Positions 1-64,000 of a stretch of 64,000 bases of DNA are shown piece after piece. The number at the start of each line of letters is the position of its first letter. Within the stretch, counting starts at the first letter, position 1. Under the pieces are notes generated by a model that worked only from the letters and a program-made list of their open reading frames with translations, searched no databases and had not been told where the DNA came from. Where the stretch lies: contig ML978139.1 of NCBI GenBank assembly GCA_010015805.1, positions 62,001-126,000 of the forward strand, read 5' to 3'. The stretch comes from Rhizodiscina lignyota. Lineage: Eukaryota. The position numbers and the translations under genes were made by a program.

Positions 1-788
1 CTACGGACCCCATCCTCTACTCGTCTCAGGTGTCTGCAAATGCTAGCAACGTACTATCTGGGTCGCAAGACTTGGAGTCTGAGTCTGAGTCATTGTCTTC
101 TGCCCTTGATCTTAGTGACGTGGATGAGGAAGCTGAGGATGAAGAGTCGAGCGACATCACCAATTGTCCATACTGCGAAGCTCCCGTCTCGAGGTCCGCG
201 CTCTACGACTTCGACCCTAAATATAGCCGCAACAAACGCATGAAAATCGGTCAGCAGGCTCAATTCTGTCGTTCCCACCGCCGTGCCGACGCACAACTGG
301 AATGGGACAAACGCGCCTATCCCACCATCGAGTGGGCAGAGCTACCATCGCGGATAACGCTCCTTTACGATCACGTGCTCGATATTATCGAGCAGAAGAG
401 GGACTGTGTATTCCTCAAGACGTTGGAGGAGAAGATTGACAGCGGGAGACACCGCAATCTCGCGCAGTCGATGCTGACGGACGATACCGCTCTGGATGCA
501 CTGGTGCCTGGGTATTATGGGGGAAGGGGCGCCAAGATCATGGCCGAGTGTTTGACTTCCTCCTTTGGGAGCAAGTTGAGGGAGCGCGCGGGCCGGGAGG
601 ATAAATACATCGCGGCGGCGGGAGTGAGCGGGTTCGTGCAGGCGGTGCTGGTGCCAGAGGTTGGAGCGAGGCTGGTGATGGAGGATTTGGGCGTTAATGA
701 GGACCGCGCGGTGGAGGTATTGAAGGAGGCGGCAGAGTTGGGAGATCTATTGCATGATGGGGAAGACGAAGAGGGAGGGAGGTGGTGA
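1..788 (+). CDS. RTC4-like domain protein (5'-truncated at window edge)
   Basis: CPYC...QFCRSH...W...YPTIEW segment followed by PGYYGGRGAKIM and GFVQAVLVPEVGARLVMEDLGV, typical of the fungal RTC4 domain. Stop TGA 786-788; true start lies upstream of the window. Confidence 0.8.
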   Translation, partial: TDPILYSSQVSANASNVLSGSQDLESESESLSSALDLSDVDEEAEDEESSDITNCPYCEAPVSRSALYDFDPKYSRNKRMKIGQQAQFCRSHRRADAQLEWDKRAYPTIEWAELPSRITLLYDHVLDIIEQKRDCVFLKTLEEKIDSGRHRNLAQSMLTDDTALDALVPGYYGGRGAKIMAECLTSSFGSKLRERAGREDKYIAAAGVSGFVQAVLVPEVGARLVMEDLGVNEDRAVEVLKEAAELGDLLHDGEDEEGGRW

Positions 789-3700
789 GGCTTGTGGCTT
801 ATTCCCGAAAGATTGTTTGCTTGGGACGGAGCATATGTGGCTGGCACGGCTTTGACCTCACATAATGGGATTGCTGTCTTTGTGGCACTCTTTGCATCTT
901 TCCGAAGTTGATGTACATTATTTAGGAAGTATATTTGGAGCTAGGGTACCGCCATAGCGTGGTCGAGATCTGCCGCCGAGCGATAAGAGCTTGGGCTGAG
1001 GCAATAGAATTGTTCAGACGAGGTCGCACAAAGAAATCCTTTGATGTAGAAGTCGATGAAGTGTCAACTCCAGGTCGATAAAACAGGGGTTTGGTGTGTA
1101 ATCGTCACCGCTCGCTTAACGAATAGAATATCTGAAATTGGACAAGAGCCACTCTGTATGGCCCTCGTCCTTATCGGCCACACAGAGCGAGTGGCGACAT
1201 CCTTAGCGAGGAGGATTTGTGGAGGATTACGAGGCTCTGCTGTGTAACATACCCGCATTGAAGATCGCGGAGAAGCACGGATTATTCCGCAGCTTCCAAG
1301 AACCGACTATCTGAAAACGAAATCATCCACAGATACGAGAGTTATGAAGGATGAGGGGGCGGGCCGTTCCTTCAGCAACAAAGGAGAAGTTGGCAGGGAC
1401 GAGGGGTAGTGCGCGCTCGAGCTCGTGCTCGAGTAGAGGGCTTTCATGTGAAAGTCTTAGGGAAGAGCTAGTTGAGCTGGATGTGGAGAAGGCGGGCTGA
1501 TGCCGAGAGCGGCGGCTTGAATCGCCTGAATAATGAAATTGATGATGAAGAAATCGAAGGATGAGAGGAGTGAAGCTAGAAGTACAGCTGTAGCTGAGAC
1601 AACAGCTTGGCTGATGCGTTCTCTGCTGAGGCAATTCCTGCTTTTCGACCTTTCGTTGACATCATCTACTGATATAAGCATCCAATGGTTCACAGTAGTG
1701 TACCGAAGGCAGTAACAAAGCTCGTGCCTTGCTGTAGCGCGGGGTATACGCCATTACGCAAAACGGCATTATCGATCCAGATCGTCAGCATCTCCACGCT
1801 CCCCATCGTAGGGCAAATATTGGCCTAAAACCCGACGATCCTGGCACTCAACCTGATGAGGGCAAGCGGAGAAGGATGGAGTTGAGGAGGAACGGGGGCG
1901 ATATCCTTAGTACCCGCAGGACGGTGGGATCGGCTCAAAGGTTGTTGATCTTCAGGTACAGTGGTACAAACATGTGGAAGTCGGTTTGCACATCTCATTA
2001 CTGCTTTGGGCCGGCTCGCAAGGATAGCGATCGAGAGACTCGTTACACAGAGGCTGTAGCCGATGAGCGATCCGTATTTGGTGGCTCCGGAAGATGAGGG
2101 CGGAAAATGATTGCAGAATAACGAGGGAGGGAAAATAGGACAAGAGCTCCCGCTTAAATTCAGGGAAGCAAGGAGCAGAGAAGTGCAAAGGCGTGCCGAG
2201 TTCTGTCGAATGAGATTATGCAGGTGCTCGCAGGGCGCAACGGGTCTGGAGCAGACGTCAGCCTCCAAGGCGTTCTGTATGCACAATTAATGCAGTCGAA
2301 GCATCTCCACAGGACCCTGAGGGACCGAGTGCGCTCTGATATCTGGAGAATATTAGCTTTCCCGAAGGGGCCGCCGCCGTTCTTAGGCCACAGCGATCTC
2401 AGCTGTCGTACAAATAAAGTTTGTGGTGGAATTCGGATTCGGATCAAGTCGGAGGAATCGGAGAAACAGATGTTCGTCTCGCCTTGCTCTAGCTGCGCAC
2501 CAAGTGCATTTTAGAACAATGCTCGGTATTTTGAAAAGCGAGAATTGCCCTCTATGCCATCCTTCTCCCGCCGGCTAGAGACGGTTCGCGCATCGCGGTT
2601 GAGATTATGCAGTGGAGACTTCCGTGCAAAAGAAGCTTAGGAGCCACCTCAACTGCAGCGAACGCGTGTGAGCTTGTCATCTACCATTGGCCAGCAGCGG
2701 CCACCAGTAAGCAGTTGCATACCGTTGGAGGCTTCTGGCACTGTGGCGTGCAGTCCAACGTGGGGTTCTGGTACATTGCAGTCATCCTGGAGCGCGCTGG
2801 CTGTCAAAACGGTTCCGCGGAGGCATACTGCACCAGGGTTCATCGCTGATATGGAGGGATCCAGGGCAAGACCTCAAGTCAAGACGGATGTGCGGGAACG
2901 CTTCCACGCATTGCGGAGCATGCTCCTTAGTACCAATGAAAAGAGCATTTAAGAACCACGAATGTACCTTTGTAGAAATCGCGATGGAGGGTGGCTTCCA
3001 CAGAGGTATACGGGAGATGTCGGAAGTACTCAAAATAGGCGATGGCGAAAAGTCTTCCATTCGGCCGCTGTGGATGAAACTTTTACCTCATTGAAGAAAA
3101 TCCAGGCCCGTCTCGGGGTGTAGTAATGTGGATACAGCTGTAAAAGTAGCTTTCTCCGTCCAAATTTTGGCAAATTTTCGAAGATGGCCTCCTTGTGGCA
3201 ATCGCAAGAAGGCTGGCCGTCCTACCTCCCAGGCGAAGAGTTGGGACGGTGTTGCAGTTGATGGCAGGGCAGGAAAGATAGCGAAGTAGGATCTCTCCAA
3301 GCGATTGCGATCATGGTTGTGCGAGACGACTGGGCCAATTGTCCAGTCAGAGCAAGCGCAAAAGCAGCCGTTATATGTTTTGCATACGGATGGAGGGGTG
3401 TGCAATCTGCAGTGGACTGGTGGACAGATAACAGCCTTACCATGCAGATTGGACTGCAAGTCACGGCCCAGGACTTCCCTTGAGCGATACAGATGGTTCT
3501 TGCCCTCCACTACGCAACGTGCTGTTATTTTGGCGCCAGATCTGTTCGCCAATCCGCCATCGCGCCGATGACAATGGCGGTGTGCGTATTGGTCGATGGT
3601 GTCATTTTGCCGCTCATGCACCCGCGAAAATTTCCTATCAGCAATGTTTCAAAGTAGGGGTCTCTAGCTCTTTAGTGGACGAGGAGTGCGCGCGCACTTT

Positions 3701-4819
3701 GGGTTTCGTAAGAACTGGCAAAAAGGCGCAGCGAATGGACGTTGACTGGAAGGAGGAATGGCAGCCGAGGGGCCGGTTGGCGACAGTAGTGCTGCGTGCC
3801 GGTACCAGCGCTCCTTGTCCCTCTGCTGTGCGTGTCCCGGCCGATCCTCCTGCGCACTGCAGTTAGGCCTTCGCTATCGCATGGGAGGGTAGGGGGCGCG
3901 GCAGGGAAGAGAGTGGCAGAGCCAGACCACCGTGCCGCCGCGCCGCGTGAAAAGGTCCGAGTTGTGAGTGGCATAGCGCTGCCCACATGACGGCGCAGAA
4001 GGCGTGCGGCTAGGTACACTGGCCTAGCGACCTGCTGACCAAAGGATATCGTGGTGAATACATAGGCCTCTGCCATTGATGTCGCGATCGATAGCAGGCA
4101 CGACGGTGCAGTGAAGCTGGACGCTGGCAACCGGCCGGTTTCAGTTCTCGTTGCTCATCGAAACTCGCGCTCGATCCGATTGCAGATCTTCCCCGGACTC
4201 TGGATTGGAAGGGCACGAAAGCGGTTGAACTCGCTGCCAAGCCAGCCCCAGGCATTTGGCGAGGCCCTTAGAAACCCCACGGCACGCCCACTGCTCCGTC
4301 ACAAAGAACCTCTCCTTGCAACCCGTCACCACCACTCCAACAATCTCGACTCCTACGCCACGCACCGCAATCGCTCGACATTGTCTACTCCTGCTTCAGC
4401 GCACTCTACCCTCTCGCGCTCGCGTTTACTCATCTACCGTATCGCATAACCTACCCGTCACCGCCACTCGTACTCGAGAATCGTCGCCTGCCAACTTCCT
4501 GCATTTTCCACCGCACGCCTCAATTCGCTCTGCAGCGCCTGGAAAACACCTCAATCGACAGTCTTCGAGCGGAACACGTTATTCAGATTCAATTCGACCG
4601 ATCCCTGGTCCCGTCGGTTTCCATTGTGACCTCCGTCATGGGTGTTAGTCCGCGTTGATAGGGTCGTGTTCACTCGGTCTGCGATAGGAGTATCGGCAGA
4701 AGGGACTCACAAAGAGAGGGAGGGAGTGGGTGAAGGGGACAGCGGGCTTTGGCTCTCTCACACATCTCTCCGTCTGTGGTGCCGCACCCATCATCCTCGA
4801 ACACTGAGAATCCTCCACC

Positions 4820-6559
4820 ATGGCTGAAGTGTTGCCTCCCGAAGGCACTGGGTACTTTGCCCCCTCGCCATTACGGCGCTCTCCACCATCATCTACCTTC
4901 CTCATCGGCTCTCCAAACTCCTTTGTCTCGGACCTCCAACAAAAGTACTGTGCATCGCATAACGAAAGCCTCTCTGCGTCTTCGTCCTCAGCTCCCCCGT
5001 CTTTGCATAGCTCGCGCATCGACCTTCCAGCCGCATCATTAATATCGACACCTTCATCAACTTTTTCGCTGGATAACAGTGAAAGTGAGGAGGAGATAAA
5101 TTTTCCTTCGTATGGCGACGACACTTCCTCTGAGGACCTGGAAGAAATTGAGGAACCGATTAGTCCGAAAAACGAAGCCTCTCCCACAACAATATTGACA
5201 GAGAGCAACACGACACCCACGAATACTCCTGATCACGCATACATCTCAGAAGACGACACAGCGATAAGACCTCAGCCCACTCAACATGTGGACTATCTCT
5301 CGTACGAATGGCAGGAGGAGGATATATGGGCATCGTGGAGACATATTGTGTCAAAACGCAGAGTCTACGGTGAGCGTTCGCGTCTCGAGAACGCGTCGTG
5401 GCGAACTTGGACGAAGCAGAAATATCAGCTCAGGACCATTTCACCTGAGACGCTCAACTGGTTCGTGAAAACACTCTGCGACTATTTTCTACTATTCTAA
5501 CACGTCTCTAGGCTTAAGGATTGCGACGTGACATGGCTCTATGGTCCGCTGCAAACGGCAAGATATGCTTCCGAACCTACCAGCAATCTTTCCAAGAACA
5601 ACTCTTTTCTCAACAAGAAACCGATCCTCAAGAAGCGGAGCATGTCGGAGGTTATGCTTCAAAAATCGATTTCAACGTCATCTCTAATTAAGCAGGCTGC
5701 TGCTTCAGTCAAAGCACAGGAAAACCTAGGAAGCGGTGGACGAGTGCGCCGACCAATGTTGGGCAGTAGAGCCCACTCAGATTTCGTGACATCCGCATTG
5801 CCATCGAATGCCGTATCGAGAGATGAATCTGCTTCTACCGCGGTGTCATCGAAGTCAACGTCAGGCCTGCGGACGCCTGCTGATGGTGAGAAACGGCACA
5901 TTCGATTCGACGAGAAGGTGGAGCAGTGCATTGCGGTTGAGGCGAAGGAAGGCGATGAGGACGAGGACGAAGATTGGTCTGCAGTCAAAGAAGATGATGA
6001 GGAAAGTTCTGACGATGGCATCGTCATGATGAAATCGGACCGAAAAAAACCAATGTCGAGAAGCAACTCGAGAAGCAGCTTCTCAAACGACAGCAAAACT
6101 ATTGCGAAATTACCGTCAACGAAACTGAAATACAGGACCGACTCCTCTGACGTATCTGATCATCCTTCCCACTCGGTTAACACGCACTTCTGGAGATCAC
6201 CTAAGTTGTCGCCTTCGCCCTCTCAAGAGACACTGCGACCCAGCAATCCATCGACCAACTTCCTTCTTCATGATGAGGATGAGGAAGAGGAAGAGGATAT
6301 CTCCTGGGAGCCATCCGGTGCATTCAGTAATCGCGTCGACAGTCTCGAACAACTGGACAGGCAGTACGCCAAAGTTGACCGAGACGTGAATGGGAGCCCG
6401 AGTGGCTTACGAAGAACGGAAAGTGGCATGTTCATGCCCTACGAGGACAACGAGGAAGAGATCGTTAATGCGGGTCTCTTTGGCAAAGTCATGGATGGCG
6501 TCAATACCGCCAAAGACATTGCCCATGTAATATGGAACGTTGGGTGGCGAAGCTCTTGA
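4820..6559 (+). CDS. Reg1/Hex2-like protein phosphatase 1 regulatory subunit (DUF1752 motif)
   Basis: HVDYLSYEW...RLENASWRTW. Intron 5461-5511 (GTTCGT...CTAAC...TAG) joins TLNW-LKDCDVTWLYGPL. HIRF is an RVxF-type PP1-docking motif. C-terminus NTAKDIAHVIWNVGWR. Confidence 0.88.
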
Positions 6560-7555
6560 ACTTGGTTTTTCTAAGGCTGGCGGTCTCTGCATTTTGCTAC
6601 ATGGACCTTTATAGCACGGCTCAAATCTTAACCGCTAGCGGCAGCTGCGGTTTGTTTTCAATAAGCAACGGGTGGATGGGCAAAGTTTTTGATATTTGCA
6701 CTGGCATGGCGAAACCGGGCCACGGTCGACCAAGTGCGGAACTTTTTTCGATTGTACTTTTGGACGAATAGCTACGGCCTATAGAAGCTACGGCGCCACG
6801 GTGCTGCATGGCTTCTTCGCTTCAACGGGTCGATAGAGGATGCCTTTGCCGGGCTCCAGTACACATCACGAATTGAAGAATGTGAAATGCAATTTCAAAA
6901 ATATCTATTTCGCACCTACCTTTTTGAGCATAGTGTATGAATAACTTGTGAGATTTCCTATCGTACGAACAAAGGAAGCAGAGATTAGCCGCGGAACGTT
7001 AACCTCACAGGATCCCTCAAACTGACCTCCGTTACAGTCTATTTCCGGTTTTGAACATGATCACTCTCAGGGGTTTACCGAGCGCTGACTAAGAATCCTG
7101 TCACGGCCTCAACCTTAACTCCAACCTTATGGACAGCTCGTTCATTTAGCATCATTTCGGCAGTCCGCGCAGCTGGGGAATTTCAGCGCCAGAGAGACGG
7201 AAATTAAACGCTTCGGCGTGCAATGGAACTCGCTCGGACCATTTGGAATGAGGAGACGGTACGGTTGCGGCCGACGATGCGTCGTTTTTCGAGGGGCACA
7301 CCATCCAGATGTCAGCTACCGAGCGCCACGATGCAGCCTTAGTCCCACCCGCAGGCCGAAACTTCCAATTCTCTGATGCGGGAAAAGGGCATTGCTTAGT
7401 CTATCAATCAATCAAGGGTTCCACGATACAACGCAGGGCATTTGCAACCTTGACGCACATCCTCGACGGTTGCGTATGCGACGCTCCAAGCCCTCTTCAA
7501 TGCCCTGGTAAGAAGAGATCCCTCTAATCGCAGCGTTAGGCATTCATGCTGGAGA

Positions 7556-9266
7556 ATGGCGCCCGGTTATTATCAAGATAAACGCTCCAAGGCGTGCGAG
7601 CCATGTCGGGCCCGTCACGTAAAAGTACGAAATCTACCCACCACTTCGCCGGAACAGCAGCTACTAACTACTGTGCACAGTGCGACGAAGTGAAGCCAGC
7701 ATGCGAAAGATGCATCAAAGCGAAGCGTTCCTGCACGTACAGAGACTTGTTCGAAATCTCAATCCGCGACCAGAATTCAGCTGCCGCCAGAAAGGCGCAG
7801 GTGGCCTGGCGACAACGAGTGAAACCGGCTCGATCGAGTTCGGATGCTTCGATATCATCAAAAACTCCGTCGCCTCCAAATGAAATGGCAGTAGCGTCCG
7901 ATGTTTATCCAGCTCTAACAGAAGACCGACTTTATATCGTTTCTTGTCGTTTCCTCTTTGATTTCACTATTCCCTCATACAGGAGTGACCAATTCCGGGG
8001 CGTCATGGATCATCTCCCAGACCTATATCTCTATTCCCATCCAGACTCGGCGCTCCGTACCGCCGTCGCAGCCACATCGTATATTAATTTCTTCCGGAGA
8101 AGTCCGCAACCACGTATGGACGACAAAATCACTGCTTCAAAATATTACACCCAAGCACTTGCTCGCCTTCAGAATGAGCTCAAGTATGAGGAGATGGCGA
8201 GGTCCGATGAATTGCTCACGGCGGTCTATCTCATGGGAATATACGAGGTGAGCAGTCCTGAACATGTCAGCAAGCGTTATAGCCTGGTCCCACGAGCCTC
8301 TGTGTCCAGGAGCTTACATTTTGTCATGCAGACTATGTCAGCGGGTACATCGAGAAGGTTCATCGAGACTCATGCTCAAGGCCTCGCAGTACTTCTCAGG
8401 ATCCGAAAACCGCCCATGTCAGACACCGGGCAAAGCTTCAAAAGTTGGCTGACGGCCAACTTCCAATTGGTACGCTTGAAGCGAATATGAGGATATGTCT
8501 AAGAATGGCGACTTATTCGCTCTTACAGCTTCTGTACTGCCTCTTGCTCGGCCGACCGTCGTTCATTGAGTACGAACCCTTCCGCGAGGTATACGAAAAT
8601 TCCCACTTCGTCTTAGTTCGTCTCATGGGACTGATCCATAAAACCGCCGACTTGCTCCCTGCGTTTCATGCGCATCTGAACAGCAGCGATGAAACTTCCC
8701 GTTACTCGTATATGCAACGACTCTACGCTCTGGAGAGAGAGCTTTTGTATTGGCATTCCACCCGTGGTCAGAATTGGATGTACGAAGGAGCTGCGGACCT
8801 GCTTGGCAGTCAGCCGTCTTTCCTTAAAAACCTCACGAAGTTGCCTGGAGCACCCGATCATTTCAATATGTACGACACCTTACCTTTGATATATATTTTC
8901 AACTTGTACCGAGTCCTTAGGATTGCGATCAATTGCTCGATTCTGAAGACAAAAGGGCCTCAGATTGGAGAATATGACGAGCTCTACAGCGAGGAAGGGT
9001 CGCTTTGGACGATTCGCGAGCTCTTCGATGAGATATGTGCGTCGGTGTATGCGTATTTCATTGTCAGCATTGCGGGCAGAACGGCAGCGATGGATACGTC
9101 GAGTATTATAGGCCTGCGCCAATTCTTCCTGATGATGCCCATGCGCATGTCCATGGGTTATATCCAGACCCTGCAGATCAATCCCATTCCCATGGAGCGG
9201 TGGAGTTGGGCTCAGCAGGTCCTGACGTTTCTGCTGCACTTGAATCATACGGGCAGACCGGGGTAA
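7556..9266 (+). CDS. Zn(II)2Cys6 transcription factor
   Basis: ATG 7556. Intron 7625-7680 joins ACEPCRARHVK to CDEVKPACERCIKAKRSC, completing six Cys. Further introns at about 8248-8331 and 8470-8529. Fungal TF middle region (Y..AL..LQ, LLTAVYLMGIYE, HAQG). Confidence 0.85.
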
Positions 9267-9990
9267 AGATGCAGTCACATCGAGCTTTGATGTGCGCAGT
9301 TGCAATCGCATCTGATACCCCCTTTTTATCTCTGGTTAAGCCAGCAAATCCTCCACACTTTCATGCACACTTCAGATTTGCTCGAACGTCGCTACCGCAT
9401 TTTGGTTAAGTTTATTTCAAAATCACCCTTCACCTGCATTTTTGGTTTGGCGACCTTCCATCGTTACCATGGAAGCCAAGCTGAACTGGCGGCCAAGGTG
9501 TGTAATATATTAGATGGATGACTAGCTGAATGCAAGCTCACTTACTCAGTACTCCATAACCAAAAATCGGAAAGGCCGCTAGACCCAATACGGGGGTGAT
9601 GGTGATTCGGAAATCAGCTGTAGCGCCATGTCTTGGTCTAGCGAACGCCACCAGCAAAAGGGATTCGTCCATGGTGCAGGATGCAAATGCTCAAGTGGTA
9701 CCACACATAACTTTCGCAGCTTCTGTCCATAAACAGACGTCTTCAAGCGATGGCGGATTCTAACTGCACGGCCTTATCGGCAAACCTGAGAAGCATAAAA
9801 GCTTCACGCTCTCCTCCCTGGCACCACGTCTTCACGGATCGTCGCTGATCGTCGCGCTCTCTGGACCAATTAATCACAAGATATCTATTGTTCAGACTAA
9901 TTCCGCTCATCGAGTCTGAGTTATATCGGACCCAGCTCCATTTGCATATCATACTCTTGTTTCCGATAGCGGGACTCCCCATCTTACAAC

Positions 9991-11294
9991 ATGGGCTTGT
10001 TCCATCATAGGAATGACAATACAACGACCGATGTCTTGAGCGCAGCCTCAACTGCAATCGCATCGGCGACCACGGCAGCGTCTTCTGCGACTGCCACCTT
10101 GTTTGATGGTATAAGATGTGGGAACTATGACACCACCGAGCCACTTACCGGCTCTATGGGCTACCACACACTCATTACCATCATTGCTGGAGCTTGCACG
10201 GCTGCTGCACTGGTGCTTTGCGGCGTCCTAGCTCTCACGCATATCCTCAAGTTTCGATGGCCAGATGAGCAGAAACAGTAAGTACATAAAGTGGCCAGAC
10301 GGGAATGCGAACCTCAGACTAACCAGCGAGCTAGACTTGTAAGAATCATATGGGCTCCTGCCGTCATTGCAATCTTCAGCTTCTTCGGCGTATGGTTCTA
10401 CGGTGCCGCCGGATACGTAAAGCCAATTGGTGAATGGTACGAATGCTTTGCATTAGTACCCATCTTCTACCTCTTCATCCACTACGCGACGCCCAACGGA
10501 CCCGTCAGCACGCACCCTTTCAACAAGCTGCCGGTCACTGCAGCATCTTACAGCGTGGACCTGTCATCACTCAACGTGAGCGAACCTTTTCAAGATGATT
10601 ACTCCGACTTGGTGCTGATAATCTCTGTTTAGAAATCTTGGCTCATCATTCTCTAAATCCTTCTCGTTAGAACAGTCACTCTGATCGTCGCACTCGCCAC
10701 ATTCGGCTCTGAATGCAAACTGCTTGTAAAGAAGTCGAAGGCGCAAACATTCATTAGCGTCATCAACATCCTTTCCACCATATTTTGCTTACTGGCTCTT
10801 CTCCACGCACACAAATACCTGAAGCCCTGCATCGGCCCATACAAACCAATGCTAAAACTCTTATGCCTGAAACTCATCGTCGGCCTTGACATAATCCAAT
10901 CCCTCATTTTCTCCATCCTCGCCAACAACGGCGAAATCAAGCCGACCGCAAAACTCAACTTGCCTGATCTGTTGATAGGCACCCAAGACTTCATGCTCTG
11001 CATAGAGTGCTTCCTCATCGCAGTCCTCTTCCTCTTCCCCTTCTCAGCGGCACGCTACTCGACGCGCAACTTCGAGGCTTAGGGCCAAAACGGCAGGGCC
11101 GAGAAGCGGAAATTCTGCCTCGCTTCTTCGACGCTCTCAATTTTACCGATGTCTTCGCCGGTTCGTTTTACTGTATCCAGGCTTAGACTAGCCGCACGGC
11201 GTCTCCCGCCGAGCAAGTCTATGCCTACGGCAAGGGCGCAGACGAGGGTAATGCCGGTGGCAACCCCGATGTCGGTTATTACGAGCGTCGGTAG
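9991..11294 (+). pseudogene. OST-alpha/TMEM184 (organic solute transporter) family gene with premature stops and a frameshift
   Basis: Introns 10278-10334 and 10576-10632 give P.EQKQLVRII, WYECFAL, KPMLKLLCLKLIVGL..IQ and LCIECFL. In-frame TAA at 10654-10656, TAG at 11080-11082, apparent 1-nt deletion near 11122-11127 before FFDALNFTD, and TAG at 11184-11186. Confidence 0.75.
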
Positions 11295-12849
11295 CCAACT
11301 GGATGGGAGGAGTGGCATATGAGGAATGTTCGACATCTATATTTCTGAGTGACAGCGCTTGAGGCATGCTAGAGACTGGCAGCGTGGCTATAGTCATCTG
11401 TGATTTTATTCGGATCCTTGTTGTAGCGGTTTTATTGTATGAGCGAGTTAATATCATTCTAAGACCTCATAGACTAAACCTCTCTCTAAATGATATATCT
11501 TATTTCTTTATTTATCTAGCTCTGCTTGTCTAAATCGGAAGATATATACAAAGTACATACATGTAGTGTAAGTGATGGTGACTAAGCATACCCATCTACA
11601 TGTACCAGACGCTGTCGCGGTTAACGTTCACTTTTAACGTCCCCTTACGAAAATACCTCTCTCGCCAATGTTACCACCATTTTGCCTTGACTATTTGCAT
11701 GACCGTAGCCAGCTTCCAGATTACCCTTTCAGGAGTGAACTATACAGCGAAATCTCGAACTATCATTCGGCCTTTATGGAGCTAAGACAGGAATTCTACA
11801 GCCTTACCTGTCACTTGTGCTTACTTCTCTTTCTGATTCGCGTAACCGTACCTTCGCTCTATAAGTAAATACTACACTTCCAACGAGCTGCTTAGACTAC
11901 TGCCGAAGTCTTCTGTGCTTGGCCCGGTGCCAGAGTCGTCGAATAGCGTATACAAGGTCCATGGACTGGAGGGCGCAACAGCATTCACCTTTGTGACTAT
12001 TCTCTTCTTCTCTGGGCTTTTGTAGAGAAGTTGGATCACCGTATCAGCGTAGACCGTGTTATGTAACGATGGGCATGAATTCTGCTACGCTTTGAAGATG
12101 GAAAGACAGGCCGATTATTGGTTAATTACTCCATAGTTTATGAATCTTTTGATAGCTCTTTTTAAGAGCGATATGGAAGTTTTGAATAACATGAATGATT
12201 CCAATCATTCAAAGTTAAATATATGAAGCAGAATTCCTTGAACTTGCCTGCTGTCTTAAACCGATCACATAACAAACAATCCCTACTTTTGGACGGCCCT
12301 TAACCAGTGCAGATTGAGTGTAGAATCAAAGTGGGGTCAGAGGGTAGCACAGTAGTTTGTATAATACAAGAATTATGGAACGGCTTGCCATTGCCATATG
12401 TATGGAGGAGAGGAGATTGTATGCAGAAACGGACCCCTTTAAAAGTCCAATCTCAAGGTCGATGTCTACTCCGTACGCTAGTCCGTTTACAGACGCGCCA
12501 CGTTTGATGCACGCGACGCCCGCCATAACGCTCCCACCGCGACCGGAAAGTTTCCAATATGTCGTTTAGAGCGTCTCACATCTTTGCGCTTTGGTCGCGT
12601 CGCCGCTCGCTACCTTCTCTTCTATCCGTACACATCAATTGCTTCTGTAAATCTTTCTAATTGGCGCCTTCGGCCCTTTCAGCTTCCTCCTGTACATACG
12701 GCGACTGCCCACCCCCCTACTCCGTACCTCTACTGAGGGACTGCCACGATTTCAATCTATGAGCCTGCTATCCCGCACCCAATAACACCAATCGGACAAT
12801 ATCATCATTTCCCCAGAAAGTCGGCCGCGCGCCTCGTACATGATCAGGA

Positions 12850-15233
12850 ATGATGGATAACACAGACGTACCCGACCTTGTCGGTCGGCTTGGCCGTGAG
12901 GACGACTCTGGGCGCAAGATGGCCGCGTTCAAGCTGCAATCTGCGATCGCGGATCCGAGTTTTGCGGACGTGTTCGTTAGCGAAGGAGGGCTGCCGAAGC
13001 TCAGGGAACTGTGTCTGCACGCGAATGGGAACACGTTGGCATATGGGTTAACGAGCTTGAGCAAGTTGTTGGAGCTGGACATGGGATGGGATATTGTCTC
13101 CGGGGACTTGATTGAGAGGGTAGGTGTGGTGTGGTTCTTCCAAGATTCGAGATTCGTTGGAGTGAGCATTGGCTGGTGAAAGAATGCTAATACATAAGTT
13201 GCAGGCAGTGCAATTGGTTGTCACTCAACCACTTGTGAATATCCTCAGAGGCGCAATGTCGATTCTCGTCGCCGTAGTATCCTATCCACATTCACATCAG
13301 AATGTCGAGCGATCGGAAAAGGATGGCACAGACTCGTTCGGCTTCAAAGCCCTCAAGCCTTCAATAGCGATATACCCTCAATTTCTAGAGATGCTCGTCT
13401 CACGCCTCTCATCCGGCGACCACATTCTCGGTGCGAACGCGCTACAATTAGTCAATGCGCTCATGCGCGATGCTCTAGTAAACGACACGGACGCAGAGTG
13501 GTCGAGATTCATCAAGAAGCTGCAGGATCTGGGAGTGATCAAGGCTGTCTATGTGCTCATGCAGAGCACTGCGCTGACAGACCTTGCACACCCGCTCTTA
13601 GACTTCCAGCAGCTGACGAAGTTGATGTTGAAGAAGTGGCGAGACGTCCGAATTGACATGGAGAAGCCGGAGCATAGGCGAGCTCTTAAGGCGCTGGATT
13701 CGGCAAGCTATCCTGAGCGACTGACCAAGGAGAATAATGCAAGCGGGAGCAAGAGAAACCATCCTGAGAAGTGGAGGAGACTAGGATTTGAGACGGAAAG
13801 CCCGGCATGGGAGTTTGACCAAGTCGGCTTCTTGGGCATGATGGACGTCACAGACTTTGTGAGGAAGGACCAGGACCAGTATCAGAAGCTACTCCTGGAG
13901 CAGAGCAATATGCCATCTGAGCAGCGGTGTCCGATTGCACGAGCGAGTCTAAGCGTCACGGCCATTTTATACGAGCACTTTGAAGTCGACAAGGCGGCAG
14001 AGGAAGATCGAGGGCAGTATGCCAACGCACTGGAATCGAGATCAGGATTCGACAAGGCATTTAGACCACTCTTATTGCATTGGTCCAGACTGCACACGGC
14101 TGGCTTGAATGGTTTCCTGAGGCTATGGAAGGCGACGGGAGCAGAAGTAGAGGACTTTGAAAAGGTGGAAGATTTGGTGAGGATACTAGTTGAGCAAGTT
14201 GTCGGACAGGCACCCAGGATAAAAGATATGCAAGAGGTTGAAGATGAACTGCAGGATTTTGACTATCAGAAGTTGAGAGAGCTTCAGATGGAGTTGTTAG
14301 AGCTGACATTTGAGGATGCTTGGGGTCATCACTTACGGTAAGATTTGACTTTCCACAATGTGATATCAACGAGGCTAACTTGCTTACAGTCAGGTACGAG
14401 ACGAGCTCAACCACGAAGCGCTACAATTCATCAAGGAGCAGCGCATCCGGTGTCTTCTGCAGGGCGACTGGTTCCCACACATCCTAGGTTACGCCACGGA
14501 CACTGGACCAGTCACAAAGCAAACGCTTGCGCGTAATGTACCATCAGGATGGCGCTATGTCCGTCTGTCCCACAACAGACGCTACCTTCACTACGCCGAC
14601 TTCAACGAGAAGACGGCAGATGCGCCTTCACTCGATGCTCTGAACGAAAAGATCGATCTCTCGATTGTCTCCTCTGTAGACTCGAAAGTCTCCACTTCTC
14701 GTCCTTCAACGCCTAACACATCTTCTACAATCACTGGAGGAAACCATGCGCTTCTCAATGGCACCAGTTCATCGACTCCTAACGGCCATACTCCAGAACC
14801 CGGATCGAAACACACCGCTTCCGCTTCTGCTTCCACGACACTTACGATCCATGGATACCTACCTACCTCATCACCTCCACGATCAAGACATGGGCATAAC
14901 AAATCCGGCAGTCAGGGCCAGCAAACGAAGGAGTCTGTACTATTGACGCTACACCCTCAGAGCCATACATTAGCGAGCGAGTGGCTTGACGGGCTGCTTA
15001 TGCTGTTGAATCAACAACCTATCACGGCAGATACGAACAAACTCGTGCGCCTAATCGGCGGATACGGACTCAGAATCCGACTCCTGAATGTTCGATTCGA
15101 AGATGTCGGGCTTGGGCTGGGAGAGAATTCTGGCAAGGCGTTGGCGAACGGACTTGGCGAGAACGGGGAGATGAAGATGCCAGGTAGGGAGGGGCTGGAT
15201 GAGGAGTACTATTATGAGATTGCTGGCATGTAG
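12850..15233 (+). CDS. ELMO/CED-12 family protein with C-terminal PH-like domain
   Basis: KWRRLGFETESP, GFLGMMD and CPIARASL ELMO-domain motifs. Introns 13120-13204 and 14338-14389. Exon 3 reads open from QVRDELNHEALQFIKEQRIRCLLQGDWF through RLSHNRRYLHY to EWLDGLLMLL. Confidence 0.9.
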
Positions 15234-15650
15234 GAACGGTACGGTTGCATGACTTGTACGTACGGGGATTCTCGGATCATGCCTTTCCGGATATGTCCAG
15301 CATTTTGGTTCGAGCTTTTGAAAGTACGATCAAGATACCCAGTAGAGCGGGTTGGCGCTCTGTATGTATATTTGCTGTAATTGAAAGATGATTTTTTTTT
15401 CATCCTCGAGTGCTCTGCAGATTTCCGTGCTCGGCTGACGATATGGTTCTCGGACTAAATTGAGTGGCTGGCTAACGATATCGCAGCCACTGAACGGTGA
15501 TTTTAAATAGACAATAGATCAGTGCTGCTACTGCTTGATCACATCTGCTAGTCGGGGATATCTATTCTAATATTAACATTCTATATTGTCACCGTATTTG
15601 ACGGTAAGAATGTTCTTATAGTGTTTAATTACTATTATACTCTATATTAC

Positions 15651-15724
15651 AAACACACTTTGAGTTTGATCATATTATAAACATATTTTGTGTTTGAGAT
15701 ACTGCTATAAACACACTTTGTGCT
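15651..15724. repeat. Degenerate 28-30 bp tandem repeat (3 units) in an AT-rich tract
   Basis: Units start at 15651 (aaacacactttgagtttga), 15679 (aaacatattttgtgtttga) and 15709 (aaacacactttgtgct). Confidence 0.6.
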
Positions 15725-15730
15725 AACAGT

Positions 15731-15736
15731 TATATT
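15731..15736 (+). promoter_or_regulatory. TATA-like element at -29 of the 5S rRNA gene
   Basis: TATATT begins 29 nt upstream of the 5S start, the position described for the upstream TATA element of dispersed Neurospora 5S genes. The region is AT-rich, so chance is possible. Confidence 0.45.
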
Positions 15737-15759
15737 GAATATTTAAACAGTGTTCTGTC

Positions 15760-15878
15760 ACATACGACCATAGCTCGTGGAAAATAGGGCCTCTCGTCCG
15801 ATCGACCTTACTCAAGCCACGAAGCGGGAAGTTAGTACTACGGTGGGTGACCACGTGGGAATCCCTCCTGTTGTATGT
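15760..15878 (+). rRNA. 5S rRNA gene (dispersed copy)
   Basis: 119 nt, ACATACGACCATA...TGTTGTATGT with complementary ends. Internal GTGGAAAA, CGTCCGATC, AAGCCAC, TTAGTA and GGGTGACC...GAATC hallmarks. Followed by a T-run. Confidence 0.96.
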
Positions 15879-15886
15879 TTTTTTTT
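15878..15886 (+). terminator. RNA polymerase III oligo(dT) terminator
   Basis: Run of 9 T at the 5S 3' end; second T-run at about 15894-15900. Confidence 0.85.
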
Positions 15887-16208
15887 GGCTTCATTTTTTT
15901 CCCCTTCAGCTTTTCTTATACATATCTTTCATTTGTCGGGGGACTTCTCATTGTTTGTTGATCATGAGCGCTAAGGAGGGGTGGAGTGGTTTGGAGGGGC
16001 CGGAGATCATCTAAGCTAGGGGCCAGATGCCACCTAGCTTTGGGTGGGGTCCGCACAGAATTTGGTTGAGGAAAGAAAACTTCCTGAGGCTTTTTTCTTA
16101 ACCACATGAAGGTAAATCAGTCATGAACAGTACAATAGACGATATAGAGTGCATTCAGGCTTTATTGCTGTTTCTCGCCCATCGTAAGCCCTCTCGCTAT
16201 TTCTTTCA

Positions 16209-17446
16209 TCATTCGTCTGCTAAAACAGCTTCGATGACACTCTCACTTGCGGGATCCTTCTGCCAAATTCCATTCAACTTCAGTCCCGCTGCTGCTAAAA
16301 GCTCTCGCCATTGGTCTTCAGTTCGTTCACGGGCTACAAGCATGCCCATCATTGTCCAATCCAGGCTTGTTTGCTGCCAAGGGGCACCCTCGTCGAACAA
16401 GACGTTCTCGTTGATGAGGATCTTGCTGTACCCAGGGGTCATAGCATCACGAAGGTGTGATAAAATGGCATTGCACTGACTGTCTGGCCAGTCATGAAGT
16501 ACAAGCCGCAAGAAATATGCTCGTGCACCACGGTATTCCATCGGCTGGGGCGAGAAGAAGTCGTGCGGAACAGGCTTTATTGCTGGGGGTAGACTCGAGG
16601 ACGAGCTCTTGGCCTCGTCTATCACTTTAGGAGTATCCTCGAGCACCAGCTGGCCGGGAATATTGGGAAACTTGCTATGAAACGCAGTAATATCATGGCC
16701 GAGTCCGCCACCGACATCAACGAGGAGGGGTCCTTGTCCAGATCCGCTCCCGAGGCGCTCCTCACACGGATAGTAGTCAACCCAGCGTGGGCGCGCTTTG
16801 GCATATCCTTGCATGAAGTTGTTGAACGCGGTCCCCAGGCGGGTATTCGACTGGAGTACAGCAAAGAACGGCCTATCAGTCCTCAAACCATACTGGACAG
16901 GGCCATCATTCGAATCGGTTGGGACTTGATAGTTCGTTTTTGCGAGAAATTCAGGAAGGCCGTGGAATGTTGGAATCATTCCCTCGAAGCTGTATATCAA
17001 CCCTCCTCTAATCGTAGGGTCGTTTGAGGCCATGGAAAAAGGTGACCCGCAGTACTGGTCCCGCCCAATCTCTTTCACGATGCCGTAAGAGGCCAGATGC
17101 TTCATTACCCTAGCTTTATAATATATCTTAAGCTGCAGTCTTCATTTCAAGGGTCGAAGTACATACCAACCAATTGGGGATCTGCTTTGGTGCCTTCTGC
17201 CAATTGAGCACTACTCATCGGTTCTTCACCCAGTTTCGTGAGTATGCCCAAGTCAAAAGCAGTTCTGAGAGCAGCTGTTCGACTTGGCTCGCCCCAACCA
17301 ATCCGTGCCAATTTCTCAGGAGGAATCTCTAGCTCTTCAATGAGCGAGCTGGCTGCAGCAATGATCTTCTGCCTCGCAGTCTGGTCATTCGAGTCGCGCA
17401 GGAGTTGGCCATTTTTGACAATTTCGTCGATCAATGCAGCCGCCAT
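16209..17446 (-). CDS. SAM-dependent O-methyltransferase (Methyltransf_2, secondary-metabolism type)
   Basis: LVDVGGGLGHD SAM-binding motif, HDFFSPQP, AYFLRLVLHDWPD, PGYSKILINE and ERTEDQW. One intron at about 17114-17166 joins the N-terminal wHTH/dimerisation exon. Confidence 0.92.
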
Positions 17447-19490
17447 TGCAATTGATTAATACGGGAATGATTGAATAGAGAAAGCTAGAGATTATGGATT
17501 TAAGCGACTTGGGGGCCTGGCCGTGAAATATATGAAAGTTGTTACCCATCCCTGCTGGGATTCCATTCCTAAATGTTGTCTGTACGGCGAATGGAAATAG
17601 GTGCTGCGGTACACAACAACGGAAGCTGAGAGGGTGCTAGACCTCTTTTGGTGATGTGATGCTAATCCCTTTTCTGAGTTTCAAATCGATCAAAAGCCCG
17701 CTACTTTCGGATCTCCCAAGGATTTTTCCTCTTTTGCTTTTCATTATTTGAGTACAGCGACAGCTGCAGTTATACCAAGAAGCTAATTCCTAAGCCAGTG
17801 AACAAGGCTACCAAGTCTTAGGTAGGTTGGCCCAGCCGCCATTGCAGTATGTATGTGCTTACTCCCAGTTCTTCCGAACGCCTTCACTCCTTCATTTCTC
17901 AGCTACAACGGCGCATCTTGAAGCCGCAGGTACATATCTGAGCTCCGATCCTTAGGAGCTGAGACATCGAACTTTATACTTTTTGCTAAGGGCTATACGA
18001 TTCATGCACCTAGGAAGGTTCCGGAAAACTTAGTATCACTCCGTATTACTCGAGAATATGCCACGAGAAGCTCGATTCTCTTTCAGCACTTGGTAAGTTG
18101 GCCGTGCTATTAGTCTCTACATCTTTTTGGATTTGATGCAGGGATTTATCCAGATATGCTCTTAATTGCATATCGTACTGCCATTAGCTGAGTACGCCAA
18201 TCTCATAATTTCGTTCTACGCTGCACATTTATTCCAACATCACCTTCAAATATCATGTCCAACAAGATCTCATCTCTTCTTGTTCATTCAGTCAACAGTG
18301 GGATTCAATATGGAGAGTTACCATGTATGAAAAAGCATTTGTTACGATGCAAACCCCGTCCACAAAAGCTATGGAAATGGTGGCATCGAAAGGTGTTGGG
18401 ATCTGAGCCCTTGGACTCCCTCCCAGCTTTATCCGTCTTCTGATGGAACTGTAACAAGGTATGTTCTCGACGACCTCCTTTCGTGAGAGACATTCCGATC
18501 ACTGAAACAGAACTTGAAGTCACTGCCTCTCAATACTAACTCAGTGGTATCTTATCTGGCGACTCGATTATCACATCCTCTAAAGTGTTCTAGCAGTCAT
18601 ACTCTATTCCTAATCACAGCAGATCCTGGAGTAGCTTAAGAGCCCTAGCTTATGTGAGTATCAAGGCCAGTGCCGTAAGGATTCTGAATTGGAACTAACC
18701 GCCGTCCTCTGCAGTTCTAGCAATGCGGCATGCTCTGGATCAACCGTCAGAGGCGTTCGCTAGCACTAGCGCCCTTTCCATGTGTATGCAAATCCCCCTC
18801 CACACAGATTAACATCCATGATCTGTCATCGACCATTCCGAAATGCCTGAGCCTTCCTCCAATGCGGCCAATCAGAACTCGAGACCTGACGCCAATGAAC
18901 GCTGGCTCGAAGCAAGCGCTGTGGTGTGTCCAACATCTTCATCGGCCATCTCTTCAGAAATCTCCCTCATGATCAAGTCAGTAGCGATGCTTAAAAACCA
19001 TGAGGTCCGGCAGAGGCGGAAGCAATCACACTAGTTGCGAAATCAGCATGACTCCGTATATGGCACGAGCCCGGTGGCCGAAAGTCAAGCCGTGTAGAGT
19101 TGAACTGTTCGTAAGTCCGCGCCAGCGATATGAATGGACCCCAGTCACAATTGAACGCAAGCTCCCCGCGCACGCGAACCCAAGTTGTGGTACATATGTA
19201 CCATACAAAGTACCGGCTCCTTTGAAGAAAGCTGAAGCCCGTAATCTTGAATTCTTCAGACCCGCGCAAGCTACATAATCTGAAGCAGGTCTTCGTGCCC
19301 GCGCCCTCGATCAGCTCTGCGTCTATCCGCTGCAATGGCGATGTCTTGAGGAATTGTAGGCGCTATGCTGTAATCGCAGTATCACCAGATCTATGTCAGT
19401 AATGATAACCGAGTATATGTATATACAACGCCACATTGGGTATGGCGCAACAACTCCCAAAGAAGTCACAATGCAGGATTAAATATTAGC

Positions 19491-22400
19491 TCATGCTCTG
19501 ACTCGGGCCAGTTCCTCTTTCGCCTCACCCATGCCGCCCACAGGAGTGAAGCCCCAACCGCCCTTCTTCCTCCTGCCTCTGCGATCGCCATATTGCTCAT
19601 CAAACTTCTTGATAGCTACCAAGCTGCTCATGTCCTCACTGATGCTCGCGCTAATCTCCTGAATCGCTCTCTCGAAATGCCTCACTTCAAGCGTGCGTTT
19701 CTCTGGATGCTGGTACTCCTTGTTTCCCTTCTCGGATGCTCTGACAGCAGCTTCATTCTCCTCGCGTACGCAGGCAAGGGCAGTGGCCACACACAGGTTC
19801 TTGAGATCGGAGCCTGAATAGAATGGAGTACGAGTCGCGAGATCTGACAGGGAGACTTCTGGACTGAGGACTTCATCTTTGAGGTGGATGCCCAAGATTG
19901 CCTCACGGTCTTTGTCGGTAGGTAAATCGACCAATAGACGTCTCGGTAGCCTCCGCAATACTGCGTCATCGAGATCGAACGGTCGATTTGTTGCAACCAT
20001 GATGAAAACACTCATGTCGTTCATTCCATCCCACTCTCGTAGGAACTGGTTAATGATTTCTCGATGTACGGTTCGGTTCCCTGTGCCAGAGCGCATTCTG
20101 AAAAGTGCATCTGCTTCGTCGATGAACACCACACAAGGCGAGAGCTTCCTTGCCAGCGTGAATATCGCCTTGACATTCTTTTCGCCTTCTCCAACGTACA
20201 TATCGTTGACCTCACTAGCGCTGACTTCAAGCACCGTAGCTCCACTCTCACGAGCGACTGCTTTGGCGAGTAGCGTCTTGCCAGTCCCGGGAGGGCCGTA
20301 TAATAGCAGTCCAGGAATTTTGTCCGTTGCGAGGACACCGTACTTGAAAGCGTCAGGGCGTAACATGCTGAGTGACGTGAGAGTCTTCAAGCTTTCAATG
20401 CTCTCGGCCGGCGCGTGCACGTCCTGAAATGTTGTCTTAATATTCTGCCGATCAATCACACCAGAGAGAAGCCTTCTCTCATGATCGTTACAGTTAGCCC
20501 TGATGTTCTCGAGCCTTTGCTCAATATCGGAGCTACCAAAGGGATCCATTTCACGCTCAACTTGACGTTGCACTGCGCACCAGGCGAATTTGGCGGCGTC
20601 TGAGAGTCGTATGACCGTCATTGCGAGGTTGAGTTGGTGAGCAAGTGAGTCCACAGACGCTGATTTTGGTGGACGGAGGCCGAGTGCAGTCATGCAGATG
20701 CGGTGTGTCTCTTCATGTGTGAGAGGTCTACGGCCCAGCGCATTACGGTTCTCCTGATTCAAAATGGATTGGAGCTTGCTCTGACTGAGATTTGAAGCTA
20801 TATCTTGGAATGTTGGGTCGATCCGACGAATCATGTCTCGCAGGTAGCGGTGGTTGATCTCTTCGGTGCGTTCTCGACCTGCTTTCATCCAAGGATCTTC
20901 GTTTGCAATCTCATACCCGGGTTCATCAGGAGAGTCAGTGAAAGGCATGGCAGCTGCGGTTTGATATGCGGTATGGTACGTTTTTGAATATGACTCGGTT
21001 TCGGAAGGCGAGGCACCATAGGCGCTTGGGACTAGAATGGTTCTGAAAGGGCCTTCTTCATGTTCGGCTTGCAGTGTCCGAATTCCAGCAGTGGACAAAT
21101 CAGGTACCAGATCCGCTGCAGACGTAGCGCCAACAATCATGATGTTTTGGCCATCACTTCGCATCCACTTGACAATCGCAGCTAACCTGTGAAGGATTGC
21201 ACTGCCCATGCGAGAGTTCATAATTTCCTTGAAATCTTGAACGAGGATGATGGTCTTGCGATCTTTAAGGTCTGATACGAATGAGGCGGGCGCATCTCTA
21301 GCAGGCGATATTTTGAACTGTGCTTCGGCCACTTTAGACGATCCCGAGAAAATCGCTTGCACCATGTCCGATTCCTTAGATTCCGCAGGACAGCTGTCAG
21401 TGAAGAATTCGGCCTCTTGAGCCTTTGCTTTTCGGCTGCTCCGACTTTGAGATCTCCTCTTCTCTTCATTTGCTGAAGCAAGAGTTGCAAGCAAATAAGG
21501 TACCTTGACACCCGCGTCTTCACGGCGTGAGGATCTGAGCTCAGATCTATTGGAATGCCTCGGCCATCTCTCCTCTGCATCGGGATTTAATGTCTTGAGA
21601 AAGCCAACTATATCATTTAACTGTTTTCCGGCGCGGCGGAGTGGATTTCGACCCTTCCCATCCCCAAAAGTGATGATAGGTTGTGTCAAGGTCACTGCTT
21701 GGGGCGGAGGCGGATTGGAGTTAGGATGGCCATCATCCTCGGAATATTCATCGATGACTTCTTCGTTAAAGTCGTAGAGCGGGCTTTGATGTGTCTCAAA
21801 TCCAAGAGTTCGAATAGAGCGCAGTTCTGGCTCCGAGCCTTCTCCAAGATAATCGGCTCCAATTTCGGCGATATCTTGCGCGTTCACTTGAATCACGTCC
21901 GCGCCTACTGTTGAAGCAATTTCCTTGACCATGTCACCGAGAAAGACAATGCCACCATCAGTAGGAGAGTGTAGCACAATGTTGGATCTTGCTGCAGGAA
22001 ACAGCAAGGGGCCTTGCTGTGGTATTGAAAGGCTCGCAGCAATAGCAGCCTTGATTTCGGCTTGTATCCAAAAGTCGGGCGACCAACCAATATCAGTGTG
22101 TTTTGTCTCGTCAGACGAAGATTCCTCCGCGGTCGAATGGTCGGATTTTAACTTCCTATTGAGGTCATCAAAGGCTCGATGGGCATCTCCCTGTGTGCAC
22201 GGCACAGCAATGGTCGCCAAAATCTCTTTCTGCTCTTTGCTGTGGACATTGAGCGCACAGCTGTACGACGATCGTGGCTTCGAGTCTACCGACTCTTCCG
22301 CGAGCTTAACATTTTGCTTTAGAAACCACTTTGGTATGGAGGGCGGTGGTGTGCCATCTATGCGGGCTGCAATTCTTTGTCCCTTCTCCGATCGAGGCAA

Positions 22401-22715
22401 AAATGCTTCCAACACCCGCCTTGGACCGTCATCGCGACTACTTTGCGTGGGACCATCACTGCGACTACTCTGTGCTACCTCGGGGCTGTCCTTTGAGTTC
22501 TTCGAGTTCTTGACGTTGTCGTCCGGACGTTTGTCTGCTTCATTTTGTTCTGCCTGGTCGAGCGTCGACTCTGCTGGCTCGAATGGCCCGCCTGGCCGTC
22601 TAGGGAAGAAAGAGGAAGCTCGAGAGTGGAAGCGGCGGGCGTAACGGCGGCCTGCAATGACTTGTGCGGGTGTCTTGGTGGCCGATAGAAGCGTCCGCGA
22701 TGCAATTGCATGCAT
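19491..22715 (-). CDS. Large Msp1/spastin-type AAA+ ATPase, probably mitochondrial
   Basis: Walker A GPPGTGKT, Walker B VVFIDEAD, FLREWDG and SRH ATNRPFDLDDAVLRRLPRR. Arg/Ser-rich presequence-like N-terminus from ATG 22715 (MHAIASRTLL...RRYARRFHSRASS). Intronless. Confidence 0.88.
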   Translation of the reverse strand: MHAIASRTLLSATKTPAQVIAGRRYARRFHSRASSFFPRRPGGPFEPAESTLDQAEQNEADKRPDDNVKNSKNSKDSPEVAQSSRSDGPTQSSRDDGPRRVLEAFLPRSEKGQRIAARIDGTPPPSIPKWFLKQNVKLAEESVDSKPRSSYSCALNVHSKEQKEILATIAVPCTQGDAHRAFDDLNRKLKSDHSTAEESSSDETKHTDIGWSPDFWIQAEIKAAIAASLSIPQQGPLLFPAARSNIVLHSPTDGGIVFLGDMVKEIASTVGADVIQVNAQDIAEIGADYLGEGSEPELRSIRTLGFETHQSPLYDFNEEVIDEYSEDDGHPNSNPPPPQAVTLTQPIITFGDGKGRNPLRRAGKQLNDIVGFLKTLNPDAEERWPRHSNRSELRSSRREDAGVKVPYLLATLASANEEKRRSQSRSSRKAKAQEAEFFTDSCPAESKESDMVQAIFSGSSKVAEAQFKISPARDAPASFVSDLKDRKTIILVQDFKEIMNSRMGSAILHRLAAIVKWMRSDGQNIMIVGATSAADLVPDLSTAGIRTLQAEHEEGPFRTILVPSAYGASPSETESYSKTYHTAYQTAAAMPFTDSPDEPGYEIANEDPWMKAGRERTEEINHRYLRDMIRRIDPTFQDIASNLSQSKLQSILNQENRNALGRRPLTHEETHRICMTALGLRPPKSASVDSLAHQLNLAMTVIRLSDAAKFAWCAVQRQVEREMDPFGSSDIEQRLENIRANCNDHERRLLSGVIDRQNIKTTFQDVHAPAESIESLKTLTSLSMLRPDAFKYGVLATDKIPGLLLYGPPGTGKTLLAKAVARESGATVLEVSASEVNDMYVGEGEKNVKAIFTLARKLSPCVVFIDEADALFRMRSGTGNRTVHREIINQFLREWDGMNDMSVFIMVATNRPFDLDDAVLRRLPRRLLVDLPTDKDREAILGIHLKDEVLSPEVSLSDLATRTPFYSGSDLKNLCVATALACVREENEAAVRASEKGNKEYQHPEKRTLEVRHFERAIQEISASISEDMSSLVAIKKFDEQYGDRRGRRKKGGWGFTPVGGMGEAKEELARVRA

Positions 22716-22976
22716 ACGGCAGGCTTGGAGCTCAAAAGAGCTTCCAGAAAGGTATAGAATGAGGGGATGAGAGACGTGGAGGTTGGACAAAAGCTCGTTC
22801 AAGAAGCTGCACAGGCCCTCGAGGTTCCGTCCACAAGGGTCTTCACCTTAATCAGCAACATTTTGCACTACACTGACGTCGGACCGCATTTGAAGCTCAC
22901 AAGCCACCCTTTAAATCTATTCAACCAAAACGATATAAAATATCTTGCCACCAGTTCGTCGCATACCTTGCCGGCC

Positions 22977-23926
22977 ATGGCAGACTCGTCGCCGGCATCA
23001 TCAGATGTGCCCGACAATGAAACACCCACTCAAAAGCAGGCTCGCCTTCGACGGGAGCGCCGCAATGCCAAAATCCAAGGCGGAGGAGTTGATCGCTTGG
23101 GAAAGATCATGAACGTTAGTGGTAGAACGGCGCCTCCTGTTGCAGATAGTCGTATGTCTAAATCGCTAGGTATTCATTTTCATGTGCTAATTACCTGACA
23201 GCTTCGCAAAGTCCAAAACCTTCCGCAACACCTTCTGGCGCACCTCCTCCCAGCGCTCCCCAACTAGCGGGACAAGCTCCGCGGCAGCCAATGCCAATGC
23301 AAATGCAGGACTTTGACCCGGACATGTCTGATCCGTTCAACACCCCAGGTGCTGCCGGCGCCGACCCAATGATGCGAATGATGCAGCAGATGATGGCACA
23401 AGCGAATGGACAGCAGCAGCCGCAAGGCGCACCAGGAGCCATGGATGAGGACCCAATGTTCAAGCTGATGCAGCAAATGATGGGCGGTGAAAAGGCCCAA
23501 GAAGAGCAGCAACCGCAACCGACATCGTCTGGATACGTCTGGCGAATTGTGCATGCTGTATTCTCGATTCTACTTGCGCTATATGTTGGTATATCGACAG
23601 CATTCACCGGTTCCGAGCTGGCACGTACGCAATCTCAAGGCCTTGGCGCCGAATACGTAGATACGAGGGGACTTGCACATAAATTGTTCTACCTGTTTGC
23701 GACAGCAGAGCTCGTCCTACAAAGCAGTCGATATTTCTTGGAGAAGGGGAGGCTGCAGAGTTCTGGCATAATGGGAACGTTGGGGCAGTTCCTCCCCGAG
23801 CCATTTGCTGGCTATGTGAGGATAGCCGGGAGGTACAGCATCATCTACACCACGATCGTTGCAGACGCAATGGTCATCGTCTTCGTGCTGGGAGCTCTAG
23901 CATGGTGGAATGGCACAGGGTCCTGA
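22977..23926 (+). CDS. GET2: GET complex subunit Get2 (ER tail-anchored protein insertase/receptor)
   Basis: N-terminal QARLRRERRNAKIQGGGVDRLGKI Get3-binding motif; intron 23152-23201; three C-terminal hydrophobic segments. Confidence 0.85.
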
Positions 23927-24627
23927 ATAGGGTTAGGAGCGAAATCAAGTTGTTCCATATGCGACCAGTTCGAGCCGAAGCAAATGATACGCTATCAAGA
24001 CTGCCTTTCTGAGTAGATCATGACCGTCTAGATTCGGAAAGCTTGTTTATATTGAAACCCTTCCATCCCTGCTTTCGCATAGCGTCGCCATGTACATCCC
24101 CTAACGTGGATCACATGCCAATTGCCGGCCACCTCGCACCAAGGCAAACTGCATATCGGCAGAGGATTTGCACAGAGATGGTGACTCGTTAGCTGGCCTC
24201 GTCTCTGCGCAAGCTCCACATGCCGCGAGCAGCCTTAACGGAGAATTCATTCTTTGCATTGGGGCGAGAAGCCTAAGTGCGCCGCGAGGAGTTGGGCGAT
24301 GGACGGGCAGTGTGGCTTGCCCGACCCATGCTCTCGCCATAGCCTCTAGCTAGCCATCCAGGCACACGAGATCGGAGAACCTGACGCAGGGGCTCCCCGA
24401 ATGTGCCTTCGGAGAGCGACGTGCAGAATCGCGCTGGACCTCTCCATCGCTGTCAATCCCGCTGCGCTCGCTCTGCTATGACGACCAAGGCGCGTCTGGC
24501 GTCTTGAACTGCTCGAACTGCGCTCAATTGCCGTCACCGCTCATGTCTTGCTTCTTCATCACTTGGCCGGGATAGCAACTACACGCGACTCGCCTAAAGG
24601 GCCTCCCACCTCCGAAACTCCAGGAGC

Positions 24628-26760
24628 ATGAGCAACCCTTCGACCAACGGTGGCAGCAGCTATTCGTACGGCCAGGGAAACAGCCCGGCCGCAAACGGTG
24701 CGAATGGCAAATATCATCCCAATGCACCCAATGGCCCCAATGGCGTCAACAGGGGCTCGAATAATGCGCTGTCGAGAAGCGCGTCCAACTTGTCGCTCAC
24801 CGCAAAGGAGGAGCGACTTATAGTTGGTGTAGACTTTGGGACGACGTACAGCGGGTTCGTGCAAGAAAGTAATTACCACAGTTCCGCAGAACTAATTGGA
24901 GCATTAGAGTTGCGGCTGTCTACAGCGGTACCCCTGAAGAAGTGGACATTATCAAGACGTACGAACTATAATCAAAAGGCCTCCTATACTTTGCGCTGGC
25001 TAACATGGTGCGTGAAGCTGGCCTGGCGGCGAAGCAGACAAAGTCCCCACCGAAATCGGCTACTTTCCTTCTACCTCTCCCTCCAATTCACCCTCTCCGG
25101 CCGCCATTGACAGTGAAACTCCACCGATAACTGTAAAATGGGGCTTCCAGTTCAAACCCGAGGAGCCTCGCCTCCGCTGTATCAAACTCTTCCTCGACCG
25201 CAATCAGAAACTACCGCCGTTTGTATCACCCTTAGATACAGCAGCCCAGCTACGAAAGGCGGAGCGCACCGTCATGGATGCCGTAGCAGACTACCTCACC
25301 CAGATATACAGACATACCATGGCTACATTGACGAGGAGGTATGGAGAGCAATTCATGGCCAAGACGAAGGTCGATTTTGTAATGACCGTCCCGGCTGTGT
25401 GGAGTGATAGCGCAAAGGCGGCCACTCTACAGGCAGCAGAAAGAGCGGGCATGGGGAGTAGACATGATTTGAAACTCATCAGCGAGCCGGAGGCTGCCGC
25501 TGTGTATACGCTCAAAGCCATTCAACCGAACCATCTCAAAATTGGGGACAATTTCATCGTCTGCGACGCAGGAGGAGGTACGGTTGACTTGATCGCCTAC
25601 AAAATTACGCACTTGAATCCTCTGAGAGTCGAAGAGTCGGCTGTGGGCACTGGCGGACTTTGTGGTTCCGCATTCTTGAATTACAGGTTTGAGGACCACG
25701 TCAAGGCAAGGATTGGCGAGGAACGATATACGCAGATGAGAGAAAAGAAGGCGAAGACATGGAATATGGGGCTCAAATATTTCGAAGAGTTTGTGAAGCG
25801 TAATTTTGATGATGAAGAGCATCAGGAGGTTAATGTCCCATTTCCAGGTCTGCCAGATGACGAAGAGGCGGGATTAGACTGCGGTTTCATGGTCATGTCT
25901 GGTGAACAGGTCAAAGAAATCTTCGATCCGGTCGTTGCGAACGTAATAGAGTTAGTCGAGGGTCAAGTTGATACGATTAGAGAAAAAGGTGGATCAGTGA
26001 CGGGAATAGTACTTGTCGGCGGGTTTGGACAGTCGAATTACATGTACGTCCTCAACCTCCCCGACTACCCAAACGGAGAAGACTGACCAACGGCAACAGG
26101 TACAAGCGCATGAAGGCGCACTTCAATTCGGCTCCACCGCCGCCCTACACCGAAAGACCGACTCACGCTGTAGCAACCACTCCCCAAACCCAAGCCATAG
26201 AGGTCATGCAACCCATCTACGCTTGGACCTCTGTCGTGCGCGGTGCGGTGCTCCGCGGTCTCGAAGGCAGCATGGTGGTCTCGCGTCGGGCGCGCCTGCA
26301 TTACGGCACCTCGTACGCTACGGTCTTCGACGAGACCCGGCACCCTATGAAAGACCGGTATTGGTCCCCCTTGTGGGAGCGCTGGATGGTGTCGGATCGC
26401 ATGCAGTGGCACATTGCCAAAGGCGAGCAGATCTCCGAGCAGACGCCTATCTCCTTCCACTATACGAGGAATTTCCGTCCAGGTCAGAGTCTTGTTGTAG
26501 AGGACGACTTGATTGCGTGCGCCGACGACGTAGCTCCGGATGCATTTGACACCAATAAAGGGCTGATCAATGTCTGCACGCTGACGACAGATCTATCGGC
26601 CGTTCCGAGGCAATTGTTCACAAGACTGACGACGACGAAGGGAGTGGAGTTCGATAATCTAGATTTCACGCTCGACATGCACATTGAGAGCGCGGGGTTG
26701 GTCTTCGAGTTGAGGGTTGACGGGGTGAGGTACGGGCAGGTCCACGCGAAGTTTAACTAA
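24628..26760 (+). CDS. Hsp70-like (HSPA12-type) actin-fold ATPase
   Basis: VGVDFGTTYSG, TVPAVWSD, LISEPEAAA, VCDAGGGTVDLI, LVGGFGQS and WTSVVRGAVLRGL. Introns at about 24855-24907, 24959-25017 and 26044-26099. Confidence 0.9.
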
Positions 26761-27067
26761 TTGTGATGGTGCTGAAGGAGCAAAGAGGTGTCTGGATGGA
26801 TCCTTTGTTTTCTGTCGTGCTTGGAGTTGTTTTCTTTTTGGGCTCCCATGTGCCTTTGGCGCCCTTGGGGTAGGTCGTTAGTGTTTTAAGACGTGAGTCT
26901 TGAGTCCGGATGGATCTGGTTGGGCGGATATAACATGGTGCCTGGCGCCCAAGGGACACCTCGAAAAGTGGAACCTCTTTTGTGTATTTGTATATAATAT
27001 ACCGGACAATGTCTTCACAATTCATACTCTCTTCTGTCAAGCCAATCAGCGCTCCTTCCTTCGTATT

Positions 27068-28755
27068 TTACACAGTTTTGTCCGTCGTGCCAACATGCTC
27101 CGTCGTCACGATGCTGCCCTTCCTCTCAATTGCTTCCACCCTTTGATCAAGCTCGTATGATGTGAATTCGCTTTTGTTCATGGTTGGAACGAACAATGGC
27201 GCATTATCGAACCTATTGCTGCGCGTTAACAGGTTATTCACAACAGGTGGATACAGTCACTTACAGCCAATTCATTTCCTCCAACGGCCGCTTCGCAGTC
27301 TCTGGCATCAGCGCCCAGAAGAACAGTGCGTTAGTGAAATTGCAAACAATGAACAGGATATACCATCTCCATTTGATGGTGACCATCGCAGTAGATGTCG
27401 TCTGCCCGATCATGGTGTTGAAAGCAAAGCTCGTCATAGTCGCAATGGAAATGCCCTTGCTTCTCGTCCTGGTGTCGAATATCTCCGCAGGGATGATCCA
27501 CGACAGTGGGCCACAAGTGGCGCTGAAGCAGAAGTTGTAGAGCCAGGTCATGACAATGAAGCCCCAGGCAGCACTGCTGTTGCCCGATACACCTGGCGGG
27601 AACTGTACGATGAGGATAGTGGCGATGATGAACGTCACCATGTTGCCGAGATTGCCGAGAATCAGAGGCCATCGGCGCCCAGTGTAATCAATGAAGAGCA
27701 TGCAGAGGAATTGTGCGAAGAGAGCAATGAACGAGCTTATGGCTTGGTATTCGAGCGTCTTTTCCGTGCTGATACCCAGCTGGCCATATATAACGGGGCT
27801 GTAATACTGAATTGAGAACAATATTAGCAGTTGTCGTATTATACGAAGAGGGAGTAGAGTACCTGGATTGCCGAGACACCAGTCATCTGCACAGAAGCTT
27901 GCAACGAGCACGCCAGGAAGAGCCGACGGAAAGAAGATTTGTTTCGGAAGAGCTCGACGTATGACTTGGCCTCGTGTTCATGCTCGAATGTGATTGCTTC
28001 CTGAATCTGCTCATATTCGGCTCGAACCCATGCGTCGTTCTCATCGCCGTGAGCGTGCAACTTCGCAAGCGTCTTGAGGCCTTCATCCGGCCGTCCGTGG
28101 TCGATGAGCCAACGCGGAGATTCGGGAAACAGAAGGATAAGAAGCGCCAGAACGCCAGCTGGTATGATCTGGATACCTAGGCCGATGCGCCACTGCCCCT
28201 GATCACTGTTTGCAATATTAATGACCTCGCCTAGTCGATATCAGTATGGTTAATTCTGTGATTACAGTCTTTACCCGTACCGTAAGAGAGCCACGCCGCG
28301 ATGAGCGAGCCAACACCCAACATGAATTGTTGTAGGGAGGTAACTCGACCTCTGATGCTCGGATGGGTCACTTCTGCCTGGTACATCGGGATGATCATCA
28401 CAAGAAACCCCACCCCCAAGCCCGAAATGCATCGTCCAGCATACAGATAACCCAGGTTCTGGGCTCCAGTCTGCAAGCCACCCCCAAGCAAGAAGATGAC
28501 GGCTCCAAGCAGGATCGTCTTCTTTCGTCCGATCCAGTCGCCAGCGGGTCCTGCTAATCCAGCGCCAACGAACGCACCGCCAGTGAAGACGGAAACGACT
28601 GCGCCGGTCTCAGAGGACGTCGGATTGAACTTGGCGATAAATGCCTTTGAGGAGACGACTTCCGCAATAATACCAAGATCATAGCCGAACAAGACAGAGC
28701 CGAGAGAGGCAAAGACTGAAATGAGGAACTGGTACCACTTTGGTGGAATCGCCAT
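27068..28755 (-). CDS. MFS sugar porter
   Basis: FGYDLG, DWIGRK, PMYQAEV..PSIRGR, FPESPRWL, DYTGRR, WIIPAEIF..TRSKG and PETAKRPLEEM. Three introns; last exon FDNAPLFVP...DKTV* (stop at 27068-27070). Confidence 0.92.
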
Positions 28756-29291
28756 GGTGAGACAGAACAGCTTCAACGCCGGATGGAAAATAATTGAACA
28801 CACAGGAACGGGCTCACTTCACAGAAGGAAAAACTGAAATTACAATTACCGATCTGCATATATAGGACACAACACGGGGGCGTCATTGCTTCGCAATGTG
28901 ATATCCCGTATGCAAACCCTTAAAATCCACCCCGGTCTTCCAGTGTCTGGTTCGACGGCTCTAGGCCGTCACGCGGACATGGATCCGAAGATGTTCAAGT
29001 TGCGGGGAACTGCACAATTCAACGAGAGGCTCTTCTCGATATCCTGCCCAGTGTGAGAGAAGCACGACGTGATGCTGAGCTAGGGTTGGCGCCAGGTTTT
29101 CGGAAGAGCCGAGGAGGCCGGCAGGAGAATACGGTTATTCCACCAATGAGAGTGGAGCAGATGCTCGGGATATCTTTACAAGGCCATTGCTCCAATTGCG
29201 AGAGTGAGAGCTGCTCAAGCATCACTGCCGACCAGTTGGCCGTGGAGAGAATTTGCAATTTTCAGATTCTTCCTCAACGAACCCGGACGCC

Positions 29292-30990
<1,699 letters not shown>

Positions 30991-31031
30991 TGAGCTTCAA
31001 GGTCATTGGCGTTGCGATACACCTAGACATG

Positions 31032-32249
31032 CTAAAGATGAAGTTTGCTCTCAAGATCATCCCACCTCCCTCTCCGTAATGTGTCCAGCTCTCGAAGCTT
31101 AGCAAGCCAGTCTCGCATTTCTCGCGTTGTCACGTATTTGTTGCCACCTTCTATATCCAGGTATGTTGCGGCATACTGCAGCAAAGCTAGATATATGAAC
31201 TTGCAGTCTTCGTCAACCTGGAGCATTTCCTTGATGCGGTCCATTTCACGCTCGAAGTAGATTACGCGGTCGTGATTCGTGAAATCGCGAACAATTACAG
31301 TTTCAACGCTGGAATTCGGCGATATCGTGCCCATAAGGAAAGCATGATAGTCCCACGCCGACTGGTTGAACGGGTCCGTAAGGGCGGTCTGGATGAGCTC
31401 CAGCTCTTCGTCCAGCATTTTCCGGCGAGCGACATTGTCCGCTTTTCGCTCATCCAAGAGCCTTGGAATCAGCTTGCTTCTGTTGTGCCATGCGGAGAAG
31501 TTCTTCAGGCCGGAATATATCATTTTCGTTGTATACGCAAACTCGTCCTCCACCATGCTTACCCTAGCTCCACTCTTCTCAGAGAGGCGCTCCAGGCTGG
31601 CTACGACAGTGCGCCTGTAACTCCAGCCGTGGAAGTTCCTCTCATCTCGTGCCAGCATTTTGCTGACAAGTCCCAACTCTTTCTGCCAGAACGATACTGC
31701 CACTGCTGTGGGCAAACGCTGCTCCGCCTCTTCGAGTAGCCACCTCCTGTAATTCCATATCCAGTAGCATTTTGGGAACTCAATGAGTAGTCCCACCAGC
31801 AGACGGAGATCGTCAGATATGAGATCGAGAATTCTTTGTTGTTTTGGAGGGAGTTGGTTATCTTCGGTCGTTTCGGAGGTGCTCGGTTCCTCCGTAAACT
31901 GATGTTGGAGGATTAGGCGGCGATGGTTCCAGATGGTATAGTATTCGGGGTTTTTGGAAAGTAGCTTCGTAGTGAGGGCAAGTACTTCGATCGTATACTC
32001 CCGCTCTGAAATCTGTACAGCATCTGTCAGTCATGTCCGCTTTCTCCGTTGTGGTTAACATGACGCGTTCGCGAACCTTGGCGTTTACCAGCTCCACCAA
32101 GCTCTGATATTCCTGTATCTTCTTCTGCTCCTTTGCGGTATCACGACTACCCGAGCCTGCAACTCTCGGCACACCGTGCTAAAACATGTCAGTCGGTCTT
32201 GCTATTGTAGAGCGTGTCGGCAATCTTGGTGAGCACTCACACTTGCCAT
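31032..32249 (-). CDS. BET4: Rab geranylgeranyltransferase (type II) alpha subunit
   Basis: Micro-exon ATG GCA AGT (32249-32241) spliced to HGVPR. Prenyltransferase-alpha repeats NPEYYTIWNHRR, PKCYWIWNYRRW, RNFHGWSYRR, NFSAWHNR and DPFNQSAWDY. Confidence 0.9.
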
Positions 32250-32774
32250 AGTGCTTGGAATGTTGTAAGAAGATTAGTGGTCGTCGCTGCCTCAAAGGTA
32301 GAAGAGCGGAAGAGGCGGAGCTCAACAATGGCGCGCCTTCGCGCGATTCACCTCGTTTCACATTCTTCTGTTCCTCTTGTTTCTCTTCCGTCGAATATCT
32401 TTCAGTGAAAACCGTTGCTGCATACTAATCCCAGGATACCGACCGCAACAAAACATCACGGAGTGATGGGACGGCCCCCGTTTGTCTAATGCACCAGCTC
32501 GACATCGTGCTACATTTCACCTCACTGGACTGGCCGTCACTCGTTATCGGAGAGCTTCTTTCTCAGGCTCACATTCATACAGCTCAAGCTATTTTCCTAC
32601 TCGGTTCACACCTCATGCCACACATCCTAGGCAGGCTGCTCCACAAATCACATGAAGGCACCGAGCTGCATTCCTTGTAACAGCTCAGACAAAATCTTCT
32701 CGAAGACAATACCTAGATCCTGATTCGGACGACCGTGTGCCAGCGGTACCGGGTTGAGACGCACTAATTACACC

Positions 32775-35662
32775 ATGGAAATTTTTCCCACGACGCCCTT
32801 TCCATCCGGAAGCGGTTTGCTCACGCCTCCCGATTCTACGGGAAAGGTCTTCAGTACACCAGATCGTACACCTCGTGATTCTGATCACTCCTTTGAGCGG
32901 CCCCGATTATCAAAGCAGAGGAAATACTGCCAGTTGCCATCAGAGAATGATCCAGACGTTCCAGATCACCGGCAATTCCATTCGATCGGCAAATCAAAGC
33001 CTTTATGGAGGCACGCTATCAGCTTGAATCTTCTGACACCCCCGTCAACACCTCCATCGAAGCCCCAACGGAAAGCATCTTCTCGACGAAGAGCCACCTT
33101 CGCACAGTTTCGACGCGAGTTACAGTCGACTTACAACAGACAACTTGATAGATCAGCCAACAACCGCTCAGCCCATGTGGCACCTGCGCTCGTTCAGTTC
33201 GATGGAGCCAGTGACAGGCTAAGTGAATGCTCTGTTCATGATAAAGAGCTAGAAGCGGCATCAACTCCTCAAGAATATCTGCCTCTTCCGTCTTCGCCCA
33301 TCCAATCACCCGTCCAATCTCCCTCTCGGGTAGCCAGCCACACTCACTTCCAGGTCGATTTGAAATCTCCTAGCAATTGTCCCCTTCCAATACCTCAGTT
33401 ATCTGGCCTCGATACGCCAACGCCACTTAGTCGGGCCATACCCGCTCAGGGTGCCTTTCCCTTCCCCAGCCAAGGACGCGAAGTTAGCAGTCTTTCCCCA
33501 CTTGCTGTTAGATCGTCTCGGCCTCAGTCACTGCCAACACAGCGATTTAACAGCCCTATTTCGCCATCCCGTACTAGAAGATTCAGCGGAGGACTCGACC
33601 GATTTATTCCAGAGCGAAGTCCAACAGGCACTGCTCATGAAACCTTTCGACTTGGCAAACCACCCGACCAACTTGCCGATTGCGAAAGGATGTTTCGGCG
33701 ACAGCAGGTAAATCAAGATCCATTCAGGAGCCCTTCCAGAAGATCACGGGGACAGACTCAGGTTATTAGTCGTTTGCCGACTGCTGCCGTTGGCTCAACC
33801 ACTGTGGTCACAAATGGCGTCGGTACGCCTTCCCAGCAGACGACGGGTGGGCTCCGCCAATTTAGCGCTGGTGCTATCTGGAGCATTGGAAGCGCCACAA
33901 TGGGGGACAGTGTCCCCGGCATACCCGACGGAAGAGGTGGGCTCCTTGGTAGTGGAACGAATGCACCTCTCTACTCGTCTAATTTTCTCAGTCAAACAGA
34001 CTCTAGAAGAGAACTTGAGCTGTATGAGAGTCGACTTGCCCTGGCTTTTGACATCGACCAGACCAGCAGAGTGTTAAGCTCACCAGAGTCATCCGATGGA
34101 TCACCTCAACGTCTCTCGAAATCAGGAGCTAGCAGTCCCCACACTCCAGTGAAACTGCGAGCACAGGATGTCCAAGGGAATATAGTCTGGAGAGACAATA
34201 CGTGGTCCCGAGATGGGAATGTTACGCGTAAATTCATCGCCTTGGACAGTATGTCGGAGGATCTGGCTAATTCCCTCTCAGTGCCGTCGAAGCCAACAAA
34301 GCCAAAGAAGCCCGTCCCTGTTATCCCTTTTAGATAAGTAACACAGCTCATACTATTAGCAAGCAGCTTATTGAAAATACAGTTTTGGACGCCCCGTCAT
34401 TGCGAGATGACTACTATTGCTCACTTTTGGCGTACTGTGTGACTGCCAGATGCCTTGCGGTAGGACTCGGCAATCACGTATATCTCTGGTCGGAAGCACG
34501 TGGAGTCAATACTCCTGAAAGTCTCAATGTCTTCGCAACTTCGCATGTCACTTCACTGGACTTTTCTTCCATCCAAGGTGGCAATAGCATTCTGGCGGTC
34601 GGTCGTGCGGATGGGCGAGTGGTACTTTGGAACCCTTCAGATGACCATCCGCGCTTCAATACCAAGCAGCCAAACCCAGTCTCATGCCTCTCTTTTAGGC
34701 CAAACGTTATCAAGCGAGCGTCTACGCGAGACTCGCATCTCGTTGTAGATACTGAAGAGCTCCTCATCGGTGATGAGATCGGTCACGTCTATTTGTATGC
34801 CATTGAATGGCCAAGCGAGAGCGATCGAGACCTATTTAATTGGTCAGGCGCAATGACGTTGATCGCTCGCGTCGATGTTCATGCCCAGCAGATCTGTGGC
34901 CTGGCCTGGTCCGTTGACGGTGATTTCTTCGCATCAGGTGGAAATGATAACGTCTGCGCCATTTTCGAGACGAAGAAAATCCTGCGCCACGACACTGCCA
35001 CAGCACAAAGCCCCCTTACCATGCACATAGCATCCAATGGCGACAGATCCTGGACAGTAGCTCCTGAGAACGGTGCTGTGCTCTCAATATCCGAGGCTCA
35101 CATCAAGCACAAATGGACGCTCAATGCCGCAGTGAAAGCTATCGCGTTCTGTCCGTGGCAGCGAGGCCTTCTCGCAATAGGCGGCGGATCTAACGATCGC
35201 TGCATCCACTTTTACCACACCATCTCTGGTGCGTGCCTTGCAACGATCGATTGCAGCGCGCAAATTACAAGCCTCATCTGGAGCACGAGTCGCCGCGAAA
35301 TATGTGCCACTTTTGGATTCGCGCAGCCGGAGCATCCGTATCGAATCGCGGTATTCGCATGGCCGAGCTGCGAACAGGTGGTTGCCATTCCATGGTTCGA
35401 CGAGCACAGAGCGCTGTACGCGATCTCTTATCCTGGTGGACCAAATGTGGGCAGAAAGAAAGGTGAAGGGGGTGCCTGGTGGAGTCGGACAGCGGAAGAA
35501 GGATGTATCGTCGTGGCAACGAGCGATGCGAGTATCAAGTTTCACGAGGTTTGGAGTGAGGAGAGGAGAGCTACTGCTGGTGGGAAAGGATTGCTAGGTG
35601 GGAGTGATATCTTGGAAAGCCTGCACGGAGTTGATCAAAGGGGAAATGATAGCATCCGATGA
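32775..35662 (+). CDS. Cdc20/Fizzy-family APC/C coactivator, Ama1-like
   Basis: C-box DRFIPER, VLDAPSLRDDYY, WD40 motifs (HAQQICGLAWS, ASGGNDN, AAVKAIAFCPW, GGGSNDRCIHF) and C-terminal IR tail (NDSIR*). In-frame intron 34228-34281 and a non-canonical intron 34334-34380. Confidence 0.88.
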
Positions 35663-36301
35663 GCCTGGATTCTCGGTTGAGCCCGTCCACAAACGTCAAC
35701 ATGGAGCCGGGGATACTGCCGAGACAAGATAGCCATCAGCGTTGCGCTGTATCTTCTGGTTTGGGTCGTTTGCGGCGAAAGGTATTATTAGATTGAGCGT
35801 ATATCATTGGTGGTGTCGCTTGCAACAGAGTTCCTATCCTCAGCCACTACATCTCTAAATGCTCCGCCCTAAAACCGTTATCAGCAATGCGAACTCTAGT
35901 AGAACATGAATTAGGTATGCCTCTTCAATACATAAGTAATCGTCATGATTGATGCCAACACCTGTAGCGAAGTTCGGACCAATGACATGCTGATATAATC
36001 GTTCGACCCTGCAGGTGGGCCTGGATGCTCGAAGGGGATGCGTTGCCGAACCAAACCTTGGAGGCATTGCGAATCCTCAAACTCAGCGAATTGTGCACTC
36101 TCCCTACGTTGCATTTTACGCTCATTCTCTGTAATTGTATTCTGAACTACGGAGTATAGCCCTCGCTTTCATCAGTTCTTAACATTGAGTTCGCGGTAAA
36201 ACGCAACGCGCTCTTGACGCGCAAGCTCCGCACCCGACGAAGTACAATGCTATCATCAGCTTCTTGCAGATAACGGACGCGTGCATAGAAGTCGCACAAA
36301 G

Positions 36302-38131
36302 ATGCCAGTCCAGCGAACGATATTCGGGCGGCCGGTCGTCCTTCATATGCCCCCACGACGATTCCAAATCCTCTTTGCCTTCATCATATTCCTCCTCACG
36401 ACCATCATCCTCTTTTCAGGGCCGGAGAATGTCAAGGAGAAAGTGGAAGAAGCCACGGAGAAGATCCTAGAGGGCATACCCGCGTCGATACACAATCCTT
36501 TCGCAGCGTCGTCTCACAAACCGCCGGTACAAGATAACAGCACGTCTGGAGAGTCGAGTTGGTTTAGCGACTGGAAATGGCGCCATCCGTTCTCCTCGTC
36601 CGTCACATTCGACGAGAATCGTTCGGTGCTCCCTCCATTGAAGAATCGCCCATACGTATATACATACTATGAAAGCAAAAACAAGAAGGACAACGCCGCG
36701 CTCGACGCGGAGGAGAAGCTACTGTTAATATGGAGAAGGGCATGGTGGGCACAGGGCTTCAGGCCAGTAGTCTTGGTACCTGCGGATGCAATGAACAATC
36801 CGCTATATGAGAAACTGCAGATTTTGAAGACACAGGAGTTTCCGGATGCGTTGGAATATGACATTTCCCGGTGGCTGGCTTGGGGGCATATGGGGACTGG
36901 AGTATTGGCGAATTGGCTAGCTCTGCCTATGGCACCTTATGACGATAAACTATTGTCTTTCCTAAGGCGGGGAGAGTACCCCGGAGTCATCCGATATGAT
37001 GGGCTGCAGAATAGTTTGTTCTGTGGAGAGAGTGGTGCTATCAACGACTTGCTCACCAGCACCCTCGACAAATCTAACGATCTGATAGCAGCCATGTCGG
37101 TGATTGACGCTGCGGATAAATCGAAATATACGAGCGATCCCCAGCACGATGCGATAGCATTGTACGATTTGAAGAGCATCAGAGCGAACTATAAGGCTGT
37201 TGACGAAACGCTGACCCGAGAGGGAGGCCAGGCTGAAGGCCTTGTTATGCTGGGAGCACTCATCAATGCGCATCTGCATATCGTGTGGCAGAACACCTTT
37301 TCAGCTGGGATTGCTGTCGTGAAGGCGCTACGGCACATGACAACCGTATTGGAACCAGCCATGCACATTGCAAAGAGTCTGCAAAAGTGCTCACCTTCTC
37401 CAGTTGCAAACTCATGCCCACCAAACCGTAAATGTCAACCCTGCGAGGCACACGAGATCGAGATCAGGGAACTCTCAACATACAAAAACCAATCGAATCT
37501 TTTCGTCATCAGCGCAGTGCCTCATCCGTACACTGCAGCTACGCTAGACAACTGGAAGCCAAGCATCGACATCCCATTCATCCGACGCGAATCTGCGCGC
37601 GATCCATGGCTGTTTGCTGTCACGAAGGAGTTGCTCGGTCCTGCCGTCAGCAGCCAGTCGCGCATTGTGCACTTCAAGGACGCCGTTGCTGGTGAACACG
37701 GCGCGAGCCACTCACTCTGGCTGACTGCTGAGCGTGAAACCCACAAGGACTTGAATTGGATATTTGGCTTCGACTTACCAGCACTCCCAGAGCCACCGCC
37801 TACGAACACTACGGCTGCAGAAGACGAAGCATCTACGGAGTCGGCAGACGTGCCTCTACTTGATGAAGAGATCCGGCCGGGTGAGCCGAAGGAGCGAGAG
37901 ATCAAGCAGGAAAGGCAGATGCTCAAGGCCGCGAGAGCAGCTTTGAGGAGTAGGAGTGGAAAGATGATGCGATTGAAAGGGGCCGTGGAGATGTGGAACC
38001 TTGCGGATACGGAGGCGTGGAAGTTCACAAGGGCTTTCAGCGCAAGGAGAAGGGTTGAGAGACTGAGGTGGGAAGAAGAGGAAAAGAAGTTCGCGGGCGC
38101 CGAGAAAGGCCGGGGAGCTAAGTGGTGGTGA
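36302..38131 (+). CDS. Uncharacterised type II membrane protein
   Basis: Intronless 609-aa ORF with an N-terminal signal anchor (RRFQILFAFIIFLLTTIILF), Trp-rich blocks and a Cys cluster (CSPSPVANSCPPNRKCQPC). Confidence 0.8.
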   Translation: MPVQRTIFGRPVVLHMPPRRFQILFAFIIFLLTTIILFSGPENVKEKVEEATEKILEGIPASIHNPFAASSHKPPVQDNSTSGESSWFSDWKWRHPFSSSVTFDENRSVLPPLKNRPYVYTYYESKNKKDNAALDAEEKLLLIWRRAWWAQGFRPVVLVPADAMNNPLYEKLQILKTQEFPDALEYDISRWLAWGHMGTGVLANWLALPMAPYDDKLLSFLRRGEYPGVIRYDGLQNSLFCGESGAINDLLTSTLDKSNDLIAAMSVIDAADKSKYTSDPQHDAIALYDLKSIRANYKAVDETLTREGGQAEGLVMLGALINAHLHIVWQNTFSAGIAVVKALRHMTTVLEPAMHIAKSLQKCSPSPVANSCPPNRKCQPCEAHEIEIRELSTYKNQSNLFVISAVPHPYTAATLDNWKPSIDIPFIRRESARDPWLFAVTKELLGPAVSSQSRIVHFKDAVAGEHGASHSLWLTAERETHKDLNWIFGFDLPALPEPPPTNTTAAEDEASTESADVPLLDEEIRPGEPKEREIKQERQMLKAARAALRSRSGKMMRLKGAVEMWNLADTEAWKFTRAFSARRRVERLRWEEEEKKFAGAEKGRGAKWW

Positions 38132-38904
38132 TAGGAATTGGACGATTGAGGCGCGAGATATCTACCTGCGACTAACTGCATAGTTTTCGGCGTTCAGCAC
38201 TGATCCCTCCATTCGTTGCCATCTTGTATTGAAAATGTACGAGTAGATGGACGACGCGGGCCACGAAGTTTGCAATGCTTCTTGTATAGATAAAGTGCGT
38301 GCGATTGTAATTCATTGATGAAGCTGAATGAGCCCTTGTCAAGCGTGGAATCCATCGGGATACCAGGGTCATTATCCTTCCAAACGTCGGAATTCTGCAA
38401 GCGCTTCTTTGCACCCAGTAACTCACGGACAGCTGCAGTACCCAGCAGCAGGAGACAGCGCCCCTTGCCTCATCTCACGCCGAAGTCCGCCCCAATTAGG
38501 ATGGGTGCTAGATCTTATCACGGTGGTTGCATGCAACCTACCCCACAAACCGCAGATCGTAGCAAACTTCTCACACAACCACGTCGGCATGCCTCCCGTG
38601 CACGATAACGTTTCAGCAATCGCAGCAGCTTGCTGTCTTACCCTGTAATGTAAACTGCCCAGGTGATAAACGGCGGGCGATAGTAACCCTCGCGTTAAGG
38701 TAACAGTAGCATGTCGCTTCCCTTTTCGTACCTTTGTCCGCCGGCACTCCGTAATGCTCGTATCTTTTGTTGAACCATGTTCGCTCCGTTCCCTTAAACG
38801 TTGTCTATACGATTCCCATGAAACCCAAATCTTTTTTTGTGAAGTTTACAGGTCTCTTCAAGGATCCTAGGTCAGGGCCCGAGTATCAGTACACACACAT
38901 CGAT

Positions 38905-40576
38905 ATGGCGTTCGAGTCCGGCAAGGCTGGCGACATCATGCCAGAGGAACCGTCCATTATCAAAATCGATTCTGCTGGCTCCCAAAAGATCATTGGCGAA
39001 GATGGAGAGGTTATGTTTACGATTGACCCAAAAGCAGAGAGGCGTCTACTATGGAGGTTCGACCTCCGCATCCTGCCAATCCTGGCGGTCATGTACCTTT
39101 TCAACTCACTCGACAGTAAGGAATAGTTCTGGGGAAAGGGCATCTAGGATACCTATACTAACCTATCACAGAGGCGAATCTGGGCAATGCGAAGACTGCT
39201 GGACTCGAGAAATCGCTGGGGCTGAAAGACAATCAATACAATATAATTTTGAGTGTCTTTTTTGTCCCATATGTCCTCACAGCGCCATTCTTGGGTATAG
39301 CTGGAAAGAAGTACGGGCCACATCGCATGTTGCCAATTATGATGTTCACTTTCGGCTCAATGACCCTCCTTACCGCCGCAGTCCAGAATTTTGGAGGACT
39401 CATGGCACTTCGATGGTTTCTCGGAATGGCTGAATCCGCATTCTTTCCTTTGGTTATATACTATCAAACAACGTAAGTGCCTTCAGACTGCTCAAGTCAA
39501 TACAGTACACTCTGACACGTCTTTCAGCTTCTATCGTCGAGGCGAGCTCGCCCGTCGCCTCGCACTCTTCTACGCTGCCTCTAATATCGCATACGCATTC
39601 GGCGGGCTTCTCGCGTTCGGTGTTTTCCAAATACATTCGGGTTCGTTCGCAAATTGGCGCTATCTGTTCATCGTCGAAGGGGCATGCTCGGTGGTTTTTT
39701 CTGTATTCGCTTTCTTCTATCTTCCGCACAGCGCCGCAGACGCCAAGTTTCTCAACGAAGAGGAGAAGAAGCTGGCGTTCTACCGCATGCAAGTCGACTC
39801 GAGCTCTGTGGTGAATGAAAAATTCGACTTCAAAGAAAGCTTCAAGATTCTCAAGCAACCAACTAGCTGGGTGATTCTTGGTATTGAGATGTGCCTGGGT
39901 GTACCGCTTCAAAGCGTGTCGCTTTTCCTTCCTCAGATTATCGCAAGACTGGGATACAGTACCGTCAAGACAAATCTCTATACCGTCGCGCCGAACATCA
40001 CAGGAGCCGTAATGCTTCTTGTGCTTGCATTCGCGAGCGATTTCACGAGGTGGCGGTTCCCGTTCATTGCTGCGGGCTTCATCTTCACATTCATCGGATT
40101 CATAATATATGTTAGCATAGATGTTCAGCATGATCTGCACGTTGCATATTTTGCTTGCTTCATGATGACTTGGTACTTCCATAGCTCCCTTACACGTTCT
40201 GAACTTTTCTGACATGTCAAACAGGGGAACCTCGGCACCTTCGGTACTGCTCGACGTTTGGTACAACAACAACATTGCTCACGAGGGCCGTCGTGTCGTA
40301 CTTACGTCCTTTGGTGTCCCGATCGCCAATCTGATGGGTGTTGTCAGTAGCAACATCTTCTTAAATAAAGATGCGCCGAAATACATTCCGGCACTGGCAA
40401 CCACTGCGGCATTCGGTGCACTTGGTACCGTACTGACGCTTCTGCTCGGCACTTGGATGATAATTGATAACAAGAAGAGGAACATGCAGCAAGGGGTGAA
40501 GTTGACACCGAAGGATGTGCCGACCGAGAGATTGAGAGATGGACCTGGGGCGCCGGAGTTTCGTTGGGTTTACTAG
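38905..40576 (+). CDS. MFS transporter, anion:cation symporter (allantoate/nicotinate permease) family
   Basis: ERRLLWRFDLRILP, LDKANLGNAK, RWFLGMAES, FYRRGELARR, WRYLFIVEG and C-terminal PEFRWVY. Three introns. Confidence 0.92.
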
Positions 40577-40885
40577 CCAACAGGATGTAAGGCCCGAAAG
40601 CAGTAGAAGAAGATCTCGAATAAAAGCAATTTCCCCAGATGCAGCTTCCCAACTACAGTCTTTCTTGGGTGCCCATTTTGTCGCTTTTGACACCACTTTA
40701 ACACCCCGGTGTTTAACCCCTCACTATTTAAACCCCATTTCGTTCACTTACAAGGTCCTTCTGTGCCACAATCTTTCCTCATCATCCCCATTATACTTGG
40801 CTATCATCGAACGACCTACGCCAACACACTCAATCTTCCTTCCACAACCTCATCACCAACCACGCACCACACCATCGAAACAAAA

Positions 40886-41668
40886 ATGGCGCTAAGTAAG
40901 GAAACCCGCGACCTGTTGGAAAACAACGACTCGGACAAAAACGGATCTAAGCCTTCGACGTCTTTTGACTCGATACCAACGGAGATCCGGCAGAAAATTT
41001 TTGTACTTGCTGTTGGTGACCTTGAAGACCCAGACATTCGATACTTTCCTCCGCCAGGTGAACGTCGCAACAACCCGGTGGTCCAGCAGGTGAAGCTTGT
41101 TCAAATCGAGTCCGCACACAAAAAGTGTCTCGAGTCGTCGAAGACAATAAACCAACTCCAGCTCGTATGCCGTCGATTTCACGCCGACATGGCCTTTGTC
41201 ATTAAGCGCTATATTTCACAGCTTAGCGCACTAAGTACACAATACCAGCTCTGCAACATCCCTGATCAGATCGACTGCTATCTTCTCGAAAAGATGACTT
41301 CGGCACATTGGCTAGCACTCTATAGGGATCCCACGATCTACGCTCGCGAGATGCCCGTCTTTCGCGCATACAAAGCATACTCTGTGTGGCTCGAAATGGA
41401 GTACACCAGGGTGACACGATTGACGATACTTATGGGTGTCAACGGAATGCAACCAAACTTGAGATTCTACAGGATAGCTAAGATGCTAAGGAGGAAGCTT
41501 GAAGAAGAGAAGGAAAGGCCAAGAGGGGAAGTGATCGTTCGGAGGTCAATTCGAAATCGCGCCCGGAGTCATAGAGGCGTGAGGGTGATGAAAAGGGTGA
41601 CCTCGACAGAGGTGGAAAGAAGGCAGCAATACATAGTTGCTCTTCAATACAGGCGAGGATATCACTGA
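40886..41668 (+). CDS. Hypothetical protein with an F-box-like N-terminal motif
   Basis: ATG in CAAAAATGG context; SFDSIPTEIRQKIF and LQLVCRRFHADM segments resemble a split F-box/2EXR-like motif. Confidence 0.55.
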   Translation: MALSKETRDLLENNDSDKNGSKPSTSFDSIPTEIRQKIFVLAVGDLEDPDIRYFPPPGERRNNPVVQQVKLVQIESAHKKCLESSKTINQLQLVCRRFHADMAFVIKRYISQLSALSTQYQLCNIPDQIDCYLLEKMTSAHWLALYRDPTIYAREMPVFRAYKAYSVWLEMEYTRVTRLTILMGVNGMQPNLRFYRIAKMLRRKLEEEKERPRGEVIVRRSIRNRARSHRGVRVMKRVTSTEVERRQQYIVALQYRRGYH

Positions 41669-42058
41669 AAGCTCAGTTACAATACCGCAGCCAGTGTTTA
41701 TTTAAGTTATACAGCTTCAATAAACTAAACATGATTTGTCTCGGTCGAAAAGCATGCGCACTATTTCTATTGAAACTACGGGCACGTGAATGCGGAAAGC
41801 TTTTAGTTATTAGAGACTGCAGTGAGCACTTTGTTGTAATATAGCTCACACATTCTTTTGATGGTTGAAGAAATGATTGGGAAATCTCGACATGAAATTG
41901 CATGAGCCGAAGTCGTCTCTCGGTATTCTTTGACGCCGTACCATACTATATACGGACTAGTGGATATTGAAAATTACACCACCTCCCATCTGAACTCTCC
42001 AGCTGCCTCGCAAGCTTCCCGCTCTTGTTCACCACGTATCGCCAATTGAACCGCGTCA

Positions 42059-42871
42059 ATGTCACTCCGCCTTCCCAGGCGGCAGCTCGCACTGTCCTGC
42101 GCACAATGTCGCTCCCTCCCCAATCCCTCGTCAACTCGCTCCTTTAGAACATCCGCGCCGCTGAGGGCGAGCTCCGAAACGACCAAGCAAAAACGCAAAC
42201 CCGGCGAGAAGAAACCTGCTCACGCTGCCTACGACCCAGCGCCCTATCCGTACGGCCCTCGACGCTGGTACAAGCAGTCGAACCGCGGCCTCTACGGCAC
42301 GCTCTCCATCCGCGCCGGCAACACCGTCTCGTCGAAGAACGAGATCAAGACACGCACGAAGTGGCGGCCGAACATCCAGTACAAGAACCTGTACTCGCAG
42401 GCGCTGGCGCGACACGTCAAGATACGAGTCGCGACGCGTGTGCTGCGGACGATTGATAAAGTGGGTGGGCTGGATGAGTATTTGTTAGGGGACAAGCCGG
42501 CGAGGATAAAGGAGCTGGGACCGGCTGGATGGGCGTTGCGATGGAAGCTGATGAGGACGGAGGCTGTGAAGAAGAGGTTCGAGGAGGAGAGGGTTCGGCT
42601 GGGCCTGCCTAAGGAGGGGATTGGTATGGTTGGGTTGGTGGATGAGCAGAGGCTGGAAAGAGAGGCTTCACAGCTTCTGGAGAGTATCACTGTTAAGCCT
42701 CGGGAAGTGGATGACGCTCAAGAAACCGATCCCGAAGATGTGCTAGGGGACCGCGAAGGAGAGTGGGAGCAAGAGGCAGTGGACAACCGGAGAGCAGTTC
42801 CACGTGCTGCGGACATTTCGGATGCCATAACGGTCTCACGACCTGGATGGTGGAATTTCTGGAGGCGGTAG
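42059..42871 (+). CDS. MRPL24: Mitochondrial ribosomal protein bL28m
   Basis: Presequence-like N-terminus, then YPYG..RWYKQSNRGLYG, KTRTKWRPNIQ..LYS and LRTIDKVGGLDEYLL. Confidence 0.9.
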   Translation: MSLRLPRRQLALSCAQCRSLPNPSSTRSFRTSAPLRASSETTKQKRKPGEKKPAHAAYDPAPYPYGPRRWYKQSNRGLYGTLSIRAGNTVSSKNEIKTRTKWRPNIQYKNLYSQALARHVKIRVATRVLRTIDKVGGLDEYLLGDKPARIKELGPAGWALRWKLMRTEAVKKRFEEERVRLGLPKEGIGMVGLVDEQRLEREASQLLESITVKPREVDDAQETDPEDVLGDREGEWEQEAVDNRRAVPRAADISDAITVSRPGWWNFWRR

Positions 42872-43014
42872 AATGCAATATATAATACGTGCGCATAAGA
42901 CATCTTTTCTCTTCGAGTTCGCAAAGCATAGCAGGGAAATCGGATTTGTAAATATAGGATCATCATTCAGACCACAGAATATATACATAGAAATGAAGCT
43001 ACTTCATGGCTACT

Positions 43015-44727
43015 TTACGCACTTCCAGAGAACGCTGGGACAAGCACCTTTGCGACAATCTCGTTATCGGTCAGTGTGCTTCCACTGACGATTGGTGTAT
43101 CAACAAGTGCGTAAGTCTGATCGAAGCCACCGGCTGCCCACGTCAAATACCCAACGTAAACGTCCGAGTTTTTGCTATTGCCATTGTCAGTCACTGTCCA
43201 TACGCGGCACGTATCCACAAGATTTGAGTACTTACTTCACGAAAGCCAGCTGCTGAGACAGATCAGTGACGCAGCTGTCCGTATTGCCACCACCGGTCTC
43301 AGTGTTGAAAGCCATTCTCTTATTCTCCCTCAACCAGTCCGCAAGAGGCGAGAAGGCATCGTCAATGTTGTTCGTGACACACTCTGTGCTCGTACCAGAA
43401 TTGTCACTATCCAAGTATTTGTGAACATCAAAGACCAAGTTGTCTGTCGATCCATCAAGATTGGTAATGTTGCTCAGGGCCGCTGCATTGCCGTTGCTGA
43501 CAAAAGTCGCTGCAGAAGTGTAGCCATCGCCCGGAAGAAGGATCATCTGAGAGGTTGCACCAGCCTTGCGGATGGCGGTGACAGCAGCCTGCACAGTGCC
43601 AGCCCATGTCGGGACGTCGAGATCATGTGGCTCGTTCATGATGCCGAAAACAACCTTGGAGTTATCGGCGTACTTTGTCGCGACCTTGCTCCATGCGGCG
43701 GCGAATTGATCGTTCGTGGGCCCGCCTTGTCCGAAAATCTCGCCATTCCAGCGTGCGTAGTTGTGGAAGTCGATCACACAAGCATCCGCCACAGACGTGC
43801 ATGCGGCGACTAGTTTGTCATACGCAGCGAAGTTGGTGGCATCCAGATCGCCATCAATATCGTTGTTGAAGAGAAACTGCATTCCCACTGGGAGACGGAA
43901 TGCGTTGAGGCCATCATCATTGGCGAAGTGATTCATCTGGTCGTCTGCAGGAGGAGTCGCGCCTGTCAAAGGATTCAGGGTATTCTGAGTGTTGCAGTTG
44001 CCGCTCGTGTCACATCCAAAGTCGAAGCCTGCGATATTGACGCCGCCATATTTCACTTTACCAGCGCTGCCGCTGCTAGCAGTGCTAGAGCTGCTGGGTG
44101 CGGACGTAGTACCAGAGGGAGACGCAACTGAAGATGAAGATGGAGCTGCAGCAGCTGAAGCGACTGCTGATGGGGTAGAAGAAGACGCAGGTGCGGCAGT
44201 TGATGATGGTGCAGATGATGGTGCAGATGAGGATTTGACTGCGGCAACAGACGTTGGCGCAGAACTGGAGCTCTTTGGTGCTGAAGACGACTTTGCAGCA
44301 GCTGTTGTGCTTGGAGAAGCCGTGGAGCTCGCTTCGGGCTCAGAATCACTGCAGTCATCACCAGAATCATCGGCTCCCGTAGCAGGAGCAGATGTTTCAG
44401 CTGCGGCGGCCGTGGTCGAGGGCGCAGCAGACGAAGTTGGTTCGTCGCTGCAATCATCATCGGTGGGGGAAGCGGCAGTAGAGGCAACGCTGGTCGTGGC
44501 TGGTAGGCACTGGAAGTAGTAGTCGTTTTGCTTCTGGCACGACAAGCCGGACGCGCATTCTGTGCTGCCCGTCCAATTTATGCCACCACCTAGAGGATAT
44601 TTTCAGTTTATGTATCTCTCAACTCATTGGGGACAAAGTACACACATTGATACCATTCCTGTTGCAAGGGTGCCGCTGCTACCGTAGAGGTCAACGCGGC
44701 GAGAGCCGCAATCTTTGTGAAAAACAT
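43015..44727 (-). CDS. Secreted endo-1,4-beta-glucanase: CBM1 + Ser/Thr/Ala linker + GH5 (Cel5A/EGII type)
   Basis: Signal peptide MFFTKIAALAAL. CBM1 [32 protein letters not shown] spans an intron at about 44590-44645. GH5 motifs GVNIAGFDFGC, DFHNYARW, MNEPHD, DVHKYLDSDNSG, TETGGG and TWAAGGF. Confidence 0.95.
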
Positions 44728-46650
44728 CTTCCCAGGAAGACGATGAATGAATTGAAGAAGCTTTGGAATGAGTGACGAGAAAAGAGGTAAACAGTTGAAC
44801 CTGTCGTCGTAAGACGAAAGCCAATGAAACGAAACGAAGGATGAACAGATGAGAGAAACGCGAAAGGCGGCGACTTAAAAAGAATGAGATGTGAGGCGGA
44901 AAAGCTCTTCAATATATTTGACACCATGACGCCGGAACTTGTGCTCGTCTATTGCTCTCATTTCGCAGGAGTGGGACGGAGCCGCATGATCTCATCGCCT
45001 ATGTCTCCTCCGGCAAGCCCTAGGACGGTCTCGTCGTCTTTTAATCAAGATGCCTGGTCACGGGGAAAATGTATGGCAGGCGAAAAGGCAAACCAGCCCA
45101 CGGCGCTTCCGCATGTTGAGCAGATGCGATCGGATTCATGCGGCTGAGCTGGCGTGGTGACGGTAGAGCGAGAAACGAAATGAGATCACTTAGTCGAAAC
45201 ATCGGGACGTTTCGCGGAGTGACAAATGGCCCAGCGCCACCCTTGAGCGAGATGAGCGGAGTATATTAAAATAGTGGAGATGGAAGCACCTACTTTAACT
45301 TGAAGAGCCTCTTGTCCCTTTTAGATGTGTGAATGGTCTGCTCCGTTTCGAGCAGATTGAGCTTCTTCCCTTCTTGTCAACTAAACTTGAACGTTTATTT
45401 TCTGGCCTGGATTTCCACTTCCCTCCTCAATGCGCTATTAGATGAACGTTTTGAGATAGAAAAGATATACTTTAGACTGGTTAGAAGCCTGTGGCGAGTG
45501 TAAGTTCGCTTTCATTTAAACTCGTACAGTAGCTCGCGAGGAGGTCATGAGTAGATTGCTTCGCTAAGGCAGGGGTAACTAACAAAAGAGAGGAGCCGGC
45601 CGACGGAGTGACAATAGTTGAGCCGATTAACGGAATGGCTATAGGTAACTACTGTAGTACGAACAAGTTTTGTTCTTCAACACAAATGAGAGCATCTGGA
45701 AGCTTAATTAAACATACACCATACAGCATTTATCTACAATCCGCAGCCTCGGCGTATATGATCTGTATGGACTGATGCCGATGTGGATATGCATCCCCAC
45801 GGTTGACAGATCGTAGCCACGACGCAGCTTTTTTGTCACCCACTTGCTGGCCGTTGGACAAATTGTCACGCTTACGAGCAAACTACTCTTTGCCCAACAT
45901 CTCTGTTGTTCGCTGTGACCGTCTTATTCGATCATGAACACTCGGCTGAAGGCGAGATTAGAGTAGTCGCTGTAGACCGGAGATGCATCATGGCGTTAAT
46001 GCTTCTCATCTTCCAGAAGCTCTGATTTGGCAGCAGTTTGGTGAGCTGTGGATGTGTCTGTTCAAAGTTCAAATGCACCAAGTGTCGCAAACCGCATGCT
46101 GATCTTGAGACGCCGACGCTTTAGTAGGGTGGCAGACGTTATGATAGTTTGTTGTATTGGCATCGCCTTGCAAGTGCACTGCAAAGTGGGATAAAGCTTG
46201 GTTGTACGCTCTTTGGAGTGTTTGAGGCAGTAGCGGCCCATCAAAAACCTGGTATGCCTTATTAATTCTAGAGGCTCTAGACTATTGCTGTTCAGCGTCT
46301 TGGAAGCCGAGGCTAACTTTTCTGTCGCTCTCAAATAAGGTTGGCAGGATAGAGCTGTCACGTATGGGGATGAACTGTTCGTCCACTTCGATCTCAATGA
46401 GACAATCTCTGCAAGCTTGGTTTCACGTTCTTTAGAGTGTACATAACAATAGCACACTGCTGAAACCCCTTGAAGCTTTGTTAGTTGAAGAGGCCATACT
46501 TGAGTGTTTCGAAAGATGGTCAACTTCCATTTTAGTCAGTCTGTGGGCAGAAGCACGGTGGCACGCTTGAAACTGGACTAGTTAACTTATATTGTCAAGA
46601 TCGACCCAAGCACGGGCATCGTGCAATTATCAGACTTCATCTGATAGTAA

Positions 46651-47409
46651 CTATACACCCGTCTTTCTATCTGGCATTGGTGTGCGCCGCAAGTTCATCT
46701 CATTCACGCATGGGTTCCCCCACCAAAGCTCGCCTCGCACCTTGACCGCCTCGTCCGATATTCCATGGTCCCAGACAGACGCCTCAATCTGGCAAGCGAC
46801 GTTGGCGTCGTCAATCTCCCAGCACTCGACATCTCGGCAGCGGCAATAGATGGACTCATTCCCCTCCTTGTCGCAGATGAGAAGAGCACCATGCTCCGCG
46901 CCGTTGATGTATACCGGCCGCGCGTACGAGTCAATTTTTGTTGCAGCATGGACCCAGTGAATACGACCGAAGACGTTGGTGACTTTCTGCCAGCCGGGAA
47001 GAGCACGTGCATGATCGTCCAACTCACGTATCGGAGGCTTCCAGAAGCAGCGTTGCTCTGCGCCTCGTGCGTATGTATCGACGTAGAAGACTCGGTTATT
47101 CTCAATTCGCCGGTCCCACCCCTCTGGGAGTTCGGGCCTTCCTTCTCCAATGGAAGGGAGTAGTTGGTGTGGCGGTAGCTGCCTCTATTCAATCGTTAAG
47201 CGTGGCTGAGGTATAAAGGAAAACGGTGGAGACGGCGATGATGGTTCCTTAGTGCTCGTACTACGTTGCGAAGATGATTCACTCTTTCGGTGTCCCACCT
47301 TCGCACGCTTCGAACTTCCGTTAAGCCTTTCCGGATGCGACTTGCGATTGTCATGCTTGTCTTCCTTGTCTCTCGATCTCTTCGAGCCTTTGCCTGCGCA
47401 TGAAGGCAT
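46651..47409 (-). CDS. Tandem WW-like domain protein interrupted by an in-frame TAG at 47185-47187
   Basis: ORFs 47185-47409 and 46651-47022 share a frame. The sequence between them is open and encodes LPEGWDRRIENNRVFYVD...FWKPP, followed by LPGWQKVTNVFGRIHWVH...YARP. Confidence 0.6.
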
Positions 47410-47961
47410 ATTGAAGACCGCGTTGAGGAAATCTTGAGTGATGAAGTCTGTTGATCTTCGCGGGCAGCCTCAAGAGAGGACTAATCAAAACTCATTGAAA
47501 TCGGATGAGGTATTGTATGAATGGAATTTGAGAATGCGTGAGGGATTTAGTGCGTGGCGCAAGTCACTCGCGCAGATAGAGTAGAAAAGAGAAGAAGAGG
47601 TGAGAAGAAGGTTCAGTTTCGAGAAATAAATACAGCACGTCAACTCAGTGAATGAGCGGGTCCGTGCGCGATTGTGGCGTCGCTCCCACCAATCGCAGGT
47701 TTCGCGACTCATCACATCTTCAAGTTGCTACCAGCTGTTAAAAAGATAGGTTAAAAGAATTTCGCATTCCATTTACTGTGCTGATCACAGCATCTCTTTA
47801 ACTGCAACGCTTGACTCAAGCGTTCGTTTCCCTATACCCTTGCCTTGCCAAACGCCCGAGTGCCATGCTGGAATGTCTTGCGTACTCGCTCCTAATGAGC
47901 ATGGTTTGTCAACTCCTAAAAGTACAGCACCTATTCACCGCTCTGCATCGGATTTCAATAC

Positions 47962-50739
47962 TCACTTAACTTCAACGGTCCCTCTCGCCTCCCCAACGGC
48001 GCCCATGCCAGCTCCGTGTCTCGGCATCTTCGTCCCCACAAAGCCCCTCCGCTGCCTTCCCGTCCTGCCTCTTCCAAGCCAGTTCAGCTTCATCTCCCTT
48101 GCTAGCCTCTCCATGGCCTCCTGTGCCTCATCCCCAGTCTGCACACCCGCCAGCACGCTGACGCACTGCAGCATGCGGCCCACAATCTCGGTGACTTTAG
48201 CCGAGTCCATGGGCTGCGACCCATGCAGGGAAGCGTTGACTGCTGGATTGGACGTAGACGGTGGAGCGAGCACGCCAGGAATGGATTGGAAACTCCCTGC
48301 GCTTGTGTTGGACGTAGCGCGGCTACGAGCGCCAAAGCCGGACATGCTCCCCAGACTTCCGTCGAGGATTGTGCCAGAAGAGTAACTACCCGTGCTAGGG
48401 TCGATGCTAGGAGCAGTACTAGGTCTGCTGTTTGTACCCTCCCGTCCAGCTGCACCAGCTAGTGCAGCGAGACTAGGAGGCTCGGGCAGAGGATTGGTGT
48501 CGACAGCAAAGCCTGCGCTCAGATTCTCCAGGCTCAATCGAGAGAATATGCCCATTAGCTTCTCGATGCGTGGAAGAATGACGGTGTCACGGTATGTCAG
48601 GAGCGTCATCCTCCTTACATCGAGGTCCTCGCCCATCGTTGGAATATTGGGGTTGTCGGGGCTTGATTCCCTCGTCGGATCTGCGGTGCCCGGCCTATCT
48701 TGTGAGTAGGAGCGAGTTTCCATGGCCAGAGCAGGTGGCAACTTGGCGCCCCATTTATCGCTGGCCTCTTGTGCAGACATGATAGTCCCGCGGCCCTTGA
48801 ACTCTAGATCCAGTGGGAGAAAAACACCCTGCAGGAACGGCAGGATGGTCGAGAAAACCTGATGCCACAGATCCACCAGACACGGGACTAGTCTCTCATC
48901 TGGTACGTGTCTGAGAGTCTGATCTAGGCTTGTGAAGCCCGTGAACAGCAATTCGTTCAAGTCTTCAATCACATTGGTAGGCTTGCCGAGCTGCACGCAG
49001 CGGCGAATCCAGACATCGACCAATGAATTAAAATCTTCAACAGGCTGTCGAGGTTCCTCGCCCTCGAAGATGTACAACAATCGGGCCTTGAGCAGTGGCC
49101 ATGCATCATCTGGTCCCATGCCCGGGAGGCTGAAAGCACTGGCCAAATGTGAGACGGCCGGTTGCGAGATCGTGTAGTCGGTCGCATTCATGCCACTTGG
49201 CACAGGGCTTGTTGCACCAAGCGATGACGAGGCGAGAGCCCCAAGACTGCCCGGACCAGGCCATTCTGGTCGATCGCCTGAGAAAGATGGATCGCGCTCA
49301 CGGAAGCTGTGCGCATCGCTGAGGACAGACACGCTACTAGAGGCTATTGGCGCGAGTAAGTTCTGTGCGGCAGCTTTCTCCTCTTTCTTCTTTTCACGAA
49401 GAGCACGGCCGCCATGACGGAGGTCAAGGCCTGATACGGACTTCGCAAAAGATGAAGAATGGCCTGGAGAGGCTGGTGCGGCGAAGGAGTAAAGTGGCTG
49501 AGGTGCATTAGGATCTGTAGGCCGGGAGGTCGAAGAGCTGGAGGAGAGTGGAAGGTTGTAGTTCTCGTGGTCCTTGTCTTTGAGCTTGTGCTTCTGTCGA
49601 GAAAGGAAGTTGTGCTTGCCGTGCTTCTCCTTCTCTTTTTCTTTCGTCTCGAACGAGACTGAAGGAACTAATGTGCTTGTCGATGCATTGGCGGAAGAAT
49701 ATATAGACGATGCGCTAGACATGCTCGGATCAACCAGGCTCGTCGTGGACGCATTTCCAAACCGCGGTAGTGTGACTGTACTGCTCATCCCAAGTTTATT
49801 TGGTGAAGGCAGTGCATACTTCTTATCCACATCCTTGTCCTTGATGATCCCTATGCTCTTCGGCTTGCTGAACAGTTTCATCTTGCTCTTCTCCTTGCCA
49901 TGCTTCACCTGGCTGACATCGGGTAAACCTCCACTGCCGCCTCCATGTCCATGTTCCGCATTCAAAGGGCTGAACTGCGGACTCCTCGGAAAGGCAGCAT
50001 TTGCTGCCGTTGTTGCTGCTGTCGCAGCAGCTAATTTGTGCCCTCCCGAAAAGCCATCTCCCAAATGCGACCTGTTACTCATGCTGATGTTGAAGGTTGG
50101 AACAGGCGGTGGTGGAGACGGTGCCGATTGCTTTCTCACTCCTCCTTTGCCAGTCTTGTCGTTCGGGTCTGGCAACGTCATGCTGCGTTTGCGCATGTGC
50201 GATGGATTGTTGGCGTCCACGCGGGCCTGCATGGCTGCCTGCGCTGCAATCTGACTGGCGTTAAGATTCGACATGTTGCCATGTGAGTTACTGCTGTTGG
50301 CATTGCCAAGTGCAGGAGAAGCGGAAGGGAGAGTGGGTTCAAAGTAGCCCTGTGAGCGCTGTCTGCGGTGGCCGGCTTGCGAAAGGTATGGCGCGCCGGA
50401 GCCCGGGAAGGAGGGGGCTACATCTGTTGCTGGAGAATGCTGCCGTGGCGATGCTACATCCACGATGACGCGGGCTGTTTGGGGACGAGAGAAGTTCGTC
50501 AGGCTTGATGTAGAAGCGTTTGCGTGAGTTCCGAGCGGAGACGGTTGTGGTTGCTGCTGTGGATGGGCGTAGGGCGAGCGCTTGTGCGTGGTGAGAGCAG
50601 CAATGTGCGACGAGTCTGACGAGTCGCTGGAGAGGGAGACGTTTCGTGGGCGGTAGGTAGGCGATTGCACGGTGGTGGGAGGATTCTGAGGGTAGATGAC
50701 GGGCGAGTTGCCAGCGCCCTTGGCGGGAGAGGTGGTCAT
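47962..50739 (-). CDS. HbrB-like (Bit61/PRR5/Protor, TORC2-associated) protein
   Basis: Long Ser/Pro-rich N-terminus, then DDAWPLLKARLLYIFEGE, LVDLWHQVFSTILPFLQGVFLPLDLEF, YRDTVILP and RMLQCVSVLA. Confidence 0.82.
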   Translation of the reverse strand: MTTSPAKGAGNSPVIYPQNPPTTVQSPTYRPRNVSLSSDSSDSSHIAALTTHKRSPYAHPQQQPQPSPLGTHANASTSSLTNFSRPQTARVIVDVASPRQHSPATDVAPSFPGSGAPYLSQAGHRRQRSQGYFEPTLPSASPALGNANSSNSHGNMSNLNASQIAAQAAMQARVDANNPSHMRKRSMTLPDPNDKTGKGGVRKQSAPSPPPPVPTFNISMSNRSHLGDGFSGGHKLAAATAATTAANAAFPRSPQFSPLNAEHGHGGGSGGLPDVSQVKHGKEKSKMKLFSKPKSIGIIKDKDVDKKYALPSPNKLGMSSTVTLPRFGNASTTSLVDPSMSSASSIYSSANASTSTLVPSVSFETKEKEKEKHGKHNFLSRQKHKLKDKDHENYNLPLSSSSSTSRPTDPNAPQPLYSFAAPASPGHSSSFAKSVSGLDLRHGGRALREKKKEEKAAAQNLLAPIASSSVSVLSDAHSFRERDPSFSGDRPEWPGPGSLGALASSSLGATSPVPSGMNATDYTISQPAVSHLASAFSLPGMGPDDAWPLLKARLLYIFEGEEPRQPVEDFNSLVDVWIRRCVQLGKPTNVIEDLNELLFTGFTSLDQTLRHVPDERLVPCLVDLWHQVFSTILPFLQGVFLPLDLEFKGRGTIMSAQEASDKWGAKLPPALAMETRSYSQDRPGTADPTRESSPDNPNIPTMGEDLDVRRMTLLTYRDTVILPRIEKLMGIFSRLSLENLSAGFAVDTNPLPEPPSLAALAGAAGREGTNSRPSTAPSIDPSTGSYSSGTILDGSLGSMSGFGARSRATSNTSAGSFQSIPGVLAPPSTSNPAVNASLHGSQPMDSAKVTEIVGRMLQCVSVLAGVQTGDEAQEAMERLAREMKLNWLGRGRTGRQRRGFVGTKMPRHGAGMGAVGEARGTVEVK

Positions 50740-51057
50740 TTCGTACGACGTGAGGTGCGAGGCGAAGGGACAGCGTGCAGCTGCTCCTTCTCGCCCATTC
50801 TCCTAGCTCCTCTGGCCAAAGTGATGCAGCATAAACACAGTGTATAGGATAGCGGTACGTATGTGAGGCTATGAGTTGACGTCGATACAAGCAGTGCCCA
50901 GCTAAACGTTGCGGCGCCTGTGACTGGGGCCCTCAACGGTCCCGCTCGCGCTAACAGTCGAGTCCACTCGACCCCAGCTAGCATCTCCATCTTTCGTCTC
51001 TTCTCGAGAATCTCACAGCTTCGCAACAGAACCCTCGTCACTGCTCAATTGCTCACC

Positions 51058-51351
51058 ATGTCTGCGCAGCCTCACCTCGAGGCAACATACGCCGGACCAG
51101 ACGCTTCCGACAAGAGCTTCTCCTTTCCTCTCCCCACGCTCGCAGCGAGTCCGTCCACCTCCGACCGCACAGCCTACCTGACCGCACTCCGTTCCTCGGT
51201 ACAATCCATCCAGGGCCAAGTCAATACCTTCCTGACGCAGAAGATGGGCGAGGAGAAAGCCAATGCCGCTGCCGGAGGTAACCGCGTGGACGACAGCAAA
51301 GAGGAGGAGAACTACGGCGAGGAGGTCATCGACGAGGACGGACAGAGCTGA
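51058..51351 (+). CDS. GON7: EKC/KEOPS complex subunit Gon7
   Basis: 97 aa with L.ATY, YLTALRSSVQSIQGQVNTFLTQKM and acidic tail KEEENYGEEVIDED; CACCATG start context. Confidence 0.85.
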   Translation: MSAQPHLEATYAGPDASDKSFSFPLPTLAASPSTSDRTAYLTALRSSVQSIQGQVNTFLTQKMGEEKANAAAGGNRVDDSKEEENYGEEVIDEDGQS

Positions 51352-52549
51352 GGGGAATCCCCATCCCATGATCACATCCCATGAAGCTCCATTACGAAGC
51401 CACCATCACCGGACATCGATATAGTCTGAGCACATAGTGGTACACACGCAAATGCAATGTCACACTATCACATGCTCCGAGGCTCGCCTACTTAGTCCCC
51501 ACGATATATTCCTATCTGCATAAGTCTCGCTACCGGATCTCTGGCCGAGCGTGGGGAAGAGCGAACAACACTCTAGTACAACCGTAACCCTAATCGCAAG
51601 CAGCACAAATGCTCGGCCCCAGCCGATCAATATAGGCCAACCTCGGAGCATAATCGGAAGAGGAAAGTGACAATCCTTTGCACTATAAGGCTGCAAACAC
51701 GGGCATATGCAGGAACGGACGAGGCTTAACATAGACGTCTCATCTCGCCAATCAGCTGCGCAAAGGCCATTGTCCGGCTTTATAGAGGTAGCGCTCGGTT
51801 ATGTTTCAAGCCCCAGGAATCTGGGGATCGTCGGGGCGCGCAGAACAATGAGAGAACCCACACACCCATGCAATGTCCTGCATCTGAAAATCAATATCCT
51901 TAGTCAGAGCGCTTCCACCGGTGACAGCTCAGTCTGGACGTGGGAAAAGTACACTAGCCCAACCCTGCGTCAGAAGCAACTACAAACTATCTGGTACACT
52001 CGATTAGCGAAAACCCGATTTCTAGTGCGATAACGTAACAGTGTCCAAAATGTCGATCACACCACAAACAACTCGCGCAGGAGTTAGGGCGAACAGCATC
52101 TCATTCTCACGTGGCCGTGCTCAAGACGGGATGTGCAAAGCGCGAGGCGGCGAGGTCGAATGAGGAAGGCGAATAGGGGAAGCGGAGGGAGCCGTGTGCT
52201 ATGGGGACGACATTTGGTTCGCTTTTGGCAATGCTTGGTTCATTTTGAACTCGGGCACTCAGGAACCAAGGCAGCGTGTCTGAAACATTCACGCGATTGT
52301 TATCGCGTAAAATCGCTATCACCAGAGAAACAAGGTTCAGGCCAAAAACAGGTTTTCGATGACTTCAGAACATGCGTTCAATTTGCTCCCATTGACTCGT
52401 TTTTGCTAGCGAATGCCCACGCGAGCAGAATTGAGAGGTATCATGATATCCATGAATCCAGCCCATTATTCCATAATCCATAACCCATGACCGTTTATAA
52501 CGTGTATGTGCCGAAAATGCAAGACAAAAGCCACCCAACCATGATAACA

Positions 52550-55273
52550 TCAAACAACAATGTACTCCCCTTGCATGCTCCCCAGCACCTTCCTCCACCG
52601 AAACGGCGTCCTGCGCATCTGCAACTGCCGAGCCCCTTCACCTTCTAACAACTCATCCAAATCCATGCGCTGCAGTCCCTCGTCATCATCCGCCCAGATA
52701 CGTTCCAGAAGCCCCAGTCCAGCCATATTGTTGAAGAACCCACTCTCGCGCGTCACGCACACGATCCTTGCGCGCACGAGCTCGCGGTCGCTCCACTCTA
52801 CGCACTCTGTGCCCGCGATAAACAGCGGCCACAGTAGGAACTTGTTCACGCAGCTGTCCGCAGGGATGGTGCTGATGTGCGCGAGTGCGCTACGCACGTG
52901 GCCTTGCAAGGCCGGCGCCGACGGCGGCAGAGTGGGAGAGGCAAGGCGCTCCGTATACAGCAATGCTGCAGCGTGGAACGCATGAGAGATGTGTGACATG
53001 TCCGACTCGCCCGGCAGAGCGTCGAAGCCCAGGCTGTCTGAAGGGAATGTCCATGCATCGAGGCGAGAGCGGATGCGATGCCACTCCTTCCAGAAGGCGC
53101 GGCGAGAGTCCGGGAGGCGGTCATCTGTGGACTCCAGGGTGGAGCGGAGCGCTGACGTCGGCGTGCCGGGGATCGGGGTCGGGGTGGCGTCCTCGGACGA
53201 GATCGGTGTGCCCCAGCCATTGCCATCCAGATTGTAGTAGTCCAGATTTGTCACTCGAAGTTTCGGTGTGGATCGCGGCGTCGCTTCTTCATCTGGAGAA
53301 TGCTTCTTTGAACTCGTCTGAGACGAAGTTGTCACGTGTGCCGGTTCATCGCGAACTGGGCGTTCCTGACTGAGCAAGTTCAGACGGCCAAGGCGAGCGA
53401 TAAGCTTGAACAGCCGCCCCTCGCAGCCCGCTAGGTGCTCGAGAGAGCCCAGATTGGCAGAAAGATTGACCATATCGAGCGAGTCGCCTCGCACTTCGGT
53501 CTCTCTATCGTTGACCGTGGAATTCATAACATCAAACCAAGTGAAAAACATCTCAACCCATGCAATGAAACCGTCTTGTGATTCGTTATGTATGCTGCGG
53601 TCGTTTTTGCGCATGCTGAGAAGCTTTTGAACTCCAGCTAGTTGCGTCTTGAATTTAGAGAAACCAGTATCACAAACATGGAAAAGACATAGGATTAGAA
53701 GCGTGGCAAGTACAGAATCATGCTTTGCTGATGTAGTGTCCGCCAAAAGTGCGTTTAAAGTTGCAATCGACCTGGCCTTGTACTGCTGCTCCTCTGCTGA
53801 AGCTGGGGATTTCGCCATCTCGATCTCCTGGACCGTGCGAACCTGGCCGGAAGAATCATTAAGCTCCTTCAACTGCCTCATCCGGAAATTGTTCGTTGCG
53901 AGAGCTGCAATCGCGTTCTGGAGACCTTCGCTCCCGACGGCCAGGTGCATGATATGCATGCGGTATGGATTGCTCGGCCCGTCAAAGGCAACCAATACCG
54001 GACAGATCATCCTGTCATAGTATCCCAGAAGCGCCTGGAGCCGCGACGAGAGGTGGCGGAAGGGGGACGAATCTAGGCTCTGCGGGATGAAAGTGGTGAT
54101 GGCTGAGCTGGTGCTGGTGGTGGAATTGCTTCGGCTGGGGAATGACGATCTAGACGGGACGTCAGCGGCGTCCTGTTCCTTCGGATGCGAAGTAACAGCA
54201 GAATTTCGTACCGGTTGAGGTCCAAAGACATAATCAAAGCCCTCCGGAATTACCTGTGGTGACGGCGTAATGTCGTGATAATGGGCCTCTGGCGTGCTAG
54301 GACCAAAGCCATATGCGCTCGACAAAGCCGGACTGAGTGACATGTGATCCGTCCCACTAAAATCTGAACTGATGCTAGAGCTCAGATCCTCATGCGGTCC
54401 GCTTGGATATGAGCGCGGAGCCTCCATGAAGTACTGGCCACCCGATGAGGGCGTCGAGTGGTGCGCCGTGTATGGGTCGGGGAAAGAATTGATGAACGGA
54501 TCCGCAAATGGAACCTCGTCAGGCGTATGCGGATAGTCTGTCGGTGACGGTGGGAAGTCGCTGTCGCTGAACGTACTCACAGAACCGGTTGATGGCGCTG
54601 AAAATGCCGAGTCGTCAAAGGTTCCCGAGAGGTGCGTTTGCAGTCGTTGCAATGGTCGGGGTCGAAAATTATTGCTCGGACGCCTTGGTTGCATGCCATA
54701 GTACCCATCCATGGGTTCCTGGAAATTGCCAGTCGCAGCAGCGAAAGCAAAGTTCGGATTTGAACCAGAAGGCATTGACACGGCGCTCATCGCAGTTGGT
54801 GAAGAACATTGCGGGGTCGATCGCTGTGGTTCGAGTGCCGGTGTACTGCCATAGGAGGTTGCGCTCACTGCTGGCGACTGCAATTCTTGTTTTATGTCTA
54901 CTTCAGACGCAGTGGAGTTTGATCGCGCTGAAGCAGAGAGAGGTGGCGATGTGACGTTCGCAGCGCCTTTGCGTGCGACGCCTGCTGCTTTTGGCGAATT
55001 GGCGATAGGTAGCGTCTTTCCTCTTAACTTTCCTCGACTCGCTACACCAACGCCCCAAGTCAACGTCGTTCTGTATCCGGAACATTCTTTTCCAAGATCA
55101 ATGCACTGAGTACAGTAAGGTCGTCGTCGATCACATTGTGTTTTGCGCTTTCGGCAAGTGAAGCAATCTTCCGTTGCTCCAGTGGCTGGTGCTCTTCTCC
55201 TCCGCTTTCGCGGCGGCACTGAGGCTGGAGCGGCCGCAGCAGCCGTCTCAGGAACTGGGTCGTTCGCACTCAT
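52550..55273 (-). CDS. Zn(II)2Cys6 transcription factor, Acr-2-like (Fungal_trans_2 domain)
   Basis: DCFTCRKRKTQCDRRRPYCTQC...CSGY followed by LTWGVGVASRGKLRG. C-terminal domain with DGPSNPYR, FFTWFDVM and LLWPLFIAGTEC. Confidence 0.88.
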   Translation of the reverse strand: MSANDPVPETAAAAAPASVPPRKRRRRAPATGATEDCFTCRKRKTQCDRRRPYCTQCIDLGKECSGYRTTLTWGVGVASRGKLRGKTLPIANSPKAAGVARKGAANVTSPPLSASARSNSTASEVDIKQELQSPAVSATSYGSTPALEPQRSTPQCSSPTAMSAVSMPSGSNPNFAFAAATGNFQEPMDGYYGMQPRRPSNNFRPRPLQRLQTHLSGTFDDSAFSAPSTGSVSTFSDSDFPPSPTDYPHTPDEVPFADPFINSFPDPYTAHHSTPSSGGQYFMEAPRSYPSGPHEDLSSSISSDFSGTDHMSLSPALSSAYGFGPSTPEAHYHDITPSPQVIPEGFDYVFGPQPVRNSAVTSHPKEQDAADVPSRSSFPSRSNSTTSTSSAITTFIPQSLDSSPFRHLSSRLQALLGYYDRMICPVLVAFDGPSNPYRMHIMHLAVGSEGLQNAIAALATNNFRMRQLKELNDSSGQVRTVQEIEMAKSPASAEEQQYKARSIATLNALLADTTSAKHDSVLATLLILCLFHVCDTGFSKFKTQLAGVQKLLSMRKNDRSIHNESQDGFIAWVEMFFTWFDVMNSTVNDRETEVRGDSLDMVNLSANLGSLEHLAGCEGRLFKLIARLGRLNLLSQERPVRDEPAHVTTSSQTSSKKHSPDEEATPRSTPKLRVTNLDYYNLDGNGWGTPISSEDATPTPIPGTPTSALRSTLESTDDRLPDSRRAFWKEWHRIRSRLDAWTFPSDSLGFDALPGESDMSHISHAFHAAALLYTERLASPTLPPSAPALQGHVRSALAHISTIPADSCVNKFLLWPLFIAGTECVEWSDRELVRARIVCVTRESGFFNNMAGLGLLERIWADDDEGLQRMDLDELLEGEGARQLQMRRTPFRWRKVLGSMQGEYIVV

Positions 55274-58200
55274 ATTCGAAGACTGATGATAGAGCTTTTA
55301 CGGATGACAAATTTCTTGGTATTACAAGTAGTGGCGGTAGCGAGTGAGATTTTTAAACCGTTCCAAAGCGGGAAGTGCTTCGCAGAAAAGGCCAGAATTG
55401 AAGCGATGGGGGGAATATAGGCAAGATCAGAGCCATGGGATGGAGTCCAGTGAACCCCAGGCATAAAGATAACGCCCACAGAGTGACCGTAGCAAGGAAT
55501 AGATGAAGGATCAAATGTTCTGCATTCAGGCGCAAAGCATGCGACTGGGGCAAAGGGCCAGGGTAATTGTAAATATATGTAGAGGGGGGCTTTCCATTGT
55601 GAAATACAAGTAGCTTTCAAGATCTAAGACGACCCGACACTGTGTTAAGCGTGGTTCAGCGTGCTTCTCCCACGCGGCGGCAATGTGGAATCAAGTCGCA
55701 AGAGGGCCTGCCAGCCGGAAGGGTTACATCGCTTTCGCTCCGGACGAGCCAAAGTTGCACGAACGGCGAGGGACCTGTGAGCATGATGATCGCAACGTGC
55801 AGCAGGCATGGGAGCCACAAATGTCGTCCAATCACGCAATGCGTGATCTTGCTGATCTTCAGGCGATTAAGGCGCTATTCCAGAGGTTGCCGCCGTGCTC
55901 AGGGGGGCGAAACGGGGGAGGCGCTGTGGGAGGGCAGCGAGAGAGATGAAGCCTCGGTCCAAGAACCAAGCCAATTTGAGAGACATGAGGAACCAGCTTG
56001 CTGCGTGCACACGACTCGCCGCAATCCTTCGTCAGCGGCGAATTAGGGCGCTCGCTGCTGGCCATTCGGACCCGGCCGAGCAAATGCGATGCAGATCAGA
56101 CAGCAGGAGGTGTGGTTGGGGGAGGGTGGACAAAGGCTGCCAGGACAAGCCACTCAGATATCGGCCATGACAGTGAACCGTTGTGGCGGATGCATAGAAG
56201 GCGGCCACGGCTATCTTGACCTTCTAGCGGCCGTTCTCCGCCCTTGGCAAGAGATCCGCTCCCATCAAAAGCGAGCCACTCACAGCCGCCTCTCGAGATC
56301 GAAGTACGTAAGTCGGCGCTGAGCCTGGCCGCAACGCGAGACATTGCCTCTAACCCCGCAGCTTCGCGAGCATGCAAACGGTTCCTTTTCCGCCGTTCGA
56401 TCGCGAAGCGGGAAATTTCAAGCTCCTTCAATCGCGAGCGAGGAGAGGCATGCTCTGCTCGCGCTCTGATAAATGCCGGCGTCTCGCCTTCGAAATACAT
56501 AGTCGCACTCAGGCCCTCCTGGCCAGCGAACCATCAGACCTGCACCTAGGATAAGCTGCCGGTAGGGTCGCGATCCGTCCTCCAATGTCCAACAAGGCCC
56601 TGTAAGCTGTCAGGAACTCGACTGCATCACGCTCCGAATCCTTGCTTTGAAGCCAGAGTTCACAGACCTCAAAAATAGGGCCTTCATGCTGGCGATAGAG
56701 GTTTGGTGGACGAGGATAAACTCACGATCCATTCTGTCGGAATTCAAGATTGATAAGGAAATCAAATAGAAATGACCAATCTCTCCCCCACGCTCCCCGA
56801 CCCCATCGTGTTGTAAGACGGCCCGGCCGCTCAGAGCCCCGAAAACGTGGTTATACCGGCAGAGCTTGGTACAGTCGCGGTCCCGCACAAGCCGAAGCGC
56901 TCCCTATGGAGAGCGCATGGGCCAGGTGATAATGTCCGTCTGCACACTGCTCGAAGCTTTTTCGACTCTGCAGCAGTCCTGCAGGAGAATGACTACGGTA
57001 CTATAATAGCGCCCGAACGGCTATATTGCCTACTGTGGAAAGGATCAGTGTCAATCCGCGCCACGATTCGGTTTGTCGCGGCGTCCGTTTTTTCAGGATG
57101 GTGCTGAGCCTCCAAGACGAAGGTCACTCTCTCTGTTCATTATTGTTGCTGCTGACCGTCACGTCGTCGGCGTCTCCTACTCACGAGCAGGCGAGTGGGA
57201 GGTGCCTACACCTCAAGGCATTGGTGAACTCGAAGTCAGGCTGACAGTGAAAACGCGGATAGATAGGAGGCCGTGGTGAAATCCGTGTCGGAGATGTAAC
57301 TGTGTTATCTGTAGGCGGAGTTTAGTAGTTTTACACGAGAAGGCTGAGCTGAACGATTCAGTGGGCTTAGTTCTGTCCCATTTTGCGCTCGGAACCACTG
57401 CGTCCGCTGAGGTGCTCTAAGGTCCTTGGTGTTCCTGCCCTTGGCGGCCATCAGCAAGCGGACACGTGCTCGTGGTCCTTTCACGTGTCTGCACGTGAAC
57501 GACATATTGATTCTCAAAACATACAGAGAGAGTCAACAATCGGGATGTTTGGTTGTGATGAATATTAGTGTCGAGCGTTGTAGCTCTTCTAAGCTCCCGT
57601 CTTCAACCGCTTGCTATCCCACGTGACTCTCGAGCTGCGGCCCAACGGAAGGTTCCGGCGTTCTGTCAGACCTATCAAACCCTTAACCTCACAATTCAGC
57701 CTCTTCTCTCTACATATATTGGATCAATACTGGAATTATAGTGCCTCATAGGATCGTGTTCCACGATTGGTTTGAGAGGCACAGAAGTCGGCCCACAGTC
57801 GACTCCGAGCAATCGATGAAGCAAGGTGTGAGATGCGCTTAGTGATCTGAACCAATTATGGGACAAGCTCTGACAGGCCCAAGTGCCTCCCTCTGGAACA
57901 TTTAGCTCTTCCAAGGTCTTTTATTCCATACGTATCATGGCAACCATGGAAATGCGGCCACTGGCTTCCCGCCACTGGATTTCATATCCGCGAACCGGCT
58001 AACGCGGTAGGCCAGGAGTTGGAGACGTTCTAGATCATATTTGCGGTAAATCTCGAGCGACTGTCGTCCTATATAAGAGCTGAGGACCGGCCGTTTTCGC
58101 GACCACCTTTTGCTCAGATGACGATGCTCCACGTGTGCAACTAATCCGGTCCCGCAAGCCCTCATTGTTAGCGGTATCTCTACCCCTCACTGGCGGCCTT

Positions 58201-59233
58201 CACGCACAGAAAGCGGCGACTCTTCCGCGAAATGGACTCGAGTCGACGTTGAATTCTTCGTTCGCGGGCATGTGAGAGAGTCTCCAGCCGCTTGTCATTG
58301 GGTGAGTCTGATCTATGAATGAGGGTCGCATCGTCTGCTGAATGACGCGCTAGAACGAACATCCTGCGCCTAAATAGGACTTGGCCAAGCCAGGGACCCC
58401 AACCTCCGTTGTGACTTCGTACATATACGGATTAGCCGCACCTGCCGAGCGCCAAAACGTGCAAGCGAGACTTGCGCTCTACCGGTCAAGAACTCTTGAA
58501 GCGTATCCAGGCAGCACCTGACGCGCGCGCATGGACAAGGGCCTGCCGCTGTGTGCGCCGTGGTTGTCGTTGGTTCTTCAGCAGTCCAACAACCCAGGAT
58601 CGTAGCAGGGCCACCTCTTGGCCATAGGTGCCCTGGCGATCAATGTCTCCCTTTCTCTTAAACGACGCCTTACATGCAATGATGATCTCGTTCAGTACTT
58701 CCCCAGTCCTTGCAGCGTGTACTCGTGCATTCTCAAGCACCATACAGCCTATCTCATCACCAGCGCGATTTTTCAATTCAGGCAATTTGTAATACGCCTT
58801 CGTTTTAGCCCTCATTCTGAAGTCAGAAGGAGCGTAAGGAGGAGCATGTTCTATTTATTCATTTTCTCATAGCCGCTTTTGAGCCGCGCGGAACCGGAGT
58901 CAAGTCCCGCGCCACCTCTCGTCGGTCTATTCCATTCAGAGAGGAAAGTACTTGCGGTATTTCTCAATATCAGATCTCGCGGACTTAACGCCGCGCCCTT
59001 CGATAAGCGCTGTTGACCAGTGTCTTAGCATCTCGGCAGTCCCGCCCTTCGAGGGCATGGCTCGTCTCGTATATTGAATTTAATGTTGGCGAAGCTCTCC
59101 CTGCACGTCCTAGGTGGGACATATACCGCCGCCCCTATTGAGGCTGCCCTGTCATTGAGCTGATCCTTCAGTCTAGGCCGTGTGCCGCGCCGCATAGAAT
59201 CTAAAGTAGCTAAGTGCCTCGTCTATGGCAGAG

Positions 59234-59242
59234 ATATAAAAA
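59234..59242 (+). promoter_or_regulatory. Candidate TATA box of the small Cys-rich gene
   Basis: TATAAAA about 200 nt upstream of ATG 59435, followed by a CT-rich leader. Confidence 0.5.
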
Positions 59243-59434
59243 ACCTCGAGCGCTTCAGGAATTGGAGCCAGACCTCAAGTCTTTCCTCGTTACTCCAGCA
59301 GTCGCTACAAACAGCTCGGTAACATTTATCTCCGTTTCCATTGTTATCATCTTCTTTTCTCTACTCTTGAACTCTTACGCGTCATAAACCTCACACATTG
59401 CTCTCTTTCGCATCTTGATCCTGCAATCGCCACC

Positions 59435-59780
59435 ATGAGCGCTGGGGGTAGCGGTTATTACCGCCATCCATGCTGTTACCGCTATGAATTCAATTGCGAG
59501 AACTGGGTATGGCAAGCAGGCGATGCTTGTGCCGACTGTCAAGTAGGTCCATAGGGCAATGTCTATTCTTTGATGCTATTCTTATCCACCTTTTCACTGA
59601 CGGACGCCCACAAAGGCTAAAGGTAGGAAATCTCAACGGCCTGGCGTACCACGCTTCGAAACGTGCGGAGACAACCTTCTCGAAGCCCCCGTCGGCACCG
59701 ACCGACTGGAGGATTATGGGTCCTATGGGGAAGGTGCTGCAGAAAGCAGCCTTATGTCAACGGTGTTGAGTGACCTATAG
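59435..59780 (+). CDS. Small spliced Cys/Trp-rich protein (90 aa), not in the ORF track
   Basis: CGCCACCATG start context. Exon 1 (59435-59542) is MSAGGSGYYRHPCCYRYEFNCENWVWQAGDACADCQ. Intron 59543-59615 is GTAGGT...ACTGAC...AAG. Exon 2 is AKGRKSQ...LSDL*. Confidence 0.75.
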
Positions 59781-62700
59781 TAAGTGCTAGTTACAGATCT
59801 TATTCCTTGAGTAGTTGATGAACGAATCGCGCGCACCAGATGGGATAAATGGCTGATATCGATCTCAGGCCCTCGTCACCCCGCAATTGGGCTGAGATGC
59901 GTGAGTGGTAACGGCTAGCTCCGTACAGCCTCCGCATGCATCTGCTAAGCAGGCTACTAAACAAAATGACTTCATGTTCTAATTTGATAAGACGGCTGTG
60001 GCGTGCATGCGCAGCTGCGGGTATGTTGGATGTGGAATCCGAGAATTGTGATCAGTCACATTTCGCGCATGAGGTTTCAGTCGTCTTGGTACAGTCCCAT
60101 GTAAAAATTGGTTATTGTTTGAAGGCATTCTGACACTGTATTTCTGTACCTTTTAGTTGATTTCTTGTGCCTTTACAACGAGAGAGTTGATAGTCGCCAC
60201 TTCTAGATGCTCAAGTCACCTGGAGGCTTGCGCAATCATTGTTACACAACGACCTCGCTTGACCACGAGACCACCAAATATACTCGCCGTCAATTGGATA
60301 TCCATCTGTCAAAACCGTGCCGCTCGTACGTACGCTCGGCTGTGACCTGTCAAAGCCCTGTCACTCGTTGTGTTCGGCTGCAGGGTCATGGCCTTGTTGT
60401 ATCGGTACTCCGGATCCATCGATCATCTGATTGGCCTGCAGTTTCAAACATTGTCAGCCTTCGCGCGTCATGACCTCTGGTTAGCTATATGCGGTCCGTT
60501 GCATTGACCCATGAGCTACAATGCTTGGTTGCACGTTGCGGGCATGGCTGCATGTTCGTCATTCTGCACACACCTTCGCTTAACCGGGACCGTTGACAGC
60601 CTACTCTCTCCCCACAAATCTGTAGGCTTAAGTGCTTCGATTTACGGACGCTTGCAGGTCTGAGGGGTGGTGATCGGCCCGAGACCATCGACCCTCAGAG
60701 CCTCCAGCTTTGATGACGAGACACAATGCTCGGTAACGCTCGTCTGACAAACCGCGCGCTCAGTCCCAAGACGTCACCTCAAGGTTTCGTATTCTCTAGT
60801 GATCGAGATCTCTCGATATATTCACGATATTGACGGTCTGCCTAGACTATTACGCGATACTCCTCACTTGACCGCCCGATGATCGAGTGGGACCCATGTC
60901 ATGCGTTTCTCCCAAGCTGCGTACGCCCCGTCCGCTCGAGTATGCGGAGCAAGCATTGCCACTGCTCTTAACCGCGTGCCATGTACCTTCTTGCCGAGTA
61001 AGCCACCAACAAAGAGACCAATGGGATAGACTCGCTTTTGAGGCATGCATTTCGTTCGGCCAATTTTCAACCATTCAGTGATTCGGTGCCCCAGTTCAGA
61101 CATCTGCAGAGGAAAACAAAGCCTCCAACGGCTCCACCAATTGCTCGAAAACGTTTTGACGGGGAAGTCCGGACCGTCGCGCAATTTCTGCAGCCTCATC
61201 CTAGACGCTACAGCTGCAGAAGCACTTGCATGCTTTATCTGAAGTGGAGTTGATGTAACCGCCAAGCCAGAAAAGCGAGAGCAAGGCAGAAGATTTAAAG
61301 AGCGGTCCATGGATGCGTCGGAGGTTGAACAGAGGTCCCCGATGGAGCGCTTACCCAGTGGAGATCAGCCAAATGCTGCTACGTTTCCGAGCGCTTGCGC
61401 TCCATCGCGTATCGGATGGTTGAAGATCGACGGCGACGCTTGTACGTATTTAGACCGAAGCGAGGATGGGAAGGTGGATCAAAACACAGTCTCGTGCGAG
61501 ATCGCGCCGTTTGCGAGCCGTCTGACCTTCATCTTTATCATCTCCCAGTCTACCCTGTTTGCTTGCAAGAAACGGGTACCTGCAAAATCCCATGAGCTAG
61601 ATGATCTTTGCAACGGAGGGGGTATAATGCTGGCCCAAGGGTGACAAAATAGCTAGCCACCGGACAAGCTGTAGCGACTACGACAGGGGCAAAGTAGGTA
61701 AGTAAGATCATCTCTGGGAGCTTCGTTCTGTGCTCTTTCGTTTGTATACCACAAATGCATACCGTTGGAAAAATTTATACCCCTTTGTGGCAAGAGGCTA
61801 TACACCACAGCTGCTCAGTGTCTTGAAAGCTGTGGCCAACTTTTTGGTCACCCTCGAGGCTGGACATCTTGTTCCTCTGTTTCCTTCGATTCTGGAGACT
61901 GCTTTTTCATTTTGCCAAAGCCAAAGACGAGGCACGAGTCTCAGCAGCCGACTTGCTAACGCCACAAACAGGGCATGTAAGAGCGCTCTCACGATGCCAG
62001 ATCATAGCCTACCACCTCCAACCTACATCTCGACTCTCGTACAAGACTGTGCTAAGTTGTATGAGAGACTCTAAGGCGATTGTGGTTGACGTAATCGACG
62101 GAATCAGTGATGAGCAGATACAAGACCGACATGCTCCGGGAAGCTTTCGCATGTCGCGAGATTACCACCACTCTCGACGTATATTGCATACAGATGGCTT
62201 TCAACGATATCGGAAAGATGGTTGCCAATACACGTCGAACTTGTTCCAGGGACAAATTAGTCTCGCATTCTAGCGCACGCAGCACCTCGGTTCGATGCTG
62301 TGCAAAGAGCGATGATGAGTCGTGTAGCAGCTGAGTGCTGGCACCCAAGAAGTGAAATCGCTTTGGTTTCGCCTTTGCCTTAAGCCTCAGTCATCGTGAT
62401 TGCGGCCGCTACGAGTCTCAGGTCTTTCAGCCTAAAGGATAGAACCCCTGAAACAATGAGACTCTCGGCAATCAGAGCTGTCTCAACCCGCCGGCAAATA
62501 AATGGAATATAAGAGAGAACATTGAGTGCGAAGCAGGAAGTCTCATGATACAGCGTTACTCGATTGGAAGTTTGACGAAATTCGTGGATACGTCTGTGGC
62601 AACAACCCCGGGTCCATGTTGGTCATAATCGTGTGGAAAAGCTGGACTCTCTCCAAGCCTTGTGGCAAGTATTCCCTCAATCGCTAGGTTTTCATCGCTT

Positions 62701-64000
62701 TCGTCGACTTTGTCAAGCTTTCTCGTTTCGAAGCTTCGGAAAATGAAGGGCCAGGGTCGGATCTGTTGGATTCTCCAAAGTACATCTAAATTGCGAGCGA
62801 TGTCGGATTACCGAGGGTCGAGATGATCAAAGCAGGGAAGTCTCCGCGTACAGATCGATGCCATTCATGCAGGTTTTCCAATGTAACTCCTGTGGGAATA
62901 AAAAACGCCACAAATTCCCAGTTGGGTTGATCGTGATAACGCTTCCAGCAGTCTCATTCCAGTGGAGTTCGATTGGATCCATGGGAGGTACTGGACGCAA
63001 CAATATCAATGTCATAAGCACTGCAGGAGTTGGTCCCGTGGCCATTGTGATATTGGCAGCATACCGAGTTGATTTAGTTTCGTCGTTGGGGATAGTCTTT
63101 CGCCAAGGATTAACCTGAGACTGAATTGAGATGCAGTGTCTCTCCATAGCGCTTCTTCCTCCAGAATTGCATCTTGAGAGGACCCTTCGATGGCTGGACC
63201 TCGAATGTTCTTCCAGTAATCCTGAGCTCTCTATCGGAGTATTCTTTCTGAAAATTACCGCGCCTTTGGAGAACAGTCCGTTGGACTTGGATGGTGGAGC
63301 AAGGGGCCAATGAAAGACATGTCTACTGCGGAAATGAAGCAGCCTGCGAGAACATCTGTAAAAGCCATGAACGGTCATGAAACCCAAGCATACTCGATCC
63401 GCGCTCTTGTTGTTCGGTTGGGGTAGAGACGAACAGACGCAAAGGACAAGGAGCTTTGGTGTGAGGATTCTCGCCAAGACATCTCAGGGCGCCTCCATGC
63501 CTTGATGCCACCACAAACGATCAAAAGGGAAGGCCTGTGCGGAAATCCACAAATCTGTCTTCAACTTCAAGAGAGGCTCGCCTTCTGCGAACCTCCAATG
63601 TGTCCTGTCGTTTTAGTTGTCCGAGGCAATGCTCATATGTTTATGCGAAATTCAAGATGGCTCATGATATATAGAATGGTGAGTGGTAGGATCATATTCC
63701 TAGCCTCTCGACGCCGAGACTCCCGAACGGATTATCTATGCAGCGCATAACTACAATGCCAGAGAATCGTGCAACCAGATATGGTATGAAACGCCAGACG
63801 CGCTAGGCCGCATGCTGAAGAGAATGTTACAGGTTCGTCAGGTAGTCCTCCACTTCCTGCGGACTAAGTTTTCGGAATCTTGGCCCTACCGCACCTTCTA
63901 CGCCCTCATAGCCTAGAAGACGATCTTCTGGTGGCCCAACGATGCCTGTTACCCACGTTAGCAATGCATGTAGAACCAGATATGAGTTGAACATACCTAT

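Follow-up and report, generated by a model that had tools for sequence, protein, structure and literature searches.

A probable U2-type AT-AC intron in an AMA1-like APC/C activator gene of Rhizodiscina lignyota and its relatives

In the window, the whole 64,000-nt stretch of Rhizodiscina lignyota DNA analysed here, the coding sequence of an AMA1-like activator of the APC/C is interrupted by a 47-nt segment (34334-34380) that begins with AT and ends with AC. On the evidence of the sequence, we consider it highly probable that the major (U2-dependent) spliceosome removes this segment as a true spliceosomal intron. Its conservation among orthologues, the U2-like donors and the restoration of the protein junction together indicate a real and ancient U2-type AT-AC intron, which would belong to a known but rare kind. 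From the same features we infer its removal from the RNA in R. lignyota and the spliceosome that acts on it.

Anatomy of the interrupted gene

The region 34382-35659 matched the CDC20/Fizzy WD40 domain PF24807 with an E value of 4.3e-60 and 203.9 bits (cut-off 200), the upstream ORF encoded ...LDRFIPER..., and the protein ended in ...NDSIR*. We take DRFIP to be the C-box and the terminal IR to be the IR tail, both motifs of the Cdc20/Cdh1 family. The earlier note had called the product an AMA1-like APC/C activator, and the combination of C-box, WD40 domain and IR tail agrees with membership in the Cdc20/Fizzy family. We read the gene as an AMA1-like activator of this family, the AMA1 label coming from the source names of the best matches (at most 69% identity), which include 'meiosis-specific APC/C activator protein AMA1', 'Bcama1' and 'Meiotic fizzy-related 2'. 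The start of the gene (Table 1) is provisional, with additional 5' exons possible. Removal of the inferred upstream intron 34228..34281 leaves W-(25 residues)-R ahead of VLDAP, the same spacing as in the intron-free models P0016 and P0004. A homologous upstream intron was predicted under a strict filter in 12 of 25 orthologous loci; the finder was too strict, leaving 13 of the 25 loci with no candidate, and conservation of the micro-exon accordingly refers to the window and these 12 loci only.

Table 1. Features of the AMA1-like gene, in window positions
Feature	Position	Strand	Remarks
First coding exon, AMA1-like gene	32775..34227	+	First ATG of ORF 32724..34337 taken as start; 3' end set by the inferred canonical intron
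C-box (DRFIP) of APC/C coactivator	33597..33611	+	Translation ...GGLDRFIPERSP... in ORF 32724..34337
Inferred canonical GT-AG intron, 54 nt	34228..34281	+	GTAAAT...CTAAT...CAG; in frame, without stop
52-nt micro-exon	34282..34333	+	(L)PSKPTKPKKPVPVIPF plus AG of the Arg codon; coding for P-x-x-P-F-[RK] kept in orthologues
Rejected canonical alternative intron, 47 nt	34320..34366	+	GTTATC...CAG; would swap conserved VIPFR for LIENT
Probable U2-type AT-AC intron, phase 2	34334..34380	+	47 nt; AT-AC ends in 27 distinct introns of this site, in three class-level clades
5' splice site ATAAGT	34334..34339	+	U2 consensus GTAAGT with A at +1; known U2-type AT-AC consensus
Putative branch site CTTAT, degenerate CTRAY	34367..34371	+	Assigned by position only; A at 34370, 10 nt from 3' end
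3' terminal AC of the AT-AC intron	34379..34380	+	Followed by exon bases A-G (AC/AG)
Last exon	34381..35662	+	Third base of the Arg codon, WD40 propeller (VLDAP...), IR tail 35654-35659, TGA 35660-35662

The upstream frame (ORF 32724..34337) terminates as ...KPKKPVPVIPFR, with AGA at 34332-34334 and the stop TAA at 34335-34337, and the downstream frame (+2) starts at GTT 34382 and reads VLDAPSLRDDYY. When 34334-34380 (ATAAGT...ATAC) was deleted, AG was joined to A to give ...KPVPVIPFR/VLDAPSLRDDYY, the translation running ...PVPVIPFRVLDAPSLRDDYYCSLLAYC. Deletion thus restores both the frame and the conserved junction, which upholds the earlier proposal of an AT-AC intron splitting the PFR-VLDAP motif. 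Since the TAA forms bases 2-4 of the intron, its retention would expose an in-frame stop. The GT at 34338 lies 3' of this TAA and, as proposed earlier, would keep the stop; pairing the donor at 34334 with the AG at 34381-34382 likewise fails as predicted, because deletion of 34334-34382 shifts the frame into a stop. A boundary slid by 2 nt to the AG at 34381-34382 was also considered. It gives PFR-F-LDAP, with F or L variable in relatives, and was rejected, since the Val codon is retained and varies synonymously, fused or curated proteins read PF[RK]/V, and one orthologous locus (L052) has no AG at the equivalent position.

The canonical alternative foreseen in the earlier note, a GT-AG intron at 34320-34366 read as ...KPVP-LIENTVLDAP, does exist; if it were used, the AT-AC ends would be a coincidence. 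Its ends are canonical, its length equals that of the AT-AC intron, and it is in frame. However, it deletes VIPFR, which is encoded in frame just 5' of the AT and belongs to a P-x-x-P-F-[RK] motif conserved in all intron-bearing and intron-free orthologues, and its donor, GTTATC, is poor. In relatives, the curated or spliced forms read PF[RK]/VLDAP, and the orthologues conserve no equivalent canonical alternative: chance in-frame ones, loosely defined, occurred at 19 of 27 AT-AC loci, and the other 8 had none at all. We therefore regard use of the canonical intron as very unlikely.

It is unlikely that misassembly created the intron ends. Over window positions 28000-42000, a Logan contig 45,979 nt long from a DNA run (word depth 150.5) showed no differing letter and no gap, so that 34334 and 34380, the two bases singled out in the earlier note, lie within 14 kb of identical sequence, although this contig may derive from the assembly's own source data. 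A single G-to-A change at 34334 would be enough to imitate an AT donor, but both ends would have to be wrong, since a GT donor at 34334 leaves the AG at 34381-34382 out of frame, and 26 other distinct orthologous introns have the same ends. A decayed pseudogene that has lost correct splicing is at odds with the two intact flanking ORFs (537 and 442 codons), the latter with the full PF24807 domain. Artefact or decay is, in our judgement, extremely improbable.

The same intron site in orthologues and in public gene models

The intron survey covered 80 orthologous metagenome loci together with the window and yielded 33 distinct introns, 45-53 nt long, at exactly the same phase-2 site. Their ends were AT-AC in 27, AT-AG in two, AT-AA in one and GT-AG in three, so that the AT...AC ends, whose conservation the earlier note proposed to check, are indeed conserved across orthologous loci. 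The recurrence of AT...AC in 26 other distinct orthologous introns lies far beyond chance, although the 27 AT-AC loci are relatives and are not 27 independent events. Of the 30 introns with A as first base, 27 had C as their last base, and all three with a first G also ended in G; this co-variation of the ends, like their conservation and the anatomy of the sequence, is demonstrated directly. All 30 A-start donors (ATATGT 12, ATAAGT 9, ATACGT 4, ATGAGT 3, ATAGGT 2) fitted AT[AG]NGT, the U2 consensus with A at +1, and T2, G5 and T6 were invariant. Every one of the 33 introns had a branch-site-like A 10-11 nt from its 3' end. A script called [CT]TRAY-type sites in 29 of them, and those of L002, L069 and the window were assigned by eye at 10 nt; L055 has TTAAC at 10 nt. 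At 10-11 nt the orthologues mostly show CTRAY or TTRAY. The window has just CTTAT at the conserved 10-nt distance, a degenerate form of the fungal CTRAY that counts against the main reading.

Both exon borders bear marks of coding constraint. The first base of exon 2 was A at 32 of the 33 intron-bearing loci and G at the remaining one, and the Val codon 3' of the intron was GTT in 18, GTC in 7, GTG in 4 and GTA in 4. The Pro and Phe codons on the 5' side also varied synonymously, and the exon constraint reaches the AT boundary.

AT-AC introns were found in Dothideomycete-, Leotiomycete- and Lecanoromycete-like clades, and in a WD40 tree of 56 distinct rows the three major clades held 15, 3 and 12 AT-AC rows. 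No intron was present in 19 of the 56 rows, and the 'no intron' label changed at least five times on the tree. GT-AG ends occurred in three tree rows plus L057, and the derivatives of the site include GT-AG introns slid by 2 nt. The intron has disappeared on several occasions, and in some lineages its ends have become GT-AG. Besides Botrytis cinerea and Paraphaeosphaeria minitans, Alternaria- and Pyrenophora-like species probably carry the intron.

The conserved PF[RK] junction was missing from 64 of the 120 public orthologue models listed, whereas in the other 56 PF[RK] directly preceded VLDAP or VLNAP. In a typical faulty model the 52-nt micro-exon is skipped and the propeller begins I/L-LDAP, because predictors accept only GT/GC-AG introns; the AG right after the intron AC misleads them. 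The wrong public models are thus a consequence of the same AT-AC intron being present in many distantly related fungi.

Three sets of protein records provide indirect support for splicing, through the records themselves and the lengths of contigs. The Botrytis cinerea BcDW1 model P0117 carries a 16-codon read-through from Ile (AT.) to Thr (AC.) exactly where the B05.10 model Bcama1 (P0116), described as manually curated in the accessible text of PMC7719232, has PFK/VLDAP. The Paraphaeosphaeria minitans models P0127, P0128 and P0129 have Met (ATG)...Thr (AC.) where P0005 has PFR/VLDAP. In a Lecanoromycete-like (lichen-fungus) relative, a fused 901-aa ORF occurs on mRNA-sized contigs (P0086 on nine contigs, the longest 3,330 nt; P0124 on one contig of 3,229 nt). 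This ORF is the sum of P0121 (444 aa, with PFR-stop at its end) and P0122 (457 aa, beginning at the Val codon), halves that are separate on other contigs, although the intron ends of the P0086 species are unseen and a PFR-stop would fit a GT donor equally well.

Spliceosome type and splicing mechanism

The assignment to the U2 type is based on motifs and on published surveys. An intron of the U12 type, removed by a minor spliceosome, could have the same AT-AC ends; a short, fixed branch-to-3' distance (10-11 nt) and a 3' base that varies among relatives (AC, AG, AA) are also typical of that type, and AT-AG and AT-AA U12 introns appear in Table 2 of PMC1557818. Nevertheless, the window donor is ATAAGT instead of ATATCC, none of the 33 introns begins with ATATCC or GTATCC as the U12 donor [AG]TATCCTT would require, and none contains TCCTTRAY, the branch motif that U12 introns have 10-15 nt from the 3' end; just the 10-11-nt spacing resembles the U12 type, the donor and branch motifs being U2-like. 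In addition, the accessible portions of Ascomycota surveys (PMC10639083, PMC2846911) report no minor splicing, neither introns nor the U11, U12, U4atac and U6atac snRNAs. A U12-type intron is hardly credible on this evidence, in accord with the earlier note's preference for the U2 type. In a bolder reading, at odds even lower than those of the rate-limiting gate discussed below, the intron would be the remnant of an AT-AC intron once of the U12 type, taken over by the major spliceosome as minor splicing disappeared from Dikarya; if true, such an origin would explain the fixed branch spacing of 10-11 nt and the tolerated AG and AA 3' ends.

Two other routes to a continuous message were set aside. 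A-to-I editing of intron position +1 would produce GT-AC, an incompatible pair, and a G or A at -1 is not known to be the favoured context for such editing. Unconventional splicing of the Ire1/HAC1 type was likewise set aside because the spliceosomal donor and branch signals are conserved.

In the U2-type route that we favour, the donor ATAAGT would, except for the A at +1, base-pair with U1 and U6 as a consensus fungal donor does, and the adenosine 10 nt from the 3' end would be used as the branch point. At the second step, an A-C non-Watson-Crick pair between the two terminal bases of the intron would replace G-G, and this pairing would account for the choice of AC at 34379-34380 over the AG two bases further 3'. 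Joining AG to A would then give ...PVPVIPFR/VLDAP..., the conserved start of the WD40 propeller. The intron was probably AT-AC already in the ancestor common to Dothideomycetes, Leotiomycetes and Lecanoromycetes at least, with repeated intron losses and occasional conversion to GT-AG thereafter.

Such a mechanism has precedents. Parker and Siliciano reportedly engineered AT-AC introns in S. cerevisiae in 1993; introns of this kind are spliced in that yeast without a minor spliceosome, through a first-last A-C pair, as we propose here. The available text of PMC5029451 and PMC11585973 gives U2-type AT-AC introns the consensus /ATAAGT and an A-C pair in place of G-G. According to the same excerpt of PMC5029451, a nested AT-AC intron of S. 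cerevisiae RPL30 with an atypical donor yields a side product of 1-2%, whereas the AMA1 AT-AC intron would be the sole route to the conserved protein and has a donor that is consensus apart from +1.

The closest counterparts are the U2-type (type II) AT-AC introns of human SCN4A and SCN5A, which according to PMC1557818 are conserved from human to pufferfish; U2-type AT-AC introns are also hypothesised there for some filamentous-fungal xylanase genes. The SCN and AMA1 introns share AT...AC ends, a donor of the /ATAAGT type and the absence of U12 motifs, and both have conserved borders, in the case of AMA1 over three fungal classes. Unlike the SCN introns, the AMA1 intron is a predicted one and lies in a fungal APC/C coactivator gene; it is also very short (45-53 nt) with a branch-to-3' distance fixed at 10-11 nt, and its site is documented with natural AT-AG, AT-AA, GT-AG and 2-nt-slid GT-AG derivatives.

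Possible RNA-level control of AMA1 and significance

AMA1 is gated post-transcriptionally in two other lineages. In S. cerevisiae, AMA1/SPO70 has a meiotic, Mer1-dependent intron with a non-consensus donor and, near the donor, an AYACCCUY enhancer (PMC11585973). In F. graminearum, a premature stop in FgAMA1 (PSC33) is restored by sexual-stage A-to-I mRNA editing (PMC10776026). FgAMA1 and the window gene are probably orthologous, both ORFs are interrupted in the DNA and both full proteins need an RNA-level step, but the remedy is editing of a stop codon in the one and splicing in the other. The S. cerevisiae and window genes belong to the same family and both have an intron with a non-consensus donor; that of S. 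cerevisiae is GU-AG with a Mer1 enhancer, whereas the AYACCCUY motif was absent from all 33 introns at the window site. The S. cerevisiae AMA1 intron also occupies a different position in the gene.

The earlier note saw in a weak AT-AC intron a possible developmental switch. On this idea, which the parallels favour, splicing of the intron would be slow or would depend on a factor of the sexual stage, so that splicing in sexual tissue would turn AMA1 on. We hold this idea to be tentative and on balance unlikely, and the same applies to its vegetative side, in which the intron would be retained, the TAA at 34335-34337 reached and no WD40-bearing protein made. Apart from the gating in two lineages, the position of the stop is favourable: on retention it is met within one codon in 16 of the 33 introns and by codon 64 in all 33. 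The AT-AC state has also been retained over three classes. A weak hint comes from P0121, whose sequence coincides exactly with residues 1-444 of the fused ORF; the longest contig that carries it, at 3,368 nt, is mRNA-sized and would fit a transcript that retains only the AT-AC intron. On the other hand, the Mer1-type enhancer is missing, the donor is a perfect consensus except at +1, and AT-AC ends would be expected to last long under neutrality too, as two substitutions are needed to revert. The intron losses and GT-AG conversions described above imply, moreover, that a gating role is dispensable in many lineages and is not universally required. Slightly more doubtful still is the view that the AT-AC ends have been kept because they render the second step of splicing rate-limiting, so that the intron would act as a gate and restrict full-length AMA1 to the sexual phase.

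Introns of the U2-type AT-AC kind are extremely rare, with 24 counted among 610,067 introns of five species (PMC1557818). In filamentous-ascomycete RNA-seq, AT-AC junctions occur at low frequency (69 of 14,305 in PMC4324775; see also PMC3577648). We found no published description of the AMA1 AT-AC intron in the searchable literature, subscription journals and supplements aside. The literature match on AMA1 together with AT-AC introns was a review of yeast splicing. Papers matched on AT-AC introns in Pezizomycotina, judged by title and opening of the abstract, deal with polyketide-synthase or secondary-metabolite genes, antisense transcripts or U12 intron loss, and none with the AMA1 intron; no link between Cdc20-family genes (FZR1, CDC20) and minor introns was found among the literature matches listed.

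Gene annotation that allows the AMA1 AT-AC intron would fix models in many genomes of plant pathogens and lichen fungi. A deeply conserved fungal AT-AC intron also constitutes a natural experiment on the interaction between the first and last intron nucleotides and on the reversion of non-canonical introns, and its natural AT-AG, AT-AA, GT-AG and 2-nt-slid GT-AG derivatives sit in otherwise intact genes. Because RNA-level gating of AMA1 is known in two other fungal lineages, the intron offers a testable case for a third mechanism. If the gate were true, it would be a third independent solution beside Mer1-dependent splicing and the A-to-I stop restoration of Fusarium, and would have persisted over hundreds of millions of years in Dothideomycetes, Leotiomycetes and Lecanoromycetes.

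The AT-AC intron and a probable upstream neighbour

The downstream exon of the AMA1-like APC/C activator gene encodes a CDC20/Fizzy WD40 domain (PF24807, E 4.3e-60, 203.9 bits against a cut-off of 200), the C-box (LDRFIPER) lies in the upstream frame, and the protein C-terminus is IR. The best public relatives share at most 69% identity with the window protein; source names among them include 'meiosis-specific APC/C activator protein AMA1', 'Bcama1' and 'Meiotic fizzy-related 2', which are annotations, not tests. An earlier note had reported an AT-AC intron between the two frames, and this was confirmed: its removal restores the junction, giving ...PVPVIPFRVLDAPSLRDDYY, and its ends are shared by orthologous introns. 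Joining the same donor to the AG at 34381-82 throws the reading frame off, as also stated there, and here runs into a stop; a canonical pair from 34320 (GTTATC) to 34366 (CAG), also 47 nt, yields ...KPVP-LIENTVLDAP. Assembly error at the intron ends, a concern of that note, is unlikely because window 28000-42000 is matched without any difference by a 45,979-nt Logan contig (word depth 150.5) from a DNA run; the assembly itself may have been built from this run.

Features of the AMA1-like gene and its surroundings in the window
Feature	Position	Strand	Description
Upstream frame	32724..34337	+	ends ...SKPTKPKKPVPVIPFR; AGA 34332-34334, then TAA 34335-34337
Canonical intron, predicted	34228-34281	+	54 nt, GTAAAT...CTAAT...CAG; in frame, stop-free
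Micro-exon, predicted	34282-34333	+	52 nt, between two very short introns
AT-AC intron	34334-34380	+	47 nt, ATAAGT...ATAC
Downstream frame, shifted +2	34334..35662	+	reads VLDAPSLRDDYYCSLLAY... from GTT at 34382; ends ...NDSIR-stop
Long open frame	36218-38131	+	637 codons stop to stop, downstream of the AMA1-like gene

A second, canonical intron very likely lies just upstream of the AT-AC intron. With this predicted intron removed, exactly 25 residues run from a conserved Trp to the Arg of PFR, the same spacing as in the intron-free orthologue models P0016 and P0004. Under a strict filter, 12 of 25 tested orthologous loci were predicted to have a similar upstream intron together with a micro-exon of some 46-55 nt. 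If retained, the window's upstream intron would add 18 residues without breaking the protein. Among loosely predicted candidates for such upstream introns, the distance from the branch A to the 3' end is 5-31 nt, more varied than at the AT-AC site.

Orthologous introns and intron class

Metagenome contigs were searched with a profile; this gave 290 relatives, and the best 80 were retained. Among these and the window, 47 loci carry an intron at the same phase-2 position, representing 33 distinct sequences of 45-53 nt; 27 of the best 80 have no intron at the site, and L012, L037, L051, L071, L072 and L077 were unscored (upstream DNA too short or pattern absent). The comparison of orthologous loci called for in the earlier note found AT...AC ends conserved in 27 of the 33 distinct introns, the remainder being AT-AG (L046 and L050), AT-AA (L031, identical to L033) and GT-AG (L045, L047 and L048). 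Donors were ATATGT in 12, ATAAGT in nine, ATACGT in four, ATGAGT in three, ATAGGT in two, and GTAAAA, GTAAAC and GTAGGT in one each. T2, G5 and T6 were constant in all 30 A-start donors, and neither a U12 donor nor the TCCTTRAY branch motif occurred in any of the 33. These features strongly support the proposed assignment to the U2 type rather than the U12 type. All 33 have a branch-site-like A at a distance of 10-11 nt from the 3' end (script-found in 29; by eye in L002, L069 and the window, where the motif reads CTTAT).

Coding constraint on the exon reaches both intron boundaries. The Pro and Phe codons before the intron vary synonymously, the split codon appears as AG|A, CG|A, AA|A or AA|G, and the Val codon after it is GTT in 18, GTC in seven, GTG in four and GTA in four; exon 2 opens with A in 32 and with G in one. 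In intron-free orthologues the matching codon is CGG (6), CGT (3), CGC (3), CGA (3), AGA (2), AAG (2) or AAA (1). Of the 27 AT-AC loci, 19 have loosely defined canonical in-frame alternatives and eight have none; these alternatives vary by locus, and not one keeps PF[RK]|V.

During exon ligation the two terminal bases of an intron form a non-canonical pair, in which A-C can substitute for G-G; an engineered AT-AC intron was spliced in yeast, without a minor spliceosome (Parker & Siliciano 1993, cited in PMC11585973, PMC5029451, which also describe the pairing). Known U2-type AT-AC introns share the consensus /ATAAGT and are very rare, with 24 among the 610,067 introns of five species; those of SCN4A/SCN5A have kept their borders as far as pufferfish, and some have been proposed in fungal xylanase genes (PMC1557818). 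RNA-seq reports describe AT-AC junctions at low frequency in Trichoderma longibrachiatum (69 of 14,305; PMC4324775) and among the non-canonical sites of Fusarium graminearum (PMC3577648), and AT-AC is described as rarer in fungal annotations than in those of plants and animals (PMC7072748). The Ascomycota surveys in PMC10639083 and PMC2846911 report no minor introns or minor snRNAs. Because of the A-C pairing, the known U2-type cases and this reported lack of a minor spliceosome, the best reading is that the major spliceosome would remove the AT-AC intron, the 3' AC being chosen by compatibility with A1 and a fixed distance from the branch point.

Spliced and read-through gene models in relatives

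In Botrytis cinerea, the B05.10 model Bcama1 (P0116), from a set described as manually curated (PMC7719232) and also present in Logan contig records, is near-identical to the BcDW1 model (P0117) except at the intron site. P0116 reads ...SLPVAPFK|VLDAP, whereas P0117 has 16 extra codons in the downstream frame, from Ile (AT.) to Thr (AC.), a read-through that by its sequence is a 47-nt AT...AC intron. Likewise, the Paraphaeosphaeria minitans models P0127, P0128 and P0129 carry 16 codons from Met (ATG) to Thr (AC.), and P0005 (four strain records) reads PFR|VLDAP. In a Lecanoromycete-like species, the 901-aa P0124 on one 3,229-nt contig equals P0121 plus P0122, which are split on other contigs: P0121 (444 aa) ends PFR-stop and is identical to the first 444 residues of the fused ORF, and P0122 (457 aa; one contig of 6,436 nt) has the Val codon as its first codon, taken as a GTG start. 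P0086 (901 aa) is found on nine contigs, the longest of 3,330 nt, and is the same as P0124 but for two residues. Since it sits on mRNA-sized contigs, the fused form is consistent with exact excision at PFR|V; the PFR-stop of P0121 would also fit a GT donor, the intron ends not being visible in that species. The longest contig with P0121 alone (3,368 nt) approximates the fused-form contig plus the intron, a weak hint of a transcript retaining only this intron. Together, these records indirectly support splicing at the RNA level in relatives.

The AT-AC intron may, with rather low probability, act as the developmental splicing switch proposed in the earlier note. Budding yeast AMA1 is described as gated by Mer1-dependent splicing (PMC11585973), the premature stop of F. 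graminearum FgAMA1 (PSC33) as restored by a sexual-stage A-to-I change (PMC10776026), and retention in the window would lead to an immediate TAA. Several points speak against the need for such gating: the intron has been lost repeatedly and converted to GT-AG, its donor is otherwise consensus, and a Mer1-enhancer-like AYACCCUY was absent from all 33 distinct introns.

History of the site and gene models

Three well-supported groups emerged when 56 distinct WD40 translations were placed in a quick maximum-likelihood tree, from which rows below 340 aa and duplicate sequences were left out; by best match to named proteins they are Dothideomycete-like (28 rows, 15 AT-AC; AT-AC loci 82-96% to Alternaria, Pyrenophora, Paraphoma, Stagonosporopsis, Plenodomus, Massarina and Pleomassaria proteins), Leotiomycete-like (11 rows, three AT-AC; 82-90% to Pseudogymnoascus and Cudoniella) and Lecanoromycete-like (17 rows, 12 AT-AC; 70-76% to Heterodermia, Gyalolechia and Psora). 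These counts are not independent events because the rows are related. The 'no intron' label requires at least five changes; because the tree is unrooted, ancestral AT-AC is the parsimonious reading, not proven. The AT-AG, AT-AA and two GT-AG rows form one Helotiales-like subclade (starred) with intact WD40 ORFs (427 aa), which looks like stepwise conversion from AT-AC through AT-AG to GT-AG with viable intermediates. In U2-type splicing the second step should be blocked when A1 is combined with a 3' G or A; the AT-AG and AT-AA versions stand in intact genes beside GT-AG relatives. In L057 the intron has canonical GT-AG ends and is slid by 2 nt to phase 1, some 50 nt ahead of match start 3001; as acceptor it uses the AG that belongs to the exon in the AT-AC form, and the 5' exon gains two bases. 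Such a slide is a possible route from an AT-AC to a canonical intron.

We examined the 120 best long orthologue models (P0001-P0120) of 477 matches with E <= 0.001 among 8000 candidates. PF[RK] stands straight before VLDAP in 47 and PFR before VLNAP in nine, whereas the conserved junction is absent from 64: 60 have another stretch before x-LDAP (21 V, 21 L, 15 I, 3 F) and four have yet other junctions. The frequent I/L-LDAP start is the expected outcome if a predictor joins the upstream-intron donor to the AG overlapping the true boundary (AC|AG-T) and so skips the micro-exon. Models conflict within species, as in B. cinerea (P0116 against P0115 and P0117) and P. minitans (P0005 against P0127 and P0128). 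The AMA1 intron adds a new member, conserved over great evolutionary depth, to a rare class of introns already known, and this matters in practice for gene annotation.
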